Source: Patescibacteria group bacterium UBA6201
GTDB taxonomy: Bacteria > Patescibacteriota > Minisyncoccia > Phycocordibacterales > UBA918
Assembly (NCBI GenBank): GCA_002422025.1
Contig: DISV01000005.1
Span: forward strand, 203,518 to 267,517
Reading direction: 5' to 3'
Length of the DNA stretch: 64,000 bases
Shown: one piece after another, positions 1 to 64,000 of the stretch
Layout of the letters: every line of letters begins with the position of its first letter
Numbering within the stretch: the stretch's first letter is position 1
The notes under the pieces: model-generated
Databases searched by the model: none
Told to the model about the DNA's origin: nothing
The model's input: the letters and a program-made list of their open reading frames with translations, nothing else
Translations under genes and position numbers: made by a program

Positions 1-1604
1 TCCACCTTAAGCTTTGGTACAGTACGAGGATCACCATTCTTTCTAGCATCTACCACCTCATCTTTGATGCGTCCCTTTTCGTCAACGGTGACTGCAGCGT
101 GTGCGATGTTATATTGCTCTTCCTCATGTGCATTTAGATAGACGATTTCGCCGGTTACAATTCCCTTTTCCACTTTCGCATATGGAGTCTCAATGATACC
201 GAAGCGGTTAACTCTTGAGTACATCGCTAAACGGAGAATCAAACCGATGTTCGGTCCTTCTGGAGTGTGGATTGGACAAAGACGCCCGTAATGACTTGGG
301 TGTACGTCACGTACCTCAAAGCCAGCACGTTCACGAGTAAGTCCACCTGGACCTAGCGCTGAAAGCGTACGAAGACCTTCAAGCTCTCCCAAGAGGTTCT
401 GCTGTGGCATAAACTGCGACAGCTGGTTCGTAGTAAAAAATTCCTTAATAGCAGCCTGAAGCGGACGTGGATTGATGATTTGCATCGGGAGTGATGTCTC
501 AGCCTCGATGGTAGACATACGATCCTGAATGTTGCGCTTCATACGGGTCATACCAACACGTACGCGTTGGATAACCATTTCGCCGAAATAGCGAACACGA
601 CGGAAACCGAGGTGGTCAATATCGTCAGGCAGTGCACCTGGGGTATGGTTTTGTACAATTATATGAGTAAGGATGCTGTGTAGGTCTTCTAAAGAAACAG
701 TGCGGTCATCAGTTGCCTTCTTATCAAGTGGGCGCTTGAAACGCTCGTTGAAGTGATGACGACCAATTTCAGAAAGGTCATAACGTTCTGGAGAAAAAAT
801 AGAATCAACGAACTCGCGAGCGTTCTCAACAGTCGCTAGGTCACCGTCACGAAGACGCTTGTAGATTTCAATATATGAATCATCAGTAGTCTTAGCTGGA
901 TCTTTCGCTAGAGAGGCCTTTATATATTCTTCGCCACGTTCTACACCCTTAACGAGCTTGAGCATCTCTTCCTCGCTTTCGGCACCGAGTACGCGCAAGA
1001 GTGAAGTGATCGGAAATTTCTTCTTGCGGTCAATCTTTACGTAGATACAACCATCGTGTTCAGACTCGATCTCAACCCAGGCGCCACGAGCTGGAATTAT
1101 CTTGGCTCCGAAATGAGTGCGTCCCTTTTGTTCGCTGGCGGTGAAAAAGATACCGTATGAACGGGCTAGTTGGGGTACAACCACACGCTCTACACCATTG
1201 ATGATGAAGGTACCGTGTTCGGTCATTACCGGTACATCAGCTAGGAAAATTTCCTGCTCTTTCTCACTTTCAAAAGTTTTATTCTTAAGAATGATGGTGG
1301 CACGAAGGGGTGCATCGTAGGTTTGCTTGTTCTCTTTAGCAAGTTCAGGGGTGGTCTTAGGCTCTCCCATTTCGTAGCCTTTGAAGACAAGCTCAAATTT
1401 CTTCTCTGAGTAATCAGTGATTGGTGAAAATTCTTTAAATACACCGCGTAGACCCTCGTCAACAAACCACTTGTATGACAAGAGTTGCGGTTCAATTAGA
1501 TTTGGTACTGGGACCATTGGTCCACGATACTTCGTGAAGACCTTGGCCGGCAGGCTACCGATAGCTGTTCCTTCGTGTACCACACTCTTAAGCTTTTTAT
1601 CCAT
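1..1604 (-). CDS. rpoB: DNA-directed RNA polymerase beta subunit, N-terminal ~534 codons (gene continues past window start)
   Basis: Minus-strand translation from ATG at 1604 reads MDKKLKSVVHEGTAIGSLPAKVFTKYRGPMVPVPNLIEPQLLSYKWF... and stays open to position 1. It has the typical RpoB N-terminus. It is absent from the ORF track because no stop lies inside the window. Confidence 0.9.
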   Translation of the reverse strand, partial: MDKKLKSVVHEGTAIGSLPAKVFTKYRGPMVPVPNLIEPQLLSYKWFVDEGLRGVFKEFSPITDYSEKKFELVFKGYEMGEPKTTPELAKENKQTYDAPLRATIILKNKTFESEKEQEIFLADVPVMTEHGTFIINGVERVVVPQLARSYGIFFTASEQKGRTHFGAKIIPARGAWVEIESEHDGCIYVKIDRKKKFPITSLLRVLGAESEEEMLKLVKGVERGEEYIKASLAKDPAKTTDDSYIEIYKRLRDGDLATVENAREFVDSIFSPERYDLSEIGRHHFNERFKRPLDKKATDDRTVSLEDLHSILTHIIVQNHTPGALPDDIDHLGFRRVRYFGEMVIQRVRVGMTRMKRNIQDRMSTIEAETSLPMQIINPRPLQAAIKEFFTTNQLSQFMPQQNLLGELEGLRTLSALGPGGLTRERAGFEVRDVHPSHYGRLCPIHTPEGPNIGLILRLAMYSRVNRFGIIETPYAKVEKGIVTGEIVYLNAHEEEQYNIAHAAVTVDEKGRIKDEVVDARKNGDPRTVPKLKV

Positions 1605-1726
1605 ATCCTTTGTGTAATAAAACTTATAATCCACACGCCATAACACGCAAAAGACGGCACAGAGTGCCGTTTGTCTAAAAATTTGCGGTTACTTATTTTT
1701 TATAAACATTACCCCCAGATGTTTAT

Positions 1727-1854
1727 TAGACTTTTTCAAGATTAGCGCATCTGCACTGGTTTCAGAATTTTGACTTGTCACCTTAGTTTGTCTAAGGCTC
1801 TGTCGCCAAAACTCTTCCAACCAGCACATCTGCATCTAATTTTAAAAAAGTCTA
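1727..1854 (+). repeat. Copy B of a 128-bp repeated structured element (see findings). Its closing arms are tagactttttcaagatta and taattttaaaaaagtcta.
   Basis: ~85% identical to copy A over ~110 nt with the same helix layout. Confidence 0.6.
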
Positions 1855-2246
1855 TCGCTCTAAGATTCAGGTGGCTAAAACCGCAACACAATCGCCCTCA
1901 AATCACAAGTGGATAAAACATAACAGAAAATTAAGTTTATTGCAACCCTCACTACTTAATAAGTTAAGGTTTTGCTAGAAAATTTGGAATAAGGAAAACA
2001 CTAGGTGATTTAAAGGTTTTTTTTGATGAAACTTGCCAGAGGACGGCAAAACAAAATTACCTTATCAAGTGTGGGGACATGGCCCTTTTTGGGGAAAACT
2101 AGCTTGACGACTCTTATTCTCGTCACTTCCTATAACTAATGGATTTATGACGGGCCTATATATTTATATTGCTAATTATATTAAATGTTGTATAACAAAG
2201 TTAGATATCGTAGAACACAAACAAACACTTCTGCAGGAGGGATTGA

Positions 2247-2591
2247 ATGATTATCGTCATTAAAGCCAATACTGAACGCGAGCTCAATCGCCTGGTAACT
2301 GTAACCAATTTACCAGACGGTGTGTACCTTGAATTGGATGACAGTAGTGGGAGTCTTGTGTATCAGGTTTTTACTATCCTGGGTGGAAAAAGAGAAGAAA
2401 AAGGAAATGAAACTGATGCCACGCTGTCACTTGCAGATGCGGTCAGTAAATTTAAGATCGAATACATTCTCGTTACGGCGACGGGCGTCGATGTCAATGA
2501 GCTTACAGCAAGCCTGGTGCTCGCTAATCACAACAGCATTGCTTATAGTGTTGAGGAGTTTGTCTCACACAAAGTTCGTCCGCTTAACTAA
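2247..2591 (+). CDS. hypothetical protein (114 aa)
   Basis: ORF with GGAGGG SD 6 nt upstream of ATG, followed by an rho-independent-like hairpin. No recognisable motif. Confidence 0.5.
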   Translation: MIIVIKANTERELNRLVTVTNLPDGVYLELDDSSGSLVYQVFTILGGKREEKGNETDATLSLADAVSKFKIEYILVTATGVDVNELTASLVLANHNSIAYSVEEFVSHKVRPLN

Positions 2592-2610
2592 CCTCATAGG
2601 TCGCGAATCT

Positions 2611-2655
2611 AAAAAGGCCGCTTGCTTTTCCTTACATCGCGGCCTTTTTCTTTTT
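2611..2655 (+). terminator. hairpin aaaaaggccgc...gcggccttttt followed by a T-run
   Basis: 11-bp stem then ttttcttttt, downstream of the 2247-2591 ORF. Confidence 0.5.
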
Positions 2656-2695
2656 AAAAAGTAAGTTCGAGGCAGGGCCTCGAACTTACTTTTTT
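2656..2695. terminator. bidirectional hairpin gtaagTTCGAGGCagGGCCTCGAActtac flanked by A-run and T-run
   Basis: Perfect 12-bp stem overlapping the trmD stop codon. The same core hairpin recurs at 18972-18992. Confidence 0.55.
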
Positions 2696-3354
2696 GATCG
2701 CTCTTGTTCAATTTCTTTGTGGCGTCCAGAGAGGTATATGGGCGGAACCTGGTACTTTTTCTTCTTATATTCAAGAATTTCAGGACGAGTATACATTTCG
2801 CCAGAGGAAACACGTTGGTCTTCTAACGACTCAAACGTTCCCAAGACTCCTGGGACTTCACGAGACACTGCATCAATTATAGAAAGAGCAGGCAGTTCAC
2901 CTCCAGTTAACACATAATCACCCACCGAAACTTCATCAGCTTTCAGAATATTTTTAACTCTTGCATCGATACCTTCGTATCTGCCACTAATCAAAACTAC
3001 ATGTTCAAATTTACCTGCTAGGTCCTTGGCCATCTTTTGGTCAAACTTCACTCCTCGGGGGGACATTAATAAAGTTTTTACTTTACTTTTTTTTCGGCCA
3101 ACGGCCATATCCCATGCTTTCAAAATTGGCTCAGCCTTCATAACCATTCCCGGCCCTCCACCATATGGCCGGTCGTCTACCTTTCGATGTTTGTCGGTAG
3201 CATAATCACGTGGGTTGTAGTAGGTGATGGAGATTTTTTTGCCACGTACCTTAGCCCCCTTCCCCTTCTCAGTCTTTTGGGCACGACCTAAAACCCCAGC
3301 GTCGGTATACGCTTGGCAGATATCTGGGAAGATGGTGATGACGTGGAAGTTCAT
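2686..3354 (-). CDS. trmD: tRNA (guanine37-N1)-methyltransferase
   Basis: MNFHVITIFPDICQAY... is a TrmD N-terminus and the knot region is recognisable. ATG at 3354 chosen over the longer track ORF whose 22 extra residues have no TrmD counterpart. Confidence 0.85.
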   Translation of the reverse strand: MNFHVITIFPDICQAYTDAGVLGRAQKTEKGKGAKVRGKKISITYYNPRDYATDKHRKVDDRPYGGGPGMVMKAEPILKAWDMAVGRKKSKVKTLLMSPRGVKFDQKMAKDLAGKFEHVVLISGRYEGIDARVKNILKADEVSVGDYVLTGGELPALSIIDAVSREVPGVLGTFESLEDQRVSSGEMYTRPEILEYKKKKYQVPPIYLSGRHKEIEQERSKK

Positions 3355-3583
3355 AATGGTACTTGGCACTAAGCTCTTAGTGCTTGGTCCGTCGTCGATG
3401 TTTGAAATGCTATCACACAAGCGGGCGGAATCGAAGATTCCGCCCGCTTGTGTTAAATATCTTAAAGCTTCTAAAAGTATTAAACTGAGGAAAATTCTAG
3501 GCGTGCGAGGAAAATAATGCGAGTGGGACGGTTTAGTCCAGCGAACATTATTTTCTGAAGCACAACAACGAATTTTTCCAGTT

Positions 3584-3937
3584 TTATATCTTTAGGTCAT
3601 CGATTGCCTGATCCAAAGACTTTGGCTCACTTGGTGTAGCTTCATCAGCACTTGGTGCCATTGAAGCAGCCATATCCTGACTGACTCGGCCTCCTTCTGG
3701 TTCGTTAATCTTTAGGTTAACGCGAGCATCATGCTTCATTCCAACAACACGAAGAAGAGTACGGATTGCTTTAGCAGTGTTCCCAGAGCGACCGATTATC
3801 TTACCCATATCTTCAGCATGCACATCGAGAGTCAAGAGTACTCCCATCTCATCTACGGTACGGTTGGTCTTTACTGATTCCGGATGGTCGACCAGAGATT
3901 TTACTAGAGTCTCTAAAAATTGCTGATCTTCTTGCAT
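3584..3937 (-). CDS. KH-domain RNA-binding protein (YlqC/KhpA-like)
   Basis: GKIIGRSGNTAKAIRTLL is a KH GXXG loop. Its position between rpsP and trmD matches the conserved rpsP-ylqC-(rimM)-trmD context. Confidence 0.75.
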   Translation of the reverse strand: MQEDQQFLETLVKSLVDHPESVKTNRTVDEMGVLLTLDVHAEDMGKIIGRSGNTAKAIRTLLRVVGMKHDARVNLKINEPEGGRVSQDMAASMAPSADEATPSEPKSLDQAIDDLKI

Positions 3938-4038
3938 ATCTTGATTTGTTAGTCGGGGTAAAGCGTCCGGCGAACCGGCCGTTAGTTAAATGGTAACAGT
4001 CGGCAAATAAAGCGCAATCAACAGATGTGAGTATCCTT

Positions 4039-4086
4039 CTCTATATCATATAAGATACACCAGAGTGTATCTTATATGATATAGAG
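4039..4086. repeat. 48-bp perfect AT-rich palindrome ctctatatcatataagatacac-caga-gtgtatcttatatgatatagag
   Basis: 22-bp arms with a 4-nt centre. Related copies at 18783-18827 and 44704-44723. Confidence 0.8.
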
Positions 4087-4144
4087 AATAGTTTAGGCGA
4101 AGTGGATCTGTGAGTGTGTCTTAGTCTGATGGACTTCTGGTGGA

Positions 4145-4585
4145 CTATTGGGTTTCAGTGGTAGCTTCTGTAGTTTCTTCAGTTGGTGTTGCTTCTTCAG
4201 TAGGAGCTTCTTCTACTACTTCTTCAGCGGGTGCTTCGGCAGCAGCTTTGGCTGCTTCCTCGGCTGCTGCTTTAGCCTCTGCCTCAGCCTTTACTTTGGC
4301 CTCATCAATTATTGGTGACTTTTTCGGTAGGGCGTTGATTTTCTTCCCCTCAATTATTTTGTTTGTGACCATTAGGTTGTGAACAGTTGGAGAGACTTGT
4401 ACACCCTTACTTATCCAATCTTTAGCGCGCTCGCCGTCGATCTTAAAAAGATTAGTTTTGGCGCTGTATGAGCCCAAGGTGTCAACCTGCTTGTTACTCT
4501 TTGGACCGCTACGAGAATCAGTAACCACCACTCGGAAAGAGGGATCATTCTTGCGGCCAACTCGTTGTAAACGCATCTTTAACAT
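4145..4585 (-). CDS. rpsP: 30S ribosomal protein S16 with Ala/Glu/Thr-rich C-terminal extension
   Basis: MLKMRLQRVGRKNDPSFRVVV matches the S16 N-terminus MVKIRLARxGxKKRPFYRIVV. Start at 4585 rather than the upstream track start. Confidence 0.85.
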   Translation of the reverse strand: MLKMRLQRVGRKNDPSFRVVVTDSRSGPKSNKQVDTLGSYSAKTNLFKIDGERAKDWISKGVQVSPTVHNLMVTNKIIEGKKINALPKKSPIIDEAKVKAEAEAKAAAEEAAKAAAEAPAEEVVEEAPTEEATPTEETTEATTETQ

Positions 4586-4675
4586 ATAGTGGCACAAAGA
4601 TACCAAATTAGCGTTAATTGTCAACACTGAACTGGCCTTAAGACCAGTATTATGCTACGCTACGACCTATAACAT

Positions 4676-6658
4676 ATGTCAAACAACGACACTTTCGAAG
4701 GGGTGATTGCCGTGAGGGGTAAAGGTACAGGTTTCGTTTCTAAGCCAGATCTAGAAGAGGACATTTTGATTGAAACCAGCAATCTAGGTTTTGCTCTGGA
4801 TGGTGATTTGGTGCGTATTTCCCTACTAGAAGCGGTCGAAGGAAAACGTCAGGAAGGTAAGGTGCTAGAAGTAATAGAATCAGCTCACGAGGAATTTATT
4901 GGAGTAGTCAAAGACCGTGCTCCCGAAACTGCTGCCATCAGCAATCACTTTCTTCGTGAGCAAGCAGAAAAGAAAAGTCAGTATTATTTACTGCCAGATA
5001 ATCGGCGTATTCATGTACGTTTCTCGTTAGGGGAAGACGCAAAGGATATGGTGGGAAAAAAGGTAGCGGTGAAAATTGCTAACTGGAATGATGCAACTAT
5101 GGACCCGCAAGGAGTCGTTACTGAGGTCTTGGGACGTGCTGGTGATCATGAAACTGAGATGCAGGCAATTATCCGTGGTGGCGGGTTTTCAGAGAATTTT
5201 CCCGAGGCAGTCTCTCAGGCAGCTAAAGACCTTTACGATAGTCAGGAAAAAATATTTAAAGATGCGCTAGTAGACCCAAAGCGTAAAGATGTCCGCGGTG
5301 TCACCACCTTTACAATTGACCCACTTGACGCCAAGGATTTTGATGATGCTCTTTCATTCCAAAAGCTCCCGAACGGTAACTTCGAGATCGGTGTGCATAT
5401 TGCAGATGTGTCACATTATGTGCAGGAGGGTGAAATAATTGATATGGAAGCGCGCGAGAGAGGTACATCTATTTATCTAGTAGATAGAGTAATTCCGATG
5501 TTGCCCGAGGTGCTTTCTAATGATCTTTGTTCGTTGCGCCCTAACGAAGACCGATTGGCCTTTTCTGCTATCTTTGAAATATCTGGAGAGGCTAAAGTGG
5601 TTGGAGAATGGTACGGGCAGACAGTTATACACTCTGACCGACGTTTTAGTTATGAAGAGGCCCAAGAAATTCTCGATAAAGGCGAAGGAGACTACCTAGG
5701 TGAATTATCTAAGATGATGGAATTGTCTCGTGTCATACGCAAAGAACGTTTTAAGGAAGGAGCCATTGCTTTTGAGCAACCTGAAGTAAGGTTTGAACTT
5801 GATGAGGCCGGTAAGCCGATTCGCGCGTATACAAAACATCGCACCGAGACGATGTTGATGATTGAGGACTACATGCTTCTTGCGAACCAAAGTGTCGCAA
5901 CATATATCTATAAATTATCAAAAGATAAAAAGCGTGACGCCGCTTTCATTTATCGTATTCACGATTTACCAAATCCGGAGAAGATTGAGGATTTAGGTAT
6001 ATTTATTCGAGCACTTGGTTACGATTTTCGCACCGAAAATGGAATAGTAGATGCTAAAGATATTAATAAGCTTCTGAAAGATATTGAGGGTAAACCAGAG
6101 GAAGCCTTAATTAAGACTGCGACTATACGCTCGATGGCTAAGGCAGTTTATTCGACCAAGAACATTGGTCACTTCGGTCTCGCCTTTAAATATTACACAC
6201 ACTTCACTTCCCCAATTCGTCGTTATCCAGACTTGATGGCACATCGGTTACTCCGTCGTCATTTGGACAACTCCCCAATTGCTGGACAAGAAATTGCGCG
6301 CTTTGAAAAGCTTTCTATTCAGTCCTCCGAGCGAGAAATGGAAGCTACCCGTGCAGAGCGAGATAGTATCAAGTACAAGCAAGTAGAGTTTATGGCACCA
6401 AAGGTAGGGCAAGAATTTGATGGAATCATTTCTGGAGTGTCCGATTGGGGTATCTACGTGGAAGAAAAGGAGTCAAAGTCAGAAGGTATGGTACGGCTAT
6501 CCTCAATACGTGGTGACTATTACGAACACCTGGCGGGAGCGTACGCCATAAAGGGTCAAAAAACCGGTAATGTGTATCGACTTGGTGATACTGTCCGCTT
6601 CAAGGTTGTTAAAGCCAACTTGGAAGAGAAACAATTAGATTACGAACTAGTTAAATAA
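4676..6658 (+). CDS. rnr: ribonuclease R / RNB-family 3'-5' exoribonuclease with C-terminal S1 domain
   Basis: FTIDPLDAKDFDDALSF RNB motif, 660 aa, N-terminal cold-shock-like region and C-terminal S1-like region. Confidence 0.85.
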   Translation: MSNNDTFEGVIAVRGKGTGFVSKPDLEEDILIETSNLGFALDGDLVRISLLEAVEGKRQEGKVLEVIESAHEEFIGVVKDRAPETAAISNHFLREQAEKKSQYYLLPDNRRIHVRFSLGEDAKDMVGKKVAVKIANWNDATMDPQGVVTEVLGRAGDHETEMQAIIRGGGFSENFPEAVSQAAKDLYDSQEKIFKDALVDPKRKDVRGVTTFTIDPLDAKDFDDALSFQKLPNGNFEIGVHIADVSHYVQEGEIIDMEARERGTSIYLVDRVIPMLPEVLSNDLCSLRPNEDRLAFSAIFEISGEAKVVGEWYGQTVIHSDRRFSYEEAQEILDKGEGDYLGELSKMMELSRVIRKERFKEGAIAFEQPEVRFELDEAGKPIRAYTKHRTETMLMIEDYMLLANQSVATYIYKLSKDKKRDAAFIYRIHDLPNPEKIEDLGIFIRALGYDFRTENGIVDAKDINKLLKDIEGKPEEALIKTATIRSMAKAVYSTKNIGHFGLAFKYYTHFTSPIRRYPDLMAHRLLRRHLDNSPIAGQEIARFEKLSIQSSEREMEATRAERDSIKYKQVEFMAPKVGQEFDGIISGVSDWGIYVEEKESKSEGMVRLSSIRGDYYEHLAGAYAIKGQKTGNVYRLGDTVRFKVVKANLEEKQLDYELVK

Positions 6659-6778
6659 GAGTAAACCCGATTCCCTTTTGAAGGGGAATAAAAAACATAA
6701 CTTAAATAGGTTGTCAATCTATAGTAACCTTTTGATTCTTGATATTGTTTAGGTAGATAGGAAGGAGGTGATATAACC

Positions 6779-7042
6779 ATGTTTCACCTGAACGTGAGCC
6801 TACTCTTAAGGGACAAAGACGAATTAAAACGGTTCCTTGATCTCGTAAACAATACTCCAGGAGTTAAGAGTGGAAATAATCCACCAGACTTTTTCAGTTG
6901 GGATTCTTGCAAATTTGCTTGGGTCAAACTTGAAAGTCAATTCCTGAATGCGACAAATCTGTCAAAAGTGCTACAAAAAGACGGGTATGCCGCAGATGTT
7001 TACGATGCAGAAGAATTCGAACCAAGGGAGGTAATGTCGTGA
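6779..7042 (+). CDS. hypothetical small protein (87 aa)
   Basis: Strong SD ggaaggaggtg 8 nt upstream, followed by a terminator hairpin. No motif recognised. Confidence 0.5.
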   Translation: MFHLNVSLLLRDKDELKRFLDLVNNTPGVKSGNNPPDFFSWDSCKFAWVKLESQFLNATNLSKVLQKDGYAADVYDAEEFEPREVMS

Positions 7043-7062
7043 TTGTCATTTGGCACAGTGAC

Positions 7063-7104
7063 AAAAAGCCCGGAAAACAAATAATTATTCCGGGCTTTTT
7101 TATT
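7063..7104. terminator. bidirectional terminator aaaaagcccggaa...ttccgggctttttta
   Basis: GC stem with flanking A-run and T-run. Sits between the convergent 6779 ORF and smc. Confidence 0.7.
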
Positions 7105-9349
7105 TTGCTACTGCTAGAGCATCATCAAGTTTAACTGAAAGTAATTTAGATACACCGTCCCCTGTCATTGTTACGCCGTAAAGAATAGAAGCTCGCGACA
7201 TTGTCTCGCGATTATGTGTGATGAGTATCAACTGTGATTTTTTTGACAGAGCCTCGATCATATCTCCATAGCGTCGACTATTGGCTTCATCAAGTGCTGC
7301 ATCTGTTTCATCAAGAATCACAAATAGTGGTGGATTAACTTGACTCATAGCAAAGATAAGAGCGATTGAAGTAAGTGCTCTTTCACCACCCGATAGCATA
7401 TCTAGACCCTTCACCCTTTTGTTCGGAAGTTTGACACCGATCTCTATACCAGTTTCAGTTTTTCCTGAATCAGTTTCTTCTACGTCGTTCTCCCCATCTT
7501 CCAATTCTCCCTTGCGTCTACGAGGTTCTATTTTAACTTGGGACAGTGTCGCTTCCCCACCCCCGAACATCAAAGTAAAGAAACGATTAAACTCAGTGCT
7601 AATTTTCGTGATACCTTCACCAAATCTTTCATCAAGTTGCGCTTCAAGTTCAACAATTAATTCCTCTAATTTCGCTACCGACGTAGTGAGGTCAGCAATT
7701 TCTCTCTCTAAAAAATCATCGCGGTCTTTTACCGTTTTGTACTCAGTCTCCAGTTCTACATTCGCACCTCCTAATTCTTCTAGGCGAATCTTTAACTTTT
7801 CTAGTTCGTGACGGCGGTCACGTTGTTTGGTACGATCTTCTTTTTCAATCTCTGCCTTGGTAGCATCTACTTTATGTTCAAGATACAGTGTTGCATCACG
7901 GCCCAATAGTGCCACTGCTTCTTGTAGTTCACGTTTGAAATCTTCTCGGTCACGTTCAACTCCAGTTTTCTCAAATTCTAAACGTGAAAGTTCAGTCTCA
8001 GCTTCGCGCCTCTCGTTTACTAGTTTAAAGACTTCTCTCTCTGCTTCTCGGCTCTCACTCTGATCAGACTCGATAGAAGAACGTATTTCTTGATATGCTT
8101 TCTCGGCCTCCACTACATCTGCTTCTGCAGACTGCAATTTTTTATCTAGTAGAACCTTTTGCTTTTTGAGATCTTCGTGTTCAGTCTCCTCAGCCTTATT
8201 ACTACCTGGTGTTTCAATTGCTCGAGTTAGAAATTGTCGCAGTGAATGGACTAGGTCGCTGAGCGAACGACGTAAGTGAGATAAATCATCGCTTTTAATT
8301 GCTTGATCAACACCTTTTTCAAGTGTGGTCACAAACTTATCGATATCAGAATACGGAATATTAATGTTAGCAACATCACCCTGTTTCCGCTTATTGTCAG
8401 CGATTCTTCTTTCAATAAAGTTTATTTGACCCTCAAGGGCACCAACTTCTCTAAGTAGTGATTGGTGTGACTCTCGGGTAGCTGAAAGCATTCTCTCAGC
8501 AGACATTAACTGATCGCGCTTAGCATCATGTTTTTTTGACTCAAGAATGTCTCTAGCGATAGAAAGAGCCACTTCTATCTCCTTAATTTTATTCGAAAGA
8601 GGATCAAGTAAAGTAGTAATATGGTTTTGTGAACCGGCTAAATAAATATCTTCACGCTTAAGGTATTCAGAATAAGCATCTCTAAGTTTTTCTCTTATCT
8701 CAGCCGCTCTCTCAAGTTTCTTCACCTGCTTCTCTAAAAATCGTAGATGGGGGGCAACTTCACGGCGCAAGCCCTCTACCTTTTCTATATTCTCCTTGGT
8801 TTTTTGTAGTTTCTTTTCAGCTTCAATTTTTTTGTATTGATAAGATTTGAGTCCCAAAGCATCCTCAATCATTTCACGGCGCTCTTTATTGCTAGCAGAA
8901 AGTATTCTGTCAGCCTCGCCCTGTGAGATGATGTGGTGTCCTGAAGGGCCAATATTGGCAGCGGCCAAGACCTCTTGTACGTCTTTGAGTCGAACCACGC
9001 TGCCATTTATTAAGTATTCATTTTGTCCATCACGGTGTACAACTCTTTCTAGATTAATTTCATCAAAATCAAGTGGAAAAACTCGTTTTTGATTATCAAG
9101 CGTGATGCTAACCGACGCTCTGTTATTTCTTGATACTTGATCCGAGCCTCCCCAAATCAAATCCTCACCCTTTTTGCCACGCATTTTTGAAGGCGACTGC
9201 TCTCCTAAGACGAAGCGAAAACCTTCAGCCACATTAGACTTCCCAGAACCATTTGGTCCTACAATGCCAGTAATTGACGAAGAAAATTCCAGCTCGCTCT
9301 TCTTAGCGAATGATTTGAAACCGTTGATGGTAAGGTGTTTGAGATACAT
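7100..9349 (-). CDS. smc: SMC-family chromosome condensation ATPase, short form (749 aa)
   Basis: N-terminal Walker A GIVGPNGSGKSNVAEGFRFVLGEQS. C-terminal signature LSGGERALTSIALIFAM and Walker B LFVILDETDAALD. Coiled-coil middle, much shorter than canonical ~1180 aa. Confidence 0.8.
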   Translation of the reverse strand: MYLKHLTINGFKSFAKKSELEFSSSITGIVGPNGSGKSNVAEGFRFVLGEQSPSKMRGKKGEDLIWGGSDQVSRNNRASVSITLDNQKRVFPLDFDEINLERVVHRDGQNEYLINGSVVRLKDVQEVLAAANIGPSGHHIISQGEADRILSASNKERREMIEDALGLKSYQYKKIEAEKKLQKTKENIEKVEGLRREVAPHLRFLEKQVKKLERAAEIREKLRDAYSEYLKREDIYLAGSQNHITTLLDPLSNKIKEIEVALSIARDILESKKHDAKRDQLMSAERMLSATRESHQSLLREVGALEGQINFIERRIADNKRKQGDVANINIPYSDIDKFVTTLEKGVDQAIKSDDLSHLRRSLSDLVHSLRQFLTRAIETPGSNKAEETEHEDLKKQKVLLDKKLQSAEADVVEAEKAYQEIRSSIESDQSESREAEREVFKLVNERREAETELSRLEFEKTGVERDREDFKRELQEAVALLGRDATLYLEHKVDATKAEIEKEDRTKQRDRRHELEKLKIRLEELGGANVELETEYKTVKDRDDFLEREIADLTTSVAKLEELIVELEAQLDERFGEGITKISTEFNRFFTLMFGGGEATLSQVKIEPRRRKGELEDGENDVEETDSGKTETGIEIGVKLPNKRVKGLDMLSGGERALTSIALIFAMSQVNPPLFVILDETDAALDEANSRRYGDMIEALSKKSQLILITHNRETMSRASILYGVTMTGDGVSKLLSVKLDDALAVAK

Positions 9350-9358
9350 CTTCAGACG

Positions 9359-9796
9359 TTATTGTGGGTCGGCACAAGAAGTGACCCCGATAGTTTTACT
9401 GTCAGTCCACCCAGCTGCTGTTGCGTCTTGTTCACGCTCAGCGATAGTCCAGAGTCGATAATATTGAGTGTCATTAGTAACAGATGGAGTAGCACAAGAG
9501 TTTTCATATGTATAGACATTTACACCAGCATTTACAGGATCGGTAGGTACAGAAAGTAGCAATCCAACTGTGACTAAGTCATTAAGATTAGAAGGATAAT
9601 TACCATATGTAACCCCATAAGCTTGCAGGGCAGCACCAAGTTGTTGGATGTCAGCGTGTCTGGCGGTGTCTCTAGCCTTTTTTCTTGAATCTTCAAATGA
9701 AGTAAAGACAATCAGTGAGAGTATTCCAATGATTGCTATTACTACAATAATTTCTATTAAGGTAAAACCCTGATTAGTTTTTAGATTGCTTTTCAT
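9359..9796 (-). CDS. type IV pilin / pseudopilin (prepilin-type N-terminal cleavage/methylation domain)
   Basis: MKSNLKTNQG|FTLIEIIVVIAIIGIL gives a class III signal with Phe+1 and Glu+5. Confidence 0.85.
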   Translation of the reverse strand: MKSNLKTNQGFTLIEIIVVIAIIGILSLIVFTSFEDSRKKARDTARHADIQQLGAALQAYGVTYGNYPSNLNDLVTVGLLLSVPTDPVNAGVNVYTYENSCATPSVTNDTQYYRLWTIAEREQDATAAGWTDSKTIGVTSCADPQ

Positions 9797-19200: not shown

Positions 19201-20814
19201 TTATTTCCAGCTCCGATCCGCGTACTTCGCTACCAGCGCTTCGACTTTTTTTCGGTTTTCCACGTCGGTCTCTGACATACCGGCATTCTGCCCGTAAAGG
19301 GAGAAGCCTAGTATGCTACCCTTCTTCACTACAAGGATGTAGGCGATGAAGAGTGCCCAGAGAGTAAGTACAGCGTAGAAGAGGAAGGTTAGGAATGCTC
19401 CAGCCTCAAAACCAGTATATGGAACTTGAGTAAGAGCGATTACTAGAGCCTGATCGCGCTTTTCGTAGACAGCGATGTCATCAACATCGACATCCACCTT
19501 ACAAGTACGACTTCCGCCATCTACACCTTCAGCTTTCATTCTAAATTCAGTAGATTGGTTGATGACCACATCGATTTCACCGTCCAGGTACTTCTTACGC
19601 TTAGAAGAGCTGTAGTCATCAGTGTCGAAAATGGTGTTGCCACGATCGTCCTTGATTACAATCTCGTCCACGTTAGTGGTTTCCCAAGAAAGTGTTACTT
19701 TCTCACCACGCTTTACACGGTCTTTAGAGATATCGAGCTCACAGCGAGGAGTCTTCTCATCTTCCTCTTCCTCAATTTCCACACGCACAGTACAGGTATC
19801 AGAACCATTTGTACCAGTGACAGTAAGGGTAAAAGTAATATCATCGTCTATTTCCACGGTCTTTGATCCATCAGCTGATACGTTACCAATACCCTGGTCG
19901 ATACTAACAGAGGTTGCGTTTGTGGTGTCCCATGTAAGAGTGACATCATCACCCTCTTCAACTACGTCGTCAGACACACGCAGGTAGTTACAAATTGGCG
20001 CTTCTGCAGCACTTTTAGTGATAGTTACAGTACAAGTATCATTACCACCAGCACCGACCGCAGTGAGCGTAAAGGTGACAGTTGAATTAACAAATACATT
20101 TTTAGACCCATCAGCAGAAACGTTTCCTACTCCGTTATCAATTGATACTGAAGTAGCGTTAGTAGTTGTCCAAGTAAGGACTACGTTGCCACCATTGTAT
20201 GGCACGGTATTTCTATCGGCTGTGAATGAGTCACAGGTTGCAGCGGGTGTTTGAGGTGGAGGACTTACTGTTACAGACGCTGTACAGCTAGCATTACCAC
20301 CAGCACCAACCGCAGTTAGAGTAAAAGTTGTATTACTCGTTACTGAAACGTTACTCGATCCACTGGTACCAACTGAACCAATACTAGTGATACTTACTGA
20401 TGTAGCGTTACTGGTGCTCCACGATAGAGTCACAGTACCACCGCCATAAGGTAAGCTAGTAGGGCTTGCAGTCAGGTAGTTACAGGTCGCAGGTGTTGGA
20501 GGAGGAGTGTATGGAGGAGGAGTGTATACAGGAGTGTTGTTATTTCCCCCACTCTCAGTGGTGCTACCACCATTGTTATTCCCTCCCTCACAACAACCGC
20601 TATCTCCACCATAACTACCATCGCTGTTGTTTCCACCACCAGTACTACCACCACTACCACCTCCGTCAAAGGCAGCGGCCTTATCAGCTGAAGTACTCAA
20701 TGAATCAACTGAGCTACCAATTTGAGGTAGTTGCGGCAGAACCACGAACATCATCAACGACAACGTTACAATAGCTGAAGCTCCGTAGATTGATATTTTA
20801 ATACTATTGGTCAT
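19201..20814 (-). CDS. surface protein with N-terminal signal/anchor, G/S/N-rich linker, PPxYTPPP stretch and 4 tandem Cys-containing Ig-like repeats. The C-terminus has a VPYTG motif followed by a TM segment and a KK tail.
   Basis: Repeats CNYLTASP...TLSWSTSNATSVSI...TFTLTAVGAGGNASCT recur four times. C-terminus is LTQVPYTGFEAG+hydrophobic+KKGS. Confidence 0.7.
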   Translation of the reverse strand: MTNSIKISIYGASAIVTLSLMMFVVLPQLPQIGSSVDSLSTSADKAAAFDGGGSGGSTGGGNNSDGSYGGDSGCCEGGNNNGGSTTESGGNNNTPVYTPPPYTPPPTPATCNYLTASPTSLPYGGGTVTLSWSTSNATSVSITSIGSVGTSGSSNVSVTSNTTFTLTAVGAGGNASCTASVTVSPPPQTPAATCDSFTADRNTVPYNGGNVVLTWTTTNATSVSIDNGVGNVSADGSKNVFVNSTVTFTLTAVGAGGNDTCTVTITKSAAEAPICNYLRVSDDVVEEGDDVTLTWDTTNATSVSIDQGIGNVSADGSKTVEIDDDITFTLTVTGTNGSDTCTVRVEIEEEEDEKTPRCELDISKDRVKRGEKVTLSWETTNVDEIVIKDDRGNTIFDTDDYSSSKRKKYLDGEIDVVINQSTEFRMKAEGVDGGSRTCKVDVDVDDIAVYEKRDQALVIALTQVPYTGFEAGAFLTFLFYAVLTLWALFIAYILVVKKGSILGFSLYGQNAGMSETDVENRKKVEALVAKYADRSWK

Positions 20815-20955
20815 ATTTTTTGAATAAATATTTTATAAAGTTTTGTAACTACCGGATCATCCCGGATATTGAGGTTTAATCATTTAAGCTCCAATATCCA
20901 AGATGATTAGAAATGCTGTGGGGAAGACATAAATGTCTTCCCCACAGGTTCTGAA

Positions 20956-21246
20956 TCATCTGCAACCCCATTCCCTTTTGGATTGTGCGAGCGAGCGTTT
21001 GTCGACCGGGCCGAAGTATGTCGTGCATTGTGCCCAGTCCACAATCGTTTCGAGGCGGTATTCGCAACAGTCAGTCCTGCGCGTGCCCTTCATTTCGCCG
21101 TTCATGTACGAGGCCCTGCAACCGCCCATGTTTCGGTCGCTCTTCGCGCTCCAGGTCGCGCACTGCGACCGGGAAGCCGCTGTAGCGATAGTGGCGTTGC
21201 TGATGCTACCGAGAACGAGTAGGCAGAGTGCGAGTGTTTTGATCAT
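20956..21246 (-). CDS. small secreted Cys-rich protein (96 aa, signal peptide, 6 Cys in mature part)
   Basis: MIKTLALCLLVLGSISNATIATAAS signal. SD aggagaag 6 nt upstream. Confidence 0.55.
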   Translation of the reverse strand: MIKTLALCLLVLGSISNATIATAASRSQCATWSAKSDRNMGGCRASYMNGEMKGTRRTDCCEYRLETIVDWAQCTTYFGPVDKRSLAQSKREWGCR

Positions 21247-21267
21247 AATCTTCTCCTGTCTCCTGTT

Positions 21268-21675
21268 TCAGTACATCGTGTAGGTTTTTCCGGACACCGT
21301 AACTGGGGGTGTCCAGATGACGCGATTCACGCACGAGGCGAAAACCGCCACCTGTTCGCCAGGCCGCCTCGACATCGTTATGCAGCGCTTGGTGACGGTT
21401 GGAAGAGGGGTGCTCTTCCAGGTTCCTTTGACGATGACCGGCTCCCACCAGCGCGTGCGCTGGCCTTTGTAGTAGCCGACGTCGAGCTGGTCCCAGTAGC
21501 CGTGACATACGGTTACCTTAATTTTGTTGGGAGTATGGTCGGTACCCTTGTAGGTTCGACCGTCGGTCGAGCGATTGCACTCGATGTCATTTGTGCGACA
21601 GGCATATGCCTTGCTGCAACCTACTGACATATAGAGTGCCATCACTGCGATGATAGCAAGAAGAATAGAACGCAT
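21268..21675 (-). CDS. small secreted/lipo- Cys-rich protein (135 aa)
   Basis: MRSILLAIIAVMALYMSVGC signal with a possible lipobox. Perfect SD aggagg 4 nt upstream. 6 Cys. Confidence 0.55.
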   Translation of the reverse strand: MRSILLAIIAVMALYMSVGCSKAYACRTNDIECNRSTDGRTYKGTDHTPNKIKVTVCHGYWDQLDVGYYKGQRTRWWEPVIVKGTWKSTPLPTVTKRCITMSRRPGEQVAVFASCVNRVIWTPPVTVSGKTYTMY

Positions 21676-21801
21676 GGCGTCCTCCTAAGGTTGTTGGGTT
21701 GACTGATTTTTCGAAGAACGAAAAGAGCAGAGAGGGGTCTTGGTTAATATAACTCCTAACCCCAGATTCTCTACAGAATAGCATATTAGAAGTGAAATGT
21801 C

Positions 21802-21828
21802 AAGGCCGCTCCCTTTGGGAGCGGCCTT
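21802..21828. terminator. hairpin aaggccgctccctttgggagcggcctt
   Basis: 12-bp stem between the sortase stop and the Cys-rich gene promoter region. Confidence 0.6.
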
Positions 21829-21857
21829 TAATTAAGGAAAGTTTTAAAAGACTAGAT

Positions 21858-22529
21858 TTAAAGCGCTTTTTTTGAAACTAGGACCGCCTCTACGATAAAA
21901 CGGTCTTCCTTAGCGCCGAAAGTGTTACAAGTAGCCAAGGTTAAGCGCGCCCCGTTACTAGTGGTAGGGATTGATACACTGCTGGCCTTAGCTTGGTATA
22001 CCTTGTCTACACGGTAAGTATATTCAGTATCTCCTGACTTCAAAGTGATGGTATCTCCCCAGGTCATATTTTGAATACCATTAAAAGCCTGAAAGTTTTT
22101 GTTAAATACATTGTTTAGGTAGCTCGAATGACCAAGAATGAGCATATTGCCATTTTCGTCATTGAGGTCAGCTGAATCAGGGTGACGTACGACTCCCTTG
22201 AGCAAGGCAGCATCCAAATCAGGGATAGACCGTGATGTAGGGTTTAGGACGCTTACAGTGCGATTTAGACTGCCTAGAGTGATAGTTATTGGTCGCGGGT
22301 CACGAATATCCTCTAGTGCAGATGGAACCTCCTCAGTTTTCTCAGCAAAAGTAGATTCTTGATCTTCTACCGTTGTCTCTTCGTCAGTAGCAACCTCCTC
22401 AGATGGAGCCTCTGGCACGAAATCGATAAAATACAAAAAGCCGTAGCCAATCATCATTACAATAAAGAACACGCCCAGAAAAGCGCTGGCGCTAGGTAAG
22501 ATTTGGTTGAAAAAGTAAGAGAAATTCAT
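21858..22529 (-). CDS. sortase family transpeptidase
   Basis: N-terminal TM, the conserved His in LILGHS, the catalytic TLxTC as LTLATCNTFGAKEDRFIVEA. ATG at 22529 (the track start at 22532 is a TTG). Confidence 0.8.
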   Translation of the reverse strand: MNFSYFFNQILPSASAFLGVFFIVMMIGYGFLYFIDFVPEAPSEEVATDEETTVEDQESTFAEKTEEVPSALEDIRDPRPITITLGSLNRTVSVLNPTSRSIPDLDAALLKGVVRHPDSADLNDENGNMLILGHSSYLNNVFNKNFQAFNGIQNMTWGDTITLKSGDTEYTYRVDKVYQAKASSVSIPTTSNGARLTLATCNTFGAKEDRFIVEAVLVSKKAL

Positions 22530-22554
22530 CAAAATTGACTAATATTTGTCCGAA

Positions 22555-22583
22555 TATAATACACTAAAACACAATTTTGTCAA
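22555..22583 (-). promoter_or_regulatory. sigma70-like promoter TTGACA-N16-TATTAT for the sortase gene
   Basis: The minus strand reads TTGACAaaattgtgttttagtgTATTAT ~25 nt upstream of ATG. Confidence 0.45.
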
Positions 22584-22621
22584 CTTGATTCACAGTCAAT
22601 ATAACAATCGAACCATTGAGT

Positions 22622-22955
22622 GGGGGTTGACCCCCACACCAGTTTTGTTATTGAAGACTTGCTTTTATCCTACGCTTAAGCTGAGCTAGGGCGTTACCGT
22701 CCTTTTTTAAGGACCACTCCCTGTGTCTTGCGTCATTTTCTAGCAAAAAAGCTTCGTAGTACCGTAGAGTAAAGGGTTCCCTCCCTTTCGTAGCAGGACT
22801 CTGACCTTGATTATGTTCAGCAAGTCTTCGTCTCAAGTCAGTAGTTGAACCTAGGTATAGTTGATTATCCCTTTGACTTTTAAGGATATATACATAAAAC
22901 ATCATTATATTATGATCTGATTCGTGACTATAACAAAACTGGTGTGGGGGTTGAC
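22622..22955. mobile_element. GIY-YIG gene cassette bracketed by 26-bp inverted repeats (IR-L 22626-22651 GTTGACCCCCACACCAGTTTTGTTAT; IR-R 22930-22955 ATAACAAAACTGGTGTGGGGGTTGAC)
   Basis: The IRs match 25/26. IR-L overlaps the stop codon. IR-R supplies an outward TTGACA -35 for the 23010 gene and an inward TTGTTA -35 for the GIY-YIG gene. Confidence 0.55.
22648..22905 (-). CDS. GIY-YIG nuclease domain protein (UPF0213/YhbQ-like, 85 aa)
   Basis: FYVYILKSQRDNQLYLGSTTDLRRRLAEHNQG is a GIY-YIG motif. Confidence 0.8.
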   Translation of the reverse strand: MMFYVYILKSQRDNQLYLGSTTDLRRRLAEHNQGQSPATKGREPFTLRYYEAFLLENDARHREWSLKKDGNALAQLKRRIKASLQ

Positions 22956-23009
22956 AAATTGATAAAAATAGGTATCATTGTGACAACTTCAGCAGATTAA
23001 CTTAACACT

Positions 23010-23759
23010 ATGAGCGATACCAATAATACAGAAAGGAACGAACAGATGGTAAGGATTATGGCCGTCGTTGGCTTTGTTGTGTTGATTTGTCTCTTGGCAT
23101 GGCTTGCTGTACAGGTTGTGCGCTTCGTACCAGTAGCCTTCTCTTCCCTGGCGGACATATTTGAACAGAATCAGCGTGATTACGCAGAGAATGTTAATGA
23201 GAATGGTGGCGAGGACACCATTGTTGTAGAAAATACTGAAACTAACCAAGACTCAGAAGTTGAGGATGAAGTGGTAGTTGAGGGAGACAACACAGTAGCC
23301 ACTTCTAGTACTCCAGTTGTTGTTGCCACAACTACTCCGGTAGCAACAACTCCTACACCGATTCAATATAAAACTGTGACCACATATAAGAAGCCGGTTT
23401 CAGACCCTAACGGTAAAACTGACCTCGCTATGACTTTCACTGGTGTTGGTAGTCTAAATTCTAATCAGCACTTTGTGCCAGGTAGCCTGCCAGACAGGGG
23501 TCAGGGTGCATTGCAGTTTGTGGTTAAGAACGTAGGTACTAAGACATCTATTGACTGGAGCTTCAAGCTCGATTTGCCAAATGGTGCCACAATGACTTCA
23601 AGTGTTCAGAAGCCACTCTTGCCAAGCGAGAGTTCAACACTGACTGTCACCTTTGAGATGAATAATGACGATTGGCATGATATCAATGGAACAGTAGTTG
23701 GGGGCGGAGACATAAATCTTGCCAACAATAGCTTTGTTGCAAAGGTTGCCAAACGATAA
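23010..23759 (+). CDS. membrane-anchored hypothetical surface protein (N-terminal TM, acidic and Thr-rich linker, beta-rich C-terminal domain)
   Basis: Hydrophobic segment IMAVVGFVVLICLLAWLAV. Promoter TTGACA-N16-TATCAT at 22951-22978. Confidence 0.55.
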   Translation: MSDTNNTERNEQMVRIMAVVGFVVLICLLAWLAVQVVRFVPVAFSSLADIFEQNQRDYAENVNENGGEDTIVVENTETNQDSEVEDEVVVEGDNTVATSSTPVVVATTTPVATTPTPIQYKTVTTYKKPVSDPNGKTDLAMTFTGVGSLNSNQHFVPGSLPDRGQGALQFVVKNVGTKTSIDWSFKLDLPNGATMTSSVQKPLLPSESSTLTVTFEMNNDDWHDINGTVVGGGDINLANNSFVAKVAKR

Positions 23760-23778
23760 ATAAAAATAAAAGTTAAAC

Positions 23779-23812
23779 AAAAGGCGGCGGGGCAAGACCC
23801 CGCCGCCTTTTG
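23779..23812. terminator. bidirectional terminator aaaaggcggcggggcaagaccccgccgcctttt
   Basis: GC stem between the convergent 23010 gene and gyrB. Confidence 0.75.
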
Positions 23813-23834
23813 TTTGTTGCGTCCCACTCTAAGT

Positions 23835-25892
23835 CTAAATATCCAAGTTGGCGGTGCGGGCGTTTGACTGAATGAATGATTTACGATTGGCCACATCGGT
23901 ACCCATCAACACGTCAAATACACGGTCTGCCTCCTCAGCATCGTCAATGGTGACCTGCTTTAAGACACGATTCTCAGGGTTCATGGTAGTCTCCCAGAGT
24001 TCCTCGGCATTCATCTCTCCAAGTCCCTTATAGCGTTGGATGCGGGCTTTTGAGCTTTTCTTTGCTGCTACCTCTGGCTCCACCTCCTCGCCTTCTTCTA
24101 CTAGCCCTTCAGGCGCATCTAGCTCAATTTCTTCGTCTTCCACACCTACGATGGCAAACTTCTCAGCATCGGTATAAGCATAACTAACTTCCTTCCCTTT
24201 CTGAATTTTGTATAGTGGCGGTTGAGCAATATAGATAAAGCCACCATCAATAAGTGGACGGAAGTGCCGGAAGAAGAGAGTAAGCAGCAATGTGCGGATG
24301 TGTGCGCCGTCCACGTCGGCATCTGTAGCGATAATAAGTTTGTGATAGCGTAATCTTTCAATATCGAATACGTCACCGATGGCAGTACCGAGCGCTACAA
24401 CAAGGTTTTTAATTTGCTCGCTCGCAAGCATCTTATCAAGACGAGCTCGTTCAACGTTGAGGATTTTACCTCGGAGGGGCAACACCGCCTGAGTTTTACG
24501 ATCGCGCCCCATCTTTGCGGAACCACCTGCAGAGTCTCCCTCCACAACGAAGAGTTCAGAATCCTCTGCGCGCTTGGACTGACAGTCAGCTAACTTTCCT
24601 GGTAGCGACATCCCTTCAAGTGCACCTTTACGAAGTACGCTGTCCTTTGCAGCTTTGGCAGCCTTACGGGCTTTAACCGCAATAATCACCTTGTTCATTA
24701 TTGCTTTAGCGTCATCAGGATTCTCTTCCAAAAACATATTGAAGGACTCACTGAAAACCGACTCCACTGCACCTCGTGCCTCTACTGAGCCGAGCTTAGC
24801 CTTGGTCTGACCTTCGAACTGTATTTCTGGCATCTTCACAGAAACCACAACAGTGATTCCTTCAAGAACATCATCTCCAGTAAAGGCCTCATCCTTTTCT
24901 TTTAGATAATTATTCTTCTTAGCGTAGTTGTTAAGAGTACGAGTGAGAGATGTCTTAAAGCCGGTAATGTGAGTACCGTGCTCGGGATTATAGATGTTGT
25001 TAGCGAAGGCAGAAATGCGCGGGGTGATGTCGTCTACATACTGAAGGGCAATTTCCACAGAGAAGACGCTCGGTACTGGTTCGAGCTTTTCTACATAAAA
25101 AATGTTCTTGTGAACTGCTTTTTGGTGTTGGTTGTTGAATGCAACCAAGGAGCGCAATCCTTCCTCAAAGTAGAAGCTCATTGAAGTAGCTTCGATGCCG
25201 AGGTCCCCAAGGTATAACTGGCCCTTGAGCTCAAGAGCGTCCATTGCTTCTTCTGATAACTCACGCGCGTCAATCACGCTGATGCGTAGAGCCTTTACTA
25301 AGTATGCTTGTTGGCGCAGGTGGCTAACGATACGTTTGTAGTCGTAGTTGATCTCTTTAAAAATTGAAACATCAGCCTTGAAAGTAATGACAGTCCCATG
25401 TTCATCTGACTTACCAACTTTCTTCACTGCATATTTAGGCTTTCCGATCTGGTATTCCTGCATGTAATACCCACCATCACGGTGAATTTCTGCAATCATG
25501 TGCTCAGACAACGCGTTTACCACCGAGCTACCTACTCCGTGCAATCCACCAGATACTTTATATCCACTCTCTTCTCCTCCGAACTTACCTCCTGCGTGTA
25601 GAGTGCAGAGAATAGTCTCAAGAGCAGATACACCGCTTTGTTTATGTTTATCTACCGGGATACCTCGGCCATTGTCTGATACTCGGATGTAGTTGTCAGG
25701 TAAAAGTGTTACTTCAATACGGTTGGCGTGGCCACCCATAGCTTCGTCGCGGGAGTTATCAAAAATCTCCCAAATAAGGTGGTGAAGACCATCTGGGCCG
25801 GTGGTACCAATGTACATTCCGGGACGTTTTCTAACTGGCTCTAAGCCCTCTAAAACACTGATTGCTGACGCGTCGTAACTACCTTTAGCCAT
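23835..25892 (-). CDS. gyrB: DNA gyrase subunit B (type IIA topoisomerase ATPase subunit)
   Basis: LEGLEPVRKRPGMYIGTTGPDGLHHLIWEIFDNSRDEAMGG, TOPRIM EGDSAGGSAK, C-terminal tail. Confidence 0.85.
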   Translation of the reverse strand: MAKGSYDASAISVLEGLEPVRKRPGMYIGTTGPDGLHHLIWEIFDNSRDEAMGGHANRIEVTLLPDNYIRVSDNGRGIPVDKHKQSGVSALETILCTLHAGGKFGGEESGYKVSGGLHGVGSSVVNALSEHMIAEIHRDGGYYMQEYQIGKPKYAVKKVGKSDEHGTVITFKADVSIFKEINYDYKRIVSHLRQQAYLVKALRISVIDARELSEEAMDALELKGQLYLGDLGIEATSMSFYFEEGLRSLVAFNNQHQKAVHKNIFYVEKLEPVPSVFSVEIALQYVDDITPRISAFANNIYNPEHGTHITGFKTSLTRTLNNYAKKNNYLKEKDEAFTGDDVLEGITVVVSVKMPEIQFEGQTKAKLGSVEARGAVESVFSESFNMFLEENPDDAKAIMNKVIIAVKARKAAKAAKDSVLRKGALEGMSLPGKLADCQSKRAEDSELFVVEGDSAGGSAKMGRDRKTQAVLPLRGKILNVERARLDKMLASEQIKNLVVALGTAIGDVFDIERLRYHKLIIATDADVDGAHIRTLLLTLFFRHFRPLIDGGFIYIAQPPLYKIQKGKEVSYAYTDAEKFAIVGVEDEEIELDAPEGLVEEGEEVEPEVAAKKSSKARIQRYKGLGEMNAEELWETTMNPENRVLKQVTIDDAEEADRVFDVLMGTDVANRKSFIQSNARTANLDI

Positions 25893-25973
25893 AGAATAAG
25901 AAACAATATTAAGTCCTTGTATTATAGCATATTATGACAGAAACTACTCACCAAAAAGCCTACAATTTCTTTA

Positions 25974-27863
25974 TTATCGCACCTCGAATCCTTGTTCACG
26001 AGCGGCCTGATAGACTTCGTCCATAACGGCATTAATCTCGTTATCAGTCAGTGTTTTTTCACTAGATTGGAAAACTAATCGGAATGCATATGAAACCTTA
26101 CCGTCTTTCTTAAATTCATCAAACAATGTGGTACGGACCCGGAGGGGGCCAGTCTTTTGGCTCAGTAGTTCTTCAATATCCTTGATAGCAACACCCTCAT
26201 CTACCCACATTGCAATATCGCGAGTAATAGATGGATAGGAAGAGAAAGGTTTGTAGGTCAGTGCTGGTTTTGACACATTTTTTTTGTATTCAGTGACCAG
26301 AGGAAGTACCTTTAGTATTTCACCAAGATTAATTTCTGCTGTACCGTCTGTAGCGGTTGGAGATACTTCAATACCTAACGCATCAGATAAGCCCTTCAAG
26401 GCATCAATAATAATAGGGTCATCTGTCTTTGGCTTGTATCCAGAAGGGCTTTGTACTCCGAGTGTAAGAAGTAGTTCTTCTCCCGATTCATTAAAAACTG
26501 TACCGATTTCAAATATTCTAATTTGTCGAACACCAAGCAGATCAGCGTTTGGTGCATTCTTAATCAAAGCTTCCTTGATGTTTGTTTTTAAATCTCCACG
26601 TAGGTACCCTTTATCTGAGGCAAAAGCATTAGTCAGCTTAACCTTATCTTTGTTGCGGAAGGAGCTAGTATAAATTTCTGAAAAACCCTTTTCTATCAGT
26701 ACTTCTCTAATTATTTCACTGTAGCAAAAGCGTTGATTTATCTCTGTTTGTTTGATTGGCTCTGGAATTACTGCACTTACGTGTTGATAGCCATAGATAC
26801 GGCCAATTTCTTCGATAATGTCCTCAGCAATATTTAGGTCAGTGCGCTCAAATGGAGGAGTAATCTCAAAGTCCTCTCCATCAACTGTAAACTTCCAACC
26901 GAATCTATCAATTACAGCAGTTACGTCACTAATTGTTAGTGATAGTCCAAGGACGCTGTTGATTTTTGCTAAAGAGACAGAGACTGACCTTATCTCTCTT
27001 GTTGGCTCTTTTACCTCGCTGTAGCCCACTAATTTCCCTCCAGCCACGTCCATTACCAGTTCTACTACTGCCTTAAGTCCGTAAGGTACCATCTCTGGCA
27101 CAACGCCATTTTCGTAACGAGATGAAGCGTCGGAGCGAAGTTTAAGACGAGCGGCTGATTTGCGTGTACTAACTGGGTCCCAATTAGCTGCCTCTATAAA
27201 AATATCTGTAGTTGAATCATTTATTCCTGATTCCATTCCGCCTTTTATGCCGGCAATACTTAAAGGTCGCTTATCTGCCAAGGCGGCGATTATCGTATCT
27301 TCTTCACTGAAGGTGTATTCACTTTCATCTAGGGCTTTTAACTTTTCCCCGTCTCTTGCCTGGCGAACCAACACACCTTCGCCGATTACATTTGCGTCAA
27401 AAGCATGAGAGGGTTGTCCAAGATCAAACATCACGTAGTTACTAGCATCGACGATGTTGTTAATGCTACGCTGTCCGATTGCTTCTAGAGCGCTTTTCAA
27501 CCATTCGGGTGACGGACCAACTTTCACTCCCTGAATCAAGGCCCCAGCAAAGTAATTGCAGGATTTTGATTCGACTTCGATATGTACTTGGTTGCTTAGT
27601 GGAAGAAGATCAGGTTTTGAAAGTAACTGGTCTGTCTTAAATGGTAATTTAAGAATTACTGACAAATCTTTGGCGATACCTCTGTGTGATAATCCCCACA
27701 TGGCTTTGTCAGGTAAAACCTTAACATCTAAAACAGTATCACCACCGACTTCTTCAACACTGTCGATTTCCCACGCGTGAAAGGTTAAGGCTTCACCCAC
27801 TACATCAGGCTTGGGTAACTTGCCGTCAAAATATTTGTTTAGCCAGTTATAGGATACAAGCAT
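25974..27863 (-). CDS. pheT: phenylalanyl-tRNA synthetase beta subunit (short form)
   Basis: MLVSYNWLNKYF start, B3/B4 and B5 regions. 629 aa, lacking the long N-terminal domains. Directly follows pheS. Confidence 0.8.
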   Translation of the reverse strand: MLVSYNWLNKYFDGKLPKPDVVGEALTFHAWEIDSVEEVGGDTVLDVKVLPDKAMWGLSHRGIAKDLSVILKLPFKTDQLLSKPDLLPLSNQVHIEVESKSCNYFAGALIQGVKVGPSPEWLKSALEAIGQRSINNIVDASNYVMFDLGQPSHAFDANVIGEGVLVRQARDGEKLKALDESEYTFSEEDTIIAALADKRPLSIAGIKGGMESGINDSTTDIFIEAANWDPVSTRKSAARLKLRSDASSRYENGVVPEMVPYGLKAVVELVMDVAGGKLVGYSEVKEPTREIRSVSVSLAKINSVLGLSLTISDVTAVIDRFGWKFTVDGEDFEITPPFERTDLNIAEDIIEEIGRIYGYQHVSAVIPEPIKQTEINQRFCYSEIIREVLIEKGFSEIYTSSFRNKDKVKLTNAFASDKGYLRGDLKTNIKEALIKNAPNADLLGVRQIRIFEIGTVFNESGEELLLTLGVQSPSGYKPKTDDPIIIDALKGLSDALGIEVSPTATDGTAEINLGEILKVLPLVTEYKKNVSKPALTYKPFSSYPSITRDIAMWVDEGVAIKDIEELLSQKTGPLRVRTTLFDEFKKDGKVSYAFRLVFQSSEKTLTDNEINAVMDEVYQAAREQGFEVR

Positions 27864-27864
27864 T

Positions 27865-28581
27865 TTAGAATTGATTAACTACACGTAAATCGCCAGTATA
27901 GAAAAGACGTACGTCATCAACACCATACTTCATCATCGCGAGACGGTCCATTCCCATTCCAAAAGCAAAACCTTGATAGACTTCTGGATCAATTCCAGCA
28001 TTGCGAAGGACATTTGGATGAACCATTCCTGCACCCATAATCTCAATCCATCGCCCCTTAAGTTTTTCTGGTGCATCATCACCCGTAAGGCGCATATCTA
28101 CTTCTACACCAGGTTCGACGAATGGAAAGAAGCTAGGACGAAGACGTACTTCGGTACTACCACCAAAGAAATGTGAAAAAAAGAATTCTAAAGTACCCTT
28201 AAGATGAGCAAGTGATACCCCCTTATCTACCATTAGTCCTTCAAGTTGGTAAAATTGCGCCTCATGAGTGGCATCTGTCGCTTCATTGCGAAAGACCTTA
28301 CCAGGCACAATAATACGGATTGGTGGTTCGTGTGACTCCATGTAGCGCACTTGTACTGGAGAGGTGTGGGTACGCAAGACATGATCGGGCTTTCCCTCAA
28401 TATAAAAAGTGTCCTGCATGTCACGTGATGGGTGATCTTTTGGGACATTAAGTAAATCAAAATTATAATGTGTCTCCTCCATTTCTGGTCCTTCAGCAAA
28501 CACGAATCCAAGTTCAGAAAAAATACTGTTTACTTCAGTAATTATGTGCGACAAGGGATGTTTATGACCTTTCTGTTCCAT
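27865..28581 (-). CDS. pheS: phenylalanyl-tRNA synthetase alpha subunit (short form)
   Basis: Class II motifs FRNEATDATHEAQFYQLEG and FFPFVEPGVEVD, and GMGMDRLAM. Confidence 0.85.
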   Translation of the reverse strand: MEQKGHKHPLSHIITEVNSIFSELGFVFAEGPEMEETHYNFDLLNVPKDHPSRDMQDTFYIEGKPDHVLRTHTSPVQVRYMESHEPPIRIIVPGKVFRNEATDATHEAQFYQLEGLMVDKGVSLAHLKGTLEFFFSHFFGGSTEVRLRPSFFPFVEPGVEVDMRLTGDDAPEKLKGRWIEIMGAGMVHPNVLRNAGIDPEVYQGFAFGMGMDRLAMMKYGVDDVRLFYTGDLRVVNQF

Positions 28582-28792
28582 AAAATTTTATACCATCTTC
28601 AAAATCAATGCTTGGACATTAACATATTTCTTAATTTCGTGCGAAAAATAAACTGAAGCTTGGGTCATATCTAAATATGGTGAAGGCGAAGTAAAGTTCC
28701 ACGGCGACATTGTTTGATTCATCAAACAAGAAGTGCCTTGTGGTGCCAAACATTAGGAATGTGAGTTCATTGGTTAATTGTAGAGGGTAATA

Positions 28793-29929
28793 CTATAACC
28801 AATTCTGGCTAATCTGTATCTGGTATATATACTCCCCATCATAGACGTAAATACCACCATTGTATACTCGTACTTCCAAGTTTTGACCCAACAGGAGTGA
28901 TTGGCGGTTCTGCCAACCGCGGTCATCGATTTCGACCACATAGATACCACTTTCACTTCCAAGTATTACAAGATCAGTACTGTTTGGGAAGAAGTCGAAG
29001 TAATCAACTTCCTTGCCTCCTCGGTCCATCAAAATGGTAGGATCGCAACTATCTGGATCAGTCACGGTTTGTACCTCAAGTAGCAAATCGTCTTCCGCAC
29101 CCATTGCTTGGGCTACGTTTACCACACTAGCTGTAGAACGAGTACTAGTAGCTGATGGTTCATAATGTGGGAAAGGAGCAGCGCAGTAGTAGTAAGGCAT
29201 ATTGTTTGCCGCTCCAACGAAACGTGCGTAGATTTCACCCTCTTCTTCAAATAACATTACTCCTTGCCACTCCTTCGTAGTGGTTGCAGTGGGTTCACTT
29301 GAAGTTGCGGTAGTAAAGGTGGTTTGTACTCTCTCCACTAGGCCAGGAGTACCTGCTTCAATTGATTTAGGAGTGGAGGTAAATAGTTCTAATAAATTCG
29401 CAAATTCTGGATTGGCCTGCATAGTTTTTGAGTTGGCTCGTGGTTCCAGAAGATACTGGTTAACAAACTCTACTTTACCCTGCAAGGTAGAGCTCGAAGT
29501 TACGACATTAACTCCCGCTTGTGTACGCCATGGGGTGATGATAGCAACTTCTGGTACTAGCGGTAGGTTAAAAGCCTGAGCTTCGGTGACTAAGTGTGAG
29601 TAGACGGGTAATTCCTTGACCCAAGTATGGTGTCCCTCTTTAGTTACATGAACTTTATGAGTTCCCTCGGGAAATCCTTGCGCATAAAAAGCCCTTCTAA
29701 AAACACGAGTTTCTCTTACTAACTCATCGTTGATAAATATTTGGGCACCAGTGCGTTCGGCGGCTATATATAGTCCGCCAGTACTAACTAGGCCAGTTTT
29801 CCCAAACTCAAAACGGTATCCATTAGCATAAAGGAAGAGAAAAGGAAGAGCAGCTACGAAAATTCCGGTCAGTAAATAAAAAAACAGGTAGCGATGTCGA
29901 TATGAAAGGGGTTTGACGTGTGGAGTCAT
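28793..29929 (-). CDS. membrane-anchored PEGA-domain protein
   Basis: N-terminal TM plus a PEGA-like motif FPEGTHKVHVTKEGHHTWVKELPV. Confidence 0.5.
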   Translation of the reverse strand: MTPHVKPLSYRHRYLFFYLLTGIFVAALPFLFLYANGYRFEFGKTGLVSTGGLYIAAERTGAQIFINDELVRETRVFRRAFYAQGFPEGTHKVHVTKEGHHTWVKELPVYSHLVTEAQAFNLPLVPEVAIITPWRTQAGVNVVTSSSTLQGKVEFVNQYLLEPRANSKTMQANPEFANLLELFTSTPKSIEAGTPGLVERVQTTFTTATSSEPTATTTKEWQGVMLFEEEGEIYARFVGAANNMPYYYCAAPFPHYEPSATSTRSTASVVNVAQAMGAEDDLLLEVQTVTDPDSCDPTILMDRGGKEVDYFDFFPNSTDLVILGSESGIYVVEIDDRGWQNRQSLLLGQNLEVRVYNGGIYVYDGEYIYQIQISQNWL

Positions 29930-30035
29930 AATTTTAGGTTCAAGGTTCTAGGTATCAGTTTCTAGGAAGTATGTGTTTAGTATATGGGGACAATGGAAGA
30001 TGATAAGGGCGTAGCCTTATAATAATCTCTATATT

Positions 30036-31598
30036 CTAACCAAAGTCGCTTCGCGACTTTGGTGTTACCCAAAAGCCCATATAGCGTCCGAACATCAGTC
30101 TGGTCTGGGCATCTAGTCCAGGTAATGAACTAAACACAATCATTGTTATTGGCACTAGTATCCACTGCAAGGCCATTACTACGTAAGCAAATCGGGATCG
30201 ACCTTCAGGACGCTTTGGAATTAGTGATAGTGATATTACGGCAGATATAACCAGACCAAACATGGCCAAAATCAAAAGGTTTCTAACTACAATGGGCAAG
30301 TTATATGATAACACTGTTTCGTGAAAGACTCGACCACCGAGGAAGATTGGAGCCCAACCAAGTATAAAGAGCATAATCGGGTTGGTAACTAGCGACCAAT
30401 ATCCCTCAGCTTGCTGGAGAGTAATTTTTATTCTCCTACCCAGCGGGATATTCTTGTTTTTAGTGAAGTGATAGACAATATATACGAAGTTTTCTACTCC
30501 GTATGTCCAACGACGGTGTTGCATGTAGATATTCTTGATTGTGCCGTAAAGGGTTGGCGCGGTATTGGCATCCATTGAAACTGGATAAGACAAAGGAATA
30601 ACCTCGTATTCCCCATCGTTTGCCAACATCAGATTCCAGTAAATTCGTGAATCTTCACTTACCATATTTCGCTGCCAGTAGCCCACCTCATAAAGTGCTT
30701 GAAAAGGTACTGAATGAGAAGAAAAAGTGGCCATTCTTTCTGGTCGTTCCTGTTGAACCATTTCCCAAAAAGTACTGGACATTGCTACTACTCTCGACAA
30801 TGAACTGGCACGCCAGAGATTGTTATTGAAAAGTGGTACTGGTTGGAAAGAACTTTTAAGAGGGCGCTCTGCCGTCATAAAATGCCAGATTAAACAATTG
30901 AAGTAATCTGGGTAGAGAACCGTATCAATATCAAAGTTTGATACCAAGACGTGTGTGTAAGGGATTTTCTTCGTGTCTAATATGAGTTTTCTAGCTTGTT
31001 CGACGGCGTAAGTAACGTTCGAGCCTTTGCCTGCCATTTCTCCAGGCACATTGGCTGGATGAATCGTTACGATAAAATCGCCAAATTCACTACCGTACTT
31101 TTCCTTTAATGTCTCTGCGGTTCTTTGTGCTTCGACACCAGCTCGTTCTTCGGCCGCTAAAATAACGCTTATTTTCTTCTTGTCATAGTGCACTTTCGAT
31201 AAGGAAACTATCGTTGCCTCAGCTACCTCGATTGGTTCTTTGTAGAAAGGAAGTACTACAATGTGGTGCATGTGGTCATATTCAAAACGCTCCAACATCT
31301 CTGACCAGTTCAGGGACATGTGGTGGCGTAGTCGTCTCCAGTTGTGACGAAGGTGATAGGAAAGAAATGCGGTCTTTAGTACCCAATAAATTGCGAAGGC
31401 GATGATGAAATAAGCAGCCAAAAATGGCGCATAAAAGGAAGCCAACACTACCCCAATTAAAGTGGCCCATGAAGCCAGTCCAGGTATTATTTCAAGAAGC
31501 CGGTAGAGTGCCCAGTTCTTACCTGTGAGTTCAGTAGCACGACCCACATGAAAGTCAGGTCTTTTAGCGTACGGTAGTAGATGTCCTTCTGTAGCCAT
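30036..31598 (-). CDS. integral-membrane family-2 glycosyltransferase (processive beta-glycan synthase-like)
   Basis: Multiple TM segments flank a GT-A domain. QHRRW motif (QxxRW) at the C-terminal side. Confidence 0.6.
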   Translation of the reverse strand: MATEGHLLPYAKRPDFHVGRATELTGKNWALYRLLEIIPGLASWATLIGVVLASFYAPFLAAYFIIAFAIYWVLKTAFLSYHLRHNWRRLRHHMSLNWSEMLERFEYDHMHHIVVLPFYKEPIEVAEATIVSLSKVHYDKKKISVILAAEERAGVEAQRTAETLKEKYGSEFGDFIVTIHPANVPGEMAGKGSNVTYAVEQARKLILDTKKIPYTHVLVSNFDIDTVLYPDYFNCLIWHFMTAERPLKSSFQPVPLFNNNLWRASSLSRVVAMSSTFWEMVQQERPERMATFSSHSVPFQALYEVGYWQRNMVSEDSRIYWNLMLANDGEYEVIPLSYPVSMDANTAPTLYGTIKNIYMQHRRWTYGVENFVYIVYHFTKNKNIPLGRRIKITLQQAEGYWSLVTNPIMLFILGWAPIFLGGRVFHETVLSYNLPIVVRNLLILAMFGLVISAVISLSLIPKRPEGRSRFAYVVMALQWILVPITMIVFSSLPGLDAQTRLMFGRYMGFWVTPKSRSDFG

Positions 31599-31678
31599 AA
31601 TTTCAATGCCACTATACCCCTTAGTTATAGCTATTGCAAAGCAAAAACTTTTCTGGGTTGCAAAATAATAAGTAACCT

Positions 31679-31711
31679 GAGCCGGCTGTCAGGCTTCCGC
31701 TGACGACCTAC
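31679..31711 (-). repeat. 33-bp partial duplicate of the tRNA-Thr 3' half (T-arm plus acceptor 3' strand), with altered T-loop
   Basis: gagccggctgtcaggcttccgctgacgacctac compared with gagagccggctgtcaggcttgaactgacgacctac of the tRNA gene 115 bp away. Confidence 0.6.
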
Positions 31712-31826
31712 TTTGTCAAACGAGTAGTCATATGGAAGCTTGCTTACATATGAGCTACGAGTGCAGACAAAGAAAGCTATGCTTACGGTTTACATCCATA
31801 TGATATCCGTATCATAAAAATGTGAG

Positions 31827-31899
31827 AGCCGGCTGTCAGGCTTGAACTGACGACCTACGGTTTACAAAACCGTTGCTCTACCAACTGAGCTAAGCCGGC
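31827..31899 (-). tRNA. tRNA-Thr (anticodon UGU); CCA not encoded
   Basis: GCCGGCT-TA-GCTC-AGTTGGTA-GAGC-A-ACGGT-TTTGTAA-ACCGT-AGGTC-GTCAG-TTCAAGC-CTGAC-AGCCGGC-T folds as a canonical cloverleaf. Palindromic TTGTATTATAATACAA with -10 TATAAT upstream. Confidence 0.85.
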
Positions 31900-32042
31900 T
31901 CTCACATTTTTATGACCGAATGAACGATGGTTGTATTATAATACAAAACTTTGCAACACTCTCTTGGAGTGTTGCAACTCCACAGCTGTTCTATCTTAAC
32001 TCATCTACAAGTATAGGATATTAGTACAGTTTGTTAAATTTT

Positions 32043-32465
32043 TCAATCGTTCATTGAACGTTCTTTTAGGCCCTCCTTCTCCTTCTCAGATAATGCTGTC
32101 GATTTTTTGTGCATAGCGATATGGTGAAGGTGATTATCTCTATCACTACCTACTACTACCTTAGCAATATTTTTGTTTTTTCTACGCAAATCGTGAAGCT
32201 TATTTTCAATAAAGCTGATTACAAAAAGCGTGGCACCGAGCCCTTGATGTAAAAGATAGTGTAAGAATAACCTAAAAGAAGAAGCACCAAAATACTTCTT
32301 CCAAAGGGCCCAACTGTTTCCCCTTTTAGATATCTGTTGGTCTAAATAGTGTCGGAAAGTGCTAAGAAAAATTCGTCTCCCTTTCGCTGCCTCAGCCTTA
32401 AAGACAATAAAAAGTATGAGTGACAAGACACCGCTTACTGCCATTATGTAAAACGAGATTAGCAT
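32043..32465 (-). CDS. hypothetical membrane protein (140 aa)
   Basis: Two hydrophobic segments. No motif. Confidence 0.4.
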   Translation of the reverse strand: MLISFYIMAVSGVLSLILFIVFKAEAAKGRRIFLSTFRHYLDQQISKRGNSWALWKKYFGASSFRLFLHYLLHQGLGATLFVISFIENKLHDLRRKNKNIAKVVVGSDRDNHLHHIAMHKKSTALSEKEKEGLKERSMND

Positions 32466-32512
32466 AGGGGGAGTATAGCACGAAGGGTTTGTGCGAGGCT
32501 TTCTGGAGAGAC

Positions 32513-33097
32513 TTACTTAACCGATACTCTCTTGAACTCGACGATAGAAACCTTTTCTCCAAATTTTTGAATTGCTCCGTTAACCATTTCACCGATTGTA
32601 GTATCAGGATTCTTGATGAAAGGTTGTTCAAGTAGAATTTGTTCCTTAAAGTAGTTGTTCAACTTCCCTTCCATTATTTTCTCATGCATTTCTACAGGCT
32701 TGTCCTTGATGTCTTCAGCAAAAACTTCTTTTGCCTTGGTCATTGCTTCCTCGCTTACTTCTTCTCTTGAGAGAAATTTTGGATTAAGAGCAGCAACATG
32801 CATCGCTATATCCTTTGCCAAGGCAGTAAATTCTTCGTTCTTAGAGACGAAATCAGTTTCGGATGCAAGAAGCACCATAGCAGCGACTTCATTGGTGTTA
32901 TGAACATAAACTCCAACTGTTCCAGCACCTAAGGTGCGGTCTGACTTTTTATCAGCAGCTTCCTTTCGCTTTTGTTTTAAGATTATCAAAGCTTTTTCCT
33001 TGTCACCACCAGCTTCTTCTAAGGCTTTTTTACACTGCATTACAGAAATACCTGTCTGATCTCGCAATTCCTTGATAACTGATGAGTTTATTTCCAT
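32513..33097 (-). CDS. tsf: elongation factor Ts (short form)
   Basis: ELRDQTGISVMQCKKALEEAGGDKEKAL UBA-like N-terminus. Follows rpsB. Confidence 0.85.
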   Translation of the reverse strand: MEINSSVIKELRDQTGISVMQCKKALEEAGGDKEKALIILKQKRKEAADKKSDRTLGAGTVGVYVHNTNEVAAMVLLASETDFVSKNEEFTALAKDIAMHVAALNPKFLSREEVSEEAMTKAKEVFAEDIKDKPVEMHEKIMEGKLNNYFKEQILLEQPFIKNPDTTIGEMVNGAIQKFGEKVSIVEFKRVSVK

Positions 33098-33156
33098 AGA
33101 AAAAATGATTATAAGTTAGTAACAAAATTCGGTCAGAGATGTACGCTAGGCACACA

Positions 33157-33909
33157 CTACTGTGCAAGTGTACGACGAGGACGTGTGGTGTCAGTCTTAG
33201 CTGGAGTAAAGCTAGCCTTACCTTCCTTGTAAGAGTCTACTAGCTCATCAAGCACCAAAGAAACGCTGGTACGCAAAGTATCGTTAACTACGATTGGGTA
33301 ATTAATCTCTTTAACATTACTGTCAGAGCTCATGATACCGATGATCGGAATGTTCTTTTCAATAGCCTCAGCCACTGCCAATTTATCGTAACGTGGGTCA
33401 ACAATGACAAGCATGTCTGGATTCTTCTCAATCGCTCGAATACCACCGAAGTTGTGGGAGAGTTTTTCTAGCTCACGATTAAGTACTACACGCTCTTTCT
33501 TGGTGTACTTACGTTCCATCTCGCCACTTTCACCCATACCGATAAGTTCGAACAAACGTGACACTCGCTTTCTGATTTCAGTCCAGTTAGTAATCATTCC
33601 ACCCACCCATCGGTTTACAACGTAAGGAGCTTCGATTGATTCTGCTCGTGTCTTCACAAGTTTTGCAACTTCTTCTTTAGTACCGACGAATACTACTACC
33701 TTACCGTTACTAGCCATTTGCTTAATGGCCTCTTTTGCATTATTTAGGAGAGTAGCTGATTGCTCAAGATCAAAGATATCGTTACCTTCTTTTGCACCAA
33801 ATAGGTAAGGCTTCATTGAAGGATGACGTCGGCTTTTTTTGAAACCAAAATGAGCCCCAGCTGCGAATAAGCGGTCGATTAAATTTTGGTCGTTAGAAAT
33901 GATTGACAT
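33157..33909 (-). CDS. rpsB: 30S ribosomal protein S2
   Basis: LFAAGAHFGFKKSRRHPSMKPYLFGAKEGNDIFDL. Confidence 0.9.
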   Translation of the reverse strand: MSIISNDQNLIDRLFAAGAHFGFKKSRRHPSMKPYLFGAKEGNDIFDLEQSATLLNNAKEAIKQMASNGKVVVFVGTKEEVAKLVKTRAESIEAPYVVNRWVGGMITNWTEIRKRVSRLFELIGMGESGEMERKYTKKERVVLNRELEKLSHNFGGIRAIEKNPDMLVIVDPRYDKLAVAEAIEKNIPIIGIMSSDSNVKEINYPIVVNDTLRTSVSLVLDELVDSYKEGKASFTPAKTDTTRPRRTLAQ

Positions 33910-33948
33910 ATTTCAGAGTAAAGTTCGCCGATATTAACACGATATGCC

Positions 33949-34929
33949 TTAATCTGCAACCTGCTTACCTTCACTAGCATTCTTCATAGCTTCAATGATG
34001 ATATCTAGCTTTCCAGCCATTATTTCCTCCAGGTTATGCCAAGATTCCTTAATTCGGTGGTCAGTAACGCGACTTTGAGGGAAGTTATAAGTACGAATCT
34101 TTTCGCTACGATCCCCTGTTCCAATCTGGTTCTTGCGCACCTCAGCGTGCTTTCTTGCCTCCTCCTCCTCGTGAAGCATCTCTAATTTTGCCACTAGTAA
34201 AGTCATTGCTTTCTCTCGATTCTTAAGTTGAGAACGCTCTGATTGTGACCTCACATCTATCCCTGTTGGCTTATGAATTAGTCGTACGGCCGACTCAACT
34301 TTGTTAACGTTCTGTCCTCCAGCTCCTCCAGCTCTTGAATACTCCATATCAATATCAGACTGGTTGATTTCCAGAAGTGGTTTGTGGCGAAGTGGTAGAA
34401 CTGCCACAGAACAAGTCGAAGTATGGATTCGTCCAGCCTTCTCAGTTACTGGAATCCTTTGTACACGGTGTACGCCAGTCTCATGTCTAAATGCTTCGTA
34501 AGCTGCCGGACTCAAGATTTCAAAAGACGCCTCCTTATACCCACCAGACGTAGCCTTGGACTCATGGTTTACACTCTTGCTCCAACCTTGTGTTTCAGCA
34601 TAAGTTAAATAAGCATTAGCCAATTCCTCCGCAAAAAGTGCCGCCTCGTCGCCACCTGCTCCGGCACGTACTTCTAAGACTAGACCATAGGGCTTCTCAT
34701 CTTCCTCTTTGCCGGACTCGATTATACGTTCCATCTCATCAAATTGATTTTGGAGGGTTTGTTTGAGCTCTGTAATCTCTGCTTTGGCCAACTCGGCCAT
34801 TTCTGGATCGGTCGCAGCCAACTCCTCAGCTTCTCGAAGTTTATCTAGATACGAGTCAAACTGTGTACTTAAAAATTGAGTACGTTGGTTTTCTCGAAAT
34901 TTATTTAATTTATTTGCGTCGAATTCCAT
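33949..34929 (-). CDS. prfA: peptide chain release factor 1 (short form)
   Basis: GGQ motif [18 protein letters not shown]. The RF1-type PVT tripeptide in [17 protein letters not shown]. Confidence 0.8.
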
Positions 34930-34987
34930 ATGTCAGGACATATTACCCTATTAAAGGCTCCGCACAAGAACCTAAGCGCCTCTCAAA

Positions 34988-35033
34988 ATAAAACAGGTTT
35001 GGTTATCATTGATGATAACCAAACCTGTTTTAC
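34988..35033. terminator. long perfect hairpin aaaacaggtttggttatcat...atgataaccaaacctgtttt
   Basis: ~20-bp stem downstream of rpmE. Confidence 0.6.
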
Positions 35034-35054
35034 ACACGTCAGGCTCAAAAATTC

Positions 35055-35324
35055 TTATTTACCTTTCTTTCCAGCCTTTGCAGCTCGTGCCTTAAACTTT
35101 TCTAGACGTCCAGCAGTGTCCATAACTTTCTCTTGTCCAGTATAGAAAGGGTGAGAGGCGCTAGATACGTCAACACGTACCAAAGGATACTCTTTGCCAT
35201 CAGTCCACTTATCTGTTTCAGTACCTTCAATGTTGATGGTAGAACCTAGTAAAAAGCGCTCGCCGTTAGAGTTGTCGACGAAGATGACTGGTCGGTAGTT
35301 TTCTGGGTGGATTTCCTTTTTCAT
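35055..35324 (-). CDS. rpmE: 50S ribosomal protein L31 (type B, no CxxC)
   Basis: [17 protein letters not shown]...HPFYTGQEK. Confidence 0.85.
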
Positions 35325-35408
35325 ATAAGTGGAAGAACTATAGCAAATAATTTCAAAAAATCAACTAGGTCTAAAACTATCCAATTTTCTAGGGCGGTCA
35401 GAAAAGAC

Positions 35409-36812
35409 CTACCCAGCATCAAGTGTGCGAATCTCGGCCTCCAAACGAGCCTTCTTTTGCATTACCTGGTCCCCGTAAAAGTGGTTTCTTGGATTGTTAA
35501 TACCATTCCATCCAGAATAGTAACGTATTGCTGCTGTCCATTCAGCATCATAGCCACCGGCTGCAGCACCATTGTCCCTCATTAAGAGTGAAGTCGCCAA
35601 GAAGGCATCTTGGTTTCTAAATGGATTCGATGGGGCGTCAATTCCTAGTAGTTGTCGAATGGAGTCTTGAGATGAGTTGTAAACATAAACATCATTTCCA
35701 GTATTAACATACCCTCCGTAGAGTGCCCAAGTGGACGGGATGAACTGAGAAGGTCCCATTGCTCCACCCCAACCGTATGAAAAAGGACAGGATACTTTTT
35801 GAGTATTAATATCAAACCCTAAAACATCAGCCATAACGGTGAAGACTGGAACACTACCAGGACCCATGGCTGTTCGACCATTGGCAATCTGGTTATAGGT
35901 ACATTGACCAATATTGGAGCCAAATTCAGATTCTTGCTCCAATATAGCTAAAATAAATGATGGAGAAACGCCAGTTTTGGCGCCTGCGAACTTTGCTAAT
36001 TGGACTGCCTCAGTGAAAGGGATGCGTCCACCGCCACCGGCAAGATCGAATAAAGCCGCTCTAAGCTGGGAGGCAGTTCTTTGTGATTGTGCCAGGTGCT
36101 CTTGATAAACCGCCTCCTGCCCCTTTGTTACTTCTAGTATCGTGCTCTTCTCTGCCTCTTTTTGTTCTATTGTAGCTTTCTGCGCCTCTTGTAACTGTCT
36201 TTGGCGGGCCTCTTCTAGTTGTTTCTCCTCCAAAGCTGTCATTTGATCTTCCGTGTCTCGTTTTATTTCGGCCAACACTTGTACGGATTCGCGGAGTGAA
36301 TTGTTTATAGTACGGTAGTCCTCAAAGTCAGCGAAAAACTCAGAAAAATTGCGATTAGCAAGCATTAATTCAGCGAGGGAGTTGTCATCAATTTCTTGGG
36401 TTTTTCTGATTAAGGAACTGATGGACTGCTTTTGCTTTTCGGAACGCTCATCCAGTACGGAGACTACAGCCACTTTGTCACCAATTTGGTCATTTAGTTG
36501 GCGGATAGCGAGAGACCTAGCCTGAATACCGAGTTGTGATTTCTTTATTTCTGCTTCAAGGAGACCGACGTCACGCTCCAATGACTGTCTCTCGGCCTGT
36601 TTTAGCTCCACTAATCTTTGTTGCGCGAGAATTTGTTGATCTATTTGACTGAGCAAGGCCTTACAAGCAGTCTTGTCTGACTCGCTAGCAGTAGCACCAC
36701 TTATTTGTGAACAGTATTCCACTGACACGGCTGACAACGCGTTCTCGGGTGCGCCAAAAGTCACCAGAAAACAAAATACTAAAAACAGAATTCCCTTCTT
36801 CATTCCGTACAT
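35409..36812 (-). CDS. secreted coiled-coil protein with C-terminal lytic transglycosylase-like (SLT/lysozyme-fold) domain
   Basis: Signal peptide, ~200 aa coiled coil, ILEQESEFG ... GAMGPSQFIPSTW resembling the SLT ES...GLMQxMPxT motifs. Confidence 0.5.
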   Translation of the reverse strand: MYGMKKGILFLVFCFLVTFGAPENALSAVSVEYCSQISGATASESDKTACKALLSQIDQQILAQQRLVELKQAERQSLERDVGLLEAEIKKSQLGIQARSLAIRQLNDQIGDKVAVVSVLDERSEKQKQSISSLIRKTQEIDDNSLAELMLANRNFSEFFADFEDYRTINNSLRESVQVLAEIKRDTEDQMTALEEKQLEEARQRQLQEAQKATIEQKEAEKSTILEVTKGQEAVYQEHLAQSQRTASQLRAALFDLAGGGGRIPFTEAVQLAKFAGAKTGVSPSFILAILEQESEFGSNIGQCTYNQIANGRTAMGPGSVPVFTVMADVLGFDINTQKVSCPFSYGWGGAMGPSQFIPSTWALYGGYVNTGNDVYVYNSSQDSIRQLLGIDAPSNPFRNQDAFLATSLLMRDNGAAAGGYDAEWTAAIRYYSGWNGINNPRNHFYGDQVMQKKARLEAEIRTLDAG

Positions 36813-36820
36813 TATAACAA

Positions 36821-36853
36821 CAAAGCGCGGGCACTAAAAGTGTCCGCGCTTTG
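36821..36853 (-). terminator. hairpin caaagcgcgggcac-taaaa-gtgtccgcgctttg
   Basis: Downstream of rplY on the minus strand with a T-rich tail. Confidence 0.55.
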
Positions 36854-36876
36854 TATGTGGTATTGTCTTAATAAAA

Positions 36877-37515
36877 TTATTTATCAGATCCCTCTTCTGC
36901 AGCTTCCTTACCCTTTTGTTCTACTTCGATAGCACCCATATCGAGAGCGGCTGGTTCCTCAACTTCTTCCTTAGCCTCAGCTACAAATGCTACAGTCTCT
37001 TCTTCATCATTCTCAATTTTCACACCTGTTGGGACATTGAGGTCCTTTACGAGAATTGAATCTTCAAAAGTATGTAGAGAGCTTACATCAACCACAATTT
37101 CATGTGGAAGGTTGGCAGGCTTACAAGTCACTTCAACTTCATGAAGGGCCTTAGTAAGTGATCCGCCAAGTTTGATAGCTGGTGCTTCACCGGTAAACTC
37201 TAGTGGTATGTTAACAGTAACCTCCTTCCCTTTCTCAATAGCGTAAAAGTCAACATGCTCAATTAATCCCTTTACTGGGCTATAGGCCACTTCTTGCACA
37301 AGTACCTCAGAGTCTTCACCGACGCCAGTAAGTACTAATACACTGGATTCTCCAGCTTCGTGAAAGACTTTTTCAAATTCCTTAGCGTCAAGCATTATGG
37401 TCATGGCCTCATGCTTTGGTCCGTAGACTACGGCTGGAAGCTTACCACTCGCCCGAAGAGCTTGCAGCTTTTTACCCTTCTCAGTACGTTCGCTCGCCTT
37501 CAATGTAAATGTCAT
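36877..37515 (-). CDS. rplY: 50S ribosomal protein L25 / general stress protein Ctc with acidic C-terminal tail
   Basis: LKASERTEKGKKLQALRASGKLPAVVYG. Confidence 0.85.
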   Translation of the reverse strand: MTFTLKASERTEKGKKLQALRASGKLPAVVYGPKHEAMTIMLDAKEFEKVFHEAGESSVLVLTGVGEDSEVLVQEVAYSPVKGLIEHVDFYAIEKGKEVTVNIPLEFTGEAPAIKLGGSLTKALHEVEVTCKPANLPHEIVVDVSSLHTFEDSILVKDLNVPTGVKIENDEEETVAFVAEAKEEVEEPAALDMGAIEVEQKGKEAAEEGSDK

Positions 37516-37597
37516 GGTGGAGCAATACTACCATACAATAAGTCTTTTTCAACAGTTGGACCTATTAAAACTACTCGGTGGCGGTTACACTATAAAT

Positions 37598-38605
37598 ATG
37601 TCTGAAGTATATGATTTTGTGGCCATCGGCGACATCACAACCGATGCTTTTATAGAGCTATCTAAGAAGGACGCACGAGTAGTCTGTGATATAGAGGGCA
37701 AGCCTTGTCAGTTGCAGATGAATTTCGGAGATAAACTTCCATACGAAAATGTAAAGGTCGTGCCTGCCGTTGGTAATAGCCCTAACGCTGCGGTATCAGC
37801 TCATCGACTAGGTTTACGTGCCGGATTAGTTACTAATCTTGGTCATGATAGAAATGGCAAAGATTGTCTCGATGCCCTGCGGCGTGAAAATGTTTCAACC
37901 GAGTTTGTGAGGGTTCATGAACGCAAAATATCTAATTATCACTACGTACTACGTCTCGGAGCTGAGCGTACAATCCTCATTAAACACGAGACATACCCCT
38001 ACACCTTACCTGACTTTAAAGTACCACCAAGATATTTATACTTTTCGTCTATTGGCGAAAATGGCGTTGCTTTCCATCATGAGATTGCCGAGTACGTAAA
38101 AAAACATCCTGAGACAAAGTTAGTTTTTCAGCCTGGTACTTTCCAAATCAGATTAGGAAAAGATGAATTAAGGGATTTGTACGCTGTTACCGATATCTTT
38201 TTTTGTAACAAAGAGGAAGCGCAAACAATTCTGGGTACAAAAGAAGACCATTTTCCAAAACTCTTGAAGGATTTGAAAGCATTAGGTCCCCGTCTACCAG
38301 TTATTACTGATGGACCAAAAGGAGCCTATGTAGAAGACGAGAATGGTGTTACTTGGCACATGCCGATGTATCCGGATCCGAAAGAGCCGGTTGACAGAAC
38401 TGGTGCAGGAGACTCCTTCGCCTCTACTTTCACTGCGGCCATAATATTAGGTAAGACCCCAGCTGAAGCCCTATCGTGGGGACCAATCAACTCAATGTCT
38501 GTAGTTCAGTATGTTGGTGCTCAAGAAGGACTACTAACAAGAGAACAATTAGAAAAACATCTTAAGGAAGCCCCAGCTTCTTATAAACCAACTAAGGTCG
38601 TATAG
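37598..38605 (+). CDS. PfkB-family carbohydrate kinase (ribokinase-like)
   Basis: N-terminal GDITTDAF and C-terminal DRTGAGDSFASTF PfkB signature. ATG at 37598 preferred, since the longer track ORF would overlap the divergent rplY start. Confidence 0.7.
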   Translation: MSEVYDFVAIGDITTDAFIELSKKDARVVCDIEGKPCQLQMNFGDKLPYENVKVVPAVGNSPNAAVSAHRLGLRAGLVTNLGHDRNGKDCLDALRRENVSTEFVRVHERKISNYHYVLRLGAERTILIKHETYPYTLPDFKVPPRYLYFSSIGENGVAFHHEIAEYVKKHPETKLVFQPGTFQIRLGKDELRDLYAVTDIFFCNKEEAQTILGTKEDHFPKLLKDLKALGPRLPVITDGPKGAYVEDENGVTWHMPMYPDPKEPVDRTGAGDSFASTFTAAIILGKTPAEALSWGPINSMSVVQYVGAQEGLLTREQLEKHLKEAPASYKPTKVV

Positions 38606-39597
38606 CCACCTCCGAAACTCTTTTTAGCTACGCTGACAATGGAGTCCTTATCCATCTGATAGTGTTTAATCAATTCTTCTGGTTCACCAGATTGTCCGAA
38701 TTGATTTTTGACGCCTACGCGTTCGATACGAGCTGGTCTCACTCCGCTTAGATATTCTGCAACAGCACCTCCCAGTCCACCAGTAATCTGATGTTCTTCA
38801 ACAGTTATTAGCAAATCGTGATGCTCAGATAATTCCAGTACAGCCTTCTCGTCCAGTGGTTTAATAGTTGGTAAATGAAGTAGTGAAACACCAAAGCCAG
38901 CCTCGTCGAGCTCCTTTGCGGCTAATAAGGCTTCATATACTAGTGAACCGGTTGTAATTAAGCCGATTGTACTCTTTCGGTGTTCTGTCATCTCAACTAG
39001 TAGTTGCCCCTTACCAAATTCAAACGGACTATCTTCAGTTGTTACTACCGGTACAGGCGAACGGCCAAGACGGATATAAACTGGACCTTTGTACTCAGCT
39101 GCCCACAACACTGCCTTCTTAGCCTCATAAATATCGCAAGGTGCCAACACTACTATATTTGGTATCACTCTCATAATGGCAATGTCTTCAATTGCTTGAT
39201 GAGTAGCACCATCTGGTCCTACTGAGACGCCACTATGGGCTCCAATTATTTTTACATTCTGATCATTGTATGCAACGGTGGTACGTATCTGCTCCCAACT
39301 ACGTCCAGGTGAAAACATCGCATATGAAGCAATGAAAGGAATTTTACCTACAGCAGCTAATCCTGAAGCCACTGAGGCCATGTTTTGTTCAGCAACACCA
39401 CATTGTATAAAGCGCTCAGGAAATTTTTCAGCAAACAGGTTCACTCTTGTTGATTCAGTTAGGTCGGCAGAGAGGGCTACTACCTCTTGGTTTTTTTCAC
39501 CGGCCTCTAATAAGCCGTCACCAAAGCCGTCACGATTAGGAATTCGCTCGATGTCATCTTTAAAAAGTTTTGAGCTTAAATGTGAGGCTATTTTCAT
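38581..39597 (-). CDS. transketolase, C-terminal (pyrimidine-binding plus C-terminal domain) subunit
   Basis: Split transketolase. FIQCGVAEQNMASVASGLA, 338 aa. Confidence 0.8.
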   Translation of the reverse strand: MKIASHLSSKLFKDDIERIPNRDGFGDGLLEAGEKNQEVVALSADLTESTRVNLFAEKFPERFIQCGVAEQNMASVASGLAAVGKIPFIASYAMFSPGRSWEQIRTTVAYNDQNVKIIGAHSGVSVGPDGATHQAIEDIAIMRVIPNIVVLAPCDIYEAKKAVLWAAEYKGPVYIRLGRSPVPVVTTEDSPFEFGKGQLLVEMTEHRKSTIGLITTGSLVYEALLAAKELDEAGFGVSLLHLPTIKPLDEKAVLELSEHHDLLITVEEHQITGGLGGAVAEYLSGVRPARIERVGVKNQFGQSGEPEELIKHYQMDKDSIVSVAKKSFGGGYTTLVGL

Positions 39598-39601
39598 ATA
39601 A

Positions 39602-40501
39602 CTAATCTAGATCATGATTCTTGATACTGCCGGATAGTGTTCGTAGTTGCCTCAAGGCCTCCTTTCCTTGATCTGGTTTTTTTACTTTATCTTCCGGACC
39701 TTTGCCAGGAGGGTTGCCGTGCCAATGGTAGTCTCGTTCAAAGATACTAACTCCCTTACCAGGGATTGTGTGGGCAATAATTACTGATGGCTGGCTATAG
39801 ACCGCCTGAGCCTTTCCTATTGCATCAGCCACCATCCGCATATTGTGTCCATCTACTTCCTGAACGTCAAAGTTAAAAGATTCAAATTTATCACGGAGAG
39901 GTTCGAGTGGCATTACGTCTTCAGTATTGCCATCAATCTGAATACCATTTCGATCGATGATAGCAATCAGGTTATGAAGTTTTTCTTTGCCTGCCAAAAG
40001 TACTGCCTCCCAAGTCTGCCCTTCCTGAAGTTCACCGTCACTCATTAGACAATAAACATACTGTGAAGTGTATTCGTTATCCATTCTTAGTGCTAAGGCC
40101 ATACCAATAGCCTGAGAGAGACCACTCCCCAGCGGGCCTGATGTAGTTTCAATACCAGGTAGTGAACCACGATGAGGATGACCTTGAAGTCTCGAGCCAA
40201 ACTGGCGCAAAGTCAAAAGCTCATCAACGGGAAAATAACCACGATGGGCCAAGGTCGCATAAAGAACCGGACAAATGTGACCATTACTGAGGACTAGACG
40301 GTCTCGTAGCGCCCAATCTGGGTCATTTGGATTATGTTTTAAAATATTGAAATAAAGGAGGGTAAAGATGTCAGCCATACCAAGAGGACCCGCAGTATGT
40401 CCACTTCCCGCTGCCATTAACATTTCGATAATGCTTTGCCGAATATTATTGGCTGTCAATTCTAAAGATAGAACTTCCTTATCAGATAGATAATACATCA
40501 C
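39602..40501 (-). CDS. transketolase, N-terminal (TPP-binding) subunit
   Basis: GSGHTAGPLGMADIF and GDGELQEGQTWEA motifs, 299 aa. Adjacent to the C-terminal subunit gene. Confidence 0.8.
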   Translation of the reverse strand: MMYYLSDKEVLSLELTANNIRQSIIEMLMAAGSGHTAGPLGMADIFTLLYFNILKHNPNDPDWALRDRLVLSNGHICPVLYATLAHRGYFPVDELLTLRQFGSRLQGHPHRGSLPGIETTSGPLGSGLSQAIGMALALRMDNEYTSQYVYCLMSDGELQEGQTWEAVLLAGKEKLHNLIAIIDRNGIQIDGNTEDVMPLEPLRDKFESFNFDVQEVDGHNMRMVADAIGKAQAVYSQPSVIIAHTIPGKGVSIFERDYHWHGNPPGKGPEDKVKKPDQGKEALRQLRTLSGSIKNHDLD

Positions 40502-40525
40502 TAGAATTATAACTCAGCGCGACTT

Positions 40526-41173
40526 TTATTCCGATACAATTTTCAACAGTTTTTCGTACTGCGCTTTTGGATTGGTCACTTTAAGAATATTTGAGCCGAC
40601 AGCAAAACGGTCGGCTCCGGCATTCTTCAAACTTAAAATATTTTCTTCATTTACAGCACCGTCAACGCTTAAGATTTGATTGGGATATAGCGCACGCAAG
40701 GTTGCAATTCTCTCTAGGACACGAACATCAAAAGGTTGACCTTGGCTACCAATTTCATCTATGCCCATCAATTGAACAAAGTCTACTGAATCTATGTATG
40801 GGTATAGTTCCTCAAGTGAAGTGCTGTTATTTAATGCTAAACCGATCTCACAAGTCAGCTTTGCTTTTAAATTAAAAATTTCATTTCGATCAACAAAACT
40901 TTCAAGGTGAAATATTAGTTTAGACGCCCCTACTTTTAGCCACCTGGTGCCGGCCATCAGTCCGTCCCGAACCATTAAATCCACCTCGAACAGTCTCCCG
41001 CCCAGGTATTCTCTTACTTCCTCTACGTCACCGCTTGGATCGTATGGCCAGGAAACATCTTTAACAAACTCACCGTCTACCACATCTATCTGTATAGTCT
41101 CAGCAAAAGAAAGCAGTTCTAACTTTTCTTTTAAGTCATCCAGTGACTTTGGAATTATGGCAGGAATTATCAT
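40526..41173 (-). CDS. rpe: ribulose-phosphate 3-epimerase-like protein
   Basis: IQIDVVDGEFV and LMGIDEIGSQGQPF resemble the Rpe DVMDGxFVPN / GFGGQxF motifs. Confidence 0.65.
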   Translation of the reverse strand: MIIPAIIPKSLDDLKEKLELLSFAETIQIDVVDGEFVKDVSWPYDPSGDVEEVREYLGGRLFEVDLMVRDGLMAGTRWLKVGASKLIFHLESFVDRNEIFNLKAKLTCEIGLALNNSTSLEELYPYIDSVDFVQLMGIDEIGSQGQPFDVRVLERIATLRALYPNQILSVDGAVNEENILSLKNAGADRFAVGSNILKVTNPKAQYEKLLKIVSE

Positions 41174-41700
41174 ACATCTACTTCGAGTGTGCAGAGGGTG
41201 TCATCTCCCGTGTTAGCAGCAGTGGTCTTGTCTAAGAGACAGTCCTTGTTATTTCCCTCCATAAAGTATCTGATTGTGTATGCCTTGCCGTAATTTTGAT
41301 GAATATAAACCATTCCTTCATATTCAGTCCCTCCTCCTTGTCCGAACATAATAGTCTCACCGGCTGGAATCATACCCATATAGTGAGGAGTGATAGCATC
41401 AGAAATTGCTGTTCTTTCGAGGTTACCACTACCGTTGGCCCAACAAGCATTGTCTGGGTAATCCCCAAGGCACATAGTGGCAGTGGCTCCACTACCGAAT
41501 CGTGGATAATGACCCGTATCTGAATAATAAAGGTCAAAGGCTTTTTGGTACTCCTTGATTTGTGCGACTCGAGCGACATTTCGTGAATGTTCACGACTAT
41601 CAGAAAGAGCCACCATTACTATTGCTGCAATAATTCCAATAATTGCAACAACTACCAAAAGTTCTATTAAAGTGAAGCCAGTCCGTGATGAGTTTCGCAT
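41170..41700 (-). CDS. type IV pilin-like protein (prepilin N-terminal domain)
   Basis: MRNSSRTG|FTLIELLVVVAIIGII. Inserted between rpiB and rpe. Confidence 0.85.
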   Translation of the reverse strand: MRNSSRTGFTLIELLVVVAIIGIIAAIVMVALSDSREHSRNVARVAQIKEYQKAFDLYYSDTGHYPRFGSGATATMCLGDYPDNACWANGSGNLERTAISDAITPHYMGMIPAGETIMFGQGGGTEYEGMVYIHQNYGKAYTIRYFMEGNNKDCLLDKTTAANTGDDTLCTLEVDV

Positions 41701-41741
41701 AAATAGATTCTAAATGTGTTTCTCTCTAAGTACAACGCGAT

Positions 41742-42194
41742 TTATACACCACTGTCTATTTTACTGATTCGTCGTTCGTGACGTTCTTCACTAGAAAACG
41801 GAGTATTCAACCAAAGTTCCACTGCCCTTTTGGCTGTTTCCTCATCCAAGAACCGAGCCCCTAATGAAAGTACATTTGTGTCATTATGTTCTCTAGAAAG
41901 AGTGATTATCTCATCTGGACCACCGTAATAAACGGCCGCGCGGATACCAGAATAGCGGTTTGCTAAGATAGCCTCGCCCTGTCCAGACCCTCCTAGTAGG
42001 ATAGCTTTTGCATCAGTGCCTTCTGTTTTTAGATTACTTATTGCTACCGATATAAAATCAGGATAGTCGTCATTTTCGTCATATGAAAATGCACCGCAGT
42101 CCACCACTTCGTAACTAAGTTCCTCAGTCAAGAATGTGATCAAGGCATTTTTTAGTTCAAAACCTGCGTGATCAGTAGCAATAAAAATTTTCAT
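41742..42194 (-). CDS. rpiB: ribose-5-phosphate isomerase B
   Basis: MKIFIATDHAGFELK ... LLGGSGQGEAILANRYSGIRAA (RpiB/LacAB family). Confidence 0.85.
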   Translation of the reverse strand: MKIFIATDHAGFELKNALITFLTEELSYEVVDCGAFSYDENDDYPDFISVAISNLKTEGTDAKAILLGGSGQGEAILANRYSGIRAAVYYGGPDEIITLSREHNDTNVLSLGARFLDEETAKRAVELWLNTPFSSEERHERRISKIDSGV

Positions 42195-42235
42195 CGTGGT
42201 AGATATTATTGATAGTTTGCTTTCGCTAGAAAATC

Positions 42236-43273
42236 CTAAGTGGATTTAAGGTTAGCAAGAACAACGCTGATATGTTCAGTAAGGGTGTGTACGTATGATG
42301 CTTCATTATCATACCAGGCCAATACTTTCACCAGATTACCATCTACGACTTGAGTCATACCAAGATCGGCAATAGCACCAAAACGAGCACCAATAATATC
42401 AGAAGAAACCAGTGGCTCATTGGTAACTGCAAATACTCTTTTCCAACGGTCAGTGAGTGCAGCCTTAGTTAAGGCAGCATTTACTTCCTCAACTGAGGTC
42501 TCTCTTGAAGCAATGAAAGTAACGTCAACAATCGAGCCGACTGGTACCGGAACGCGGATTGAGATGCCATCAAACTTCCCTGCCAAATCTGGATAAGCCA
42601 AAGTAGTGGCAATAGCTGCGCCAGTAGTGGATGGAATGATATTTTGTGCAGCCGCCCTACCTTCTCGTAAATCCTTTTTACTTGGACCATCAACAAGTGA
42701 CTGTGATGCTGTGTAAGCATGCACCGTGTTTAAAATAGCTTTGTCTATACCAATGGCCTCTTTGAGGATTCCAATCAAGGGCGATGCGGCATTCGTAGTA
42801 CAGGAAGCATTTGAAGTAATCTCACAGGTCTTAAAAGCCTCCTCGTTAGCACCAATTAAGACCGTAGCACCTCTTATGTCAGACTGTGCAGGATCATCTT
42901 TTACTGGCGCTGTAATCACTACTCTTTTGGCCCCGGCCGTAATATGCGCCTTAGCTTTTTCATAACTCGTAAAGACGCCAGTTGACTCAACAACGAGATC
43001 AATATCTTGTACTTTCCAGGGAAGTAGAGTTGGGTCCTTTTCGTGGGAAAGAGACAGTTTCCGACCATTTACACTTAAACTATCACCGTCAACTTTAACA
43101 GAAAATTGTGAGTGACCGTAAACGGTGTCGTACTTCAAAAGATAGGCCAGGTTTTCTGCCTGTCCCAAATCGTTAATTGCAACTACTTCATAGTCACTTC
43201 GTCCTTCTGTCATACGAAAAAACGTACGACCAATCCTACCAAAACCATTAATAGCCACTTTGAACTTTGCCAT
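42236..43273 (-). CDS. gap: glyceraldehyde-3-phosphate dehydrogenase, type I
   Basis: VAINGFGRIGR Rossmann start and the active site SNASCTTNAASP. Confidence 0.9.
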   Translation of the reverse strand: MAKFKVAINGFGRIGRTFFRMTEGRSDYEVVAINDLGQAENLAYLLKYDTVYGHSQFSVKVDGDSLSVNGRKLSLSHEKDPTLLPWKVQDIDLVVESTGVFTSYEKAKAHITAGAKRVVITAPVKDDPAQSDIRGATVLIGANEEAFKTCEITSNASCTTNAASPLIGILKEAIGIDKAILNTVHAYTASQSLVDGPSKKDLREGRAAAQNIIPSTTGAAIATTLAYPDLAGKFDGISIRVPVPVGSIVDVTFIASRETSVEEVNAALTKAALTDRWKRVFAVTNEPLVSSDIIGARFGAIADLGMTQVVDGNLVKVLAWYDNEASYVHTLTEHISVVLANLKST

Positions 43274-43326
43274 ACCTTTCTATATTACAACAAAGCCGAA
43301 CAAATTAGGTGTTGATAGCATTTTTC

Positions 43327-44055
43327 TTACTTATAGGAAGGTACTTTGGGCTGACTATATTCTATTTCAATCTCCTCAAATCGTTCTATTTGTGAGACTA
43401 GGATTGAACCTTGTTTAACTGACTCCAAAACGGCTAAGAAACCTACGATGTACGTATGCTTCTCGGTTGAATCTGCTATTAGTTCACTAAACTTCAGTCG
43501 CAGTTGACTCTCTACTCGCTTATGTAGTCGGTCTATCATTTCTTCAAGTGAAATAACTTTTCTTACTTGCACCTTAGGTCTGGCTGTCTTAACTGGCAAA
43601 TCAGACATTACTCTATAGATTGCTTCGTGCAAAGCAGTCTTTGTACAAAACTCATCTGGTAAAAAAAGAGGTTTTTTATCTGGTACGTATTGTCGCTCAT
43701 GCATCACTCTCTGACCGAAAGCTTCCGATACTGTATCAGCGGCTACGCGATAAATTTGGTACAGACGTAGTCTCTCCTCTAGTTCTTCGATGCTACTTTC
43801 CTCCTCCTCTGATAATTCTAGAACTGGGAGAAGAGATTTGGATTTAATAAGAAGCAAAGTAGCTGCCAAGGCTACAAAGTTGGCTGTACCAGGGAGAGAC
43901 ATTTCCTGCATCTTCGACACTTCAGCCATGTATTCGTCAGTCACAGTGGCGAGCGAGAAATCGTTAATCAGCAACTTACGCCGCTCAACCAGGTCGATTA
44001 AGAGTTCTAACGGCCCTTCGAAGATAGGGGTTTTGATAGAGAAATTTGTGACCAT
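43327..44055 (-). CDS. scpA: segregation and condensation protein A
   Basis: IFEGPLELLIDLVERRKLLINDFSLATVTDEYM matches the ScpA N-terminus. Confidence 0.8.
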   Translation of the reverse strand: MVTNFSIKTPIFEGPLELLIDLVERRKLLINDFSLATVTDEYMAEVSKMQEMSLPGTANFVALAATLLLIKSKSLLPVLELSEEEESSIEELEERLRLYQIYRVAADTVSEAFGQRVMHERQYVPDKKPLFLPDEFCTKTALHEAIYRVMSDLPVKTARPKVQVRKVISLEEMIDRLHKRVESQLRLKFSELIADSTEKHTYIVGFLAVLESVKQGSILVSQIERFEEIEIEYSQPKVPSYK

Positions 44056-44069
44056 TTACAAGAATGATA

Positions 44070-44702
44070 TCACGCCAGAGATGCAAAATAACCGTTTTCT
44101 AGCATGTACTTACTGAGCACTTCATTGAAACGTTTTATATAGGAAAATTCACTGACATATTTGTCTTTAATGCTTCGGCTTTGAGAGAAGGTTACATTGT
44201 TTTGTATACAAATAGCCTTTCCATTTTCGTTTATTAAATGGAATAAAGGTTCAATTTTATCAATAGCTTTTACAAACTTCGATTCAATGGTGATTTGATC
44301 GTCATATTCCTTTAAACACGTCGATGCGGATTTTCTGATAATTTCTGGCAAAAGTTCCAACACCTCTTTCTGAGCATCATATTCCTTAGCTCTGTCAGTG
44401 TCAGTTTTTAAGTATCCAATTGTGTCACCAGTGAGAATCTCGTCTATATCGTGATAAAGAGTCATTTGTTGAATACGAGCATAATTCCAGGTATCAGTTT
44501 CCTCTAATGGTAAAAAATAATCAATTAATGCCATCATTCCATATACATGCTCTGCCACAGACTCAGTGTCTATTACTTCAGTGCGCTGATGGTGGTATCG
44601 GATGACTCGCTTCATTCTAAAGATTTCCTGAATTTTTCTGAATTCTTCCCACACAAACGTATCGTCCTCCAATATTCTTTTTCGGGTTTCTTCTAAAGTC
44701 AT
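44070..44702 (-). CDS. HD-domain phosphohydrolase (YfbR-like 5'-deoxynucleotidase family)
   Basis: ESVAEHVYGMMAL ... LYHDIDEILTGD HD motif. Confidence 0.7.
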   Translation of the reverse strand: MTLEETRKRILEDDTFVWEEFRKIQEIFRMKRVIRYHHQRTEVIDTESVAEHVYGMMALIDYFLPLEETDTWNYARIQQMTLYHDIDEILTGDTIGYLKTDTDRAKEYDAQKEVLELLPEIIRKSASTCLKEYDDQITIESKFVKAIDKIEPLFHLINENGKAICIQNNVTFSQSRSIKDKYVSEFSYIKRFNEVLSKYMLENGYFASLA

Positions 44703-44703
44703 A

Positions 44704-44723
44704 GTGTATCTTATATGATATAC
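44704..44723. repeat. half-copy (single arm) of the AT-rich palindrome: gtgtatcttatatgatatac
   Basis: Identical to the right arm at 4065-4086. Lies 1-4 nt upstream of the HD gene ATG. Confidence 0.7.
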
Positions 44724-44730
44724 GAACTAA

Positions 44731-44770
44731 TTTAGCCCTACTGTCATTGATGATAGTAGGTAGGGCTAAA
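44731..44770 (-). terminator. hairpin tttagccctact...agtag(gtag)ggctaaa
   Basis: Downstream of pepA. Confidence 0.5.
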
Positions 44771-44771
44771 T

Positions 44772-46169
44772 TTAAAACTTCTCAATTAACTTAATTAAGA
44801 GTCGTACCGGTTCACCAGTTGAACCTCTAGCCAACTTATCATGAGCGGCCGCGTCCATTCGTGGAGCGATATCAAGGTGAGCCCAGGGTACACTCTTCGG
44901 TGCAAAAAATGACAAAAAGGCACCCCCTTCAATCGCTCCCCCAAACTTTGAGAAATTTGGATGAATGTTTATTACATCGGCACGGGTCTTGGTGAGCGGC
45001 GCTTTGTGTTCATCCCAGAGTGGTAATGGCCACACATAATCTCCACTTTCTTCACCAAAAATCTTCAAAGTATCTGCCAACTTATCGTCAGTACCCATAA
45101 CGGCACTGGCTACCTGACCTAGTGCCACCAGTGAGGCACCAGTTAAAGTTGCTACATCAACAATAACTCTCGGTTCATAGCGCTTCGCATAAGATAGAGC
45201 GTCAGCCAAGATTAACCGGCCTTCAGCGTCGGTGTGAAGTACTTCAATCGTCTTACCAGAATGAGAGTTGATTATGTCTCCCGCGCGCATCGACTTTTCT
45301 GATACAGCATTTTCAGCAATTGGAATTAGTCCGATTACATTTTTCTTAAGTCCCAGCTTGGCAGCAGCTAGTATCGATAGTGCTACTGAAGAGCCACCAG
45401 ACATGTCCATATGCATTTCGTGCATTGACCCTGAAGGCTTCATATTAAGTCCACCTGTGTCGTACGTGACCCCTTTTCCAATTAATACGATTGGTTTTTC
45501 CCCGCTCTTTCCACCCTTATATTCCATAATGACAAAACGCGGCAGATCATCAGCTCCTTTCCCTACTGCCCATAGCGCGTGTAGACCCTCCTTTCTAATT
45601 CGCTTGTCGTCAAAGACCGTTACGTTAACTTTTGTGCCTTTTGCTAACTTTTGTATAGTTTCGCCAAACACTTTTGGGGTCATATCGTCTCCAGGTGTAT
45701 TGGCTATATCACGAGCTGTATTAACATACTCACCCACAGTTAAGCCGCGAGCTATTATCTTTTTATCCGACAAACCGCACAACAAAACTTCTTTAAGTAG
45801 AGTTTTATTTTCTGGCTTTGATTTGTACTTTAAGAACTCGTAGCCAGCAATGATTAGATTTTCCACCAAAGTTGAAATCACCCAATCCTGTCCGAAGGTA
45901 GTGAGTTTTGCAAATTCTTTTGCACTCGGTACATCAAGTGCTAGCAGTTCTATCTTATGACTTTGGGCAGTTCTAGCTATGTCTCGTACTATAGCTATAA
46001 ACTTTCTCGGAGTAACATCAGCTGGTTTACCTATCTTGAAACGAAGTTCAGTAGCGCCATCTTTAGTTTCAACAAAACGATGACCCTGCTTGTCTCCAAG
46101 TAAGACTAGTCGAGTGTATTTTTTTGGTGCGTCTTGTACTTTTTTGTTACTTGTCGTTACCTTCATCAT
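44772..46169 (-). CDS. pepA: leucyl aminopeptidase (M17)
   Basis: NTPGDDMTP and LHTDAEGRLILADALSYA M17 signatures. Confidence 0.85.
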   Translation of the reverse strand: MMKVTTSNKKVQDAPKKYTRLVLLGDKQGHRFVETKDGATELRFKIGKPADVTPRKFIAIVRDIARTAQSHKIELLALDVPSAKEFAKLTTFGQDWVISTLVENLIIAGYEFLKYKSKPENKTLLKEVLLCGLSDKKIIARGLTVGEYVNTARDIANTPGDDMTPKVFGETIQKLAKGTKVNVTVFDDKRIRKEGLHALWAVGKGADDLPRFVIMEYKGGKSGEKPIVLIGKGVTYDTGGLNMKPSGSMHEMHMDMSGGSSVALSILAAAKLGLKKNVIGLIPIAENAVSEKSMRAGDIINSHSGKTIEVLHTDAEGRLILADALSYAKRYEPRVIVDVATLTGASLVALGQVASAVMGTDDKLADTLKIFGEESGDYVWPLPLWDEHKAPLTKTRADVINIHPNFSKFGGAIEGGAFLSFFAPKSVPWAHLDIAPRMDAAAHDKLARGSTGEPVRLLIKLIEKF

Positions 46170-47505
46170 CAGTTTTGCTTAGCAGAGTGTCGATGCGATT
46201 CATGTCACGTGGGAACAGTGTTGCTTCTTTAACATTTTGAACTCCACAGAATTTTGCGGTGAGGCGCTCAAGTCCCATTCCCCAACCACCATGTGGAGGG
46301 ATTCCGTAATTAAAGGCTTGTAGGTAAAAGCTGAAGTTTTCAGGATTTAAACCTTTGGCAATAGCCTTTTGCTTTAGCATTTCAACATCATGTACACGTT
46401 GACCGCCTGTAGTAATTTCAACACCTCTGAATAAGAGGTCAAAACTCTTGGTAAAGCCTGGATCACTCTCGTCTTCGTAAGTATAGAAGGGTCGCTTACT
46501 CACCGGATAGTGAGTGATGAAAATAAAATCACTTCCTAACTCGTCGTGAGCATATTCACATAACCAGCGTTCATCTTCAGGCTCTAGGTCAGGCTCTGAA
46601 GTTTTATCAGTCCCAGTGCGCTCCTTGATAAGTGCTTGAGCTTCCCGCAACTTCATATGTGGGAAAATATCACCCTCAGGTAATTTTGGCAATTCGATAT
46701 TGAGTGTAGCTAAATCATCGACATTTCTGGAACCTAATGCTTCGCTAATATATTTCATTAAACCAGTTTCTACACGCATTATGTCAGTATGATCTTTGAT
46801 GAATCCCATTTCGGCATCAAGTGAAGTGTACTCACTTAAGTGTCTTGTGGTAGAACTCTTCTCAGCACGAAAGGCTGTAGCAAAAGTAAAAACACGCTCA
46901 AATACCCCCACCATTATCTGCTTGTAGAGTTGTGGAGAAGTGGCCAAGAAGGCATCCTTGTTGTAAAAATATCCAACCTTAAATACTTCAGCGCCGCCTT
47001 CGGCATCTCCTCCTACTAGCTTGGGAGCTTGAAACTCAGTAAAACCCTCTTGGCGCATATATTCACCGTAAGATCGAGTGATTGTGGCCTGTACGTTAAA
47101 TATTGCCCGTTCCCTTTTTCGTTTTAAGGTAATTGGTCTATTGTCTAAAAGCGTATCGATATTGAGTTCGCTGTCCAAATCAAAAGGTAAGGCTTTAGCT
47201 TGATTCAAAATTTCGATACTAGTGATTTCCAACTCAATGTCACCGTTCGGAACCTTATCATTAACCATCTTTTCAGGACGCTTGTTGACAATCCCCTTAA
47301 CAAAAAGACTACTTTCTGGTGAGGCGTTTTTGGCTACCTCCAAAACTTCCGGCTTACCAAATACTACCGCCTGTACAACACCAGTGCGATCACGCAAATC
47401 AAAGAAGGCCATTTTTCCCTGGTCGCGACGCACATCAACCATGGCACCGATAAGTACTTCACTACCAATTTTATCTTTTAGTTCTTTAATTAAAGTTCTT
47501 TCCAT
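46147..47505 (-). CDS. aspS: aspartyl-tRNA synthetase, archaeal/eukaryotic type (class IIb, probably non-discriminating)
   Basis: 452 aa with N-terminal OB fold, FRAE..STTRHLSEYTSLDAEM, GGWGMGLERL, terminal LFPRD. AsnRS cannot be fully excluded. Confidence 0.65.
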   Translation of the reverse strand: MERTLIKELKDKIGSEVLIGAMVDVRRDQGKMAFFDLRDRTGVVQAVVFGKPEVLEVAKNASPESSLFVKGIVNKRPEKMVNDKVPNGDIELEITSIEILNQAKALPFDLDSELNIDTLLDNRPITLKRKRERAIFNVQATITRSYGEYMRQEGFTEFQAPKLVGGDAEGGAEVFKVGYFYNKDAFLATSPQLYKQIMVGVFERVFTFATAFRAEKSSTTRHLSEYTSLDAEMGFIKDHTDIMRVETGLMKYISEALGSRNVDDLATLNIELPKLPEGDIFPHMKLREAQALIKERTGTDKTSEPDLEPEDERWLCEYAHDELGSDFIFITHYPVSKRPFYTYEDESDPGFTKSFDLLFRGVEITTGGQRVHDVEMLKQKAIAKGLNPENFSFYLQAFNYGIPPHGGWGMGLERLTAKFCGVQNVKEATLFPRDMNRIDTLLSKTDDEGNDK

Positions 47506-47507
47506 AA

Positions 47508-48446
47508 TTATAAAGTTACACCGATTTTCTTGTGGATTTCGATCATTTTAGCACTCGCTCGCTCGCGCGCCTTTTCTGCGCCGTCCCTTAGAACCGATTT
47601 TACCTGCTCATCGGTTATGTTGGCTCGCTTCTCACGCATTGGTGCTATCAGTGCCTCAATATCATTGAGTAAAGCCTCCTTGAGATTCTTATAGCTACCT
47701 TTGTTCTCTTCATAAAGTTTTTCTAGCTCTGCTTCTGAACGAAATAGTTTGTGAATTGAGTATACATTCCGAGGGCGCTCACCTGTAGAGTCCGTTACAA
47801 TACTCATCACTGCCTTTTGTACCTCTTCCTTACTACCAAATAGTGGAATGGTGTTCTTGTAACTTTTGGACATTTTGGCGCCGTCCGTACCTGGAATCAC
47901 TCCGACTCCCTCAAGAATCATTTCTTGAGGAGCAGTGAAGGTGTCTCCGTAAGCGAGATTAAATTTATTAGCAGCCTCTCTAGTGTATTCAACGTGTTGT
48001 TTTTGGTCTTGCCCCACCGGCACCACTTCGGTGTCATACAAAAGAATGTCAGCCGCCATCAACATTGGGTAATTGAATAGGCCGGCGTTTGCTTCTAACC
48101 CTTTAGCCACCTTGTCCTTATAGGCATGTGCTAATTCTAGAAATGGAACGGTGACCAAGCACTCAAATATCCAAGCCAGCTCTGTATGTTCTGGTACATC
48201 AGATTGTTTAAAGATTATTGCCTCATTAGGGTCAACCCCCGCTGCCAAGTAGTCTCTAACCACATCCTTAGTGTTTTGTCGCAGTAAAGAAGGCTCCTTA
48301 ATGGTAGTTAAGGCATGATAGTCCACAACCATTAAATGGCTGTCGTAATCCTTATATAAGTCAACAAAAGGCTTCAGTGCCCCAAAATAATTGCCTAAGT
48401 GGAGTGCACCAGATGGTTGCAATCCGGTCAAGAGTCGCTTTTTCAT
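47508..48446 (-). CDS. trpS: tryptophanyl-tRNA synthetase
   Basis: LTGLQPSGALHLGNYFGA HIGH region and KMSKS. Confidence 0.85.
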   Translation of the reverse strand: MKKRLLTGLQPSGALHLGNYFGALKPFVDLYKDYDSHLMVVDYHALTTIKEPSLLRQNTKDVVRDYLAAGVDPNEAIIFKQSDVPEHTELAWIFECLVTVPFLELAHAYKDKVAKGLEANAGLFNYPMLMAADILLYDTEVVPVGQDQKQHVEYTREAANKFNLAYGDTFTAPQEMILEGVGVIPGTDGAKMSKSYKNTIPLFGSKEEVQKAVMSIVTDSTGERPRNVYSIHKLFRSEAELEKLYEENKGSYKNLKEALLNDIEALIAPMREKRANITDEQVKSVLRDGAEKARERASAKMIEIHKKIGVTL

Positions 48447-48491
48447 CCTGAAATACTAGCAGAAATAGGTGGAAACACGAAATGCCTTGCA

Positions 48492-48618
48492 TAGATTGTT
48501 TAAAAATGGATGCAGATGTGCTAGTTGGAAGAATTTTAGTGACGGAGCCTTAGATAAACTAAGGTGATAGAGCTAAAATTCTGAAACTAGTGCAGACGCG
48601 CCATTTTTAAACAATCTA
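48492..48618 (-). repeat. Copy A of the 128-bp repeated structured element. Its outer arms are a perfect 18-bp inverted repeat (tagattgtttaaaaatgg / ccatttttaaacaatcta). It sits between the HK stop codon and trpS.
   Basis: The arms are seen directly. ~85% identical to copy B. Confidence 0.6.
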
Positions 48619-50325
48619 AGCCCACTTTGCTTCAATGCCGTTGAGTGGCATCACAAAGGTAAAAGTGGAACCTTTATTTTCTCCTGGTGAAGTTACGGTA
48701 ATATCGCCCCCCATCCCCCTAGCCATCGTGCGAGCTATGTAGAGACCGAGTCCTGTACCGGTCACGTTTATTTCATTAGCGTTCTTGGCACGCTCAAATT
48801 TCTGGAAAAGAGTTTTTAGGTTCTCTGGCGAGATACCGATACCATGGTCAGTCACGTCAACATAGGCTGTCTTTGTTTGTAAATCTTTTCTAACAACCAC
48901 TGTTATAGTGCCTGTCTCCTTTGTGTACTTAAGTGCGTTATCTATAAGGTTTTGTACTATTTGTCTAGACTTACCAATATCAAGTTTTACTGCAGCACTG
49001 CCTTCAATGTTAGGCTTAAATTCAAGAGTAATACCTTTTTTAGCCGCTACTGGTAATAGTTCAACCACCACTTCCTCTGCTAATTTTTTAAGGTCGTAAT
49101 CGGCAATCTCGTATTTCATATTACCGGCTTCGATACGTGACACATTGAGGTAATCTTCAATTGAGAGTGCCATATGACGTGAAGCGTCTGATACGTGTGT
49201 CAGAACTTCTTTAACCTTTGGACTGACTTCGCCGTAAGATCCTTCAATAATCATCGAAATGTATCCACGTACGGAAGTCAGAGGACTTCTTAGCTGATGT
49301 GATGCTATCGATACGAATTCAGACTTCATTTTATCTAGCCGTTCTAGACGCATGTTAACTCCAGCTAGTTCGGTGGCCAGTCTCTGTGCTAGTTGTTTTT
49401 GTTGAATCTCGTTCTTAGTACTCCTAACTAATAAGGTACCGAGTATTAATACCAGGACAAAAGTAATTACTGATACTACTCGAACCGTGTCCAGACTTTG
49501 AAGAAAAATAATACTAAAGGTAAGTATTGCCAAGGCTACTAGAAGTAGTTGTGAAGTGACTATGTTCGTTTTAAAAGCATTAAATTGAGTAATCAAGGCA
49601 GCAATGATGGCAACCATAACTGGCATACCAAATATTCCATATTGTCCTATTGTCCAATTCTCGAAGAAGCTTCCGGCTATATTACCGAATGAGAAGATGC
49701 CGAGAAAAAGTATGATAGCGATGGTAGTAAATATTGAAAGATTACGCTTTTTCCCTTCGTCAGCAGTGGTTAATAGATAGATAACCAGCCTAGCCACAAT
49801 TGCCAAAGCAATAATTAGTTGAACAAAATAACTATAGAACACCAATGGCCCCTCTGTAACCTCCCTCCAACAATTTGTTAAGTTGAAGTTCTCAATCATC
49901 AAAGAAGTCTGTGTGAATAAAATTATTGGCAATATAAGTACCACAAAAGGTATTAGCCAACTTAAAGGAAGAGGTTTTTCATATAGTACATTGTGAGAAA
50001 ACGCAAAGGCAGTTAAATAAATGATTGGCTCCAAAAGAATAAGGACAGACCAAACAAACATAATTGTCTGAGGTGAATCATTGGCCCATAGTATTAAGTC
50101 ACCGAAAGTCCATATTGAAAATAAAAGTACAGTCAAAAAGAACAGTTGATTCTGCTTACGTTTTCTGTCATTGAAATAAATTATGAACGCTAACGGTAAG
50201 GCCAATAGTACCGGTAAGATGTGTGAGTAATAGATCAGCGGGTCAAAGACGTTTTCAGAAATAATCAACCAAGACGTAGGTGCCCACTCACAAAATGTTG
50301 CATAGTCTACTAGTGGAGGAACCAT
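48616..50325 (-). CDS. sensor histidine kinase with large N-terminal polytopic membrane domain
   Basis: H-box SHQLRSPLTSVRGY. HATPase N/G boxes NLIDNALKYT and GTGLGLYIA. ~7 TM segments. No response regulator adjacent. Confidence 0.8.
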   Translation of the reverse strand: MVPPLVDYATFCEWAPTSWLIISENVFDPLIYYSHILPVLLALPLAFIIYFNDRKRKQNQLFFLTVLLFSIWTFGDLILWANDSPQTIMFVWSVLILLEPIIYLTAFAFSHNVLYEKPLPLSWLIPFVVLILPIILFTQTSLMIENFNLTNCWREVTEGPLVFYSYFVQLIIALAIVARLVIYLLTTADEGKKRNLSIFTTIAIILFLGIFSFGNIAGSFFENWTIGQYGIFGMPVMVAIIAALITQFNAFKTNIVTSQLLLVALAILTFSIIFLQSLDTVRVVSVITFVLVLILGTLLVRSTKNEIQQKQLAQRLATELAGVNMRLERLDKMKSEFVSIASHQLRSPLTSVRGYISMIIEGSYGEVSPKVKEVLTHVSDASRHMALSIEDYLNVSRIEAGNMKYEIADYDLKKLAEEVVVELLPVAAKKGITLEFKPNIEGSAAVKLDIGKSRQIVQNLIDNALKYTKETGTITVVVRKDLQTKTAYVDVTDHGIGISPENLKTLFQKFERAKNANEINVTGTGLGLYIARTMARGMGGDITVTSPGENKGSTFTFVMPLNGIEAKWA

Positions 50326-50335
50326 AGCTTTATTA

Positions 50336-50893
50336 TTACACAGCGTTGGCGTACTCCCTTTGTAAAAATTGTGGAATGTATGGCATATAACTCAAGTATG
50401 TTTGTCTTGGCAAAGAGTGAATAGATCGAATTATCTTTCTACAATTTTTTGCGCCACATTTACATACACCGGGTAGTCTCCAAAACCTGTCTCCTTCAGT
50501 GATACTGTAATCAATTGTTATATGCTCATTCTCCTTAATGGGTTTTAAGGCGACAATATTCACTGAACCTTTTATGGCACAGTTTGGGTCACAGGAGTGA
50601 TTAAGATATAAGAGCGGGTTATCATCCTTTGGATCTATCCAAAGTTCCCTATCTAATCCTATAGCGTTCGGAAGTTCTACCGAATCTTCGGGGCCACTGA
50701 TTTTTAAAGGGACTTTCTTTCCTTTAATTATAAAAATAGTTTCCCCCTTGTTAATATTCTTTTTAGCAAATAGTCCATACCCCAGACCGACCCGGACATC
50801 TTCTGCTGATGCGGCGTAGACTTTTTTATTTTTAATTTTAGAGATCTTCTTCGGTAAATTCTGAGAGGGGTTTCGTTTCATAAGAAAAGTCAT
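50336..50893 (-). CDS. SET-domain protein (putative protein lysine methyltransferase)
   Basis: N-terminal GLGYGLFAKKNINKGETI, NHSCDPNC, HITIDYS and post-SET CKCGAKNC. Confidence 0.75.
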   Translation of the reverse strand: MTFLMKRNPSQNLPKKISKIKNKKVYAASAEDVRVGLGYGLFAKKNINKGETIFIIKGKKVPLKISGPEDSVELPNAIGLDRELWIDPKDDNPLLYLNHSCDPNCAIKGSVNIVALKPIKENEHITIDYSITEGDRFWRLPGVCKCGAKNCRKIIRSIHSLPRQTYLSYMPYIPQFLQREYANAV

Positions 50894-51055
50894 CTTCTAT
50901 GATGTAGCGATTGTAAGTTACTGCCACAGACAAAAGAATACAAAAAACTAGTATGATGATTAAAATTTGATTGATAGTGGTAGACATAATCAACGTAGTC
51001 ATCTTAGCATCAAATAGTTTTGCTTCAGCTGCTTTTCAACAGCATAATCCTACTG

Positions 51056-51370
51056 TTACATTTCACTAGTTATTACAGCACCCACTGCTAAGGCGAGTGA
51101 AACAAGTTGCCAATTGGTTGGCACTTCACCATACCGAAACCAGCCAAGAGCATAAAGACCAATGAGTGTCATCGCTGCATATATAACACCGACTTGGGCT
51201 AGAGACTTGCCTTGCATGATGTATGCCCACAAAGGTGCGGTAAGGGCGTATAAGCACGCCCCCGCTAGCACCATATATGATATGGTCTGACCGCTCTCAG
51301 CGGCTTGCTTAAGTAGGTCATCACCCCACAGTAATAATGAAACGGCCAAGATTACTGCAACCCAAATCAT
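51056..51370 (-). CDS. small multidrug resistance (SMR/EmrE-SugE family) transporter
   Basis: 104 aa with 4 TM helices and a conserved Glu in TM1 (WGDDLL). Confidence 0.65.
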   Translation of the reverse strand: MIWVAVILAVSLLLWGDDLLKQAAESGQTISYMVLAGACLYALTAPLWAYIMQGKSLAQVGVIYAAMTLIGLYALGWFRYGEVPTNWQLVSLALAVGAVITSEM

Positions 51371-51380
51371 AGGAATCCTC

Positions 51381-51887
51381 TTATATTATAAACATTACCG
51401 CTAGCGGTAACACAAACCAAAGGAAAGCCAGCTCCTCTGTCAGTAAGGATTCTGGAATTGGTGTACCAATGTCAATGATTTCTCCGACCGGCAAATAGTG
51501 GAGAAAAAGCGTCATCACTAATATCATAGCGGCGAAAGCAAAAAGAATTTTTTTGCCTAATGATTCGAATGTGCCCTCTAGGTATTCTCGTGGCATCAGA
51601 CGGGAAAAGAGTATGGTTCCAAGAACAGATAGCGTCACAAAGATTGCTACCGATATTATCGCTTCACTCTTATCGGAACCAGCTTGTTCTATCAAGCTGT
51701 TAGTAAAAGGAAAGAAGGAATGCAAAAACAAACCAAAATACATGCCCATCATTACATTGATGAGACTTTGCCGTCCCTTAAGCATTGCATATCCGAGCGC
51801 AATAGCAAAACTGGCTAACAAGAGTATCCATCCTTGAATGAATGAAAGGACATCAGCAAATTCCATATGAAAATTGTAGCACCACAC
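51381..51887 (-). CDS. hypothetical integral membrane protein
   Basis: 4-5 hydrophobic segments. No motif. Confidence 0.4.
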   Translation of the reverse strand: MWCYNFHMEFADVLSFIQGWILLLASFAIALGYAMLKGRQSLINVMMGMYFGLFLHSFFPFTNSLIEQAGSDKSEAIISVAIFVTLSVLGTILFSRLMPREYLEGTFESLGKKILFAFAAMILVMTLFLHYLPVGEIIDIGTPIPESLLTEELAFLWFVLPLAVMFII

Positions 51888-51935
51888 TCAAGTCAGGAAG
51901 TAGTCCGGAGTTAATAAGTTTTATTGTCATATAAA

Positions 51936-51965
51936 CAAAGTGCGGACCAAAAGGCCCGCACTTTG
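51936..51965 (-). terminator. hairpin caaagtgcggacc-aaaa-ggcccgcactttg
   Basis: Downstream of dnaJ, T-rich tail on the minus strand. Confidence 0.6.
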
Positions 51966-51985
51966 TTGCTAAAAACTCAAAACCT

Positions 51986-53059
51986 CTATATCCCCTCTCC
52001 TTTTAATTCCTCAATCAATTTTTTGGCATTTCGGGAAAGCTTGGTCGGCAATTCAATATCAATCTTCACCAAGAAGTCACCGCGGCGATTGCCGACCGGT
52101 ACCCCTTTTTCCTTAATTCGGAGCACTTCACCGTGTTGAACACTTGCTGGGACACTGATAGTTACAGGACCATCAAGTGTCTCAATTTTATACTCTGCGC
52201 CGAGTAGCGCGTCTGTTAGTTTAACTGGGAGTGTTTGATAAAGGTTATTACCCTCACGCTTTATATGTTTATCTGGTTGAACATGAATCTTAATGTACAG
52301 GTCTCCAGGTATAGCACCTTGGAGTGCCTCACCTTGTCCCACCATTCTGATTACCTCACCGTCACTGATACCAGCAGGCACTTTAATTTTTATCTCAACC
52401 GGTGATCTCTTAACCCCAGTTCCAGCACAACTAGCACATTTTTCTTTTGGCACTTCACCTCGACCCTTACATTCTGCACACTCCCTCACAGTGGTGAAGC
52501 TACCAAGTACACTTTGTCTAGACTCTCTAACTTTCCCTTGCCCATTACATACTTTGCAAGTGGTCATTTCAGTACCAACCTTAGCACCAGTACCTTCACA
52601 GGTCTCGCAAACATTGTGTTTATTTAAGACCACTGTTCGTTCAGTACCAAAGACCGCTTCACGGAAAGGTAGCTCAATGTCTATAGATACATCGTTGCCA
52701 CGCTTTTGTCGTCTGGCGCCGAAACCACCCCCAAAGACATCTCCAAAGTTTTCGAAAATGTCTCCAATATCAAATTCCATTCCATTGAATCCGCCGGCTT
52801 GTGACCAGTTAAATCCTCCAAAGCCTTGGTTTCCTCCACCTCCGCCGCCACCGTTAAAGGCTCGGCCGTAGGTATCATATTCAGCCCGCTTCTTGTCGTC
52901 AGCAAGTACTGAATATGCCTCACTTACCTCTTTAAACTTAGCTTCATCCCCTGTCTTTTTGTCGGGATGATACTGAGCAGCTAGCTTACGGAAAGCCTTC
53001 TTGATCTCATCTTTTGTGGCCTTTTTTTCAATGCCAAGAATTTGATAGTAGTCTTTCAT
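51986..53059 (-). CDS. dnaJ: chaperone DnaJ
   Basis: J domain with HPD, Gly-rich linker, four CxxCxGxG repeats. Confidence 0.9.
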   Translation of the reverse strand: MKDYYQILGIEKKATKDEIKKAFRKLAAQYHPDKKTGDEAKFKEVSEAYSVLADDKKRAEYDTYGRAFNGGGGGGGNQGFGGFNWSQAGGFNGMEFDIGDIFENFGDVFGGGFGARRQKRGNDVSIDIELPFREAVFGTERTVVLNKHNVCETCEGTGAKVGTEMTTCKVCNGQGKVRESRQSVLGSFTTVRECAECKGRGEVPKEKCASCAGTGVKRSPVEIKIKVPAGISDGEVIRMVGQGEALQGAIPGDLYIKIHVQPDKHIKREGNNLYQTLPVKLTDALLGAEYKIETLDGPVTISVPASVQHGEVLRIKEKGVPVGNRRGDFLVKIDIELPTKLSRNAKKLIEELKGEGI

Positions 53060-53126
53060 TTTAAGATTAGAGATTTAGCGTCCCGACATTCTAATAGAAT
53101 GTCTCCTACCACCTTATACGATGATT

Positions 53127-55007
53127 CTACTCCTTTTTGTCAGTATTGTCCCCAGCTGGTTCCTCGCTCTGTTCCCCAGCTGGTTTTTCTGGTTGTGCTT
53201 CAGAGCTTTGCTGTTGCAAGAGTTCACCAATCTTAGATAGCTCTGCTGATAGTTCTTGAGTTTTTGTTTCTATATCAGCTACCGCATCTTTATCCTTAAC
53301 CTCTTGCACTTCCTTTATTTTTGCTTCAATAGAAGTCTTCAAGTCAGCCGGAACTTTCTCTACATAGTCACGAAGTGACTTTTCGGCAGTGTACACAGTC
53401 TGGTCGGCTAGGTTTCGAGCTTCAACCAACTTCTTCTTGCTCTCGTCATCAGCCTGGTGGGCCTCGGCGTCCTTTTTCATTCTTTCGATATCCTCAGGTG
53501 TGAGGCCAGAGCTAGCTTCGATACGGATAGACTGCTCCTTTCCAGTTGCCTTGTCTTTTGCAGTTACTTTTAATACACCGTTTGAGTCAACATCGAAGGC
53601 CACTTCGATTTGTGGTACTCCTCTCGGCGCTGGTGGAATTCCGTCTAGAATAAAGCGACCGAGCGACTTGTTGTCGCTTGCTAATGCTCGCTCTCCTTGC
53701 ACGATGTGAATCTCAGTTGTGGTCTGATTATCAGCTGCAGTAGAGAAGATCTGTGACTTCTGAGTTGGAATATGGGAGTTCTTCTCAATTAACTTTGTGT
53801 TTACTCCACCCATAGTTTCAATACCGAGGGATAGTGGAATAACGTCCACCAAAGTAATGTCTTGAACATCTCCTTGGAAGATACCAGCCTGAATAGCCGC
53901 ACCGAGCGCTACCACTTCGTCAGGGTTAATAGATTTGTTTGGCTCTTTGCCAAAGTATTCCTTTACCTTATCAACAATCTTTGGCATACGAGTCTGTCCA
54001 CCAACCATGATGATTTCATCAATCTCTTCTTTCTTAAATGGTGAGGCTTCAAGGGCACGCTTAGTGATTTCCATCGCCCGGTCAATGAACTCATTGGCGA
54101 TTTCATCAAGCTTAGCGCGTGTGAGCTTCAAAAGCATGTGCTTAGGCCCTTCCGAACCTGAAGTGATGAACGGAATATTAATTTCAGTCTCTAGTGAAGA
54201 CGATAGCTCAAGTTTTGCCTTTTCAGCTGCCTCGTCGAGACGTTGCAAAGCGAGTTTGTCAGAGCTGAGGTCAATTCCCTCACTCTTCTTAAACTCAGCA
54301 ATCAACCAGCGAACAATTTCCTGATCAATGTCACGTCCACCCATATGAGCATCTCCGTCAGTAGACTTCACTTCTACTACGTCGTCACCAACCTCCAGTA
54401 CTGTGACATCGAAAGTACCACCTCCGAAGTCAAAAACCACTAGCTTTTCATCCTTCTTCTTATTAAATCCGTAGGCAAGTGCGGCAGCGGTTGGCTCATT
54501 GATGATACGCTTCACCTCAAGTCCAGCAATCTTTCCAGCATCTTGAGTAGCCTTTCTTTGTGCGTCATTAAAGTAGGCTGGAACAGTAATAACTGCTTCA
54601 GTTACCTTTTCACCAAGTCTAGCTTCAGCGTCGGCCTTTAGCTTACCTAGAATCATCGCTGAAACCTCTTCTGGACGATAGTCCTTCTCAGCCATTTTGA
54701 CCTGCACCCCACCATCAGGCCCCTCCTTTACTTCATACGGCACGATGGCTTTGTCCTTCTGGACAGCTTCCTCTTTGAAAGCGTGTCCCATGAAGCGCTT
54801 GATACCATAGATAGTATTAAACGGGTTTGTGACAGCCTGACGCTTAGCAATCTGACCCACCAAACGCTCATTGGTTTTAGATATAGCAACAATTGATGGA
54901 GTGGTACGTCCACCTTCTGCGTTTTCAATTATTTTTGGCTCACCTGCCTCAATAAAGGCTACGGCTGAGTTAGTTGTTCCAAGGTCAATACCAATTATTT
55001 TAGCCAT
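53127..55007 (-). CDS. dnaK: chaperone DnaK (Hsp70)
   Basis: [21 protein letters not shown], acidic C-terminus. Confidence 0.95.
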
Positions 55008-55053
55008 ATATAGTTCTTAGTTATTAGTACTTAGCTCTTAGTAAAGATTTCTT

Positions 55054-55653
55054 TTATTCCACAGTAACTTTGGCGTGGCGTATTATCTTATCTCCCATTT
55101 TATATCCTTTCAGTACCACATCCTTCACTACGCTTCCGTTACCGTTATCTGCCAAAGCCTCGTGTAGATTTGGATCAAACTCATCTCCAGTTTTTCCAAA
55201 CCCTACTGCACCATAATTCCTCAATATGGATGAAAGTTGCAGGTAAATGCCTTGAAGTCCCTTTTTAAGGTTCTCAGGCGCTGTTTCAAAAGCAGGATCT
55301 TGCAAGGCCATATCGAAACTATCACAAAGCGGAAGAATATCCTCAATGAGTCCAGCAGTCATTCTGGCACGGTCATTAACTTTCTCTTCATCAAGCCTAC
55401 GACGCGCGTTCAAGAAGTCCGCCTTGGCTCTTTGAAGCTCTTCAAGCGCTGACATTTTATCTTTCTCTGCTAATTTCAGTTTCTCTCGGAGTCGTTTCAG
55501 TTTGTCAGCACTGTTTTCTTCCTCAATCTCTAATGATTCGTCTTCGATATCATCTTCGTCCTCCATTTCAAGCTCCAAATCTTCATTTTCATTCCGTAAC
55601 ATCACCATACATTTAACATTATAACTGGAGTGAGAGTGGTTGTCAAAATGCAC
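55054..55653 (-). CDS. grpE: nucleotide exchange factor GrpE
   Basis: Acidic N-terminus, coiled coil, C-terminal DEFDPNLHEAL...KGYKMGDKIIRHAKV. Its start overlaps the upstream gene stop (TAATG). Confidence 0.8.
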   Translation of the reverse strand: MHFDNHSHSSYNVKCMVMLRNENEDLELEMEDEDDIEDESLEIEEENSADKLKRLREKLKLAEKDKMSALEELQRAKADFLNARRRLDEEKVNDRARMTAGLIEDILPLCDSFDMALQDPAFETAPENLKKGLQGIYLQLSSILRNYGAVGFGKTGDEFDPNLHEALADNGNGSVVKDVVLKGYKMGDKIIRHAKVTVE

Positions 55654-56528
55654 TACTTAGTCACATACTTGATGCCTGACTCAGTCCATTTTTTTAGAAC
55701 GTAATCTAAATACCCGTCTATTAAAACAGGTGGACACATTTCTGAAAGTTCCAAGCCGGCGCTTGTAAATAAACAGTTGCCGATAGGTAGCCTGAATTCG
55801 TTTACATTCTTATTTGCTTTCGACAACTTCAGTTCAAATTTGTTACCTAAGTAACTTACATCACATTGCTCTTCTGTAGAGACATTCTTGAAGCCAAAAG
55901 CACCATCAAATTTTATTAAACCAATTGAATCTAAGTGTAACAAAGTTCCGAAGTCCACACCATTATCGTTGTACAATTTTTCCTTGGAATCAAACACTAA
56001 TGGTGCCGGTCCATTAACGTCCCAAATGAAGTTACAGAGTGATGAAAACATGTCTGCATCACTTTTGTCCAAAGTTGCTAGTAGTTGAATGGTGCGCTTA
56101 CTATACGAACCTGGATAATTCGCTTCTCCAGCCAACACTCGGGACCATAGCTCTTGCATCTGGTCATTAGAAATAAGTCTCGCTTTATCGAAAAATGCAA
56201 CGAGCCAGTCTTTCTCAATTTTTTCAGGGCTTGCTTCCTGAGTAAGTAACGGCAGTGCCTTGATTGTTACAGATTCAATATTCTTTTGTCTTTCTGACTC
56301 TTCGGTAATCATTCTAGATAGTGCTCTTTGTTCAAGTTCTGTAGCTTCTATTGTAGCTTCTGTTTGTGCACGAGTACGCACTTTTGTGGCGTATGCTTCT
56401 GCATCAGCAATTCTTTTGATCTGACCAGGCCGAAATACTCCTCCCACAGCATCAGAAACACGATTCACTAAAGTAGTTGCTGTGTCTGCAAACTTGCCGA
56501 GGTTTATTAATGATATTTCGTTCTTCAT
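55653..56528 (-). CDS. hypothetical protein (291 aa) in the position usually held by hrcA
   Basis: No HrcA motifs. Translationally coupled to grpE. Confidence 0.45.
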   Translation of the reverse strand: MKNEISLINLGKFADTATTLVNRVSDAVGGVFRPGQIKRIADAEAYATKVRTRAQTEATIEATELEQRALSRMITEESERQKNIESVTIKALPLLTQEASPEKIEKDWLVAFFDKARLISNDQMQELWSRVLAGEANYPGSYSKRTIQLLATLDKSDADMFSSLCNFIWDVNGPAPLVFDSKEKLYNDNGVDFGTLLHLDSIGLIKFDGAFGFKNVSTEEQCDVSYLGNKFELKLSKANKNVNEFRLPIGNCLFTSAGLELSEMCPPVLIDGYLDYVLKKWTESGIKYVTK

Positions 56529-56538
56529 ATTTTGTTTA

Positions 56539-56565
56539 CAAAAGCCGCTCTAAAGAGCGGCTTTT
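56539..56565 (-). terminator. hairpin aaaagccgctctaaagagcggctttt
   Basis: After the rpsI stop, with a T-run on the minus strand. Confidence 0.7.
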
Positions 56566-56573
56566 GTGAGATA

Positions 56574-57011
56574 TTAACGTTTTGACCACTGTGGGGCTCG
56601 ACGTGCTTTGCGAAGTCCAAACTTCTTTCTTTCTACTGAGCGAGGGTCTCGTTTTAGGAAACCTGCCTTCTTAAGTAGACCACGACGATCGGCCTTCTCT
56701 AGAAGAAGAGCACGAGCGATACCAAGCTTTACAGCATCTGCCTGTGCAGAAAGACCGCTACCAGACACCTTCACAGTTACAGTGTAATCACCAAGACCAA
56801 GGTCTTTAGTTCCCAAAACTGCCATCACTTCGTTGATGTGAGATTGGTGCTTGAAGTACTCCTCAATCTTCTTGTCGTTAATAACAACTGTAGTTGCTTT
56901 GGCAGGAGTGAGACGTACACGAGCAGTGGAAGTCTTGCGACGTCCAATACCTTCGTTGTAGCGCTCGCTAGAAGCTGTTGCTTTCTTAGTTGTTTTTGTT
57001 TCGGTAGCCAT
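56574..57011 (-). CDS. rpsI: 30S ribosomal protein S9
   Basis: GRRKTSTARVRL ... ends KARRAPQWSKR. Confidence 0.9.
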   Translation of the reverse strand: MATETKTTKKATASSERYNEGIGRRKTSTARVRLTPAKATTVVINDKKIEEYFKHQSHINEVMAVLGTKDLGLGDYTVTVKVSGSGLSAQADAVKLGIARALLLEKADRRGLLKKAGFLKRDPRSVERKKFGLRKARRAPQWSKR

Positions 57012-57012
57012 A

Positions 57013-57390
57013 TTATTCGCTGATTACTAGGTTATGCAAAGTTGGTTTGCGAAGTTTGTTCTTCGGTAGCATACCACTGATAGTACGACGCAATACTTCT
57101 GCGTAACCAAGACGCTTTCCTAGGTGATCTAGGGTTTCTGAACGAAGTCCTCCTGGGTAACCAGAGTAGCTCTGGTAAGTATTACCCTTTTTGTTCTCAG
57201 GAATATCCATCTTTGATGCATTTTCAATCTTCACTGTGACTTCTGCAATCATGTTTTTAGCAAAGTCTGGAGAGTCCTTACCAACTAAAACACTAGCCGC
57301 TTCAGTCGCAATGCGACCAAGGCGCTTGCCGGTGGCGTCTATAACGTATTCTCTTTTTTGATTTTCAGTCTCCATATTATACAAATTCAA
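57013..57390 (-). CDS. rplM: 50S ribosomal protein L13
   Basis: REYVIDATGKRLGRIATEAASVL. Confidence 0.85.
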   Translation of the reverse strand: MNLYNMETENQKREYVIDATGKRLGRIATEAASVLVGKDSPDFAKNMIAEVTVKIENASKMDIPENKKGNTYQSYSGYPGGLRSETLDHLGKRLGYAEVLRRTISGMLPKNKLRKPTLHNLVISE

Positions 57391-57730
57391 TTACGGCCTC
57401 ATCACGTCCAGCCAAAGTTCGGCCCATCTTGATGATGCGAGTATAACCTCCCTCTCTATCCTGGTACTTAGGAGCAAGTTCATCAAAGAGCGCCTTGATA
57501 ACTTCAGCTCTTGGTTCACCCAAGCTTGAGGCTGCCATACGGCGTGAAGCGACTGAGTTCTTCTTACCCATAGTCACCAAACGTTCAGCAAAAGGACGAA
57601 GTTCCTTAGCCTTAGCCTCAGTGGTCTTAATCTTACCCTTAACGATAAGGTCAGCAGCCAAACCACGCAAAAGAGCCGTGCGCCCTCGGCGGGTTCTTCC
57701 TAGCTTTCTCTTTGTGGATGCGTGCATCAT
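57377..57730 (-). CDS. rplQ: 50S ribosomal protein L17
   Basis: KLGRTRRGRTALLRGLAADLI. Confidence 0.85.
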   Translation of the reverse strand: MMHASTKRKLGRTRRGRTALLRGLAADLIVKGKIKTTEAKAKELRPFAERLVTMGKKNSVASRRMAASSLGEPRAEVIKALFDELAPKYQDREGGYTRIIKMGRTLAGRDEAVIEFV

Positions 57731-57746
57731 AAACTAAAATTTAACG

Positions 57747-58706
57747 TTATTCGGCCAATGTTAGACCCATCCCCTTAAGGAGTGAGACAATCTCATCTAG
57801 TCCTTTTGGACCAATCCCATCAAGCGAGAGGATATCATCTTTTTTCTTTCTCACAAGCCCTCCGACAGTACGGATGGAAGCTTCCTCAAGAGCAGTCATT
57901 GTTCTAGGAGACAAATCTACGTTTTCAATACGAGTCTTTAAAACATCTGGGTCTACCTCAGCGTCACCAGTTGATGTTGATTCAGTAGCAGCTACAGCTG
58001 GTTCTTCTGATACATCCTTGAAACCAGTGATAGCCTTGAGCTGATGAATCATAATTTCGATAGACTTCTCTACCGCTTCCTTAGGAGACATAGTACCGTC
58101 AGTCTCCACGAAGAATCGTAGACGATTGAAATCAGTACGATCACCCACACGCATGTTCTCTACTTCGTAGTTAACACGTCGAATAGGAGTGAAGACAGCA
58201 TCCATAGCGATAGCGCCGATGTCTACTTTCTCTTTCTGGTGAACTTCGCGAGGTACGTAGCCTAGACCCTTAGCTACTGTCAATTCAATATCAAGAGTAA
58301 CTCCCTTACCGGTGATTTCAGCGATAAGCTGGTCAGGGTTTAGAATTTCAATCTGGCTTGGGGCTTCAATATCACCAGCAGTCACAATACCAGCCTTAGA
58401 AGACTTCAAACGCATAGTAACTGGCTCTTCAGAGTGAAGAGCGAGACGAATGCGCTTAATATTAAGTAGCATTGTGATTACGTCCTCACGCACACCATCA
58501 ATAGCATCAAATTCGTGCTTTACACCGTCAATCTTTACGTGAGTAACAGCCGCTCCAGGGAGGGATGAAAGGATGATACGACGAAGACTGTTTCCGAGAG
58601 TGTGACCATAGCCCGGATAAAGACCATCGATTTCGTAGATACCCTGATATTCTTCTTCCTTAACAACACGTGGCTTGCTTGGGAGAGTTACATTTGTTTC
58701 CAACAT
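57747..58706 (-). CDS. rpoA: DNA-directed RNA polymerase alpha subunit
   Basis: [24 protein letters not shown] and a C-terminal CTD. Confidence 0.9.
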   Translation of the reverse strand: [319 protein letters not shown]

Positions 58707-58751
58707 AGAGAGTTTTATAAATTGACACTAATAAATTTTCAGCCAAAGGTG

Positions 58752-59360
58752 CTAGCGGCTGTAGAACTCAAACACCTGTTCAGGATCAAAGAGAGTTTCA
58801 GACGGCTCGTAAATCGGACGGGATTCCACCTTTCCTTCGAGCTTCTTTACATCAAACTTCAGCCAGGCGGGAGTGATACCAGTGTGACTCTCATCAAGGG
58901 TAACAAAAAGGGCAGATGAGCGACTACCTTCACGGACGGAAACAGTGTCTCCAATTTTTAGTTGGTGAGAAGGAATAGTGAACTTACGACCGTTAACGGT
59001 TAGGTGACCATGAGAAGCCATCTGACGAGCTAGACGACGAGTCTTAGCGAGACCTAGACGGTAAGCGACGTTATCGAGTCGTGACTCAAGTCGTGACATT
59101 AAAAATTGGATAGGCTCTGCGCTCTTCTCTAGAGACTCATCGACGTACTTACGCAACTGCTTTTCAGTGATACCGTAGGTAAATCGCATCTTCTGCTTTT
59201 CAAGCAACTGCCGTTTGAAGTCGCTCATTTGTCCAGGACGGACATTCTTCTTCTTTTGACCGACACGAGCAGCAGACACAGCAAATTTCTGTGTTTGGGT
59301 TTTTTCGAATATTGGAGCGCCGAGACGCTTAGCAATTTTAAATTTAGGACCTATTTTCAT
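58752..59360 (-). CDS. rpsD: 30S ribosomal protein S4
   Basis: MKIGPKFKIAKRLG ... S4 domain. Confidence 0.9.
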   Translation of the reverse strand: MKIGPKFKIAKRLGAPIFEKTQTQKFAVSAARVGQKKKNVRPGQMSDFKRQLLEKQKMRFTYGITEKQLRKYVDESLEKSAEPIQFLMSRLESRLDNVAYRLGLAKTRRLARQMASHGHLTVNGRKFTIPSHQLKIGDTVSVREGSRSSALFVTLDESHTGITPAWLKFDVKKLEGKVESRPIYEPSETLFDPEQVFEFYSR

Positions 59361-59381
59361 AACACAATCATTTAATAGTGA

Positions 59382-59813
59382 CTATACGCGACGTGGCTTT
59401 TTAGCGCGAGGACCGTTATGGGGCACTGGCGTCATATCAATAATCTTCGTGACCGATACTCCCTTTCCGCTAAAAGCACGGAGGGCAGACTCGCGTCCAG
59501 CTCCGATACCGCGAATGATAACCTCAGCATCACGCATCCCCATCTGATTTGCCTTGTCACCGATTATTTCCCCAACTTTTGCTGCGGCAAAAGGCGTAGA
59601 CTTACGTGACCCCTTGAATCCGATAGCTCCGCTAGAGGCTGCGATAAGACTATTACCCTTAAGATCAGCTAAGGTCAGGATGGTGTTATTAAAGGTAGCC
59701 AAGATGTTAAGACGACCAGAAATCACCTTCTTCTTAGGAATACGATTAAGAGCACGGGAAGTTCCCGCTACATCTGATCCCCCACCCTTTTTTATAATTC
59801 TTTTCTTACCCAT
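59382..59813 (-). CDS. rpsK: 30S ribosomal protein S11
   Basis: ATFNNTILTLADLKGN ... GKGVSVTKIIDMTPVPHNGPR. Confidence 0.9.
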   Translation of the reverse strand: MGKKRIIKKGGGSDVAGTSRALNRIPKKKVISGRLNILATFNNTILTLADLKGNSLIAASSGAIGFKGSRKSTPFAAAKVGEIIGDKANQMGMRDAEVIIRGIGAGRESALRAFSGKGVSVTKIIDMTPVPHNGPRAKKPRRV

Positions 59814-59967
59814 AGGAATTTCGTAAATAAAGTTTCAAACTTCAAAATCTTTAAAACCGGATGTATTCGTGGCCTTTGGAGGAAAAATTAGATGGGAGAT
59901 GTATATAGACATACATTGACCAGATAATTTTTCCGAAAAGGCTGCGAGGACGTCGGTTTTGGAGATT

Positions 59968-60345
59968 TTAAGTTTTTTCAAGCTTACGGCGTCCTGATCC
60001 CATCGTCTTCTTAACTCCCTTCAATGTTCGTGCATTCGTCTTGGTGCGCTGTCCACGTGCCGGTAAACGCTTTGCATGACGTGAACCACGGTATGAAGCG
60101 ATATCCTTAAGTCGCTTGATGTCGCTTGATACCTTACGTCTTAATTCTCCTTCGATTGTAAAAGATTCAACCTTTTCACGAACACTGTTTTCTAGCTCCG
60201 GTGAAAGATCTGCTGGCTTAATAGAGGCTTCAATCTTGAGCTCCGCCAAGATTTCTTTGGCGCGAACTAGACCAATACCATAAATAGCGGTAAGGCCGTA
60301 AGAAAGCTGTTTGTTATCTGGAATGTTTATACCTGAGATTCTCAT
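59968..60345 (-). CDS. rpsM: 30S ribosomal protein S13
   Basis: MRISGINIPDNKQLSYGLTAIYGIG. Confidence 0.9.
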   Translation of the reverse strand: MRISGINIPDNKQLSYGLTAIYGIGLVRAKEILAELKIEASIKPADLSPELENSVREKVESFTIEGELRRKVSSDIKRLKDIASYRGSRHAKRLPARGQRTKTNARTLKGVKKTMGSGRRKLEKT

Positions 60346-60425
60346 ATGTGTAGTTGAGAGTGGTTAGTTTTCAGTTTTTAGTGTGCAAAGCATTTATTCA
60401 CTAACAACTGAAAACTAGAAATGAT

Positions 60426-60542
60426 TTATCCTTGTCTCTGCTTATGTCGTGGCTTACGCTTGTTTATGACATAGATGTTCCCACGACGACGCACGATAAT
60501 GTCGTCTGGACTTCTTTTCTTTATTGAAGATTTTACTTTCAT
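60426..60542 (-). CDS. rpmJ: 50S ribosomal protein L36 (38 aa; below the ORF-track size cut-off)
   Basis: Minus-strand translation reads [38 protein letters not shown]. It lies in the canonical slot between infA and rpsM. Confidence 0.85.
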
Positions 60543-60544
60543 AA

Positions 60545-60766
60545 TTAAATGCGTTTGGTTATTCGACCCTTGCCACCGTATGGTTCAGGCACAATCGCCA
60601 CCTTGTCCCCAACGAGCACCCTGATGCGAAATTTACGCATCTTTCCGGAGAGATACGTAAGTACCTTTTCGTTGGTGTCATCTAGAACAACCCGAAAAAG
60701 CGCATTTGGGAGCGCCTCCTCCACTGTTCCGTAGATGAGGTTTTCTTTTTCTGGTGCCGACATCAA
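60545..60766 (-). CDS. infA: translation initiation factor IF-1
   Basis: [44 protein letters not shown]. Confidence 0.9.
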
Positions 60767-60767
60767 A

Positions 60768-60825
60768 CGGGTGTGAGTTTAGCAAATACTTAGTAAAACG
60801 TCAACCCCTACACCAGTTTTGTCGT
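60768..60825 (-). promoter_or_regulatory. solo copy of the 26-bp repeat (60800-60825) providing the -35 of a TTGACG-N17-TAAACT promoter for the infA/ribosomal operon
   Basis: The minus strand reads ggtgtaggggTTGACGttttactaagtatttgcTAAACT 14 nt before the infA ATG. Confidence 0.45.
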
Positions 60826-60985
60826 CGTTATGATTTTACTATTCTTAAGCACCTAGGGTCTTTTTGCTTATGAATTGAGTTTAGAGTTTTACTCTTGGTC
60901 TCTAAACGCAAAATTACGTCAAAATTGGTGTCTTAGTCCAGTCCAGCGCCAGTGTTCTGGCGGGTCAGGATGGACTCGAAGGTAC

Positions 60986-62275
60986 TTATTCTGCGGTCAA
61001 TTCTTCGATTATCTCTATTTCCTCTGGATTGTCTGGGAATGAGCTCTTCCAGAAAGGCTTAATAGTGGCATTTGCCTTCTCAATGGCTGGATAACCGCCG
61101 AGCACAGTATTAAGGACCGTCTGTGAGCCTCCTGCGAGGTCACGCTTCAATTGTTCCTGATCATATGTCCAGATAACTTGTGGACGTCCTAGTAATTTGA
61201 ATGAAAAGGTTTCAGAACCGGAGAAGTTTGTGTCAGCAGCATACTCAAAGGTAAGTGCGGACGGATCAGCAATTTTTACAGACTCATTTTCGTAACCGGG
61301 TATTGTCGCGGCAGCAATGAATGCCGCGAAGTCTTCGTTTTTAAACATTGGCGCTCGGAGAATCGCTTTTTCTTTTAGTAAAACTTTATTGTTACCAATA
61401 TCTTCTCCAGGCAATGCTTGGTAAGTGAAAGTTATTGAAGAGTCATAGAGAATGAAACCGGCTGGACGTTCATTACTTACACGACCCTGTAGAGCCTCAC
61501 GGAGTTCTGTTCTAAGTGACTCAGTGGCAGCTTGTAATTCGGCATCATCAATAGTGAATTTAGGTCCACGGTGTCCACCAGTGAAGTCACTTTGATTAAC
61601 TGCATAGATTGAATCATATAACTCAGTAAGATCGCTTTCCTTAAAACCAGGCACCTTGAATTGAGTATTGGCTGCCAAGTTGTACTCTGGTCCAGCTTCA
61701 TCAGCAAAAACTTGAGCCACTACAGAGCCTGGATTTTCAGAAGTACCACCGGGAACAACTGCAGATTCAGTGATGCGGAAGATTTTCCCGTCCGGAGATT
61801 CAAATCGAGTATTCTTTATAAGACGCTCTTCCCCACTGGTCTTCTTGTAGATTGTTATTTCACCAGTAGCCTGCTCTTCTACTTCCTCTTGTCCTGTAGC
61901 AGTCACTTCTCGTTCACCTTCTGCCTCGAGTGTAAGCACTTCATAAACCAAGTTAGATTCCGAAAGTTGTGAGTTTGCCTCGAAGACTGCGTTAACGGTC
62001 GGTTCTCTCCAGCGCGGGAAAACGGTGACAGTGGTCTGTCCGGTTGCTGCAGCAAAACTAAACACTGCAACGGCCACAACTAAAAGGACCAATGTCCCTG
62101 CGATTAGACCTTTTTTATTTGTGCGTCTTTTGTTTTGACTCTCCGGCGCTGCACGGCGAGGCGCAGGGTTCTCATCAACAGTTCGCTCCATCTCTGAAAC
62201 CTTTTGCGCTGTGGATCTAGCTGGGCGACGTCTTTCCGCCGGCTTTATATCCTGCAAATTCCATTTCTTTTCCAT
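60986..62275 (-). CDS. hypothetical membrane-anchored protein (basic cytoplasmic N-terminus, one TM, large extracytoplasmic domain)
   Basis: RRRPARSTAQKV..., TM LIAGTLVLLVVAVAVFSFAAA. No motif. Confidence 0.45.
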   Translation of the reverse strand: MEKKWNLQDIKPAERRRPARSTAQKVSEMERTVDENPAPRRAAPESQNKRRTNKKGLIAGTLVLLVVAVAVFSFAAATGQTTVTVFPRWREPTVNAVFEANSQLSESNLVYEVLTLEAEGEREVTATGQEEVEEQATGEITIYKKTSGEERLIKNTRFESPDGKIFRITESAVVPGGTSENPGSVVAQVFADEAGPEYNLAANTQFKVPGFKESDLTELYDSIYAVNQSDFTGGHRGPKFTIDDAELQAATESLRTELREALQGRVSNERPAGFILYDSSITFTYQALPGEDIGNNKVLLKEKAILRAPMFKNEDFAAFIAAATIPGYENESVKIADPSALTFEYAADTNFSGSETFSFKLLGRPQVIWTYDQEQLKRDLAGGSQTVLNTVLGGYPAIEKANATIKPFWKSSFPDNPEEIEIIEELTAE

Positions 62276-62276
62276 A

Positions 62277-63404
62277 TTATGTGTATTTTAACATATTTAG
62301 TGATTCCTCTATATATCTATCCTCATAGAGTTTTTTATGAAAGACAAATGCTGAACAAGCAAGTGGATCGGGGCTTGTACCTGTTGGTAAAAAAAACTCA
62401 GTGATAGTACTGTGAACTTGATGCGCCACCCCAGTAGCTGACTTTGAAGCAGTTTCTAATAAAGAAATTAAACTACTTTCAACCAAACTAGTCGAGTGGA
62501 GATACATTTTCTTTGGTAGAGATAGTCCATCTCCAGTATTCTTGAAAAGCGTCGTGAGCTCCTGAAGGGATACATTCTTAGTGGCAGTAGAAACTGCCTT
62601 AGACCGAGGATTAGTAGGCATTTCTATAGCTAGGTAGGTGCTGCTAACCGGCAAACTATCTCTTAACACCATTAACTCCGTGCCTTTCAGAGTAGAATTT
62701 ATAAAACATGCTTCAGTTGTGTTTGGTGCTTTTTCCAGTACAGCTCGAAAATAAATAGACATAAAAGAGTCCATATCAATTTCCGCTTTAGGTAAGATCT
62801 TATCTCTAAGCTTATTTAGTTCATTTACTATTTTTTTTGATGACAAGGTAATCATTTGGCAAAGCTTTACCTCGGTAGCTGTGCTTTTAAAAGGAAAATG
62901 AGTAGGATAACCGTTCACACTGAGTGCTACGGTAGAGTTTGAGAGCATCTCCAAATCTAAATCCTTTGTTAGTAACTGACTTGCGCATGATTTCTTAGCT
63001 TCATTGGCAGCTTTTTTCTCCAACTCAGAAAATAATTTTTGAGTCACTTTAAAGGGCTTTGAAGAGGTTACTGAGACAGTACGGGCTACTGTGTATGCAA
63101 GTGGTGCAGTTATAGCTACCTGAATCAGGGTCGGTAATTTAGTTATCTCTCTTTTCCTTAAAGCGGCAAAACCAGTATTGCTAAGCTCCATAAAGGCATT
63201 TAAAAGAGAAATAGTTAATCTTGATTCTCTACCTTTAGGAGTTTGTGTCGCAGTTATTAACTCTTGGTAGGACCAGACAATTTCTGGTAATGGCTGATCT
63301 TCTTTTGAGAGAACTATTCCGATATTTATAACTGAATCAGAGATGTCTAAAACGACACCTAAGGTCTCGCTACTCTTTTCGCGACCTCCAAATAAAAACA
63401 TCAT
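62277..63404 (-). CDS. hypothetical protein, possibly actin-like ATPase fold (PilM/FtsA-like)
   Basis: The N-terminal LGVVLDISDSVINIGIVL resembles the phosphate-1 start of PilM/FtsA. Weak. It lies one nt from the downstream membrane protein gene. Confidence 0.3.
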   Translation of the reverse strand: MMFLFGGREKSSETLGVVLDISDSVINIGIVLSKEDQPLPEIVWSYQELITATQTPKGRESRLTISLLNAFMELSNTGFAALRKREITKLPTLIQVAITAPLAYTVARTVSVTSSKPFKVTQKLFSELEKKAANEAKKSCASQLLTKDLDLEMLSNSTVALSVNGYPTHFPFKSTATEVKLCQMITLSSKKIVNELNKLRDKILPKAEIDMDSFMSIYFRAVLEKAPNTTEACFINSTLKGTELMVLRDSLPVSSTYLAIEMPTNPRSKAVSTATKNVSLQELTTLFKNTGDGLSLPKKMYLHSTSLVESSLISLLETASKSATGVAHQVHSTITEFFLPTGTSPDPLACSAFVFHKKLYEDRYIEESLNMLKYT

Positions 63405-63495
63405 TTAATTATAAACCTGTTAGGTCATAATTAAATAACCTTGTCTGGATAAAGATGAGTCTAGGTATCGTGGATAATAGACAAACATACACATA

Positions 63496-63524
63496 AACAG
63501 CACGAGTCTTTAGCTCGTGCTGTT
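63496..63524 (-). terminator. hairpin aaacagcacgag-tcttta-gctcgtgctgttt
   Basis: Downstream of the partial alaS, T-rich on the minus strand. Confidence 0.5.
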
Positions 63525-63555
63525 TAATACTCTGCGTTTCTCGTCCTTTAGCTGT

Positions 63556-64000
63556 TTATTCCAATACAGCTTTCACTCGGCGCACTCCGGCAGAAGAAGA
63601 TTCCTCTTTGGTAATCTTAAAAGTTCCTTTGATGTCTTCCAGTTTTTCTACGTGTGGACCACCACAAAGTTCGCGTGAAAATACTTCACCATCATTTCCA
63701 GTAATCGTGTACACCTTTACTTCATCTGGATAGCGGTCCCAGAAACTACCTTCAATGGTAGGGTCGTTTTCAGCAGTGGTTTTTGGCATCATATCAATCC
63801 GCACTGGCCCACCGACCTTTATAGCGTTATTTACAAACTCTTCTACTTTGTCTAAGACATCGCGCTCAACTTTGTCAGTATGAGTAAAGTCGAAACGTAG
63901 GCGCTCTCCCGTGATGTTACTTCCAGCCTGATGAATTCCGTTCCCCAAGAACTTCCTTAGTCCCGCCAGCATCAAGTGCGTTGCAGTGTGGTACTGCACC
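63556..64000 (-). CDS. alaS: alanyl-tRNA synthetase, C-terminal editing-domain end (partial, continues beyond window end), or an AlaX-type editing protein
   Basis: HTATHLMLAGLRKFLG...QAGSN...RLRFDF...ELCGGPHV...GVRRVKAV. The first codon in the window is not a true start. No C-Ala domain follows. Confidence 0.7.
   Translation of the reverse strand, partial: VQYHTATHLMLAGLRKFLGNGIHQAGSNITGERLRFDFTHTDKVERDVLDKVEEFVNNAIKVGGPVRIDMMPKTTAENDPTIEGSFWDRYPDEVKVYTITGNDGEVFSRELCGGPHVEKLEDIKGTFKITKEESSSAGVRRVKAVLE

What the first reader, a model, noticed from the sequence alone, without database searches (positions are those of the whole stretch)
4039..4086. AT-rich perfect palindrome family (core TATATCATATAAGATAC) at three gene boundaries
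A 48-bp sequence with 22-bp perfect arms at 4039-4086 lies downstream of rpsP and upstream of the KH gene. A closely related palindrome at 18783-18827 lies immediately after the thrS stop. A single arm at 44704-44723 lies 1-4 nt upstream of the HD hydrolase ATG. The stems are almost pure A/T and have no U-tract, so they are poor intrinsic terminators. The sequence identity between loci suggests a specific DNA-binding protein operator (the dimer site is the full palindrome, the third locus a half-site) or a repeated RNA processing hairpin.
Basis: seen in the sequence. Interest (0 to 1): 0.5.

Follow-up and report, generated by a model that had tools for sequence, protein, structure and literature searches.

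The report
Paired protein-binding boxes in a Kaiserbacteria genome
A rare, very well conserved AT-rich palindrome sits at three gene boundaries of an uncultured Kaiserbacteria-like bacterium; each arm looks like a complete binding box for a TrpR/YerC-type DNA-binding protein, not a terminator or junk repeat, but the protein has not been linked to these boxes directly.

Summary
The window has two inverted pairs (4037-4088, 18783-18829) and one single copy (44703-44722, abutting the HD hydrolase ATG) of the unit TATATCATATAAGATA(CACT). All three are intergenic: 6 matches at up to 3 mismatches, against 0.23 expected by chance.

The window comes from a Kaiserbacteria/Paceibacterota (CPR) genome. 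Two other CPR genomes carry the same pairs, three times at matching gene boundaries. Arms are 100% conserved, the gap is exactly 10 nt, and the gap sequence is only about 50% conserved.

Each arm is itself a 14-20 bp quasi-palindrome (TATC-N6-GATA). It matches 13 of 14 bases of the box CAC-TAYCATATATGRTA-GTG. In four related lineages that box lies 2-5 nt before the ATG of a TrpR/YerC-family gene. In three of them it also lies just after the stop, and in one it occupies the same rpsP|KH spacer. Relatives without that gene at the syntenic place have no boxes. TrpR/HisR proteins are reported to bind 20-bp palindromes.

Best reading (confidence about 0.45): these are operator-type boxes for such a protein, doubled here, and the so-called half-site is a full single box over a leaderless promoter. 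Their hairpin potential and position at gene 3' ends keep a REP-like or RNA-hairpin role alive. The cognate gene lies outside the window and the link is untested.

The parts
4037..4088 (.). Double box 1: 52-bp perfect palindrome with 24-nt arms and a 4-nt centre. The 16-mer boxes are 4042-4057 and 4068-4083, 10 nt apart. It lies between the rpsP stop (4145) and the KH gene's own promoter.
   Evidence: Same element at the same spacer in L043. A different, related palindrome sits there in L062. It is absent from L059, L060 and L061.
18783..18829 (.). Double box 2: 16-mer boxes at 18786-18801 and 18812-18827, 10 nt apart. It starts 1 nt after the thrS stop, upstream of two further hairpins and a convergent gene.
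   Evidence: Identical in a second assembly of the same population (L066). Orthologous copy in L028.
44703..44722 (-). Single box: TATATCATATAAGATACACT immediately before the ATG (44700-44702) of the HD_3 / YfbR-like hydrolase. It overlaps the -10-like TAAGAT at leaderless distance and lies just after the M17 peptidase terminator hairpin (44729-44772).
3990..4017 (-). Context, not part of the repeat: the KH gene's own promoter, TTGCGC (4012-4017), 16 nt, then TGtTACCAT (3990-3998). It is conserved in relatives with or without the palindrome. This shows that double box 1 sits between two transcription units.

Best explanation
The repeat is a small family of binding boxes for a sequence-specific DNA-binding protein. 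The most likely protein is a TrpR/YerC(HisR)-family repressor encoded outside the window.

One box is a single arm, a 14-20 bp quasi-palindrome (YS-TATATCATATAAGATA-CA, core TATC-N6-GATA), sized for one dimer. In this lineage most boxes are doubled as an inverted pair with a fixed 10-nt gap, which would hold two dimers. The pairs sit at boundaries between transcription units, where the bound protein could block read-through or control the downstream unit. The single box lies over the leaderless promoter of the HD hydrolase and would repress it directly. The long hairpin the pairs can form in RNA is a secondary property and may also be used at the 3' end of the upstream message.

Shown: the anatomy, the conservation pattern, the relation to boxes flanking yerC-like genes in relatives, and the promoter context.

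Inferred: that the protein binds these boxes, that this genome encodes it, and what binding does.
For: 1. Conservation. Arms are 100% conserved while the gap sequence is about 50% conserved. The gap is exactly 10 nt in all 7 pairs (4 independent positions, 3 genomes) and is unpaired in 6 of them. That fits two duplex-DNA sites held at a fixed distance better than a hairpin loop.

2. Rarity. There are 3 sites in 64 kb here, at least 4 in MAG LejiaC_46_16 and 1 in UBA918. No other genome among 185,579 species representatives has a pair with this spacing.

3. Arm symmetry and the related box. Each arm is itself quasi-palindromic and matches 13 of 14 bases of TAYCATATATGRTA.

4. Link to the gene. 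That related box, as CAC-core-GTG (20 bp), lies 2-5 nt before the ATG of a PF01371 TrpR/YerC-family gene in all four lineages examined (L062, L130, L131/132, L133-136). There it overlaps an extended -10 (TGnTAnnnT) at leaderless distance.

5. Shared position. In L062 the same box occupies the rpsP|KH spacer, where the window has its pair.

6. Co-occurrence. Relatives without yerC after rpoC (L059, L060, L061; 66 kb in all) have no box with up to 2 mismatches.

7. Literature. TrpR and HisR (=YerC) are reported to bind 20-bp palindromes (cacTTTA-N6-TAAAgtg; TGTA-N12-TACA) and often to autoregulate (PMC9413887).

8. Promoter context. The single box covers the -10 region of the HD gene in a genome with almost no Shine-Dalgarno sites and with -10 boxes 4-11 nt before the ATG.
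Against: The cognate gene is not in the window and could not be fetched for this genome, LejiaC_46_16 or UBA918, so the link rests on relatives with a somewhat different box. The outer triplets differ: GTA..CAC here, CAC..GTG there.

The pairs are tied more tightly to the upstream stop codon (4-61 nt) than to a downstream start (21-296 nt, or none). The thrS site lies between convergent genes in two genomes.

Copies also lie just after the yerC stop, between convergent genes (L130, L131). Flanks beyond the 20-bp box stay self-complementary while differing between copies: 7 pairs changed on both sides, and 0 of 500 shuffles reach the observed score. That points to hairpin formation or a palindrome-making mutational process, not to protein contacts.

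The two boxes of a pair are 24-26 bp apart centre to centre, about 2.5 helical turns, which is not the usual same-face spacing.
Confidence: 0.45

Rival explanations
1. REP/REPIN-like extragenic palindromes: hairpin-forming repeats kept uniform by a cognate protein. Here the protein could be the yerC-like gene they flank, much as RAYT genes are flanked by REPs. They would act mainly as RNA or DNA hairpins at the 3' ends of genes, as message stabilisers or attenuators. The single copy would be a decayed pair.
For: All copies are extragenic and all pairs lie 4-61 nt after a stop codon. The architecture of pairs plus a singlet has conserved arms and a variable centre. Presence varies in the same spacer among relatives: L059, L060 and L061 are empty, L065 looks decayed, and L062 has a different palindrome. 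In those relatives the rpsP|KH spot holds other hairpins, including a canonical terminator in L061. The yerC-like gene is flanked on both sides by the box in L130, L131 and L133. Flanks covary. The genomes carry other AT-rich repeat families.
Against: Copy number is very low. Three of the four LejiaC_46_16 sites are at the same position as a site in another genome, which argues against ongoing mobility. The 10-nt unpaired gap is fixed in length, which a hairpin does not require. No Y1 (RAYT) or other transposase lies near any site. YerC-like proteins have no catalytic domain.
Confidence: 0.25
2. A purely RNA-level element: a long perfect hairpin in the 3' UTR or inter-cistronic RNA that is cut by RNase III or blocks 3'-5' exonucleases. 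This would uncouple expression of rpsP from KH-trmD, and likewise at the other sites.
For: Stable predicted hairpins of 16-24 bp. Position after stop codons. RNase III and RNase R are encoded nearby. In L017 the only arm mismatch becomes a G-U pair on the sense strand.
Against: Arm sequence is conserved 100% across genomes whose RNase R proteins are about 75% identical, with no compensatory change in the arms. This is more than structure needs. The single copy cannot form the hairpin. In L053 the wobble pairs favour the antisense strand. The loop is 10 nt and unpaired in most copies.
Confidence: 0.12
3. Promoter elements: AT-rich -10-like sequences for the downstream genes, palindromic and therefore bidirectional.
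For: The right half of each yerC-upstream box is an extended -10 at leaderless distance. The HD single box contains TAAGAT 5 nt before the ATG.
Against: Within the window-type arms the TG-preceded hexamers (TATAGA, TATACA, TATATG) lack the final T, and there is no TTGACA-like -35. KH has its own conserved promoter downstream of the pair. The sites after thrS and after yerC have no downstream gene to serve.
Confidence: 0.06

Closest known systems
TrpR / HisR (YerC) family operators
   Same: They are 20-bp palindromes bound by a dimer, often placed over the regulator's own promoter (PMC9413887). The boxes next to yerC-like genes in relatives have the same 3+4+6+4+3 layout with cac...gtg ends. 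The window's arms have the same size and a near-identical 14-nt core.
   Different: In the window the outer triplets are swapped (GTA..CAC, or TGTA..TACA), and the boxes are doubled as an inverted pair with a 10-nt gap. Most lie after stop codons rather than over promoters. No amino-acid biosynthesis genes are nearby. Binding is untested and the regulator gene was not seen for this genome.
REP / REPIN elements with RAYT
   Same: They are extragenic, hairpin-forming, and occur as pairs and singlets with conserved arms and a variable centre. They lie at the 3' ends of genes, and a protein gene is flanked by copies.
   Different: There are a few copies per genome, not tens to hundreds. Positions are conserved between genomes. 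No HUH/Y1 transposase was seen. The flanked gene encodes only a helix-turn-helix protein.
CIRCE (HrcA operator, TTAGCACTC-N9-GAGTGCTAA)
   Same: The L062 rpsP|KH palindrome TTAGCACTA-N10-TAGTGCTAA matches 8 of 9 bases in each CIRCE arm.
   Different: The spacing is 10, not 9. The invariant part of this family is the centre, which is variable in CIRCE. The other copies lack the CIRCE arms, there is no chaperone gene context, and the window's arms do not resemble CIRCE. The CIRCE consensus is recalled from memory.
Intrinsic (Rho-independent) terminators
   Same: A hairpin shortly after a stop codon.
   Different: The stem is almost pure A/T and has no U-tract. The window's ordinary terminators are G+C-rich with A/T runs. 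At thrS two further hairpins, one a canonical terminator, follow the palindrome.

Membership tests
TrpR/HisR(YerC)-family operator | About 20-bp palindrome sized for one dimer | tested here: met
   Each arm is a quasi-palindrome: TATC-N6-GATA pairs 6 of 7, and TGTA-N12-TACA pairs 8 of 10. The boxes in relatives are perfect 20-bp palindromes, CAC-TAYCATATATGRTA-GTG. Architecture taken from PMC9413887.
TrpR/HisR(YerC)-family operator | Site overlaps the promoter of regulated genes | tested here: inconclusive
   The single box overlaps the -10 region of the HD gene. The pairs lie 24 nt upstream of the KH -35, 21-69 nt before the tgt and aminotransferase ATGs, or between convergent genes.
TrpR/HisR(YerC)-family operator | A cognate TrpR-family gene in the same genome, usually with a site upstream of it | not testable with these tools
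   No PF01371 gene is present in the window or in the LejiaC_46_16 and UBA918 loci held. In relatives, all four yerC-like genes examined have the related box at their ATG.
TrpR/HisR(YerC)-family operator | Protein binds the DNA | not testable with these tools
   This needs a gel-shift or DAP-seq experiment.
REP/REPIN | Extragenic imperfect palindromes that form hairpins, as singlets and inverted pairs | tested here: met
REP/REPIN | High copy number (tens to hundreds per genome) | tested here: not met
   3 sites in 64 kb. Exact 17-mer scan of the genome collection: 4 sites in LejiaC_46_16 and 1 in UBA918. Diverged copies would be missed by that scan.
REP/REPIN | A RAYT (Y1 transposase) gene flanked by the repeats | tested here: inconclusive
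   No transposase lies near any site. Whole genomes were not available. A helix-turn-helix-only yerC-like gene is flanked by the related boxes in relatives.
Intrinsic terminator | G+C-rich stem followed by a U-tract | tested here: not met
Known RNA family (Rfam 15) | Match at or above the family's gathering score | tested here: not met
   Only generic hairpin (microRNA-precursor) matches at 18-26 bits, against thresholds of 60-108.
MITE derived from an insertion sequence | The same terminal repeats bound a full-length element somewhere | tested here: not met
   No pair of 17-mer hits at insertion-sequence spacing in 185,579 species genomes or in the viral contigs. No clear target duplication when compared with the empty site in L059.

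The most novel reading that the evidence does not exclude
A TrpR-fold helix-turn-helix protein and its palindromic boxes form a self-contained boundary system in leaderless, Shine-Dalgarno-free CPR genomes. The gene is bracketed by its own boxes. Boxes, single or doubled, are placed at the junctions of transcription units. There they work both as protein roadblocks or insulators on DNA and as hairpins on RNA. The boxes co-evolve with the protein from lineage to lineage, so the system would be a REP/RAYT-like partnership without a transposase.
Probability: 0.15. Interest if true: 0.7.

Novelty: new variant of a known kind. Interest (0 to 1): 0.45.

Why it matters
Almost nothing is known about gene regulation in CPR/Patescibacteria, which have tiny genomes and very few regulators. 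If these boxes are sites of a YerC/TrpR-type protein, they would give a first candidate regulon for that protein in this group: an HD 5'-nucleotidase-like hydrolase, KH-trmD, tgt and an aminotransferase. They would also give an unusual doubled-operator layout at gene boundaries. The idea is easy to test, because the protein is small and the site is defined to the base. The side observation that this genome appears to run on leaderless messages with extended -10 promoters is useful for annotating such genomes.

Tried and rejected
- Chance or low-complexity repeat: rejected.
- Intrinsic terminator: rejected, because the stem is A/T-rich with no U-tract.
- Known RNA family: none found.
- Phage origin: the 17-mer hits in viral contigs are single, unrelated copies with no inverted pairs. 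The L062-type 20-mer is absent from viral contigs.
- Insertion-sequence-derived MITE: no full-length element and no target duplication.
- CIRCE/HrcA: only one copy in one relative resembles it, and the conserved part is the wrong part.
- LexA/SOS box: considered because uvrB follows tgt in L053. There was no match to the motifs I recall, and the only papers found mention Patescibacteria only in their reference lists.
- Low-GC metagenome loci with ATCATATAAGATA hairpins after atpA (L052, L054-L056, L058) and L057: different flanks and context, probably chance matches of AT-rich hairpins in a very large search space. I did not use them.
- Finding the source genome: the HD hydrolase and KH proteins are not on record. 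Only a 9.6-kb contig of the same population was found through thrS (L066).
- L067, the closest RNase R relative at 91% identity, does not reach the rpsP 3' end.
- No regulator or transposase gene is among the 38 ORFs of the 64-kb window that were scanned against Pfam.

Full report
**Observation**

The three loci exist as described.
- Locus 1 is a 52-bp perfect palindrome (arms 4037-4060 and 4065-4088, 4-nt centre). It lies 56 nt after the rpsP stop and 100 nt before the ATG of a KhpA-type KH gene.
- Locus 2 has 16-nt perfect arms (18786-18801 and 18812-18827) 10 nt apart. Its TCTC flank starts 1 nt after the thrS stop.
- Locus 3 is one copy on the minus strand. The 20-mer TATATCATATAAGATACACT (44703-44722) abuts the ATG of an HD_3/YfbR-like hydrolase.

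The 17-mer core gives 6 matches at up to 3 mismatches, against 0.23 expected, and no shuffle reaches that number. No other convincing copy exists in the 64 kb. All copies are intergenic. Predicted hairpins are stable, at -34 kcal/mol and -17 to -22 kcal/mol. They are almost pure A/T with no U-tract, whereas the window's ordinary terminators are G+C-rich stems between A and T runs. No Rfam family matches.

**Origin and relatives**

RNase R homologues place the window in Candidatus Kaiserbacteria / Paceibacterota (CPR); the best hit is 91% identical. A 9.6-kb JGI contig of the same population, 99.7% identical, carries locus 2 unchanged.

An exact scan of 185,579 species genomes for the 17-mer returned mostly single chance hits. 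One Paceibacterota MAG (LejiaC_46_16) has four sites and Patescibacteria UBA918 has one, all as inverted pairs. A metagenome scan added only a UBA918-like contig, plus AT-rich hairpins in unrelated low-GC contigs that I treat as chance. That scan missed the window's own population, so it is not exhaustive.

**Anatomy across genomes**

Every pair is TATATCATATAAGATA, exactly 10 nt, then TATCTTATATGATATA. Three of the four LejiaC_46_16 sites are at the same position as a site in another genome:
- rpsP|KH, shared with the window;
- the 3' end of thrS facing a convergent filamin-like gene, shared with the window;
- FKBP|tgt, shared with UBA918.

Between orthologous sites the arms are 100% identical and the 10-nt gap is about 50% identical. 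Flanking spacer is poorly alignable, and RNase R proteins are about 75% identical. The gap is unpaired in six of seven pairs.

Read in the direction of the upstream gene, the second arm is always intact and preceded by (A/G)GTG or a close variant. The first arm carries the only defects, a mismatch in L017 and a 2-nt insertion in L019.

All pairs lie 4-61 nt after a stop codon. Distances to a downstream ATG are 21-296 nt, or there is none.

**The rpsP|KH spacer in relatives**

Three relatives, with RNase R 79%, 74% and 69% identical to the window's, have no palindrome of this family in the spacer. They have other hairpins at that spot, including a canonical terminator in L061. A closer relative (87%) has a decayed-looking remnant.

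L062 (80%) has a different perfect palindrome at exactly that place: TTAGCAC-TATCATATATGATA-GTGCTAA. A second copy lies 2 nt before the ATG of a Trp_repressor-family (PF01371) gene. Its 14-nt core differs from the window's arm core, TATCATATAAGATA, at one base. So each arm of the window's palindrome is itself a TATC-N6-GATA quasi-palindrome.

**The yerC-like gene**

I searched homologues of that gene and fetched their contigs.
- In all four lineages seen (L062, L130, L131/132, L133-136) the box CAC-TAYCATATATGRTA-GTG, or a close variant, lies 2-5 nt before the ATG. Its right half forms an extended -10 (TGnTAGTGT, TGnTAGTAT or TGnTAATAT) at leaderless distance.
- In the three lineages where the 3' side is visible, another copy lies 9-17 nt after the stop.
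- Further copies lie in the rpsP|KH spacer (L062) and between a Na/H exchanger gene and a UvrD-like gene (L130).

The proteins pass the Pfam threshold for Trp_repressor, weakly match the YerC/YecD model, and match solved TrpR-like structures 3FRW, 3G1C and 3KOR. Relatives that lack this gene after rpoC (L059-L061, 66 kb) have no box with up to 2 mismatches.

According to PMC9413887, TrpR and HisR (=YerC) bind 20-bp palindromes (cacTTTA-N6-TAAAgtg; TGTA-N12-TACA) and often have a site before their own gene. The boxes in the relatives share that 3+4+6+4+3 layout and the cac..gtg ends. The window's arms have the same size and fit the TGTA-N12-TACA frame, pairing 8 of 10.

**Promoter context**

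The window has almost no Shine-Dalgarno sites: 1 of 48 genes, against 4.1 expected at random. Half the genes have a TAnnnT hexamer ending 4-11 nt before the ATG (24 against 6.6 expected), often preceded by TGn. The genome therefore looks largely leaderless.

The single box lies over this region of the HD gene. KH has its own conserved promoter (TTGCGC at 4012-4017, TGtTACCAT at 3990-3998) just downstream of pair 1. So that pair sits between two transcription units.

**Interpretation**

The best-supported reading is that the arms are boxes for a sequence-specific DNA-binding protein, most likely a TrpR/YerC-family repressor. The boxes are doubled in this lineage, and the single copy is a complete operator over the HD promoter. 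Four things speak for protein recognition of duplex DNA rather than structure alone:
- perfect arm conservation;
- the fixed but unpaired gap;
- the low copy number;
- co-occurrence with the yerC-like gene in relatives.

I put this at about 0.45, for these reasons:
- The cognate gene could not be seen for any genome with the window-type box.
- The outer triplets differ from the yerC-linked boxes.
- The pairs track stop codons better than start codons.
- One position lies between convergent genes.
- Copies also follow the yerC stop.
- Among nine single boxes, flanks beyond the 20-bp core stay self-complementary while differing between copies: 7 pairs are changed on both sides, and 0 of 500 shuffles reach the observed score.

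The last point indicates selection for hairpin formation, or a mutational process that perfects palindromes.

The main rival is therefore a REP/REPIN-like hairpin family acting at 3' ends (0.25). Next comes a purely RNA-level processing or stabilising hairpin (0.12), then promoter elements (0.06). These readings are not mutually exclusive, since a protein box that also folds in the upstream message could serve both roles.

**Novelty and verdict**

I found no description of such boxes, or of YerC-type regulation, in CPR bacteria in the searchable literature. The kind of element is known: palindromic operators and extragenic palindromes. The doubled layout at gene boundaries and the bracketing of the regulator gene are unusual. 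I rate it a new variant of a known kind, of moderate interest. Fetching the complete genomes and running one gel-shift experiment would test it.

Noticed in passing
whole window (gene starts listed): The genome looks largely leaderless. Of 48 genes, 1 has a Shine-Dalgarno-like site (4.1 expected at random), 24 have a TAnnnT hexamer ending 4-11 nt before the ATG (6.6 expected), and 9 have TGnTAnnnT within 30 nt (1.2 expected).
   Followed up: partly
window 3938-4017 (- strand): The KH (khpA-like) gene has its own conserved promoter: TTGCGC, 16 nt, then TGtTACCAT, followed by a roughly 50-nt leader. It is conserved in L043, L059, L060, L062 and L065, whether or not the palindrome is present.
   Followed up: partly
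window 10787-10866; L059 8971-9064, 16451-16551, 17533-17607: A second AT-rich inverted-repeat family built from TTCGAAATT / AATTTCGAA units. In the window it lies in the rnc|nusB spacer. In a relative it lies in the same spacer and two others.
   Followed up: no
window 34989-35032 and 44738-44759; L028 6960-6990: Palindromes with the core T(A/G)TCATTGATGATA, related to the box core but with TG at the centre. They form the apex of terminator-like hairpins after rpmE, after the M17 peptidase gene, and between dnaE and thrS in L028.
   Followed up: no
window 17033-18781: thrS is a 582-aa long-form ThrRS (100% identical to P0121). It is only 44% identical to the 404-410-aa ThrRS at the same syntenic place after dnaE in relatives, which suggests replacement by a foreign copy. 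The palindrome after the gene is retained in both types.
   Followed up: partly
window 18970-18994 compared with L028: A hairpin downstream of thrS keeps its pairing through compensatory changes between the two genomes (GGC..GCC against GGT..ACC). It could be a small structured RNA or part of a 3' UTR.
   Followed up: no
L131 1702-4502: In one relative the yerC-like gene sits next to a reverse transcriptase (RVT_1) and a bAvd-like gene, which looks like a diversity-generating retroelement.
   Followed up: no
L112 5057-5075 and 5928-5946; L126 7775-7793: Two related phage contigs carry a repeated intergenic GGTATATCATATAAGATACC with conserved flanks, in direct orientation. It contains the same 17-mer, probably by coincidence. 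The host is unknown.
   Followed up: partly
window 11000-11893: One ORF combines NusB and NUDIX domains. The fusion is conserved in relatives L059-L062.
   Followed up: no
L052, L054, L055, L056, L058: Low-GC (32%) metagenome contigs have a hairpin, TAAATCATATAAGATA-N10-inverted copy, 8 nt after atpA and before a tRNA-Met/Gly cluster. The gene order suggests a plastid-like or very small genome. I treated the hairpin as a chance resemblance.
   Followed up: partly

What the first reader, a model, noticed from the sequence alone, without database searches (positions are those of the whole stretch)
19201..22532. Sortase with an adjacent Ig-repeat surface protein carrying a non-canonical VPYTG sorting-like signal
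The 224-aa protein at 21858-22529 has the sortase His (LILGHS) and TLxTC (LTLATCNTFG) motifs. The convergently arranged 537-aa protein has a signal/anchor, a G/S/N-rich spacer, PPxYTPPP, four ~85-aa Cys-containing Ig-like repeats and a C-terminus LTQVPYTGFEAG followed by a hydrophobic segment and a KK tail. That arrangement is the tripartite layout of a cell-wall sorting signal, but with VPYTG instead of LPxTG and an unusually long 41-aa cytoplasmic tail. This could define the substrate motif of this lineage's sortase.
Basis: inference. Interest (0 to 1): 0.55.

Follow-up and report, generated by a model that had tools for sequence, protein, structure and literature searches.

The report
Dedicated sortase and its PYTG-motif partner
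A sortase gene and, just downstream on the same strand, a surface protein carrying an invariant V-P-Y-T-G motif in front of its membrane helix form a gene pair that is conserved across hundreds of ultra-small Parcubacteria/Paceibacteria genomes. The protein is therefore very probably this lineage's single sortase substrate, but no experiment shows it and no database describes it.

Summary
The described sequence features are real, but the two genes lie in tandem on the minus strand, not convergently. The 223-aa protein is a true sortase: Pfam 64 bits, an invariant His-Cys-Arg triad and a sortase fold. It reaches no NCBIfam class cutoff. The 537-aa protein has a signal sequence, four Cys-paired repeats, VPYTG, a membrane helix, KK and a 41-aa tail.

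Comparative data support the substrate idea and change the picture.
- A 51-residue module ([VIL]PYTG-F[ED]AGP plus helix) occurs in 1027 protein clusters. P, T and G are the only invariant residues next to the membrane.
- In 120 species genomes, almost all titled as Patescibacteria groups, the module was found once per assembly.
- A catalytically intact sortase lies upstream on the same strand in 52 of 57 loci with at least 1.5 kb of upstream sequence, and in 25 of 26 with at least 3.5 kb.
- Rare tandem paralogs carry LPDTG or VPETG.
- No canonical LPxTG C-terminal signal was seen in about 1 Mb of related DNA.
- Most family members have 200-300 cytoplasmic residues after the helix. The module is usually internal, so the 41-aa tail is short for the family, not long.

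Best reading: a dedicated sortase-substrate cassette, which also includes a divergent CARDB-like gene. Cleavage and the acceptor are inferred.

The parts
21858..22529 (-). Sortase gene (223 aa). It has an N-terminal membrane anchor (aa 6-39), ending in the conserved juxtamembrane motif IDFVPE. A disordered acidic linker follows, then the catalytic domain (aa ~78-223). Catalytic residues: His134 (22128-22130), Cys201 (21927-21929), Arg210 (21900-21902).
   Evidence: Pfam Sortase 64.1 bits against a cutoff of 26.6. No NCBIfam class cutoff is reached. H134, C201 and R210 are invariant in 35 homologs and in 57-58 of 58 linked sortases. The AF2 model has pLDDT 77 and all top Foldseek hits are sortases. 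Hydropathy is and IDFVPE conservation.
22556..22583 (-). Promoter-like site upstream of the sortase gene (TTGACA-16-TATTAT, 11 of 12).
   Evidence: Consensus scan only.
21804..21826 (-). GC-rich hairpin (GGCCGCTCCC-AAA-GGGAGCGGCC) 32 nt after the sortase stop codon. A promoter-like site (21775-21803) follows directly.
   Evidence: Read from the sequence. Function is inferred.
21268..21675 (-). Small secreted Cys-rich ORF (135 aa) between the sortase gene and the PYTG gene. It is a variable filler gene of the cassette.
   Evidence: It has a signal-like N-terminus and an AGGAGG ribosome-binding site. Homologs sit at the same position in 6 related loci. No family hit.
20956..21246 (-). Second small secreted Cys-rich ORF (96 aa), followed by a terminator-like hairpin at 20916-20947.
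   Evidence: No homolog was found in the related loci, so whether it codes for protein is uncertain.
19201..20814 (-). PYTG-module surface protein (537 aa), the putative dedicated sortase substrate.
   Evidence: ORF. It is 100% identical to P0122, and 113 of 120 homologs keep the module. The module HMM scores 83 bits and this is the only hit in the window.
20716..20814 (-). N-terminal signal or anchor segment (aa 1-33).
   Evidence: Hydropathy. The relative in L006 has a classical signal peptide ending VFA-QY. Cleavage was not tested.
19459..20493 (-). Four tandem repeats of about 85-90 aa, each with one Cys pair. They are probably beta-sandwich (Ig-like) domains. Copy number varies among orthologs: five repeats in L002.
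   Evidence: Repeat alignment. Filamin hit below cutoff. Ig-type Pfam hits occur in homologs. L002 ortholog.
19411..19425 (-). VPYTG pentapeptide (aa 464-468), the putative sortase cleavage site between T and G. It is embedded in the conserved LTQ-VPYTG-FEAG.
   Evidence: P, T and G are invariant across 35 diverse modules. Motif counts: VPYTG 105, IPYTG 5, LPYTG 2, VPHTG 1; and VPYTG 104, LPYTG 7, IPYTG 5, VPHTG 4, TPYTG 2, MPYTG 1.
19327..19395 (-). Transmembrane helix (aa 474-496) with the conserved pattern FY.LL.LWAL..AY.LV.
   Evidence: Hydropathy and near-invariant columns.
19204..19326 (-). Cytoplasmic tail of 41 aa (KK-GSILGFSLYG...RKKVEALVAKY...). Only the first ~10 residues resemble the start of the long tails of other family members.
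   Evidence: The similarity is weak, at 4.7 bits.
19039..19084 (-). Strong terminator-like hairpin (20 pairs plus a T-run) after the PYTG gene.
23010..23759 (+). Third conserved cassette gene (249 aa), transcribed divergently from the sortase. It has an N-terminal membrane helix, an acidic/Thr-rich linker and a CARDB-like beta-sandwich domain.
   Evidence: Homologs lie within 1.5 kb upstream of the sortase in 33 of 37 loci, all 33 divergent. Pfam CARDB matches 15 of 17 homologs, best E 4.7e-6; the window copy scores 17 bits, below cutoff.

Best explanation
This is a dedicated sortase-substrate cassette that is conserved across Paceibacteria (Parcubacteria/Kaiserbacteria-type CPR bacteria).

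Proposed mechanism:
- The sortase is held in the membrane by its N-terminal helix, with its His134/Cys201/Arg210 active site outside the cell.
- The Ig-repeat protein is exported by its N-terminal signal and retained by its C-proximal helix. This places VPYTG five residues above the outer membrane face.
- The sortase recognises [VIL]-P-Y-T-G, cleaves between T and G, and forms a thioacyl intermediate.
- It then transfers the repeat-bearing ectodomain to an amine in the envelope, most likely the peptidoglycan precursor or stem peptide.
- The helix plus cytoplasmic tail stays in the membrane. That tail is 41 aa here and 200-300 aa with two folded domains in most relatives.

Shown: enzyme identity and an intact active site, the motif and its topology-compatible position, extreme conservation of P/T/G, and gene linkage.

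Inferred: that the enzyme acts on this motif, where it cuts, and what the acceptor is.
For: 1. The enzyme is a real, apparently active sortase. Pfam scores 64 bits, the fold search returns only sortases, and the triad is invariant.
2. The motif keeps exactly the residues that define sortase signals. In an alignment of 35 diverse modules, the only invariant residues next to the membrane are P14, T16 and G17. The first position is V, I or L, with rare T or M.
3. Layout: the motif is followed by 5 residues, a hydrophobic helix and basic residues. Seven of 123 representatives and several genome loci end in a canonical short tail such as KKKVS.
4. Linkage: a sortase lies upstream on the same strand in 52 of 57 loci with at least 1.5 kb upstream, and in 25 of 26 with at least 3.5 kb. 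The gap is under 300 bp in 33 of 60. The linkage holds for short-tail and long-tail members alike.
5. Each of 120 pattern matches came from a different assembly, including two records titled complete genome or chromosome.
6. Three loci carry a tandem paralog downstream: LPDTG, VPETG, or VPYTG with an RRRK tail. In the LPDTG and VPETG copies the surrounding sequence has diverged but [LV]PxTG plus a helix is kept.
7. No canonical LPxTG C-terminal signal was found in the window or in about 1.02 Mb of related loci.
8. No other candidate processing enzyme lies in the cassette.
Against: - There is no biochemical or proteomic evidence.
- Most family members (81 of 123) have at least 200 conserved cytoplasmic residues after the helix. 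This is not known for sortase substrates and fits a stable bitopic membrane protein.
- The helix itself is conserved in sequence. That is not needed for a mere sorting signal.
- Neither TIGR01167 nor Pfam Gram_pos_anchor matches.
- In the window the two genes appear to be separate transcription units.
- The linkage sits inside a broadly syntenic housekeeping block (gyrB ... thrS-dnaE), so some of it may reflect general synteny.
'One per genome' and motif invariance among those loci are therefore partly by construction.
- Whole genomes could not be searched for other substrates.
Confidence: 0.62

Rival explanations
1. The PYTG protein is a stable, uncleaved single-pass membrane protein: a receptor, adhesin or envelope tether. 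PYTG-FEAGP plus the conserved helix would be a structural or oligomerisation element. The neighbouring sortase would act on other proteins, or bind the motif without cutting.
For: - Two well-folded, conserved cytoplasmic domains follow the helix in most members.
- The helix sequence is conserved.
- No sorting-signal HMM matches.
Against: - It does not explain why exactly P, T and G are the invariant residues.
- It does not explain why paralogs retain [LV]PxTG while the rest diverges.
- It does not explain why an active sortase is adjacent in about 90-96% of loci, including lineages that have lost the cytoplasmic domains.
- No alternative substrate was seen in about 1 Mb.
Confidence: 0.2
2. The sortase does cut at PYT|G but joins the ectodomain to a protein amine rather than to peptidoglycan. 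It would either polymerise the Ig-repeat protein into a pilus-like fibre, as class C sortases do, or couple it to the neighbouring CARDB-domain membrane protein.
For: - Tandem Ig-like repeats resemble pilin architecture.
- A third envelope protein is conserved in the cassette.
- Occasional tandem paralogs with their own [LV]PxTG signals recall major and minor pilin sets.
Against: - No pilin-type YPK motif is present (sequence read).
- There is only one sortase in the 64-kb window, and normally one substrate gene per locus.
- The class C model scores only 27 bits against a cutoff of 160.
Confidence: 0.13
3. The resemblance to a sorting signal is coincidental, and the adjacency reflects only conserved housekeeping synteny.
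For: The cassette always sits between gyrB and thrS/dnaE.
Against: - The module recurs in 1027 clusters with invariant P/T/G.
- Gaps are often under 300 bp on the same strand.
- Other genes at that position (small ORFs, GIY-YIG) come and go while the sortase and the PYTG gene stay.
Confidence: 0.03

Closest known systems
Class A/D/E sortases with LPXTG-type cell-wall sorting signals (e.g. S. aureus SrtA, B. anthracis SrtD, Streptomyces SrtE)
   Same: - Same fold and the same His-Cys-Arg triad.
- N-terminal membrane anchor.
- Substrate motif with P at position 2, T at 4 and G at 5, followed by a hydrophobic helix and basic residues.
- The best sequence and fold matches are SrtD, SrtA and SrtE.
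   Different: - It reaches no class cutoff: best is 40 bits against 140.
- The X position is fixed as Tyr and the motif extends to F[ED]AGP.
- There is apparently one substrate, encoded next door.
- The substrate usually carries a large cytoplasmic domain, and the signal is not matched by TIGR01167 or PF00746.
Proteobacterial class GN ('marine') sortase with its single adjacent target protein (NCBIfam TIGR03784; pairing recalled from the NCBIfam/TIGRFAMs descriptions, not tested here)
   Same: One sortase and one dedicated target encoded side by side, in a lineage outside the classical Gram-positives.
   Different: - The sortase here scores only 23.9 bits against a cutoff of 158 on that model.
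- The target architecture and the motif context are different.
Archaeosortase A with the PGF-CTERM S-layer glycoprotein (own knowledge)
   Same: A motif, helix and basic tail on the main envelope protein, processed by a dedicated enzyme. It is a lineage-wide, near single-substrate system.
   Different: The enzyme family is unrelated (a polytopic membrane protein) and the outcome is lipid attachment. No archaeosortase or exosortase-type signal or enzyme was detected here.
C-peptide signalling after sortase A cleavage in Streptococcus gordonii (cited in PMC11502775)
   Same: The helix and tail left in the membrane after sortase cleavage can have a function of their own.
   Different: There the remnant is a short peptide sensed by a histidine kinase. 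Here, in most relatives, the remnant would be a 250-300 aa two-domain cytoplasmic protein. The window protein keeps only 41 aa.

Membership tests
Sortase (Pfam PF04203, peptidase family C60) | Match to the sortase domain model above the curated cutoff | tested here: met
   64.1 bits against 26.6, aa 88-219.
Sortase (Pfam PF04203, peptidase family C60) | Catalytic His, Cys (TLxTC) and Arg | tested here: met
   His134 (LILGHS), Cys201 (LTLATC) and Arg210. They are invariant in 35 homologs and in 57-58 of 58 linked sortases.
Sortase (Pfam PF04203, peptidase family C60) | Eight-stranded beta-barrel sortase fold | tested here: met
   The AF2 catalytic domain has pLDDT mostly 85-93. The top 50 Foldseek PDB hits are all sortases, with E down to 1.8e-10 and target TM 0.6-0.8.
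Sortase (Pfam PF04203, peptidase family C60) | Transpeptidase activity on a sorting motif | not testable with these tools
   Needs an enzyme assay.
Sortase classes A-F and GN (NCBIfam class models) | Score above the class-specific cutoff | tested here: not met
   Scores against cutoffs: LPxTATN-specific SrtD model 40/140, class E 36/160, class D 33.5/165, class C 27/160, GN 24/158. No class A, B or F model appears at E<=0.1. Structure matches A, D and E about equally.
LPXTG-type cell-wall sorting signal (TIGR01167 / PF00746) | Pentapeptide LPXTG | tested here: inconclusive
   The motif is VPYTG: P, T and G are kept, and L is replaced by V (I, L, T or M in relatives). The tandem paralog in L063 has LPDTG.
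LPXTG-type cell-wall sorting signal (TIGR01167 / PF00746) | Hydrophobic segment directly after the motif, then basic residues | tested here: met
   Five residues, then a helix at aa 474-496, then KK.
LPXTG-type cell-wall sorting signal (TIGR01167 / PF00746) | Signal lies at the extreme C-terminus with only a short charged tail | tested here: not met
   The tail is 41 aa here. It is at least 200 aa in 81 of 123 family representatives, and only 7 of 123 have fewer than 15 residues.
LPXTG-type cell-wall sorting signal (TIGR01167 / PF00746) | Match to the curated signal models | tested here: not met
   No hit to PF00746 or TIGR01167 at E<=0.1.
LPXTG-type cell-wall sorting signal (TIGR01167 / PF00746) | N-terminal secretion signal | tested here: inconclusive
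   A hydrophobic N-terminal segment is present at aa 5-33. No predictor of the cleavage site was available. The relative in L006 has a classical signal peptide.
LPXTG-type cell-wall sorting signal (TIGR01167 / PF00746) | Cleavage between T and G and linkage to peptidoglycan | not testable with these tools
   Needs mass spectrometry or an enzyme assay. An SLT-type murein hydrolase ORF in the window suggests only that murein exists.
Dedicated sortase-target gene pair | Enzyme and target encoded next to each other across the lineage, about one target per genome | tested here: met
   52 of 57 and 25 of 26 loci have the sortase upstream on the same strand. 120 matches came from 120 assemblies.

The most novel reading that the evidence does not exclude
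The cassette may build the main outer-surface structure of these ultra-small bacteria, an S-layer-like coat or a host-attachment fibre, by sortase transfer of the Ig-repeat ectodomain. In the ancestral long-tailed form, the cut would also split a membrane-spanning protein. That would leave a membrane-tethered cytoplasmic module with a clamp-loader-like lid-plus-collar fold. Surface assembly or host contact would then be physically coupled to a cytoplasmic function, possibly DNA-related. Nothing like this is known for sortase substrates.
Probability: 0.15. Interest if true: 0.8.

Novelty: new variant of a known kind. Interest (0 to 1): 0.6.

Why it matters
Sortases are known to be common in CPR bacteria (PMC6744442). 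What they act on has not been described. No paper in the searched library links a PYTG motif to a sortase, and no Pfam or NCBIfam model covers the module.

A near-universal, single-copy enzyme-substrate cassette in Paceibacteria would give three things:
- a concrete, testable handle on how these uncultured, probably host-dependent cells build their surface;
- a new sortase clade with an unusual specificity (Tyr at X, an extended motif);
- the first sortase substrate family with a large cytoplasmic domain.

The motif would also allow better annotation of roughly a thousand 'hypothetical protein' clusters.

Tried and rejected
- A word-index search with the C-terminal 95 aa returned only one fragment. 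This was a limit of the index, not of the family. It was replaced by a full-length search and an exhaustive profile search.
- Exact look-ups of the window's own two proteins found no contig on record. The source genome could therefore not be extended beyond the 64 kb, and no whole-genome census of [LV]PxTG signals was possible.
- The afdb50 library was unavailable.
- A regex test of catalytic motifs in linked sortases was too strict, giving 35 of 58. It was replaced by an HMM-column check, giving 57-58 of 58.
- Sequence searches against PDB gave nothing significant for the cytoplasmic tail, the CARDB-like domain or the repeats.
- Homology of the window's 41-aa tail to the long tails could be supported only for the first ~10 residues, at 4.7 bits. 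'Truncated remnant' therefore remains a suggestion.
- PEP-CTERM, PGF-CTERM, GlyGly-CTERM and similar signals were considered and dropped. No NCBIfam hit was found, and no exosortase, archaeosortase or rhombosortase lies in the cassette (gene tables).
- Assignment to a sortase class was rejected.
- The convergent arrangement was rejected.
- The correlation between sortase score and module score (r=0.83) is not used as evidence of co-evolution, because shared phylogeny explains it.
Full report
**What is at the coordinates**

Both ORFs are on the minus strand.

The sortase gene runs 22529 to 21858. It is 223 aa from the ATG and 100% identical to database protein P0001. A TTG one codon upstream would give 224 aa. 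It carries LILGHS (His134), LTLATC (Cys201) and Arg210, and an N-terminal hydrophobic helix at aa 6-39.

The 537-aa gene runs 20814 to 19201 and is identical to P0122. Its parts, in order:
- an N-terminal hydrophobic segment (aa 5-33);
- a G/S/N-rich spacer with a CC pair;
- YTPPPYTPPP;
- four repeats of 85-90 aa, each with a Cys pair, which align well with one another;
- ALTQ-VPYTG-FEAGA (VPYTG at aa 464-468);
- a helix at aa 474-496;
- KK and 39 further residues.

The statement that the genes are convergent is not: they are in tandem with the sortase upstream. The 1043 bp between them hold two small secreted Cys-rich ORFs, a GC-rich hairpin just after the sortase gene, and a terminator-like hairpin before the 537-aa gene. 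In this genome they look like separate transcription units.

**The enzyme**

- Pfam Sortase scores 64.1 bits against a cutoff of 26.6.
- No NCBIfam class model comes near its cutoff. The best is the LPxTATN-specific SrtD model at 40 bits against 140, then class E at 36 against 160.
- A profile of 35 homologs finds B. anthracis SrtD and SrtA and C. perfringens SrtD as the nearest solved relatives, with E 5e-9 to 3e-8.
- An AlphaFold model has mean pLDDT 77, with the catalytic domain mostly 85-93. It matches only sortases in the PDB, and classes A, E and D are about equally good.
- His134, Cys201 and Arg210 are invariant among 35 homologs.

It is a genuine, apparently active sortase of an unclassified clade. 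Sources that name the homologs call them Kaiserbacteria, Nomurabacteria or Paceibacterota. That CPR bacteria often encode a sortase family is already published (PMC6744442).

**The motif is a conserved module, and usually not C-terminal**

Of 120 full-length homologs, 113 have [VIL]P[YH]TG followed by a helix: VPYTG 105, IPYTG 5, LPYTG 2, VPHTG 1.

In an alignment of 35 diverse 51-residue modules, the only invariant positions near the membrane are the P, T and G of the pentapeptide. Y, F, A, G and several helix residues are conserved at 90% or more.

An exhaustive profile search of 1.84 billion representative proteins found 1027 proteins at E<=1e-3 and 430 at E<=1e-10.

Among the 123 new top hits, the length of sequence after the helix is:

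| Residues after the helix | Proteins |
|---|---|
| 200 or more | 81 |
| 60-200 | 29 |
| 15-60 | 6 |
| fewer than 15 | 7 |

The long tails contain a conserved P.NLPTG..VGY stretch and two conserved domains. These fold confidently in AlphaFold and have no Pfam, NCBIfam or PDB sequence match.

So the window's '41-aa unusually long tail' is a short version for this family. Only its first ten residues (GSILGFSLYG) resemble the start of the long tails, and only weakly. A minority of members end in KKKVS-type tails, which is the textbook sorting-signal layout.

**Linkage to the sortase**

Three close and more distant relatives show the same order: gyrB, a divergent membrane protein, sortase, zero to two small ORFs, the PYTG protein, thrS, dnaE.

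All came from different assemblies, and most are titled with Patescibacteria-group names. About ten say only 'bacterium', and five carry other names. Of those five, one (L015, a Proteobacteria-titled record) did not contain the protein module.

Searching those loci with a sortase HMM:

| Upstream sequence available | Loci | Sortase upstream, same strand |
|---|---|---|
| at least 1.5 kb | 57 | 52 |
| at least 3.5 kb | 26 | 25 |

- In 33 of 60 linked pairs the gap is under 300 bp.
- His, Cys and Arg are present in 57, 58 and 58 of 58 of these sortases.
- The linkage holds for long-tail and short-tail members alike.
- A third gene is divergently adjacent to the sortase in 33 of 37 loci. It is homologous to window 23010-23759: an N-terminal helix plus a CARDB-like domain.

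Three loci have a second, tandem paralog downstream of the main gene. Their motifs are LPDTG, VPETG and VPYTG, the last with an RRRK tail. In the LPDTG and VPETG copies the surrounding sequence has diverged while [LV]PxTG plus a helix is retained. That points to the sortase-type core as the selected feature.

No canonical LPxTG C-terminal signal appears in the window or in 1.02 Mb of window plus loci. The window has one sortase and one module.

**Interpretation**

The simplest account is a dedicated sortase-substrate cassette.
- The sortase sits in the membrane with its catalytic domain outside. The conserved IDFVPE motif lies at the outer end of its anchor.
- The substrate's [VIL]PYTG sits five residues above its own helix.
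- The enzyme would cut after Thr467 and transfer the repeat ectodomain to an envelope amine.
- Peptidoglycan is the default acceptor by analogy with classes A, D and E. An SLT-type murein hydrolase ORF in the window is consistent with a murein wall. The acceptor remains an inference.
- A protein acceptor is a live alternative: polymerisation, or coupling to the CARDB protein.

The main argument against simple 'cell-wall sorting' is the large conserved cytoplasmic region and the conserved helix in most relatives. These fit a stable bitopic protein. The two views are compatible if the remnant has a function of its own, as shown for short C-peptides in streptococci (PMC11502775).

Caveats:
- The cassette lies inside a syntenic housekeeping block.
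- Whole genomes could not be searched.
- Nothing here shows cleavage.

**Comparison with known systems and novelty**

It works like an LPXTG system but is not a member of any curated sortase class. Its signal fails the curated sorting-signal models and the 'extreme C-terminus' criterion.

The one-enzyme, one-neighbouring-target logic resembles the proteobacterial class GN sortase system and, more loosely, archaeosortase A with the S-layer glycoprotein. Both comparisons come from my own knowledge of those families.

No paper in the searchable library connects a PYTG motif with a sortase, and searches on sortases in Parcubacteria or Patescibacteria turned up no description of their substrates.

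I rate it a new variant of a known kind, of moderate to good interest. The cassette is lineage-wide, undescribed and directly testable.

Noticed in passing
[not shown]
   Followed up: partly
window 23010-23759 (+): A 249-aa membrane-anchored protein with an acidic/Thr-rich linker and a CARDB-like domain. It is divergently adjacent to the sortase in 33 of 37 related loci, so it is a third conserved member of the cassette. Its role is unknown.
   Followed up: partly
L063 5257-6690, L024 4512-6299, L120 2859-3944: Tandem paralogs directly downstream of the main PYTG gene carry LPDTG, VPETG or VPYTG, each followed by a helix. Some genomes therefore have two putative substrates.
   Followed up: partly
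window 22648-22905 (-): An 85-aa stand-alone GIY-YIG nuclease-domain ORF (Pfam 60 bits) lies between the sortase and the CARDB gene. It is absent at this position in the close relatives L001-L003, so it looks like a small mobile or selfish insertion.
   Followed up: no
window 20956-21675 (-): Two small secreted Cys-rich ORFs (135 and 96 aa) lie in a stretch with higher G+C (0.48 against about 0.43). The 135-aa one has homologs at the same position in 6 loci. Other relatives carry unrelated small or 186-323-aa secreted proteins there, so the slot between sortase and substrate is variable.
   Followed up: partly
window 22413-22430 (-), sortase aa ~34-39: The outer end of the sortase membrane anchor carries a nearly invariant [IV]DF[VIL]PE motif across all linked sortases, although the helix before it is variable. 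This is unusual for a simple anchor. It may be a docking element for the substrate's juxtamembrane FEAGP.
   Followed up: no
window 20590-20595 (-), aa 74-75 of the 537-aa protein: A Cys-Cys pair sits inside the G/S/N-rich spacer (GDSGCCEGG). It is also present in the ortholog of L002 (EGGCCGGGG), so this odd feature is conserved in an otherwise low-complexity linker.
   Followed up: no
L035, L089, L098 (genome contigs records): Records titled Patiriisocius sp., Acidimicrobiales and Azotimanducaceae carry a typical PYTG protein (the Patiriisocius record also the sortase). These contigs are probably mis-binned Patescibacteria DNA. About 43 records titled 'uncultured Candidatus Saccharibacteria' carry cassettes indistinguishable from Kaiserbacteria and Paceibacterota ones, so those titles are doubtful too.
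   Followed up: no
window 35412-36833 (-): A 474-aa ORF with an SLT-type lytic transglycosylase domain (31 bits against a cutoff of 24). It indicates murein turnover in this organism.
   Followed up: no

Follow-up and report, generated by a model that had tools for sequence, protein, structure and literature searches.

A sharply delimited patch of GC-rich DNA, in which two genes for small secreted proteins lie inside a sortase locus, raises the question whether it was recently imported or whether it is a regular component of the locus that keeps its unusual composition for another reason. In the window, that is, the whole stretch of 64,000 nucleotides analyzed here, the GC content of 200-nt segments rises from 0.35–0.45 to 0.52–0.615 between positions 20900 and 21600 and then goes back down. 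The region 20950-21650 is the sole GC outlier of the 64 kb (0.55–0.61 versus a mean of 0.429), and in a 600-nt scan the segment 21001-21600 reaches 0.573, with all others at or below 0.50. The GC jump over about 0.7 kb that had been described in the initial annotation is thus borne out by sliding-window analysis, and equally by codon usage (z = 7.3 and 7.1 for the two genes). The onset of the rise at about 21600 lies past the signal-peptide codons of the first gene; promoter, 5'UTR, and signal-peptide codons exhibit a normal GC content.

The patch harbors two genes on the minus strand, A (21268-21675) and B (20956-21246), which stand where they had initially been placed, each preceded by the proposed Shine-Dalgarno motif (AGGAGG for A, AGGAGA for B) 6–7 nt ahead of the ATG. 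Their pairwise dN/dS values range from 0.09 to 0.19 (A) and from 0.22 to 0.35 (B). Gene A encodes a protein of 135 aa with a Sec signal peptide, a beta-sandwich core, and five conserved cysteines. Its signal peptide shows the n-h-c layout, ends with AxA, and is predicted to be cleaved after AYA25. The B product has 96 aa, with a mature part of about 72 aa behind a signal peptide that ends with AxA and is followed by AS. Both proteins are small, exported, and Cys-rich, as had been claimed. The proposed number of six mature cysteines applies to B, where all six, including a CC pair, are invariant, but not to A, whose mature part contains five conserved ones; the sixth (C20) is located inside the signal peptide and is not conserved. 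Homologs of A keep the signal peptide with AxA, followed by C-x6-C, VxVCHxYW, WW.P, W, C, PG, C, and G.Y. The A family comprises 25 representatives among 1.84 billion cluster representatives, and four relatives of B were found in 5.8 billion proteins, all of them encoded directly downstream of an A gene. The AF2 model of A reaches a pLDDT of about 90 or more for residues 50-135, which are modeled as a generic beta-sandwich with no recognizable catalytic site. For B, a pLDDT of 56 was obtained from an alignment of two sequences, and the model is unusable. That the reading frames are artefacts of GC-rich non-coding DNA has a negligible probability and is already refuted by homologs that retain the Cys pattern, the signal peptides, and the Shine-Dalgarno motifs, by the dN/dS values (0.09–0.35), by a GC3 that clearly exceeds GC1 and GC2 in the frames called, and by the confident AF2 core of A, even though GC-rich DNA does yield long spurious frames such as the antisense ORF 20933-21283 (116 aa), a by-product of GC richness that is longer than B.

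The C-termini of A (...SGKTYTMY) and B (...KREWGCR) contain neither a sorting motif nor a TM segment, and no combination of an LPXTG-like motif, a hydrophobic segment, and a basic tail was detected when both proteins were tested as sortase substrates. A lipoprotein prediction, which had been recommended at the outset, did not reveal a conserved lipobox in either of them. The motif SVGC20 of A in the window is non-canonical and absent from the homologs, in which AxA is followed by the first conserved cysteine; B has no cysteine at the cleavage region. Searches with A, B, and the alternative partner gene C (see below) against Pfam, NCBIfam, and PADLOC returned signal-peptide-level noise only. 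Profile searches against the PDB provided nothing below E = 0.1, and no solved structure was matched significantly by sequence or by fold. No second copies (paralogs) of A, B, or C were detected with tblastn within the 64-kb window, and a literature search retrieved no description of the three proteins or of the gyrB-thrS sortase locus. As judged from their sequences, A, B, and C are uncharacterized families without a match to a known family.

The initial annotation had located the two genes between the sortase and a large surface protein, and this is their position. The sortase gene (21858..22532, minus strand) encodes an N-terminal TM segment, a histidine in LILGHSSY, and the catalytic motif TLATC (Pfam PF04203, E = 1.3e-17); its matches to the NCBIfam sortase models fall below the subfamily cut-offs. 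The surface protein (19201..20814, minus strand; 537 aa) starts with a signal peptide and a Gly-rich tip ending with GGDSGCC, continues with repeated Ig-like domains of two cysteines each, and terminates with VPYTGFEAG, a TM segment, KK, and a tail of 45 aa; it shows a weak match to a Filamin repeat. On the other side of the sortase, a divergent membrane-anchored protein of 249 aa is encoded on the plus strand (23010..23759). An equivalent is located between gyrB and the sortase gene in all long loci, and the opposite-strand membrane proteins of the related loci comprise roughly 250–350 aa. A GIY-YIG gene is situated 1 kb away from the patch, beyond the sortase.

The gene order is highly conserved. 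The succession of gyrB, membrane protein, sortase, A, B or C, large surface protein, and thrS was recovered from at least 12 loci of Saccharibacteria (L001-L004, L006-L009, L015-L018, L020, and a 69-kb JGI contig) and is kept on every sufficiently long contig that bears a homolog of A or B. One of the loci stems from a MAG deposited as Candidatus Saccharibacteria, whose GyrB is 87% identical to that of the window. Even a distant homolog of A with 33% identity (P0012 in L011) is located downstream of a sortase and upstream of a surface protein. Gene A is always followed by B or C as the next gene. Gene C encodes 131–138 aa, ends with DPACVGGxxWCAxRGL, and is unrelated to B; in hhalign comparisons of B with C and of A with C, the signal peptides were the sole common part. 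Some of the C proteins carry a lipobox (LSGC, LTAC, LAGC). The A+B form is present in the window, L003/L004, L008, L014, L020, and the JGI contig, and the A+C form in L001/L002, L006, L007, L009, and L015-L018. Relatives lacking the insert, with which a synteny comparison had been suggested, did not turn up; every recovered related locus contains A and a partner between the sortase and the surface-protein gene. The presence of the unit at one and the same site in all related loci indicates that it is a fixed component of the locus and not an insertion peculiar to the genome of the window.

The A-B unit is framed by signals of its own. The sortase gene is followed by a terminator hairpin on the minus strand (21802..21828; AAGGCCGCTCCC / GGGAGCGGCCTT), a perfect 12-nt inverted repeat that is also present in L001 and overlaps the -35 box of the putative A-B promoter. 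This promoter (21775..21803, minus strand) consists of TTGACA, a spacing of 17 nt, TGc, and TATTCT, a near-consensus arrangement with an extended -10 element, and represents the best promoter-like site of the region (10 of 12 matches plus TG). The pattern TTGAC(A/T)-17-TGn-TAnnnT is found upstream of A in all 12 of 12 related loci. The 5'UTR (21676..21768, minus strand) is about 93 nt long, has a 5'-proximal stem-loop (GGGGTT...GACCCC), and contains the Shine-Dalgarno motif AGGAGG; its first 60 nt fold with -14.1 kcal/mol in the window. The 5'UTRs of the related loci measure about 70–230 nt and start with a hairpin of variable length, and in 8 of 12 loci this leader hairpin is flanked by two GTTCY pentamers (background 0.0016 per nt). 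No consensus fold could be obtained from the MAFFT-based comparison of the 5'UTRs, whose hairpins differ in length. Downstream of B, a terminator-like hairpin with a perfect 15-bp stem (20916..20947, minus strand) ends the unit, and a different hairpin occupies the equivalent place in L001. The A-B operon is thus equipped with a strong promoter and a terminator of its own. A structured cis-regulatory or non-coding RNA was not recognized: an Rfam scan resulted in no match in 20900-21800 and in terminator-like noise near 19050 only, the alifold consensus was not significant, and the excess folding described below is not positionally conserved.

The compositional deviation concerns the codons of both genes. 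Expected values of GC3 were simulated from the amino acids of each gene and the codon table of the window itself. The observed GC3 amounts to 0.67 in A versus 0.39 expected (z = 7.3) and to 0.70 in B versus 0.38 expected (z = 7.1), and in either case none of 5000 simulations reached the observed value. The GC3 of the sortase gene, the surface-protein gene, rpsI, rpsK, and dnaK lies within about 2 standard deviations of expectation. The shift in the window leads from NNT to NNC (TGC, TAC, GAC, ATC, TTC, CTC, GGC, CGC, ACC) with some NCG. The codons for Lys and Glu show no shift in A and B (AAA and GAA are kept), and CTG is used 0 of 12 times. This bias is unlike that of a typical high-GC donor. 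The genes for ribosomal proteins, EF-Ts, DnaK, and GAPDH in the window have a C/(C+T) of 0.49 and a 4-fold C of 0.15 and do not exhibit the C3 bias of the island. Translational selection of the kind acting on highly expressed genes could therefore be dismissed as its source.

The same deviation recurs in the related loci, whose genome GC ranges from 0.39 to 0.55. The GC content of A and of its partner is always 10–15 points higher than that of the flanks, and their GC3 exceeds that of gyrB, sortase, surface-protein gene, and thrS by 0.2–0.3. At 4-fold sites of the island, C accounts for 0.34–0.43 in every locus compared with 0.09–0.32 in the genomes, whereas G mostly tracks the genome. One example is the locus with 39% GC (L006), in which the 4-fold G is 0.08 and the 4-fold C 0.42; in the island of the window G is 0.22, and both G and C are raised. 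The proportion of synonymous differences is high across all available pairs of loci (pS = 0.43–0.9), which is close to saturation. Under these conditions, no trace of a passively decaying donor signature should be left, which argues that the bias is maintained. Near saturation of all pairs also makes the comparison of dS between island and flanks uninformative. The high GC content is a property of the A-partner module that is kept in every lineage, and not a mark of foreign origin.

The two forms of the module are distributed in a way that documents exchange at a fixed site. The closest pair of loci is that of the window and L001, with identities of 95% for GyrB, 94% for DnaE, 91% for the sortase, and 79% for the surface protein, yet their A proteins are just 54% identical and their partners unrelated (B versus C). 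A blastn comparison gives 80–83% identity along gyrB, the gene of the membrane protein, and the sortase gene, compared with 69% for the promoter together with the 5' part of A, and homology ends at 21476. It reappears in a 38-nt patch (20868-20831) and then from 20485 onward. The resulting tract (20486..21475, minus strand) is unalignable or weakly alignable to L001 except for 20831-20868 and comprises two-thirds of A (its 3' part), the complete gene B, and about 110 codons at the start of the surface-protein gene. Gene A itself is a mosaic. The signal peptide and residues 26-68 track the species relationship (window and L001 54% and 65% identical), whereas residues 69-135 form two clades according to the type of the partner, with identities of 65–92% and 48–88% within and 35–52% between them. 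The tip of the surface protein varies accordingly: the motif AFDGGGSGGS.GG..Y.G.YGGDSGC is present in 4 of 4 B-type loci and AFG[EGS]SGG in 7 of 7 C-type loci with a readable N-terminus of this protein. The break at 21476, the mosaic structure of A, and the co-variation of the tip together indicate that a block from the middle of A to the tip of the surface-protein gene has been exchanged between lineages. Judging from these alignments, we read the tract as an exchanged allele of the same module, that is, a replacement by recombination rather than an insertion. As even the pair of window and L001 is saturated at synonymous sites, the exchange cannot be called recent. Saccharibacteria are naturally competent (PMC10633639), which provides a route for such an exchange of cassettes. 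The thrS gene adjoining the locus has been replaced and the GIY-YIG gene inserted, which characterizes a recombination-active neighborhood.

This pattern resembles the allelic cassettes that are exchanged via transformation, such as those for pherotypes and surface antigens, with respect to the discrete alleles that substitute for each other at one fixed site, the breakpoints, which fall within a gene or in the conserved flanks, and a distribution that is incongruent with the flanking genes. The differences are the content, namely two orphan exported proteins instead of a pheromone with its receptor or a capsule locus, and the unusual composition that is shared by both A-partner forms and maintained in every lineage.

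On this basis, the recent horizontal acquisition that the initial annotation had deduced from the compositional contrast did not hold up. A not yet ameliorated insertion whose donor was a high-GC bacterium, such as an actinobacterial host, would account for the strong deviation of composition and codon usage of about 7 standard deviations, for a cassette that differs from that of the closest relative L001, and for the recombination-active surroundings with a replaced thrS and an inserted GIY-YIG gene. It is nevertheless largely refuted and very improbable. Each related locus has the unit at the same place and with a raised GC content, whose offset tracks the genome GC; where the context is readable, no homologs were found outside such loci in 5.8 and 1.84 billion proteins, nor in phage and plasmid collections, and searches with A against phages, plasmids, and viral contigs gave no match. 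The codons are exclusively C-ending with AAA and GAA kept and without CTG, unlike those of typical high-GC bacteria, and the synonymous sites among the relatives are saturated. The island borders exhibit no flanking direct repeats, tRNA, integrase, or mobility genes; the neighbors are the sortase and the surface-protein gene. The A-B unit is hence comparable to GC-detected genomic islands in its local GC (0.55–0.58 versus 0.43) and a codon deviation of about 7 standard deviations, and among the criteria for such islands atypical composition is the sole one that was found. It differs from them by its presence at the same site in all relatives, the lack of mobility genes and boundary repeats, and a bias that is not donor-like and outlasts synonymous saturation. 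What remains of the idea of foreign DNA is the tract from the 3' part of A through B to the start of the surface-protein gene, which is exchanged relative to L001 but as a replaced allele, neither inserted nor demonstrably recent.

An indication of what maintains the bias comes from the folding of the mRNA. In 10 of 10 loci, the mature-coding RNA of A is 7–23 kcal/mol more stable than synonymous-codon shuffles, which preserve both protein and codon usage (z = -1.4 to -5.1), and a similar excess was obtained with dinucleotide-preserving shuffles (z = -1.3 to -5.1). The excess folding of A in the window corresponds to z = -3.7 to -4.8, compared with -1.3 to +1.6 for the controls (ribosomal protein genes, a pilin gene, GIY-YIG, and segments of the sortase and surface-protein genes). 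In 7 of 7 loci, the sense strand of A is more extreme than the antisense strand, an asymmetry that speaks for an effect at the level of RNA and not of DNA. Despite its high GC3, B shows little or no folding beyond composition, and the C genes are mixed in comparison with synonymous shuffles (z = +0.7 to -3.4). That A contains an RNA structure conserved in position was considered and rejected, since the alifold consensus was not significant (z = -1.5) and local hairpins are common to subsets of the loci only.

The GC enrichment could alternatively be a by-product of frequent recombination, via GC-biased gene conversion, instead of selection on mRNA and codons. Recombination is indeed documented by the mosaic gene A, the swapped cassette, and the replaced thrS, and the 4-fold sites of the window are raised in both G and C. 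We regard this explanation as distinctly unlikely. The 4-fold sites are asymmetric between the strands, with C at 0.42 versus G at 0.08 in L006 and G at 0.22 in the window. The enrichment ends at the gene borders and is absent from the UTR, the codons of the signal peptide, and the surface-gene tip of the exchanged tract. Compared with shuffles of matched composition, the mRNA of A has more structure, the sense strand more so. A bias that is strand-asymmetric and halts at gene borders makes gene conversion the weaker alternative. The high GC content is most likely kept via selection at the level of the mRNA, which would favor C-ending codons and a compact stable fold.

The function of the encoded proteins is a separate matter. 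Small disulfide-rich exported proteins had evoked bacteriocins, toxins, or inhibitors in the initial annotation, an identity for which the searches of Pfam, NCBIfam, PADLOC, and the PDB lent no support. A dedicated test for class II bacteriocins, toxins, immunity, and defense proteins revealed Sec-type AxA signal peptides and no double-glycine leader. A related proposal is that the operon encodes a polymorphic pair of exported effectors, a toxin or bacteriocin with an immunity or helper protein, which acts against the host or rival epibionts and whose two forms are incompatibility types. It is in line with the small size, disulfide richness, and export of the proteins, with two non-homologous partners that co-vary with the C-terminal part of A, with the strong promoter, and with the lipobox in some C proteins, as in an immunity lipoprotein that protects its producer. 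However, no toxin, enzyme, or immunity domain was detected, and A appears as a plain beta-sandwich without a recognizable catalytic site. The strict linkage with sortase and surface protein and the co-variation of the tip are unexpected for a free toxin, and just two forms were seen, whereas polymorphic toxin loci usually have many. The effector proposal is thus doubtful, but it retains some weight.

The context is more reminiscent of surface structures. CPR bacteria encode sortases and an extracytoplasmic disulfide machinery of the MdbA/VKOR type (PMC6744442). In the sortase-linked adhesin and pilin loci of Gram-positive bacteria, accessory and tip proteins resemble A and B, which are likewise exported, disulfide-containing, and encoded beside a sortase and a surface protein with multiple Ig-like repeats. 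Differences from sortase-dependent pilins are the lack of an LPXTG-like signal and of the invariant lysine of the pilin motif in A and B, which are related to known pilins neither in sequence nor by a specific fold. In the stalk protein, the putative sorting signal (VPYTG plus a TM segment) differs from that of sortase-linked loci by the long tail that follows. Another parallel is provided by the Pam pili. PamA and PamB are Ig-like pilins of CPR bacteria, whose pam operon is located beside ATP synthase genes and includes the membrane-anchored chaperones PamC/D (bioRxiv 10.64898/2026.03.03.709456). Common to both systems are small Ig-like exported proteins specific for Saccharimonadia, paired cysteines, and a role at the surface or in host contact, which for A-B is a putative one. 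The A-B locus is set apart from the described context by its position between gyrB and thrS with a sortase, and A by its single sandwich of ~85 residues, compared with the two domains and the donor strand of a Pam pilin.

The interpretation that we prefer, with a confidence somewhat short of even, is that the GC patch represents an autonomous and strongly expressed A-B operon that is ancestral in the sortase and surface-protein locus of this Saccharibacteria clade, that it serves as an exchangeable module for the surface or host contact, and that its GC content is kept by selection on the mRNA. The bicistronic operon, with extended -10 promoter, hairpin-containing 5'UTR, A, B, and terminator, is a fixed component of the sortase locus in one clade of Candidatus Saccharibacteria. 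Its exported beta-sandwich protein A with five conserved cysteines is always paired with B (72 aa mature, six cysteines) or C (about 110 aa, ending with CVGGxxWCAxRGL). The larger 3' part of A, the gene of the partner, and the Gly-rich tip with GDSGCC vary together, and homologous recombination has exchanged them en bloc between lineages. It is probable that A associates with its partner in an extracellular complex, which may be disulfide-linked and would be located at, or interact with, the distal tip of the sortase-linked stalk protein. Our best guess is that this complex could act as an exchangeable contact and recognition module of the epibiont surface, and the C-ending codons together with the unusually stable compact mRNA would sustain a high expression.

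A more far-reaching version of this preferred reading is possible but speculative. The A-partner operon might be a dimorphic recognition module on the tip of the stalk that determines to which host or partner cell the epibiont can attach, and its C3- and GC-rich, hyper-structured mRNA with the conserved GUUCY-hairpin-GUUCY leader might function as a post-transcriptional device for stability or regulated translation that is under selection in genomes of 39–55% GC. If this were true, local GC content would report selection at the mRNA level and not foreign origin. A sharp GC and codon island is usually scored as recent horizontal transfer in genome scans, and the present case calls for caution, since the site of this island is ancient and vertically fixed, and its composition is kept up in each lineage, together with an excess of mRNA structure.

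In Saccharibacteria, an understudied group of obligate epibionts, the conserved and exchangeable pair of orphan genes, which has a strong predicted promoter and is tied to a sortase and a stalk protein, is a concrete candidate for the interface by which hosts are recognized and held, and natural transformation makes such candidates testable.

The large stalk-like surface protein, whose gene (19201-20814, minus strand) lies between thrS and the GC-rich operon of the 135-aa exported Cys protein A and its partner, carries a Gly-rich stretch directly after its signal peptide (20590-20680; codons ~45-75). This stretch is closed by a GDSGC[CG] motif in all stalk-like surface proteins, including those of the distant related loci L011 and L019. 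At the C-terminus (19201-19425), the conserved succession of VPYTGFEAG, TM and KK looks like a sorting signal, yet the protein continues beyond it with another 45 conserved residues (ENRKKVEALVAKYA). In L015, L016 and L020 the part past this signal even reaches ~200-290 aa. Such tails are unusual for sortase substrates.

A candidate leader element is located upstream of A in the window (21676-21775), in its closest relative L001 (9650-9750) and in L003, L006, L008, L011, L016, L018 and L020. Two GTTCY pentamers, each expected by chance ~0.09 times per 60 nt, flank a variable leader hairpin in eight of the 12 loci; the window leader has a single canonical copy only. The spacing between the pentamers varies from 12 to 39 nt, thus suggesting that the flanked hairpin may act as an RNA-level element. 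The most distant locus, L011, harbors an extra exported protein of 177 aa with an acidic, Gly/Thr/Pro-rich tail between sortase and A (1497-2030). Antisense to the partner gene B of the window runs a 116-aa ORF (20933-21283, plus strand) that exceeds B in length and would mislead a gene caller ranking by length; comparable antisense ORFs are found within the GC-rich patch of L006, L007, L015 and L018.

Beside the surface locus, the window harbors a long form of thrS (16928-18781, plus strand), which shares just 47% identity with the 408-aa thrS of L001, although the adjoining dnaE is 94% and gyrB 95% identical between the two. The gene looks like a xenologous replacement, and both long and short forms of thrS occur across the related loci. 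On the other side, a stand-alone GIY-YIG gene of 85 aa (22648-22905, minus strand) is present in none of the related loci. It resides in a segment of ~310 nt (22632-22942) that is missing in L001, where the membrane-protein gene directly adjoins the sortase gene, and that has the appearance of a small mobile insertion.

Two type IV pilin-like genes with N-terminal GFTLIE motifs (9359-9796 and 41170-41700, both minus strand) exhibit an ordinary GC3 of 0.26 and 0.35, respectively, indicating that the compositional bias of the GC-rich operon is not common to all surface-appendage genes.

Follow-up and report, generated by a model that had tools for sequence, protein, structure and literature searches.

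Between a sortase gene and the gene of a 249-aa membrane/surface protein, the window analysed here (the whole stretch of DNA, 64 kb) carries a small nuclease gene held between two short inverted repeats, which we call arms. A further pair of arms, a gene-less copy, lies beside the infA promoter. The features are as follows.

22556..22583, minus strand: ancestral host promoter of the sortase gene, TTGACA-16-TATTAT, found by scan; outside the element
22620..22631: duplicated target, left copy, GTGGGGGTTGAC on the plus strand and GTCAACCCCCAC on the gene strand; core hexamer GTTGAC at 22626-22631; single in the empty site of the relative L034
22620..22637, minus strand: local hairpin GTGGGGG-TCAA-CCCCCAC just past the stop codon, from a fold of single-stranded DNA
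22630..22651: downstream arm, rich in G when read on the gene strand, containing the TAA at 22648-22650; same register in homologues
22648..22902, minus strand: GIY-YIG nuclease gene (PF01541), 84 aa from the second ATG
22909..22936, minus strand: putative nuclease promoter TTGTTA-16-CATAAT from a consensus scan; 6 nt separate its -10 box from the second ATG
22930..22951: upstream arm, rich in C when read on the gene strand, a perfect 22-nt repeat; same register in homologues
22944..22955: duplicated target, right copy; core hexamer GTTGAC at 22950-22955
22951..22978, plus strand: ancestral host promoter of the 249-aa protein gene, TTGACA-16-TATCAT, found by scan; kept in L034, L032 and L035, which lack the element
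60776..60804, minus strand: ancestral infA promoter TTGACG-17-TAAACT, identical in L041, which lacks the insertion
60804..60825: well-kept arm of the gene-less copy, ACCCCTACACCAGTTTTGTCGT, the "solo" repeat of the original prediction
60917..60938: degenerate partner arm, ACGTCAAAATTGGTGTCTTAGT, complementary to 60804-60825 at 16/22 positions

The original prediction saw 26-bp inverted repeats around the open reading frame. Repeats do bracket it and are perfect over 22 nt (ACCCCCACACCAGTTTTGTTAT at 22630-22651 and ATAACAAAACTGGTGTGGGGGT at 22930-22951, with a spacer of 278 nt), but the 26-mers differ at 2 positions. They are not exact reverse complements because the outermost GTTGAC reads the same way at either end; it is repeated directly and sits within the longer direct repeat GTGGGGGTTGAC at 22620-22631 and 22944-22955 (family D8). 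Shuffles of the window gave zero inverted-repeat matches. In the predicted single-strand fold of this gene-carrying element the arms are paired (z = -6.8). The left arm overlaps the stop codon of the gene, as had been predicted.

The insertion measures 324 bp (window 22632-22955), that is 318 bp plus a single copy of the duplicated hexamer. A simple 6-bp target duplication with sharp ends was considered and rejected. CCCCCAC was present in the target beforehand, which makes the duplication in the window 12 bp long, and the direct repeat of L006, another member of the family, extends to 11 bp, so the exact boundaries of the element are ambiguous. Targets that resemble the arm end blur both the boundaries and the true duplication length. 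The same pre-existing CCCCCAC, together with the arm end, builds the local hairpin at 22620..22637, which looks like a candidate terminator of the nuclease gene; its counterpart in L009 consists of the arm, then CCCCCACACCT, then a T-run.

The GIY-YIG gene is the sole open reading frame of the cassette. An alternative start, the ATG at 22905, gives the 85-aa frame at 22648-22905 on the minus strand that was originally described, and its GIY-YIG assignment is well founded: Pfam PF01541 matches residues 2-72 with E = 2.4e-16 (60 bits against a cut-off of 22.6 bits), and the only other Pfam match of the 84-aa protein is a weak one to T5orf172. NCBIfam gave zero families at cut-off, the group I intron endonuclease model reaching 23 bits against the 56 it needs. 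There are 182 homologues, mostly of 84 aa, and among the closest relatives no protein in the database is more than 78 % identical to the window nuclease. Residues Y4, Y6, Y17, G19, R27, H31 and E63 are invariant or nearly so in 35 homologues; the catalytic-type positions (GIY, YIG, Arg, His, Glu) are thus conserved in the family. The AlphaFold2 model (mean pLDDT 88) shows the beta-beta-alpha-beta-alpha arrangement of the catalytic domain, in the element order E-E-H-E-H-H, and Foldseek matches it to 1zg2 / UPF0213, to Slx1 (TM 0.65-0.72, rmsd 2.1-3.3) and to I-TevI. Domain match, catalytic residues and predicted fold together place the 84-aa protein in the GIY-YIG nuclease superfamily. Matches in a plasmid collection are weak (37-46 % identity over residues 2-67); they lead to Ssn-type proteins, and mislabelled N. 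gonorrhoeae chromosomes among them led to a verified SsnA orthologue. A scan of a viral contig collection with the family alignment found 3 weak loci only, so the nuclease family is not phage-borne.

Empty sites and host promoters

Three sets of relatives are informative: L034, L032/L033 and L035, with gyrB identities of 95 %, 94 % and 88 %. All retain gyrB, the gene for a 245-250-aa protein and the sortase gene, and the cassette is absent from all. The distance between the protein gene and the sortase gene is 156 bp in L034, 103 bp in L032/L033 and 194 bp in L035, against 477 bp in the window, and none of them has a GIY-YIG gene at that site. GTCAACCCCCAC occurs once in L034, the closest relative, and twice in the window, 324 bp apart. 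No arms occur in 22 kb of three relatives. The sequence ..AATTTGTCAACCCCCACTCAATGG.. is the reconstructed empty site. A clean empty site could alternatively arise by deletion between 12-bp direct repeats.

Since the cassette is missing from the closest related genomes, we regard the 324-bp segment as a very small mobile cassette. The original prediction had offered a compact mobile cassette with terminal repeats as one of its two readings and had named relatives with a clean empty junction as one check; the three empty orthologous sites, and homologues with their own arms and direct repeats, bear it out. Presence/absence variation is found at the infA site as well, where about 135 bp are missing in L041. 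For the sortase site, insertion is favoured over deletion between the direct repeats by parsimony alone, three relatives being empty.

Both promoter-like sites that had been predicted at the right end were recovered by scan (TTGACA-16-TATCAT at 22951-22978 on the plus strand and TTGTTA-16-CATAAT at 22936-22909 on the minus strand). The inner one agrees with the suggestion that the arm supplies a TTGTTA -35 box to a leaderless nuclease gene. With 6 nt between its -10 box and the second ATG, the nuclease mRNA is probably leaderless. In 5 of 6 lineages the inner end of the upstream arm and a -10 box 6 nt ahead of the ATG are both kept, and judging from sequence the two would fit leaderless transcription from the gene's own promoter there.

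The outward promoter had been credited to the right repeat, but relatives without the cassette keep TTGACA-16-TATCAT. Nor does a repeat supply the -35 box of infA, since TTGACG-17-TAAACT is present in L041 without the insertion. As both host promoters exist in relatives that lack the repeat, TTGAC must be the duplicated target and lie outside the arms. Both insertions in the source genome landed on the TTGAC of a -35 box, and duplication of the core rebuilds this box, which leaves the host promoters intact. Arms that overlap a stop codon and abut -35 boxes are easily mistaken for promoter or terminator motifs, a caution for annotation.

The family in other lineages

Homologous 84-aa genes with 67-75 % identity are found in five other Parcubacteria lineages in unrelated contexts; the six lineages place the element beside tRNA-His, rplJ, RNase J/MFS or surface-protein genes. 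The original prediction had asked whether further copies of the repeat flank GIY-YIG genes, and they do: arms of 20-22 nt, two with a single mismatch, surround the homologues in all five further lineages in the same register. Immediately beyond the arms, 5 of the 6 lineages have the same hexamer left and right (GTCAAC, GTTGAC, GTTATC, GATAAC, GCCTAC), and in the sixth the two hexamers match at 5/6 positions; each lineage has its own 5-6-bp flanking direct repeat. These six lineages were inspected out of 548 family clusters at E <= 1e-10.

Lineages share the outer 10-11 nt of their arms, CCCCCACACC(T/A), and differ in the inner part, where both arms always change together. Between lineages 11/20 arm positions differ, with nearly all changes matched on the partner arm, and 138/140 arm positions in 7 elements are Watson-Crick pairs. 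Each exact protein occurs in one context only and its position is fixed within each population, so movement must be rare. Three contigs from three samples (L027, L028, L031) contain abutted ends in the order G-arm, GATAAC, C-arm. They could be tandem duplications or loops of the assembly graph instead of circles; a tandem second copy is possible in each.

Some family members invite other comparisons. The element of L006 abuts tRNA-His and regenerates the last 4 nt of that tRNA, and we considered the arm end CCCCCACACCA as a mimic of a tRNA 3' end; this was dropped as a general explanation, a tRNA adjoining the element only in L006. The cores GTTGAC, GTTATC and GCCTAC loosely resemble the integron motif GTTRRRY/RYYYAAC. 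An integron cassette was rejected: the arms enclose the reading frame, where a cassette would have it next to a complete attC, and gene calling in the fetched neighbourhoods gave no integrase.

The window itself contains only three copies of the arm. The one at 60804-60825 has 1 mismatch over the 18-nt core and 5 over the earlier 26-mer. It exists as predicted but is not solo: it has the partner at 60917-60938, with which it pairs in the single-strand fold (z = -3.75), and together they bound a decayed gene-less copy of about 135 bp (60804-60938) that is absent from L041. The relatives for this site were found through its 429-aa neighbour, the exact IF-1 protein having matched only the source genome. 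An 80 % relative, L044, is uninformative, as unrelated sequence follows the 429-aa gene and the contig ends there.

Gene-less inverted pairs occur elsewhere too (L015 8528-8598, L022 4818-4860 and L009 6300-6435); they share the arm ends, have direct repeats of 5 bp, and gene-less pairs as a whole span 43-135 bp. Their inner arm sequence differs from that of the resident gene-carrying copy; gene-less copies are therefore not simple deletion derivatives. In collections that exclude the source genome, the 19-mer ACAAAACTGGTGTRGGGGT has 2 matches in genome contigs (a Bdellovibrio and a Limnocylindrales MAG) and 1 in metagenome contigs, which lies inside a histidine-kinase gene and is therefore a chance match. 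Rfam finds only tRNA-Thr over the whole window, so no known RNA family covers the arms.

Weighing the explanations

We believe, with a probability of about two in three, that the window holds one member of a mobile family of very small Parcubacteria/Patescibacteria elements, each made of two complementary arms and an 84-aa GIY-YIG gene whose nuclease acts on the arms. In the mechanism we propose, the arms would pair as a stem in single-stranded DNA and the nuclease would recognise the conserved arm end. By analogy with the Ssn nucleases at hairpin repeats and with Slx1, a structure-specific nuclease for branched DNA, it may cut at the base of the stem. The element would leave and re-enter through the abutted-end form (G-arm, 6-bp core, C-arm), inserting at a 5-6-bp core that would end up on both sides, with a preference for neighbouring sequence that resembles the arm end. 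GIY-YIG nucleases only hydrolyse DNA and cannot rejoin it or carry out strand transfer. The joining would therefore have to be done by host enzymes, and the protein alone cannot be a classical transposase.

The most serious objection is that the nuclease may be a domesticated host endonuclease for single-stranded DNA of the Ssn type, one that for example trims incoming transforming DNA, the arms and hairpins being its recognition sites and ordinary recombination spreading or losing copies. There is a precedent in Ssn itself, whose proteins have the same size and single domain and a repeat beside the stop codon. The position is fixed within populations, the 78 % mean column identity of the nuclease across lineages suggests purifying selection for a cellular role, and Patescibacteria commonly depend on DNA uptake. 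We nevertheless think it unlikely. Ssn hosts have hundreds of repeats, whereas 64 kb here contain 3 arms and 22 kb of three relatives contain 0. The gene-carrying unit is polymorphic at 95 % gyrB identity and has direct repeats, its context is unrelated in every lineage, and its closest database relatives carry nothing above 78 % identity to the nuclease.

A quite improbable reading makes the gene a passenger in a non-autonomous element moved by an unlinked transposase, for example a DDE enzyme with 5-6-bp target duplications. Terminal inverted repeats with duplications of that length are the classical DDE signature, gene-less copies exist, and strand transfer is beyond GIY-YIG nucleases. However, gene and arms go together in 6/6 lineages in identical register, with the stop codon in one arm and the promoter starting in the other; none of the fetched neighbourhoods contains a transposase gene; the inner arms of gene-less copies differ from those of the resident copy; and perfect complementarity with covariation exceeds what a protein-binding terminal repeat needs. 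That covariation could instead belong to RNA, since compensatory changes are the usual signature of a base-paired structure and the downstream arm forms a terminator-like hairpin with the adjacent C-run. A read-through transcript would then pair the arms around the nuclease mRNA and so govern how it is processed, how stable it is or how it is translated, and the DNA polymorphism would be incidental. This is very hard to credit. Transcription of the gene from its conserved -10 box, which stands past the upstream arm and 6 nt ahead of the ATG, would leave that arm out of the mRNA; the direct repeats, empty sites and gene-less copies are left unexplained, and Rfam has no match here. Finally, the second reading of the original prediction, a lineage-specific extended promoter motif, and its variants (an operator, or a promoter switch that flips between the inverted repeats) can be given almost no credence. 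Two of the three copies do abut a TTGAC -35 box in promoter orientation, but the remaining one faces none, relatives have the same promoters without the motif at the sortase site, and the inverted pairs of other genomes enclose the nuclease gene or make up hairpins that are not at promoters. A switch would also want a recombinase, and no such gene is nearby; all source-genome contigs have one orientation only.

Returning to a mobile element whose nuclease acts on its arms, a stronger claim can be made only tentatively and is in our opinion doubtful: that the element is autonomous and encodes no function besides the 84-aa nuclease. The cassette (about 0.32 kb) would then be the smallest self-mobilising DNA known, GIY-YIG would be a new class of mobilising enzyme in prokaryotes, and the Ssn/NTS systems of Neisseria, Wolbachia and others would descend from such elements. 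If the nuclease drives movement, this would define a novel mode of DNA mobility and push down the size limit of autonomous elements, and it would explain the abundance and scatter of small GIY-YIG genes in the reduced genomes of Patescibacteria.

Comparison with known systems

The generic traits of an insertion sequence are present (terminal inverted repeats, flanking direct repeats, presence/absence polymorphism), except that the 64-kb window has one gene copy where several near-identical copies are usual. The only frame being the GIY-YIG gene, the element encodes no transposase of a known class (DDE, DEDD, HUH, serine, tyrosine or Cas1). We know of no insertion-sequence family that uses the GIY-YIG fold, and literature searches found no bacterial GIY-YIG transposon. 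Among the MITEs, the Correia elements of Neisseria resemble the gene-less copies of 43-135 bp in their terminal inverted repeats, short direct repeats and intergenic or promoter sites; they depend on the DDE transposase of a parent insertion sequence, whereas the only linked gene here is the GIY-YIG gene.

REP/REPIN-RAYT systems and IS200/IS605 share more of the layout. Inverted short repeats flank a gene, gene-less hairpin doublets are scattered through the genome, hairpins of single-stranded DNA are the presumed substrate of the enzyme and there is usually one gene copy per genome. But their Y1 HUH tyrosine enzyme rejoins DNA by way of a covalent intermediate, against a hydrolytic GIY-YIG enzyme here, and by Pfam the 84-aa protein has no Y1 HUH domain of the IS200/IS605 TnpA type. 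IS200/IS605 elements make no target duplication, in contrast to the 5-6-bp direct repeat here, and the window element is less than half the size of IS200.

GIY-YIG homing endonucleases (I-TevI, T4 Seg) have the same catalytic domain and form small selfish cassettes with presence/absence polymorphism. They also have a separate DNA-binding domain, a size of about 200-250 aa, no terminal inverted repeats or target duplication, and they spread by double-strand-break repair between homologous alleles. The window protein is the catalytic domain alone, and terminal repeats are present. The best PDB matches in both sequence and structure are UPF0213/YhbQ proteins (BH0048, EF2693) and the Slx1 domain, and UPF0213 proteins have the same single-domain size. 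Their identity to the window protein is only about 36 %, and inverted repeats flanking UPF0213 genes were not found in the literature searched; to our knowledge none have been reported.

The closest known system is Ssn/NTS, of which the window nuclease is at most a candidate member. Ssn proteins are single-domain GIY-YIG nucleases that cleave single-stranded DNA next to the hairpin repeats on either side of their own genes (Chenal et al., Nat Commun 2025, PMC11893778). Its authors note that the NTS-ssnA-NTS layout resembles an insertion sequence and propose a mobile origin with domestication by the host, movement not having been demonstrated (PMC11893778). The likeness is considerable: one GIY-YIG domain in a protein of about 85-95 aa, a short GC-rich repeat whose inverted copies bracket the gene with one at the stop codon (around N. 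gonorrhoeae ssnA there are 9 NTS copies in 2.3 kb, one starting 3 nt past the stop codon), more copies of the repeat elsewhere in the genome, and a repeat conserved over wide phylogenetic distance that changes along with the protein.

The size criterion for Ssn (single domain, <150 aa) suits a protein of 84 aa whose domain covers residues 2-72, but other comparisons show differences. The sequence criterion is BLASTP to N. meningitidis SsnA with E <= 1e-10 against the proteome and at least 75 % query cover (PMC11893778); with the N. gonorrhoeae orthologue, confirmed by its 9 flanking NTS copies, as a stand-in the window protein falls short of it, at 38 bits, 73 % of SsnA covered and a single-pair E = 4e-10 that a search of a whole proteome would weaken by orders of magnitude. 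Identity to N. gonorrhoeae SsnA is 38 % over 69 residues. The family profile, a proxy for assignment to cd10448, gives 43.2 and 40.6 bits for Ssn proteins against 41.1 and 31.9 for UPF0213, so the family is roughly equidistant from both. The arms are also unrelated in sequence to the Ssn repeat: the SRM pattern HGTCWYN(0-2)YYVSBRHN(0-5)WNVSBRGN(0-2)RNCYNB has 0 matches in the window against 9 around N. gonorrhoeae ssnA. Ssn genes are expected between recurring, hairpin-forming inverted repeats of 20-50 nt. An Ssn repeat is a self-contained hairpin, whereas the 22-nt arms here are two halves of one palindrome with the gene in its loop, self-contained hairpins being found as gene-less copies and abutted ends. 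Copies are few per genome instead of hundreds, and the host phylum, Patescibacteria, is absent from that study (PMC11893778). A further difference is that mobility is only proposed for Ssn (PMC11893778), while here there is insertion polymorphism with direct repeats. The window supplies, in a sister family, comparative evidence of the sort that is missing from the Ssn work: a unit polymorphic at 95 % gyrB identity, direct repeats, and gene-less and abutted-end forms. It also offers nuclease/target pairs, with the conserved end CCCCCACACC, for the single-stranded DNA tools that the Ssn authors envisage.

The cassette and the empty sites of close relatives

The window contains two 22-nt arms, 278 nt apart, that form a perfect inverted repeat around a small nuclease gene. 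Shuffled versions of the window gave zero matches to the repeat. The original prediction described 26-bp inverted repeats; the inverted pair stands, but the 26-mers differ at 2 positions from exact complements and only 22 nt are perfect. It was right that a GIY-YIG reading frame lies between the repeats, as the Pfam match and the arms confirm, and that the left repeat overlaps the stop codon, since the TAA falls within the left arm.

Features of the cassette and of the third copy (window positions)
22630-22651: left arm, ACCCCCACACCAGTTTTGTTAT, whose complement is the right arm
22930-22951: right arm, the complement of ACCCCCACACCAGTTTTGTTAT
22648-22905, minus strand: GIY-YIG nuclease ORF (Pfam GIY-YIG, E = 2.4e-16)
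22620-22631 and 22944-22955: 12-nt direct repeat GTGGGGGTTGAC, GTGGGG plus the outermost GTTGAC, which has one orientation at both sides of the cassette
22951-22978, plus strand: promoter-like TTGACA-16-TATCAT facing the 249-aa protein gene, among the best in the region
22583-22556, minus strand: promoter-like TTGACA-16-TATTAT facing the sortase gene, among the best in the region
Facing the nuclease gene: weaker promoter-like TTGTTA-16-CATAAT
60804-60825: third copy of the repeat core
60917-60938: degenerate partner arm ACGTCAAAATTGGTGTCTTAGT, 16/22 complementary to 60804-60825

By gyrB the window organism is related to Candidatus Kaiserbacteria, and we used this gene to choose close relatives: L034 (95 %), L032/L033 (94 %, GCA_002773365.1) and L035 (88 %). 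All retain gyrB, the 245-250-aa protein gene and sortase in this order, uninterrupted by other genes, and the spacers between the last two are 156 bp (L034), 103 bp (L032/L033) and 194 bp (L035) versus 477 bp in the window. Relatives without the 22622-22955 segment, a search for which had been proposed, therefore exist. In the alignment the L034 junction reads ..GATTTGTCAACCCCCAC|AGTAATGGTTCGG.. and the window junctions, on the gene strand, read ..AATTTGTCAACCCCCAC|ACCAGTTTTGTTAT [gene] ..CTGGTGTGGGG GTCAACCCCCAC|TCAATGGTTCG... Judged by this alignment, the window holds a 324-bp insertion with a duplicated 12-mer. CCCCCAC, the outer part of the upstream arm, pre-existed in the target. Parsimony favours insertion in the window lineage, since three relatives are empty and two of them have no arm remnant; for L034 a deletion between direct repeats is possible. 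No arm or homologue occurs in 22-kb stretches of L032, L033 and L035, nor in 21 kb of L041, the relative compared at infA. L034 carries one arm-like TTGACCCCCTACACCAGT, located between dnaE and thrS (14669-14698, minus strand), with nothing comparable there in the window.

The right repeat had been proposed as the source of the TTGACA promoter. Both divergent host promoters are kept in all four genomes, so by this comparison the TTGACA predates the insertion and is restored by the duplicated core.

Two other features lie nearby. A T-tailed terminator with a perfect 19-bp stem (23775-23815, minus strand, the gyrB strand) separates the convergent 249-aa protein gene and gyrB. Two near-identical contigs of the window genome, L001 and L002, differ at 4035-6346, which corresponds to window 19201-21700: a 537-aa ORF is whole in the window and L002 and in three pieces in L001, possibly through strain variation or a frameshift. 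Long overlapping ORFs occupy both strands at 20876-21700.

The third copy near infA

In L041, whose neighbouring 429-aa protein is 90 % identical, 86 bp separate the 429-aa gene from infA, versus 221 bp in the window. The excess of about 135 bp spans the well-kept arm (60804-60825) to its degenerate inverted partner, and the two pair in the single-strand fold (z = -3.75). Given the partner, the pairing and the absence of these 135 bp from L041, the arm is, on present comparisons, one end of a decayed gene-less element, also inserted at TTGAC. It had been called a solo repeat that supplies the infA -35. It has a partner, and the identical promoter TTGACG-17-TAAACT is found in L041 without the insertion.

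Beside the insertion point L041 reads CACTGGTGCAGGG-CTTGAC, which looks like an arm end followed by a core. The L034 target is likewise arm-end-like, and that of L006, a homologue locus in another lineage, weakly so (GGGT-GCCTAC). Insertions seem to land next to older arm remnants or half-sites.

Homologues and their shared anatomy

The nuclease has 182 detectable homologues, nearly all of 84 aa and from Patescibacteria (Nomurabacteria, Sungbacteria, Yonathbacteria, "Parcubacteria group"); those listed are 64-78 % identical to it, none more. At 50 % clustering the family comprises 548 clusters (E <= 1e-10). A gapless alignment of 35 homologues has a mean column identity of 78 % and conserves GIY, YIG, Arg, His and Glu. 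AlphaFold2 predicts a confident GIY-YIG fold (pLDDT 88), and the model best matches UPF0213 BH0048, the Slx1 nuclease domain (TM up to 0.72) and I-TevI, with which a PDB sequence search agrees. In the representative library the domain is N-terminal in many relatives of 230-600 aa, fused, multi-domain cousins of the 84-aa form.

We compared the DNA around five homologues with the window, six lineages in all. None of these five gene contexts is related to another or to that of the window; they consist of tRNA-His with rplS, of dockerin/FG-GAP surface proteins, of a group of hypothetical proteins, of rplJ-rplL, and of MFS/RNase J. Whether other repeat copies flank GIY-YIG genes was a question the original prediction had raised; arms in the same arrangement surround the homologue at all five of these loci. 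At every locus the C-rich arm ends 20-24 nt upstream of the ATG, its complement overlaps the stop codon, and the hexamer directly outside the arms matches on both sides, in L009 at five of its six positions.

Outer hexamers and gene-less copies (L numbers are homologue loci)
Window, gene strand: GTCAAC
L015: GTTGAC
L012: GTTATC
L022: GATAAC
L006: GCCTAC
L009: TTTTAC/GTTTAC
L015 8528-8598: gene-less copy, perfect 21-nt arms, 27-nt middle, direct repeat GCTCA
L022 4818-4860: gene-less copy, 17-bp stem, 7-nt loop, direct repeat GTATA
L009 6300-6435: gene-less copy, imperfect arms, middle about 90 nt (total about 130 bp), direct repeat GTGTG

Across lineages the arms keep their outer end, CCCCCACACC(T/A), and vary in the inner half, with 14-19 of 20 positions common between lineages. 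Although 11 of 20 positions vary among elements, the partner arm nearly always changes to match, and 138 of 140 arm positions are Watson-Crick. A TATAAT-like -10 box lies 6 nt upstream of the ATG in 5 of 6 lineages, which points to a leaderless mRNA; in the window and L006 this is the second ATG, giving 84 aa as in the family.

Because the inner arms of the gene-less copies are unlike those of the resident gene-carrying element, these copies did not arise from it by simple deletion. In three contigs, each from a different sample (L027 4655-4737; L028 1-100; L031 594-700), the order is G-rich downstream arm, GATAAC, C-rich arm, promoter, ATG. Here two element ends meet across a single core, as they would in a tandem dimer, at a circle junction or in an assembly-graph loop.

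Two loci have further GIY-YIG genes. At L006 (5748-6343) the element adjoins the 3' end of tRNA-His (6271-6343), its arm end restores the last 4 nt (ACCC), and a truncated 50-aa paralogue lies head-to-head with it. At L022 (891-1203) a separate 79-aa paralogue, 42 % identical to the window protein and immediately upstream of tRNA-Gln, is flanked by a 13-bp direct repeat, CTAATGGTAGGAC, matching the tRNA-Gln D-arm region, apparently a further type of GIY-YIG gene insertion, located at a tRNA gene.

Mechanism and comparison with Ssn

There is insertion polymorphism; arms stay complementary despite divergence; there are 5-6-bp direct repeats, gene-less copies, abutted ends and arm-paired folds (z = -6.8 for the gene-carrying window element). 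The nuclease would recognise CCCCCACACC at the stem base in single-stranded DNA and nick there, and the element would move via the abutted-end form. Host enzymes would do the joining, since GIY-YIG enzymes only hydrolyse. Host promoters would survive insertion at -35 boxes because the duplicated core restores TTGAC.

The mobile cassette first proposed is supported by the empty sites and by arms with flanking direct repeats in other lineages. Its alternative, a lineage-specific promoter motif, fails because relatives without the repeat have the same promoters; the arms as a promoter motif or invertible switch are contradicted, as are the arms as an RNA-level stem. Two other explanations are possible in part: the nuclease may be a domesticated Ssn-type host enzyme with the arms as its sites, or the gene may be a passenger in an element that owes its mobility to an unlinked transposase. 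We put the chance that the nuclease alone mobilises the cassette at roughly one in four. If it does, the cassette would represent a new class of transposable elements and would be smaller than any other autonomous one known. Our searches of the literature turned up no GIY-YIG transposon from bacteria.

Ssn proteins are single-domain GIY-YIG nucleases of about 94 aa (CDD cd10448). They act on ssDNA, where they bind to a hairpin repeat (NTS/SRM) and make their cut upstream of the repeat; such repeats flank ssn genes (PMC11893778). The authors of that paper remark on the insertion-sequence-like layout and draw a comparison with REP/RAYT and IS200/IS605; mobility was not demonstrated and Patescibacteria go unmentioned (PMC11893778). 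We took a bona fide SsnA orthologue from PLSDB NZ_CP119140.1 and NZ_CP119142.1, 2.17-Mb Neisseria gonorrhoeae chromosomes labelled plasmids. It has 94 aa and nine NTS copies within 2.3 kb, one beginning 3 nt past the stop codon. Over 69 residues this orthologue and the window protein are 38 % identical (hhalign probability 96.7 %). Against the family profile, Ssn proteins (43 and 41 bits) score at about the same level as UPF0213 proteins (41 and 32 bits), and the published SRM pattern has zero matches in the window. Given these scores, this identity and the missing pattern, we liken the element to an Ssn/repeat pair in its working, with Ssn membership not established. The window gene lies inside the palindrome, whereas an ssn gene lies between two hairpins, and unlike the Ssn repeats the element is low in copy number. 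The cassette adds comparative evidence for the movement of nuclease-plus-repeat units, a kind only recently described.

Follow-up and report, generated by a model that had tools for sequence, protein, structure and literature searches.

Several classes of bacterial repeat resemble the element analysed here. REP/BIME sequences and REPINs are interspersed extragenic palindromes at gene 3′ ends, often a few nucleotides from the stop codon; REP/BIME copies near stop codons affect translation and mRNA fate, and REPINs form hairpins of ~100 nt in which pairing is kept by compensatory change. In E. coli, REP hairpins no more than 15 nt from a stop codon stall ribosomes (PMC12306157). Such stalling is the nearest functional precedent for an element located on stop codons. 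ERIC/IRU sequences (127 bp) and Rickettsia palindromic elements (RPE) share its size (~125–127 bp) and are, like it, imperfect whole-length palindromes that form transcribed parts of housekeeping operons; RPE also inhabit reduced genomes and can supply the last codons of a protein. MITEs that target TA (Correia/nemis, IS630-derived) have terminal inverted repeats, vary in presence and absence, may insert at TA and give rise to mRNA hairpins that RNase III can cut. Integron attC sites, among them the 120–129-bp Vibrio cholerae repeats, are imperfect palindromes of ~125 nt placed directly after an ORF, in which the ORF-complementary strand folds and structure is conserved more than sequence; their core sites are RYYYAAC in the 5′ arm (R″) and GTTRRRY in the 3′ arm (R′). 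Bidirectional intrinsic terminators present an A-tract, a hairpin and a U-tract at gene ends, and G·U pairs make their strength directional.

The element described here is a hairpin that recurs in a 64-kb window (the whole 64,000-nt stretch of DNA that was analysed). Each of the closest known kinds fails at least one tested defining feature, and the element is neither a known RNA family nor a decaying MITE. Unlike REP and REPIN sequences, it has no GTAG/CGTC tag of the sort that stands at the foot of the 20–40-nt REP palindromes, its termini being TAAAACTTCC/TAGATTG and similar; it is low in copy number, is built as a single long rod in which the G·A loops are conserved, not as a pair of short REPs, and keeps a fixed orientation relative to the gene, with resident copies under strong purifying selection. 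The window contains no RAYT (Y1 transposase) gene. The element bears no apparent similarity in sequence to the ERIC core. In contrast to both ERIC and RPE, it is found in CPR lineages alone, and selection acts on the strand antisense to the mRNA. Unlike those of a MITE, the termini vary and covary, with no fixed transposase site; no partner IS was seen, and the copies are old and conserved. Neither an autonomous partner with the same termini nor young, near-identical copies occur in the window or in the related loci examined. Whereas attC sites have the core order given above, on both strands of the element it is the 5′ arm that carries GTT and the 3′ arm that carries AAC (CTGGTT..AACCAG); there is no integrase and no cassette array, and the neighbours are syntenic essential genes (ribosomal proteins, rpoB, trpS, rnc). 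Finally, its ~95–125-nt hairpin with conserved loops and apical stem is unlike a bidirectional terminator, and a canonical terminator often follows it; a simple terminator scan at copy A (below) called no terminator-like site, such a site being a short G+C-rich hairpin with a U-run directly behind it.

An initial annotation of the window had placed three copies of 127–128 nt at 48492–48618 (A), 1727–1854 (B) and 10890–11017 (C). All three are borne out by the sequence, but the count is too low: covariance models find two more, D and E, of which E is weak. The five copies and the features next to them are as follows.

1728–1852, structured strand minus (same direction as rpoB): copy B, 129–132 bits
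3471–3596, structured strand plus: copy E, weak, 23–26 bits, E about 0.001
10891–11017, structured strand plus: copy C, divergent, 24–27 bits
48493–48618, structured strand plus (antisense to the flanking genes): copy A, 128–129 bits
59844–59970, structured strand plus: copy D, 79–107 bits
1654–1670, minus: terminator-like hairpin and T-run, 57 nt past B on B's structured strand and just ahead of rpoB
3584–3937, minus: KhpA gene, its final 13 nt overlapped by copy E
10092–10784: rnc, the RNase III gene
11000–11893, minus: nusB-NUDIX gene, its last 18 nt, including the TGA stop, inside copy C
48453–48461, minus: extended −10-like TGCTAGTAT, 7 nt ahead of the trpS ATG
48616–50325, minus: histidine kinase (HK) gene, upstream of copy A
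48616–48618, minus: TAG stop of the HK gene, the first triplet of A in mRNA sense
59382–59813, minus: S11 gene, on one side of copy D
59968–60345, minus: S13 gene, on the other side of copy D

Copy E, weak in score, is supported by an orthologue at the same junction in the related locus L028. A and B, previously put at ~85% identity, are 83–88% identical over the two arms, and C is divergent; the perfect 18-bp outer inverted repeat of A and the three compensatory changes quoted in the initial annotation are all present. The shared core, TCACCTTA-N7-TAAGGCTC, occurs three times in the window against 0.21 expected, and none of 100 shuffles reaches three. The last 3 nt of A on the structured strand are the complement of the HK stop, and C supplies six C-terminal codons of nusB-NUDIX, so that both copies do lie at the upstream stop codon as had been stated; the next genes, said to be 45–105 nt away, start 46 nt (trpS) and 106 nt (rnc) beyond them. 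Copy B lies 81–110 nt upstream of rpoB, within a 630-bp gap that is non-coding as annotated. It is inserted into a conserved non-coding trmD–rpoB stretch and is an exception to the stop-codon rule. The terminator-like hairpin beyond B is conserved in L025 and L028, and a canonical hairpin lies between E and trmD. In copy D the apical stem has wholly covaried (AUGUAU/AUACAU), with the GA..G·U..GA frame kept. A peptide-coding role was rejected: the ATG frames of A and B differ, and the element is non-coding.

Two of these copies have further structured sequence beside them. The trmD–rpoB stretch is conserved in three species (window ~1650–1990, minus strand; L025 10670–10920; L028 10670–11120) and contains a promoter-like TTGCAA-N17-TATGTT, a long-range pairing GTTGCGGTT/AACCGCAA, a hairpin ATAAACAT..ATGTTTAT and a terminator. 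Judged by these motifs, it looks like an unannotated small RNA gene or a structured rpoB leader, with B in one loop. Between copy C and rnc, an AT-rich inverted repeat at 10803–10866, with 29-nt arms that are 83% complementary, is likewise conserved in L025 and L028.

Relatives of the host (Kaiser-, Nomura- and Campbellbacteria-like Paceibacteria) carry ~25 more copies, for ~30 unique copies in total. With two covariance models, R1 and R2, trained on the better-folding strand, second and third copies are present in most fetched loci. Copy density is ~1 per 10–20 kb where copies occur, and L018 has a 20-kb syntenic stretch without any. Species-representative genomes scanned with the pattern TTCAGA..TCACCTTA..TAAGGCTC yielded four loci, divided equally between one Candidatus Campbellbacteria MAG and one Candidatus Nomurabacteria MAG; the core pattern gave 13 further loci in metagenomes and no match in the viral contigs scanned. 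TrpS, TrmD and S13 homologues group the window with Kaiserbacteria/Nomurabacteria-like Paceibacteria. Searching the whole window against Rfam 15 at the gathering threshold returned tRNA only and no match to the element, and in E-value mode copy A gave only generic hairpin noise, at 11–18 bits against thresholds of 54–245. We found no description of the hairpin element in the searchable literature on CPR repeats and structured RNAs. These ~125-nt hairpin elements form an old, Paceibacteria/Parcubacteria-specific family that has not been described before.

Other repeats and islands occur in the window and at the related loci. A second repeat family (window 4037–4088, 18779–18827 and 44700–44735) is a perfect 24-bp palindrome (TTCTCTATATCATATAAGATACAC / GTGTATCTTATATGATATAGAGAA) with a 4-nt loop, and its copies sit just past the ends of the S16, ThrRS and a 465-aa gene. 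The tRNA-Thr(tgt) gene at 31826–31899 (minus strand) is enclosed by a perfect 23-nt inverted repeat (31812–31834 / 31893–31915), and a 33-nt piece of this region is repeated at 91% at 31679–31711, where no second tRNA was called. A module of ~55–58 nt (TGACC..TTTTAAGGAG-short variable hairpin-GACTATAAAAA..TGCC..TGTGGTG) is nested inside several of the elements (L009 2055–2250, in both arms; L013 9365–9430; L007 4050–4105; L028 10860–10920). It invariably points along the sense transcription of its surroundings, whichever way the host element faces, and could be another small module, either mobile or an RNA. In L009, direct repeats of ~40 nt (TTCAGTCCACAACTTC..GAAAGAAAAATC.TCGGTTA; 1990–2030 and 2290–2335) flank the element downstream of gyrA and are absent at the orthologous L002 site. 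L030 has an island between S9 and grpE (10687–14647) with ubiquitin-like, ThiF/E1-like and BubE genes and an HTH/M78 peptidase pair, none of which is there in the window.

The element folds into a rod hairpin of 49 consensus pairs, 24 of them with compensatory changes (RNAalifold, eight copies). In the eight-copy alignment, 94.3% of paired cells are complementary against 81.4% in shuffles, and 25 pairs have double changes against 9.9, a value that none of 500 shuffles reaches; when the partner column is slid by 1–3 positions as a control, pairing falls to 29–49%. At least two Watson-Crick types occur at 45 of the 49 pairs among 28 unique copies. By the generic criterion for structured RNA, covariation lies above the controls and G·U pairs occur on one strand only. 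Read on the structured strand, the outermost part is an A/U-rich stem of ~17 bp (5′-side consensus TAAAACTTCCAAAATTGG), which has a run of 3–5 U inside it on both strands and is followed by a bulged A. In the next helix UGCA-GA-UGUGC pairs with GUGCA-GA-UGCG, and further in GUU-GGA-AGAAUUUU pairs with AAAAUUCU-GA-AAC; the internal loop below the apical stem has GA at the end of both sides. The structured strand holds three tandem G·A internal loops in all, as well as GGA motifs. The apical stem, GCCUUAG..CUAAGGU, has its closing G·U in 25 of the 28 copies. Compared by eye with the kink-turn consensus (C-stem, 3-nt bulge, tandem G·A/A·G, NC-stem), the apical GACA-GA-G..U-GA-C fits in some copies (G-C pair, ACA bulge) and fails in Campbell-type copies and in D.

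The initial annotation had proposed a new structured RNA. The repetition, the covarying helices and the absence of an Rfam match all stand, but the strand does not: selection preserves the fold of the opposite strand, and in every copy this reverse complement of the strand then described folds better. Fold energies on the structured and the opposite strand are −60.8 versus −45.3 kcal/mol for A, −61.8 versus −38.4 for B, −42.5 versus −32.4 for C and −47.3 versus −38.4 for E. With the orientation of 16 copies set solely by the sequence motif, the complement of the annotated strand had the better fold in all 16, by >8 kcal/mol in 15; the advantage of the structured strand is ~10–27 kcal/mol. The annotated strand gives z-scores for the long-rod fold of −11.1 (A), −5.5 (B) and −2.6 (C), but MAFFT and RNAalifold recover only 11 pairs on it, the helices emerging from its complement; what are tandem G·A loops on the structured strand read U·C/C·U on the annotated one. 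Consensus pairs in the 28 unique copies comprise 1034 Watson-Crick, 139 G·U, 21 A·C and 105 other, where an A·C on the structured strand is a G·U on the opposite one. Changes between orthologues show the same preference (29 double compensatory, 32 G·U to or from Watson-Crick, 6 A·C to or from Watson-Crick), and this pattern holds for A and C, whose structured strand is antisense to the mRNA. Among orthologues of A, the sense fold has drifted from −50 to −36 kcal/mol while the other strand has stayed at −60 to −64. On the mRNA-sense strand the pairing is interrupted by A·C and pyrimidine mismatches; weak as this strand is, it still folds at −30 to −50 kcal/mol. Mutation bias as the source of the G·U excess was ruled out by copy B, which shows the same bias despite its inverted orientation with respect to A, C, D and E. 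The structured-strand hairpin is maintained in place, even where it is antisense to the mRNA.

Close relatives differ in the presence of the element at four junctions. At HK|trpS the window, L004 and L021 carry the element, and L018, L019 and L022 do not. Since L019, the closest relative by trpS DNA (0.82), is among the empty ones, the element must have been gained or lost here at least twice, and the genomes that carry it are not monophyletic. Copy B has an orthologue in L028 and is seamlessly absent (within 1 nt) from L025. Copy E, also orthologous in L028, is deleted in L025 with ~11 nt of its 5′ end left behind, so this empty allele represents a loss. Copy D has an orthologue in L030, a degenerate one with an internal deletion in L035, and is absent from L033 and L037. 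Copy C occupies the same junction in the window, L025 and L028, with 9–11 double compensatory changes between orthologues, and its non-coding arm has tracked synonymous changes in the final nusB-NUDIX codons. Orthologue identity is 0.82–0.83 for A, 0.87 for B, 0.96 for D (window/L030), 0.90 and 0.60 for C and 0.50 for E; four-fold sites are 0.38–0.54 identical between genomes, and 0.65–0.74 for the closer window/L030 pair. Orthologues are closer than paralogues (A–A 0.82 versus A–B 0.78; B–B 0.85 versus B–A 0.72), the closest paralogues being 78% identical. Conservation therefore does not come from homogenisation between copies, and concerted evolution as its cause was ruled out. The resident copies are vertically inherited at fixed gene junctions under purifying selection.

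These junctions are gene ends. At ~20 of 25 independent loci the stop codon lies between −18 and +2 nt from the element edge, most commonly at exactly −3, and at ~20 of the 25 the structured strand is antisense to the gene whose stop lies in the hairpin base. The genes concerned are unrelated housekeeping genes (histidine kinase, S13, NusB-NUDIX, KhpA, S10, L6, S9, FtsZ, MurG, M23 peptidase, exonuclease, SecA, GyrA), and several junctions are inside ribosomal-protein operons. The exceptions point into a gene from upstream: B, towards rpoB, and a copy at L025 8782–8884, just before a conserved S16 promoter. L007 has a convergent pair in the order gene-stop, copy 1, bidirectional terminator, copy 2, stop-gene, where each copy faces read-through from the opposite gene. 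Canonical sense-direction terminators directly follow the element in L001, L007, L008, L010 and L017. The element itself is thus not a sense terminator, and the sense transcript at these five loci contains the weak strand; space for an antisense promoter is lacking there. Spacers before copies are as short as 18–30 nt, and at several loci a bidirectional terminator would halt an antisense polymerase before the element. A search for antisense promoters at the element loci gave only chance-level sigma-70-like matches, and orthologues do not share the −10-like hexamers of their AT-rich spacers. GC skew was tried as a marker of replication direction and dropped as uninformative, since skew at four-fold sites tracks the coding strand in both plus- and minus-strand genes.

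On the sense side, the extended −10-like TGCTAGTAT ahead of trpS is conserved in six genomes (window 48444–48461, minus strand, and the corresponding site of L004, L018, L019, L021 and L022). We infer from this motif that trpS has its own promoter just downstream of A, and its position 7 nt before the ATG suggests a leaderless trpS mRNA. A 20-nt motif, AAAACTGGTGTGGGGGTTGAC, lies at three other promoter-like sites in the window (22622–22651, 22930–22955 and 60800–60833), overlapping a TTGAC −35; the 270 nt between its first two copies (22650–22920) have no ORF and could encode an RNA.

We tentatively propose that the element is a direction-dependent cis-acting RNA hairpin that stops or destabilises incoming transcripts and lets the mRNA pass, an account of its function to which we give rather less than even odds. 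It is favoured because the strong strand always falls on the transcript that enters from outside. G·U and G·A pairs are stable, and their complements on the other strand, A·C and U·C, are not, which makes a palindrome strong on one strand and weak on the other. A polymerase entering the gene from outside, that is, in antisense at 3′ ends or by upstream read-through at 5′ ends, would then produce a near-perfect ~50-bp hairpin in its transcript, which would be stopped or marked for cleavage, either by virtue of the arrangement of A-tract, hairpin and U-tract or by serving as a substrate of the RNase III type. The sense mRNA would have only the mismatched, weaker hairpin and would be read and translated normally. 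The model presupposes that S13|S11 or L6|L18 is transcribed in antisense. Against this direction-dependent model, some close relatives seem to manage without single copies, no conserved antisense promoter was found, and the sense strand still folds stably.

Presence and absence at four junctions, with a non-monophyletic filled state at HK|trpS, would also be expected of selfish non-autonomous mobile DNA of the MITE/REPIN type, whose G·T/G·A-rich strand would move in single-stranded form, folded as a hairpin. On this account copies would persist mainly at sites whose mRNA receives the weaker complement, a strong hairpin at the stop codon being detrimental to translation, as when REP hairpins <16 nt from the stop stall E. 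coli ribosomes (PMC12306157). Termini common to different loci (TAAAACTTCC..GGAAGTTTTA) and the module nested within several copies fit such an origin. The A site is compatible with insertion into the TA of the stop codon, where a duplication would be indistinguishable since TA is palindromic and part of the stem. The presence/absence variation that a MITE would show, an alternative already raised in the initial annotation, is therefore real. Several observations speak against the rest of that alternative: the compared sites have no shared flank and no consistent target-site duplication, the empty allele at the E site is a deletion with a remnant, and neither the window nor ~400 kb of related loci has a gene for a transposase, an integrase or a reverse transcriptase, nor did the viral-contig scan return anything. 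Moreover, orthologous copies evolve slowly, being 82–96% identical although synonymous sites are near saturation; they are closer than paralogues, and so neither decaying nor homogenised, and in situ compensatory changes preserve their fold. We consider mobile DNA unlikely as the explanation. A further rival is a strand-specific folded DNA site, which could be a substrate for recombination or transposition in which one strand serves as a hairpin (in the manner of integron attC bottom strands or IS200/REP hairpins), or else a signal for replication or priming. Like the Vibrio attC/VCR sites, the strand that folds is ~125 nt long, complements the ORF before it and begins at the stop codon of that ORF; in DNA, too, no mismatches are more stable than G·T and tandem G·A, several loci have no promoter room on the structured strand, and alleles seamlessly without the element exist. 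Yet the attC core order is reversed here, the flanking genes are essential and syntenic rather than cassettes, with no recombinase gene nearby, the inversion of B against A, C, D and E on the same chromosome stretch speaks against a replication-tied orientation, and an almost invariant G·U is more typical of RNA. A DNA site of this kind seems to us very unlikely.

Two accounts place the function in RNA by other routes. The sense strand is certainly transcribed in ribosomal-protein operons and between stop codon and terminator, its hairpin remains stable, the stop codon is within the stem base, and copy C precedes rnc in three species, all of which would suit a sense-mRNA cis element at the stop codon: an RNase III site, a 3′-end stabiliser, or a device for ribosome or polymerase stalling or attenuation. 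The initial annotation had raised, beside a mobile element, a cis-acting RNA of this sort for processing or attenuation, possibly an RNase III substrate. The substitution pattern does not show this, since it is the complementary strand that is kept folded: A·C mismatches are tolerated ~5 times more than G·U on the sense strand, the opposite of selection for a sense helix, the sense fold of A has drifted where the antisense fold has not, and B is conserved in the opposite orientation relative to transcription. This leaves a sense-mRNA function quite unlikely. The copies could instead be independent small RNA genes opposite to their neighbours, acting in trans or as cis-antisense to the upstream gene; RNA-like motifs on the structured strand (G·U, tandem G·A, the bulged A, GGA) and the terminator after B on B's own strand are in keeping with this. 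But no conserved promoter precedes the copies, whose spacers shrink to as little as 18–30 nt, the copies carry no terminator of their own, and a family of dozens of diverged members, each of them conserved where it stands, is easier to reconcile with local roles than with a common function in trans. Independent small RNA genes are, in our view, a very improbable explanation.

The direction-dependent cis hairpin accounts less directly for parts of the structure. The distal outer stem also has strand-specific U·G pairs, which termination at the inner U-run does not need, and conservation of the loops and apical stem beyond what an asymmetric hairpin needs hints at a binding partner, perhaps a protein. 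A broader reading, possible but doubtful, is that the family represents a new class of gene-boundary signals, made strong on one strand and weak on the other by G·U and tandem G·A pairs, that from their places on stop codons and ahead of promoters trap, terminate or destroy transcripts from outside and let sense expression pass, or else serve a strand-specific protein, and in either case provide genome-wide insulation.

CPR/Patescibacteria make up a large share of bacterial diversity, and to our knowledge almost nothing is known of their non-coding elements. The family described here is widespread, easily modelled with R1 and R2 and clearly constrained, and it has an unusual signature, with selection on the strand opposite the mRNA and an element locked to stop codons in essential operons. 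Should the direction-dependent reading be wrong, the data would point to a strand-specific DNA or ribonucleoprotein function without a described counterpart. If the insulation reading is true, these bacteria, which have very few regulators, would possess a genome-wide system of this kind, and a direction-dependent hairpin, if confirmed, would show how streamlined genomes police antisense and read-through transcription.
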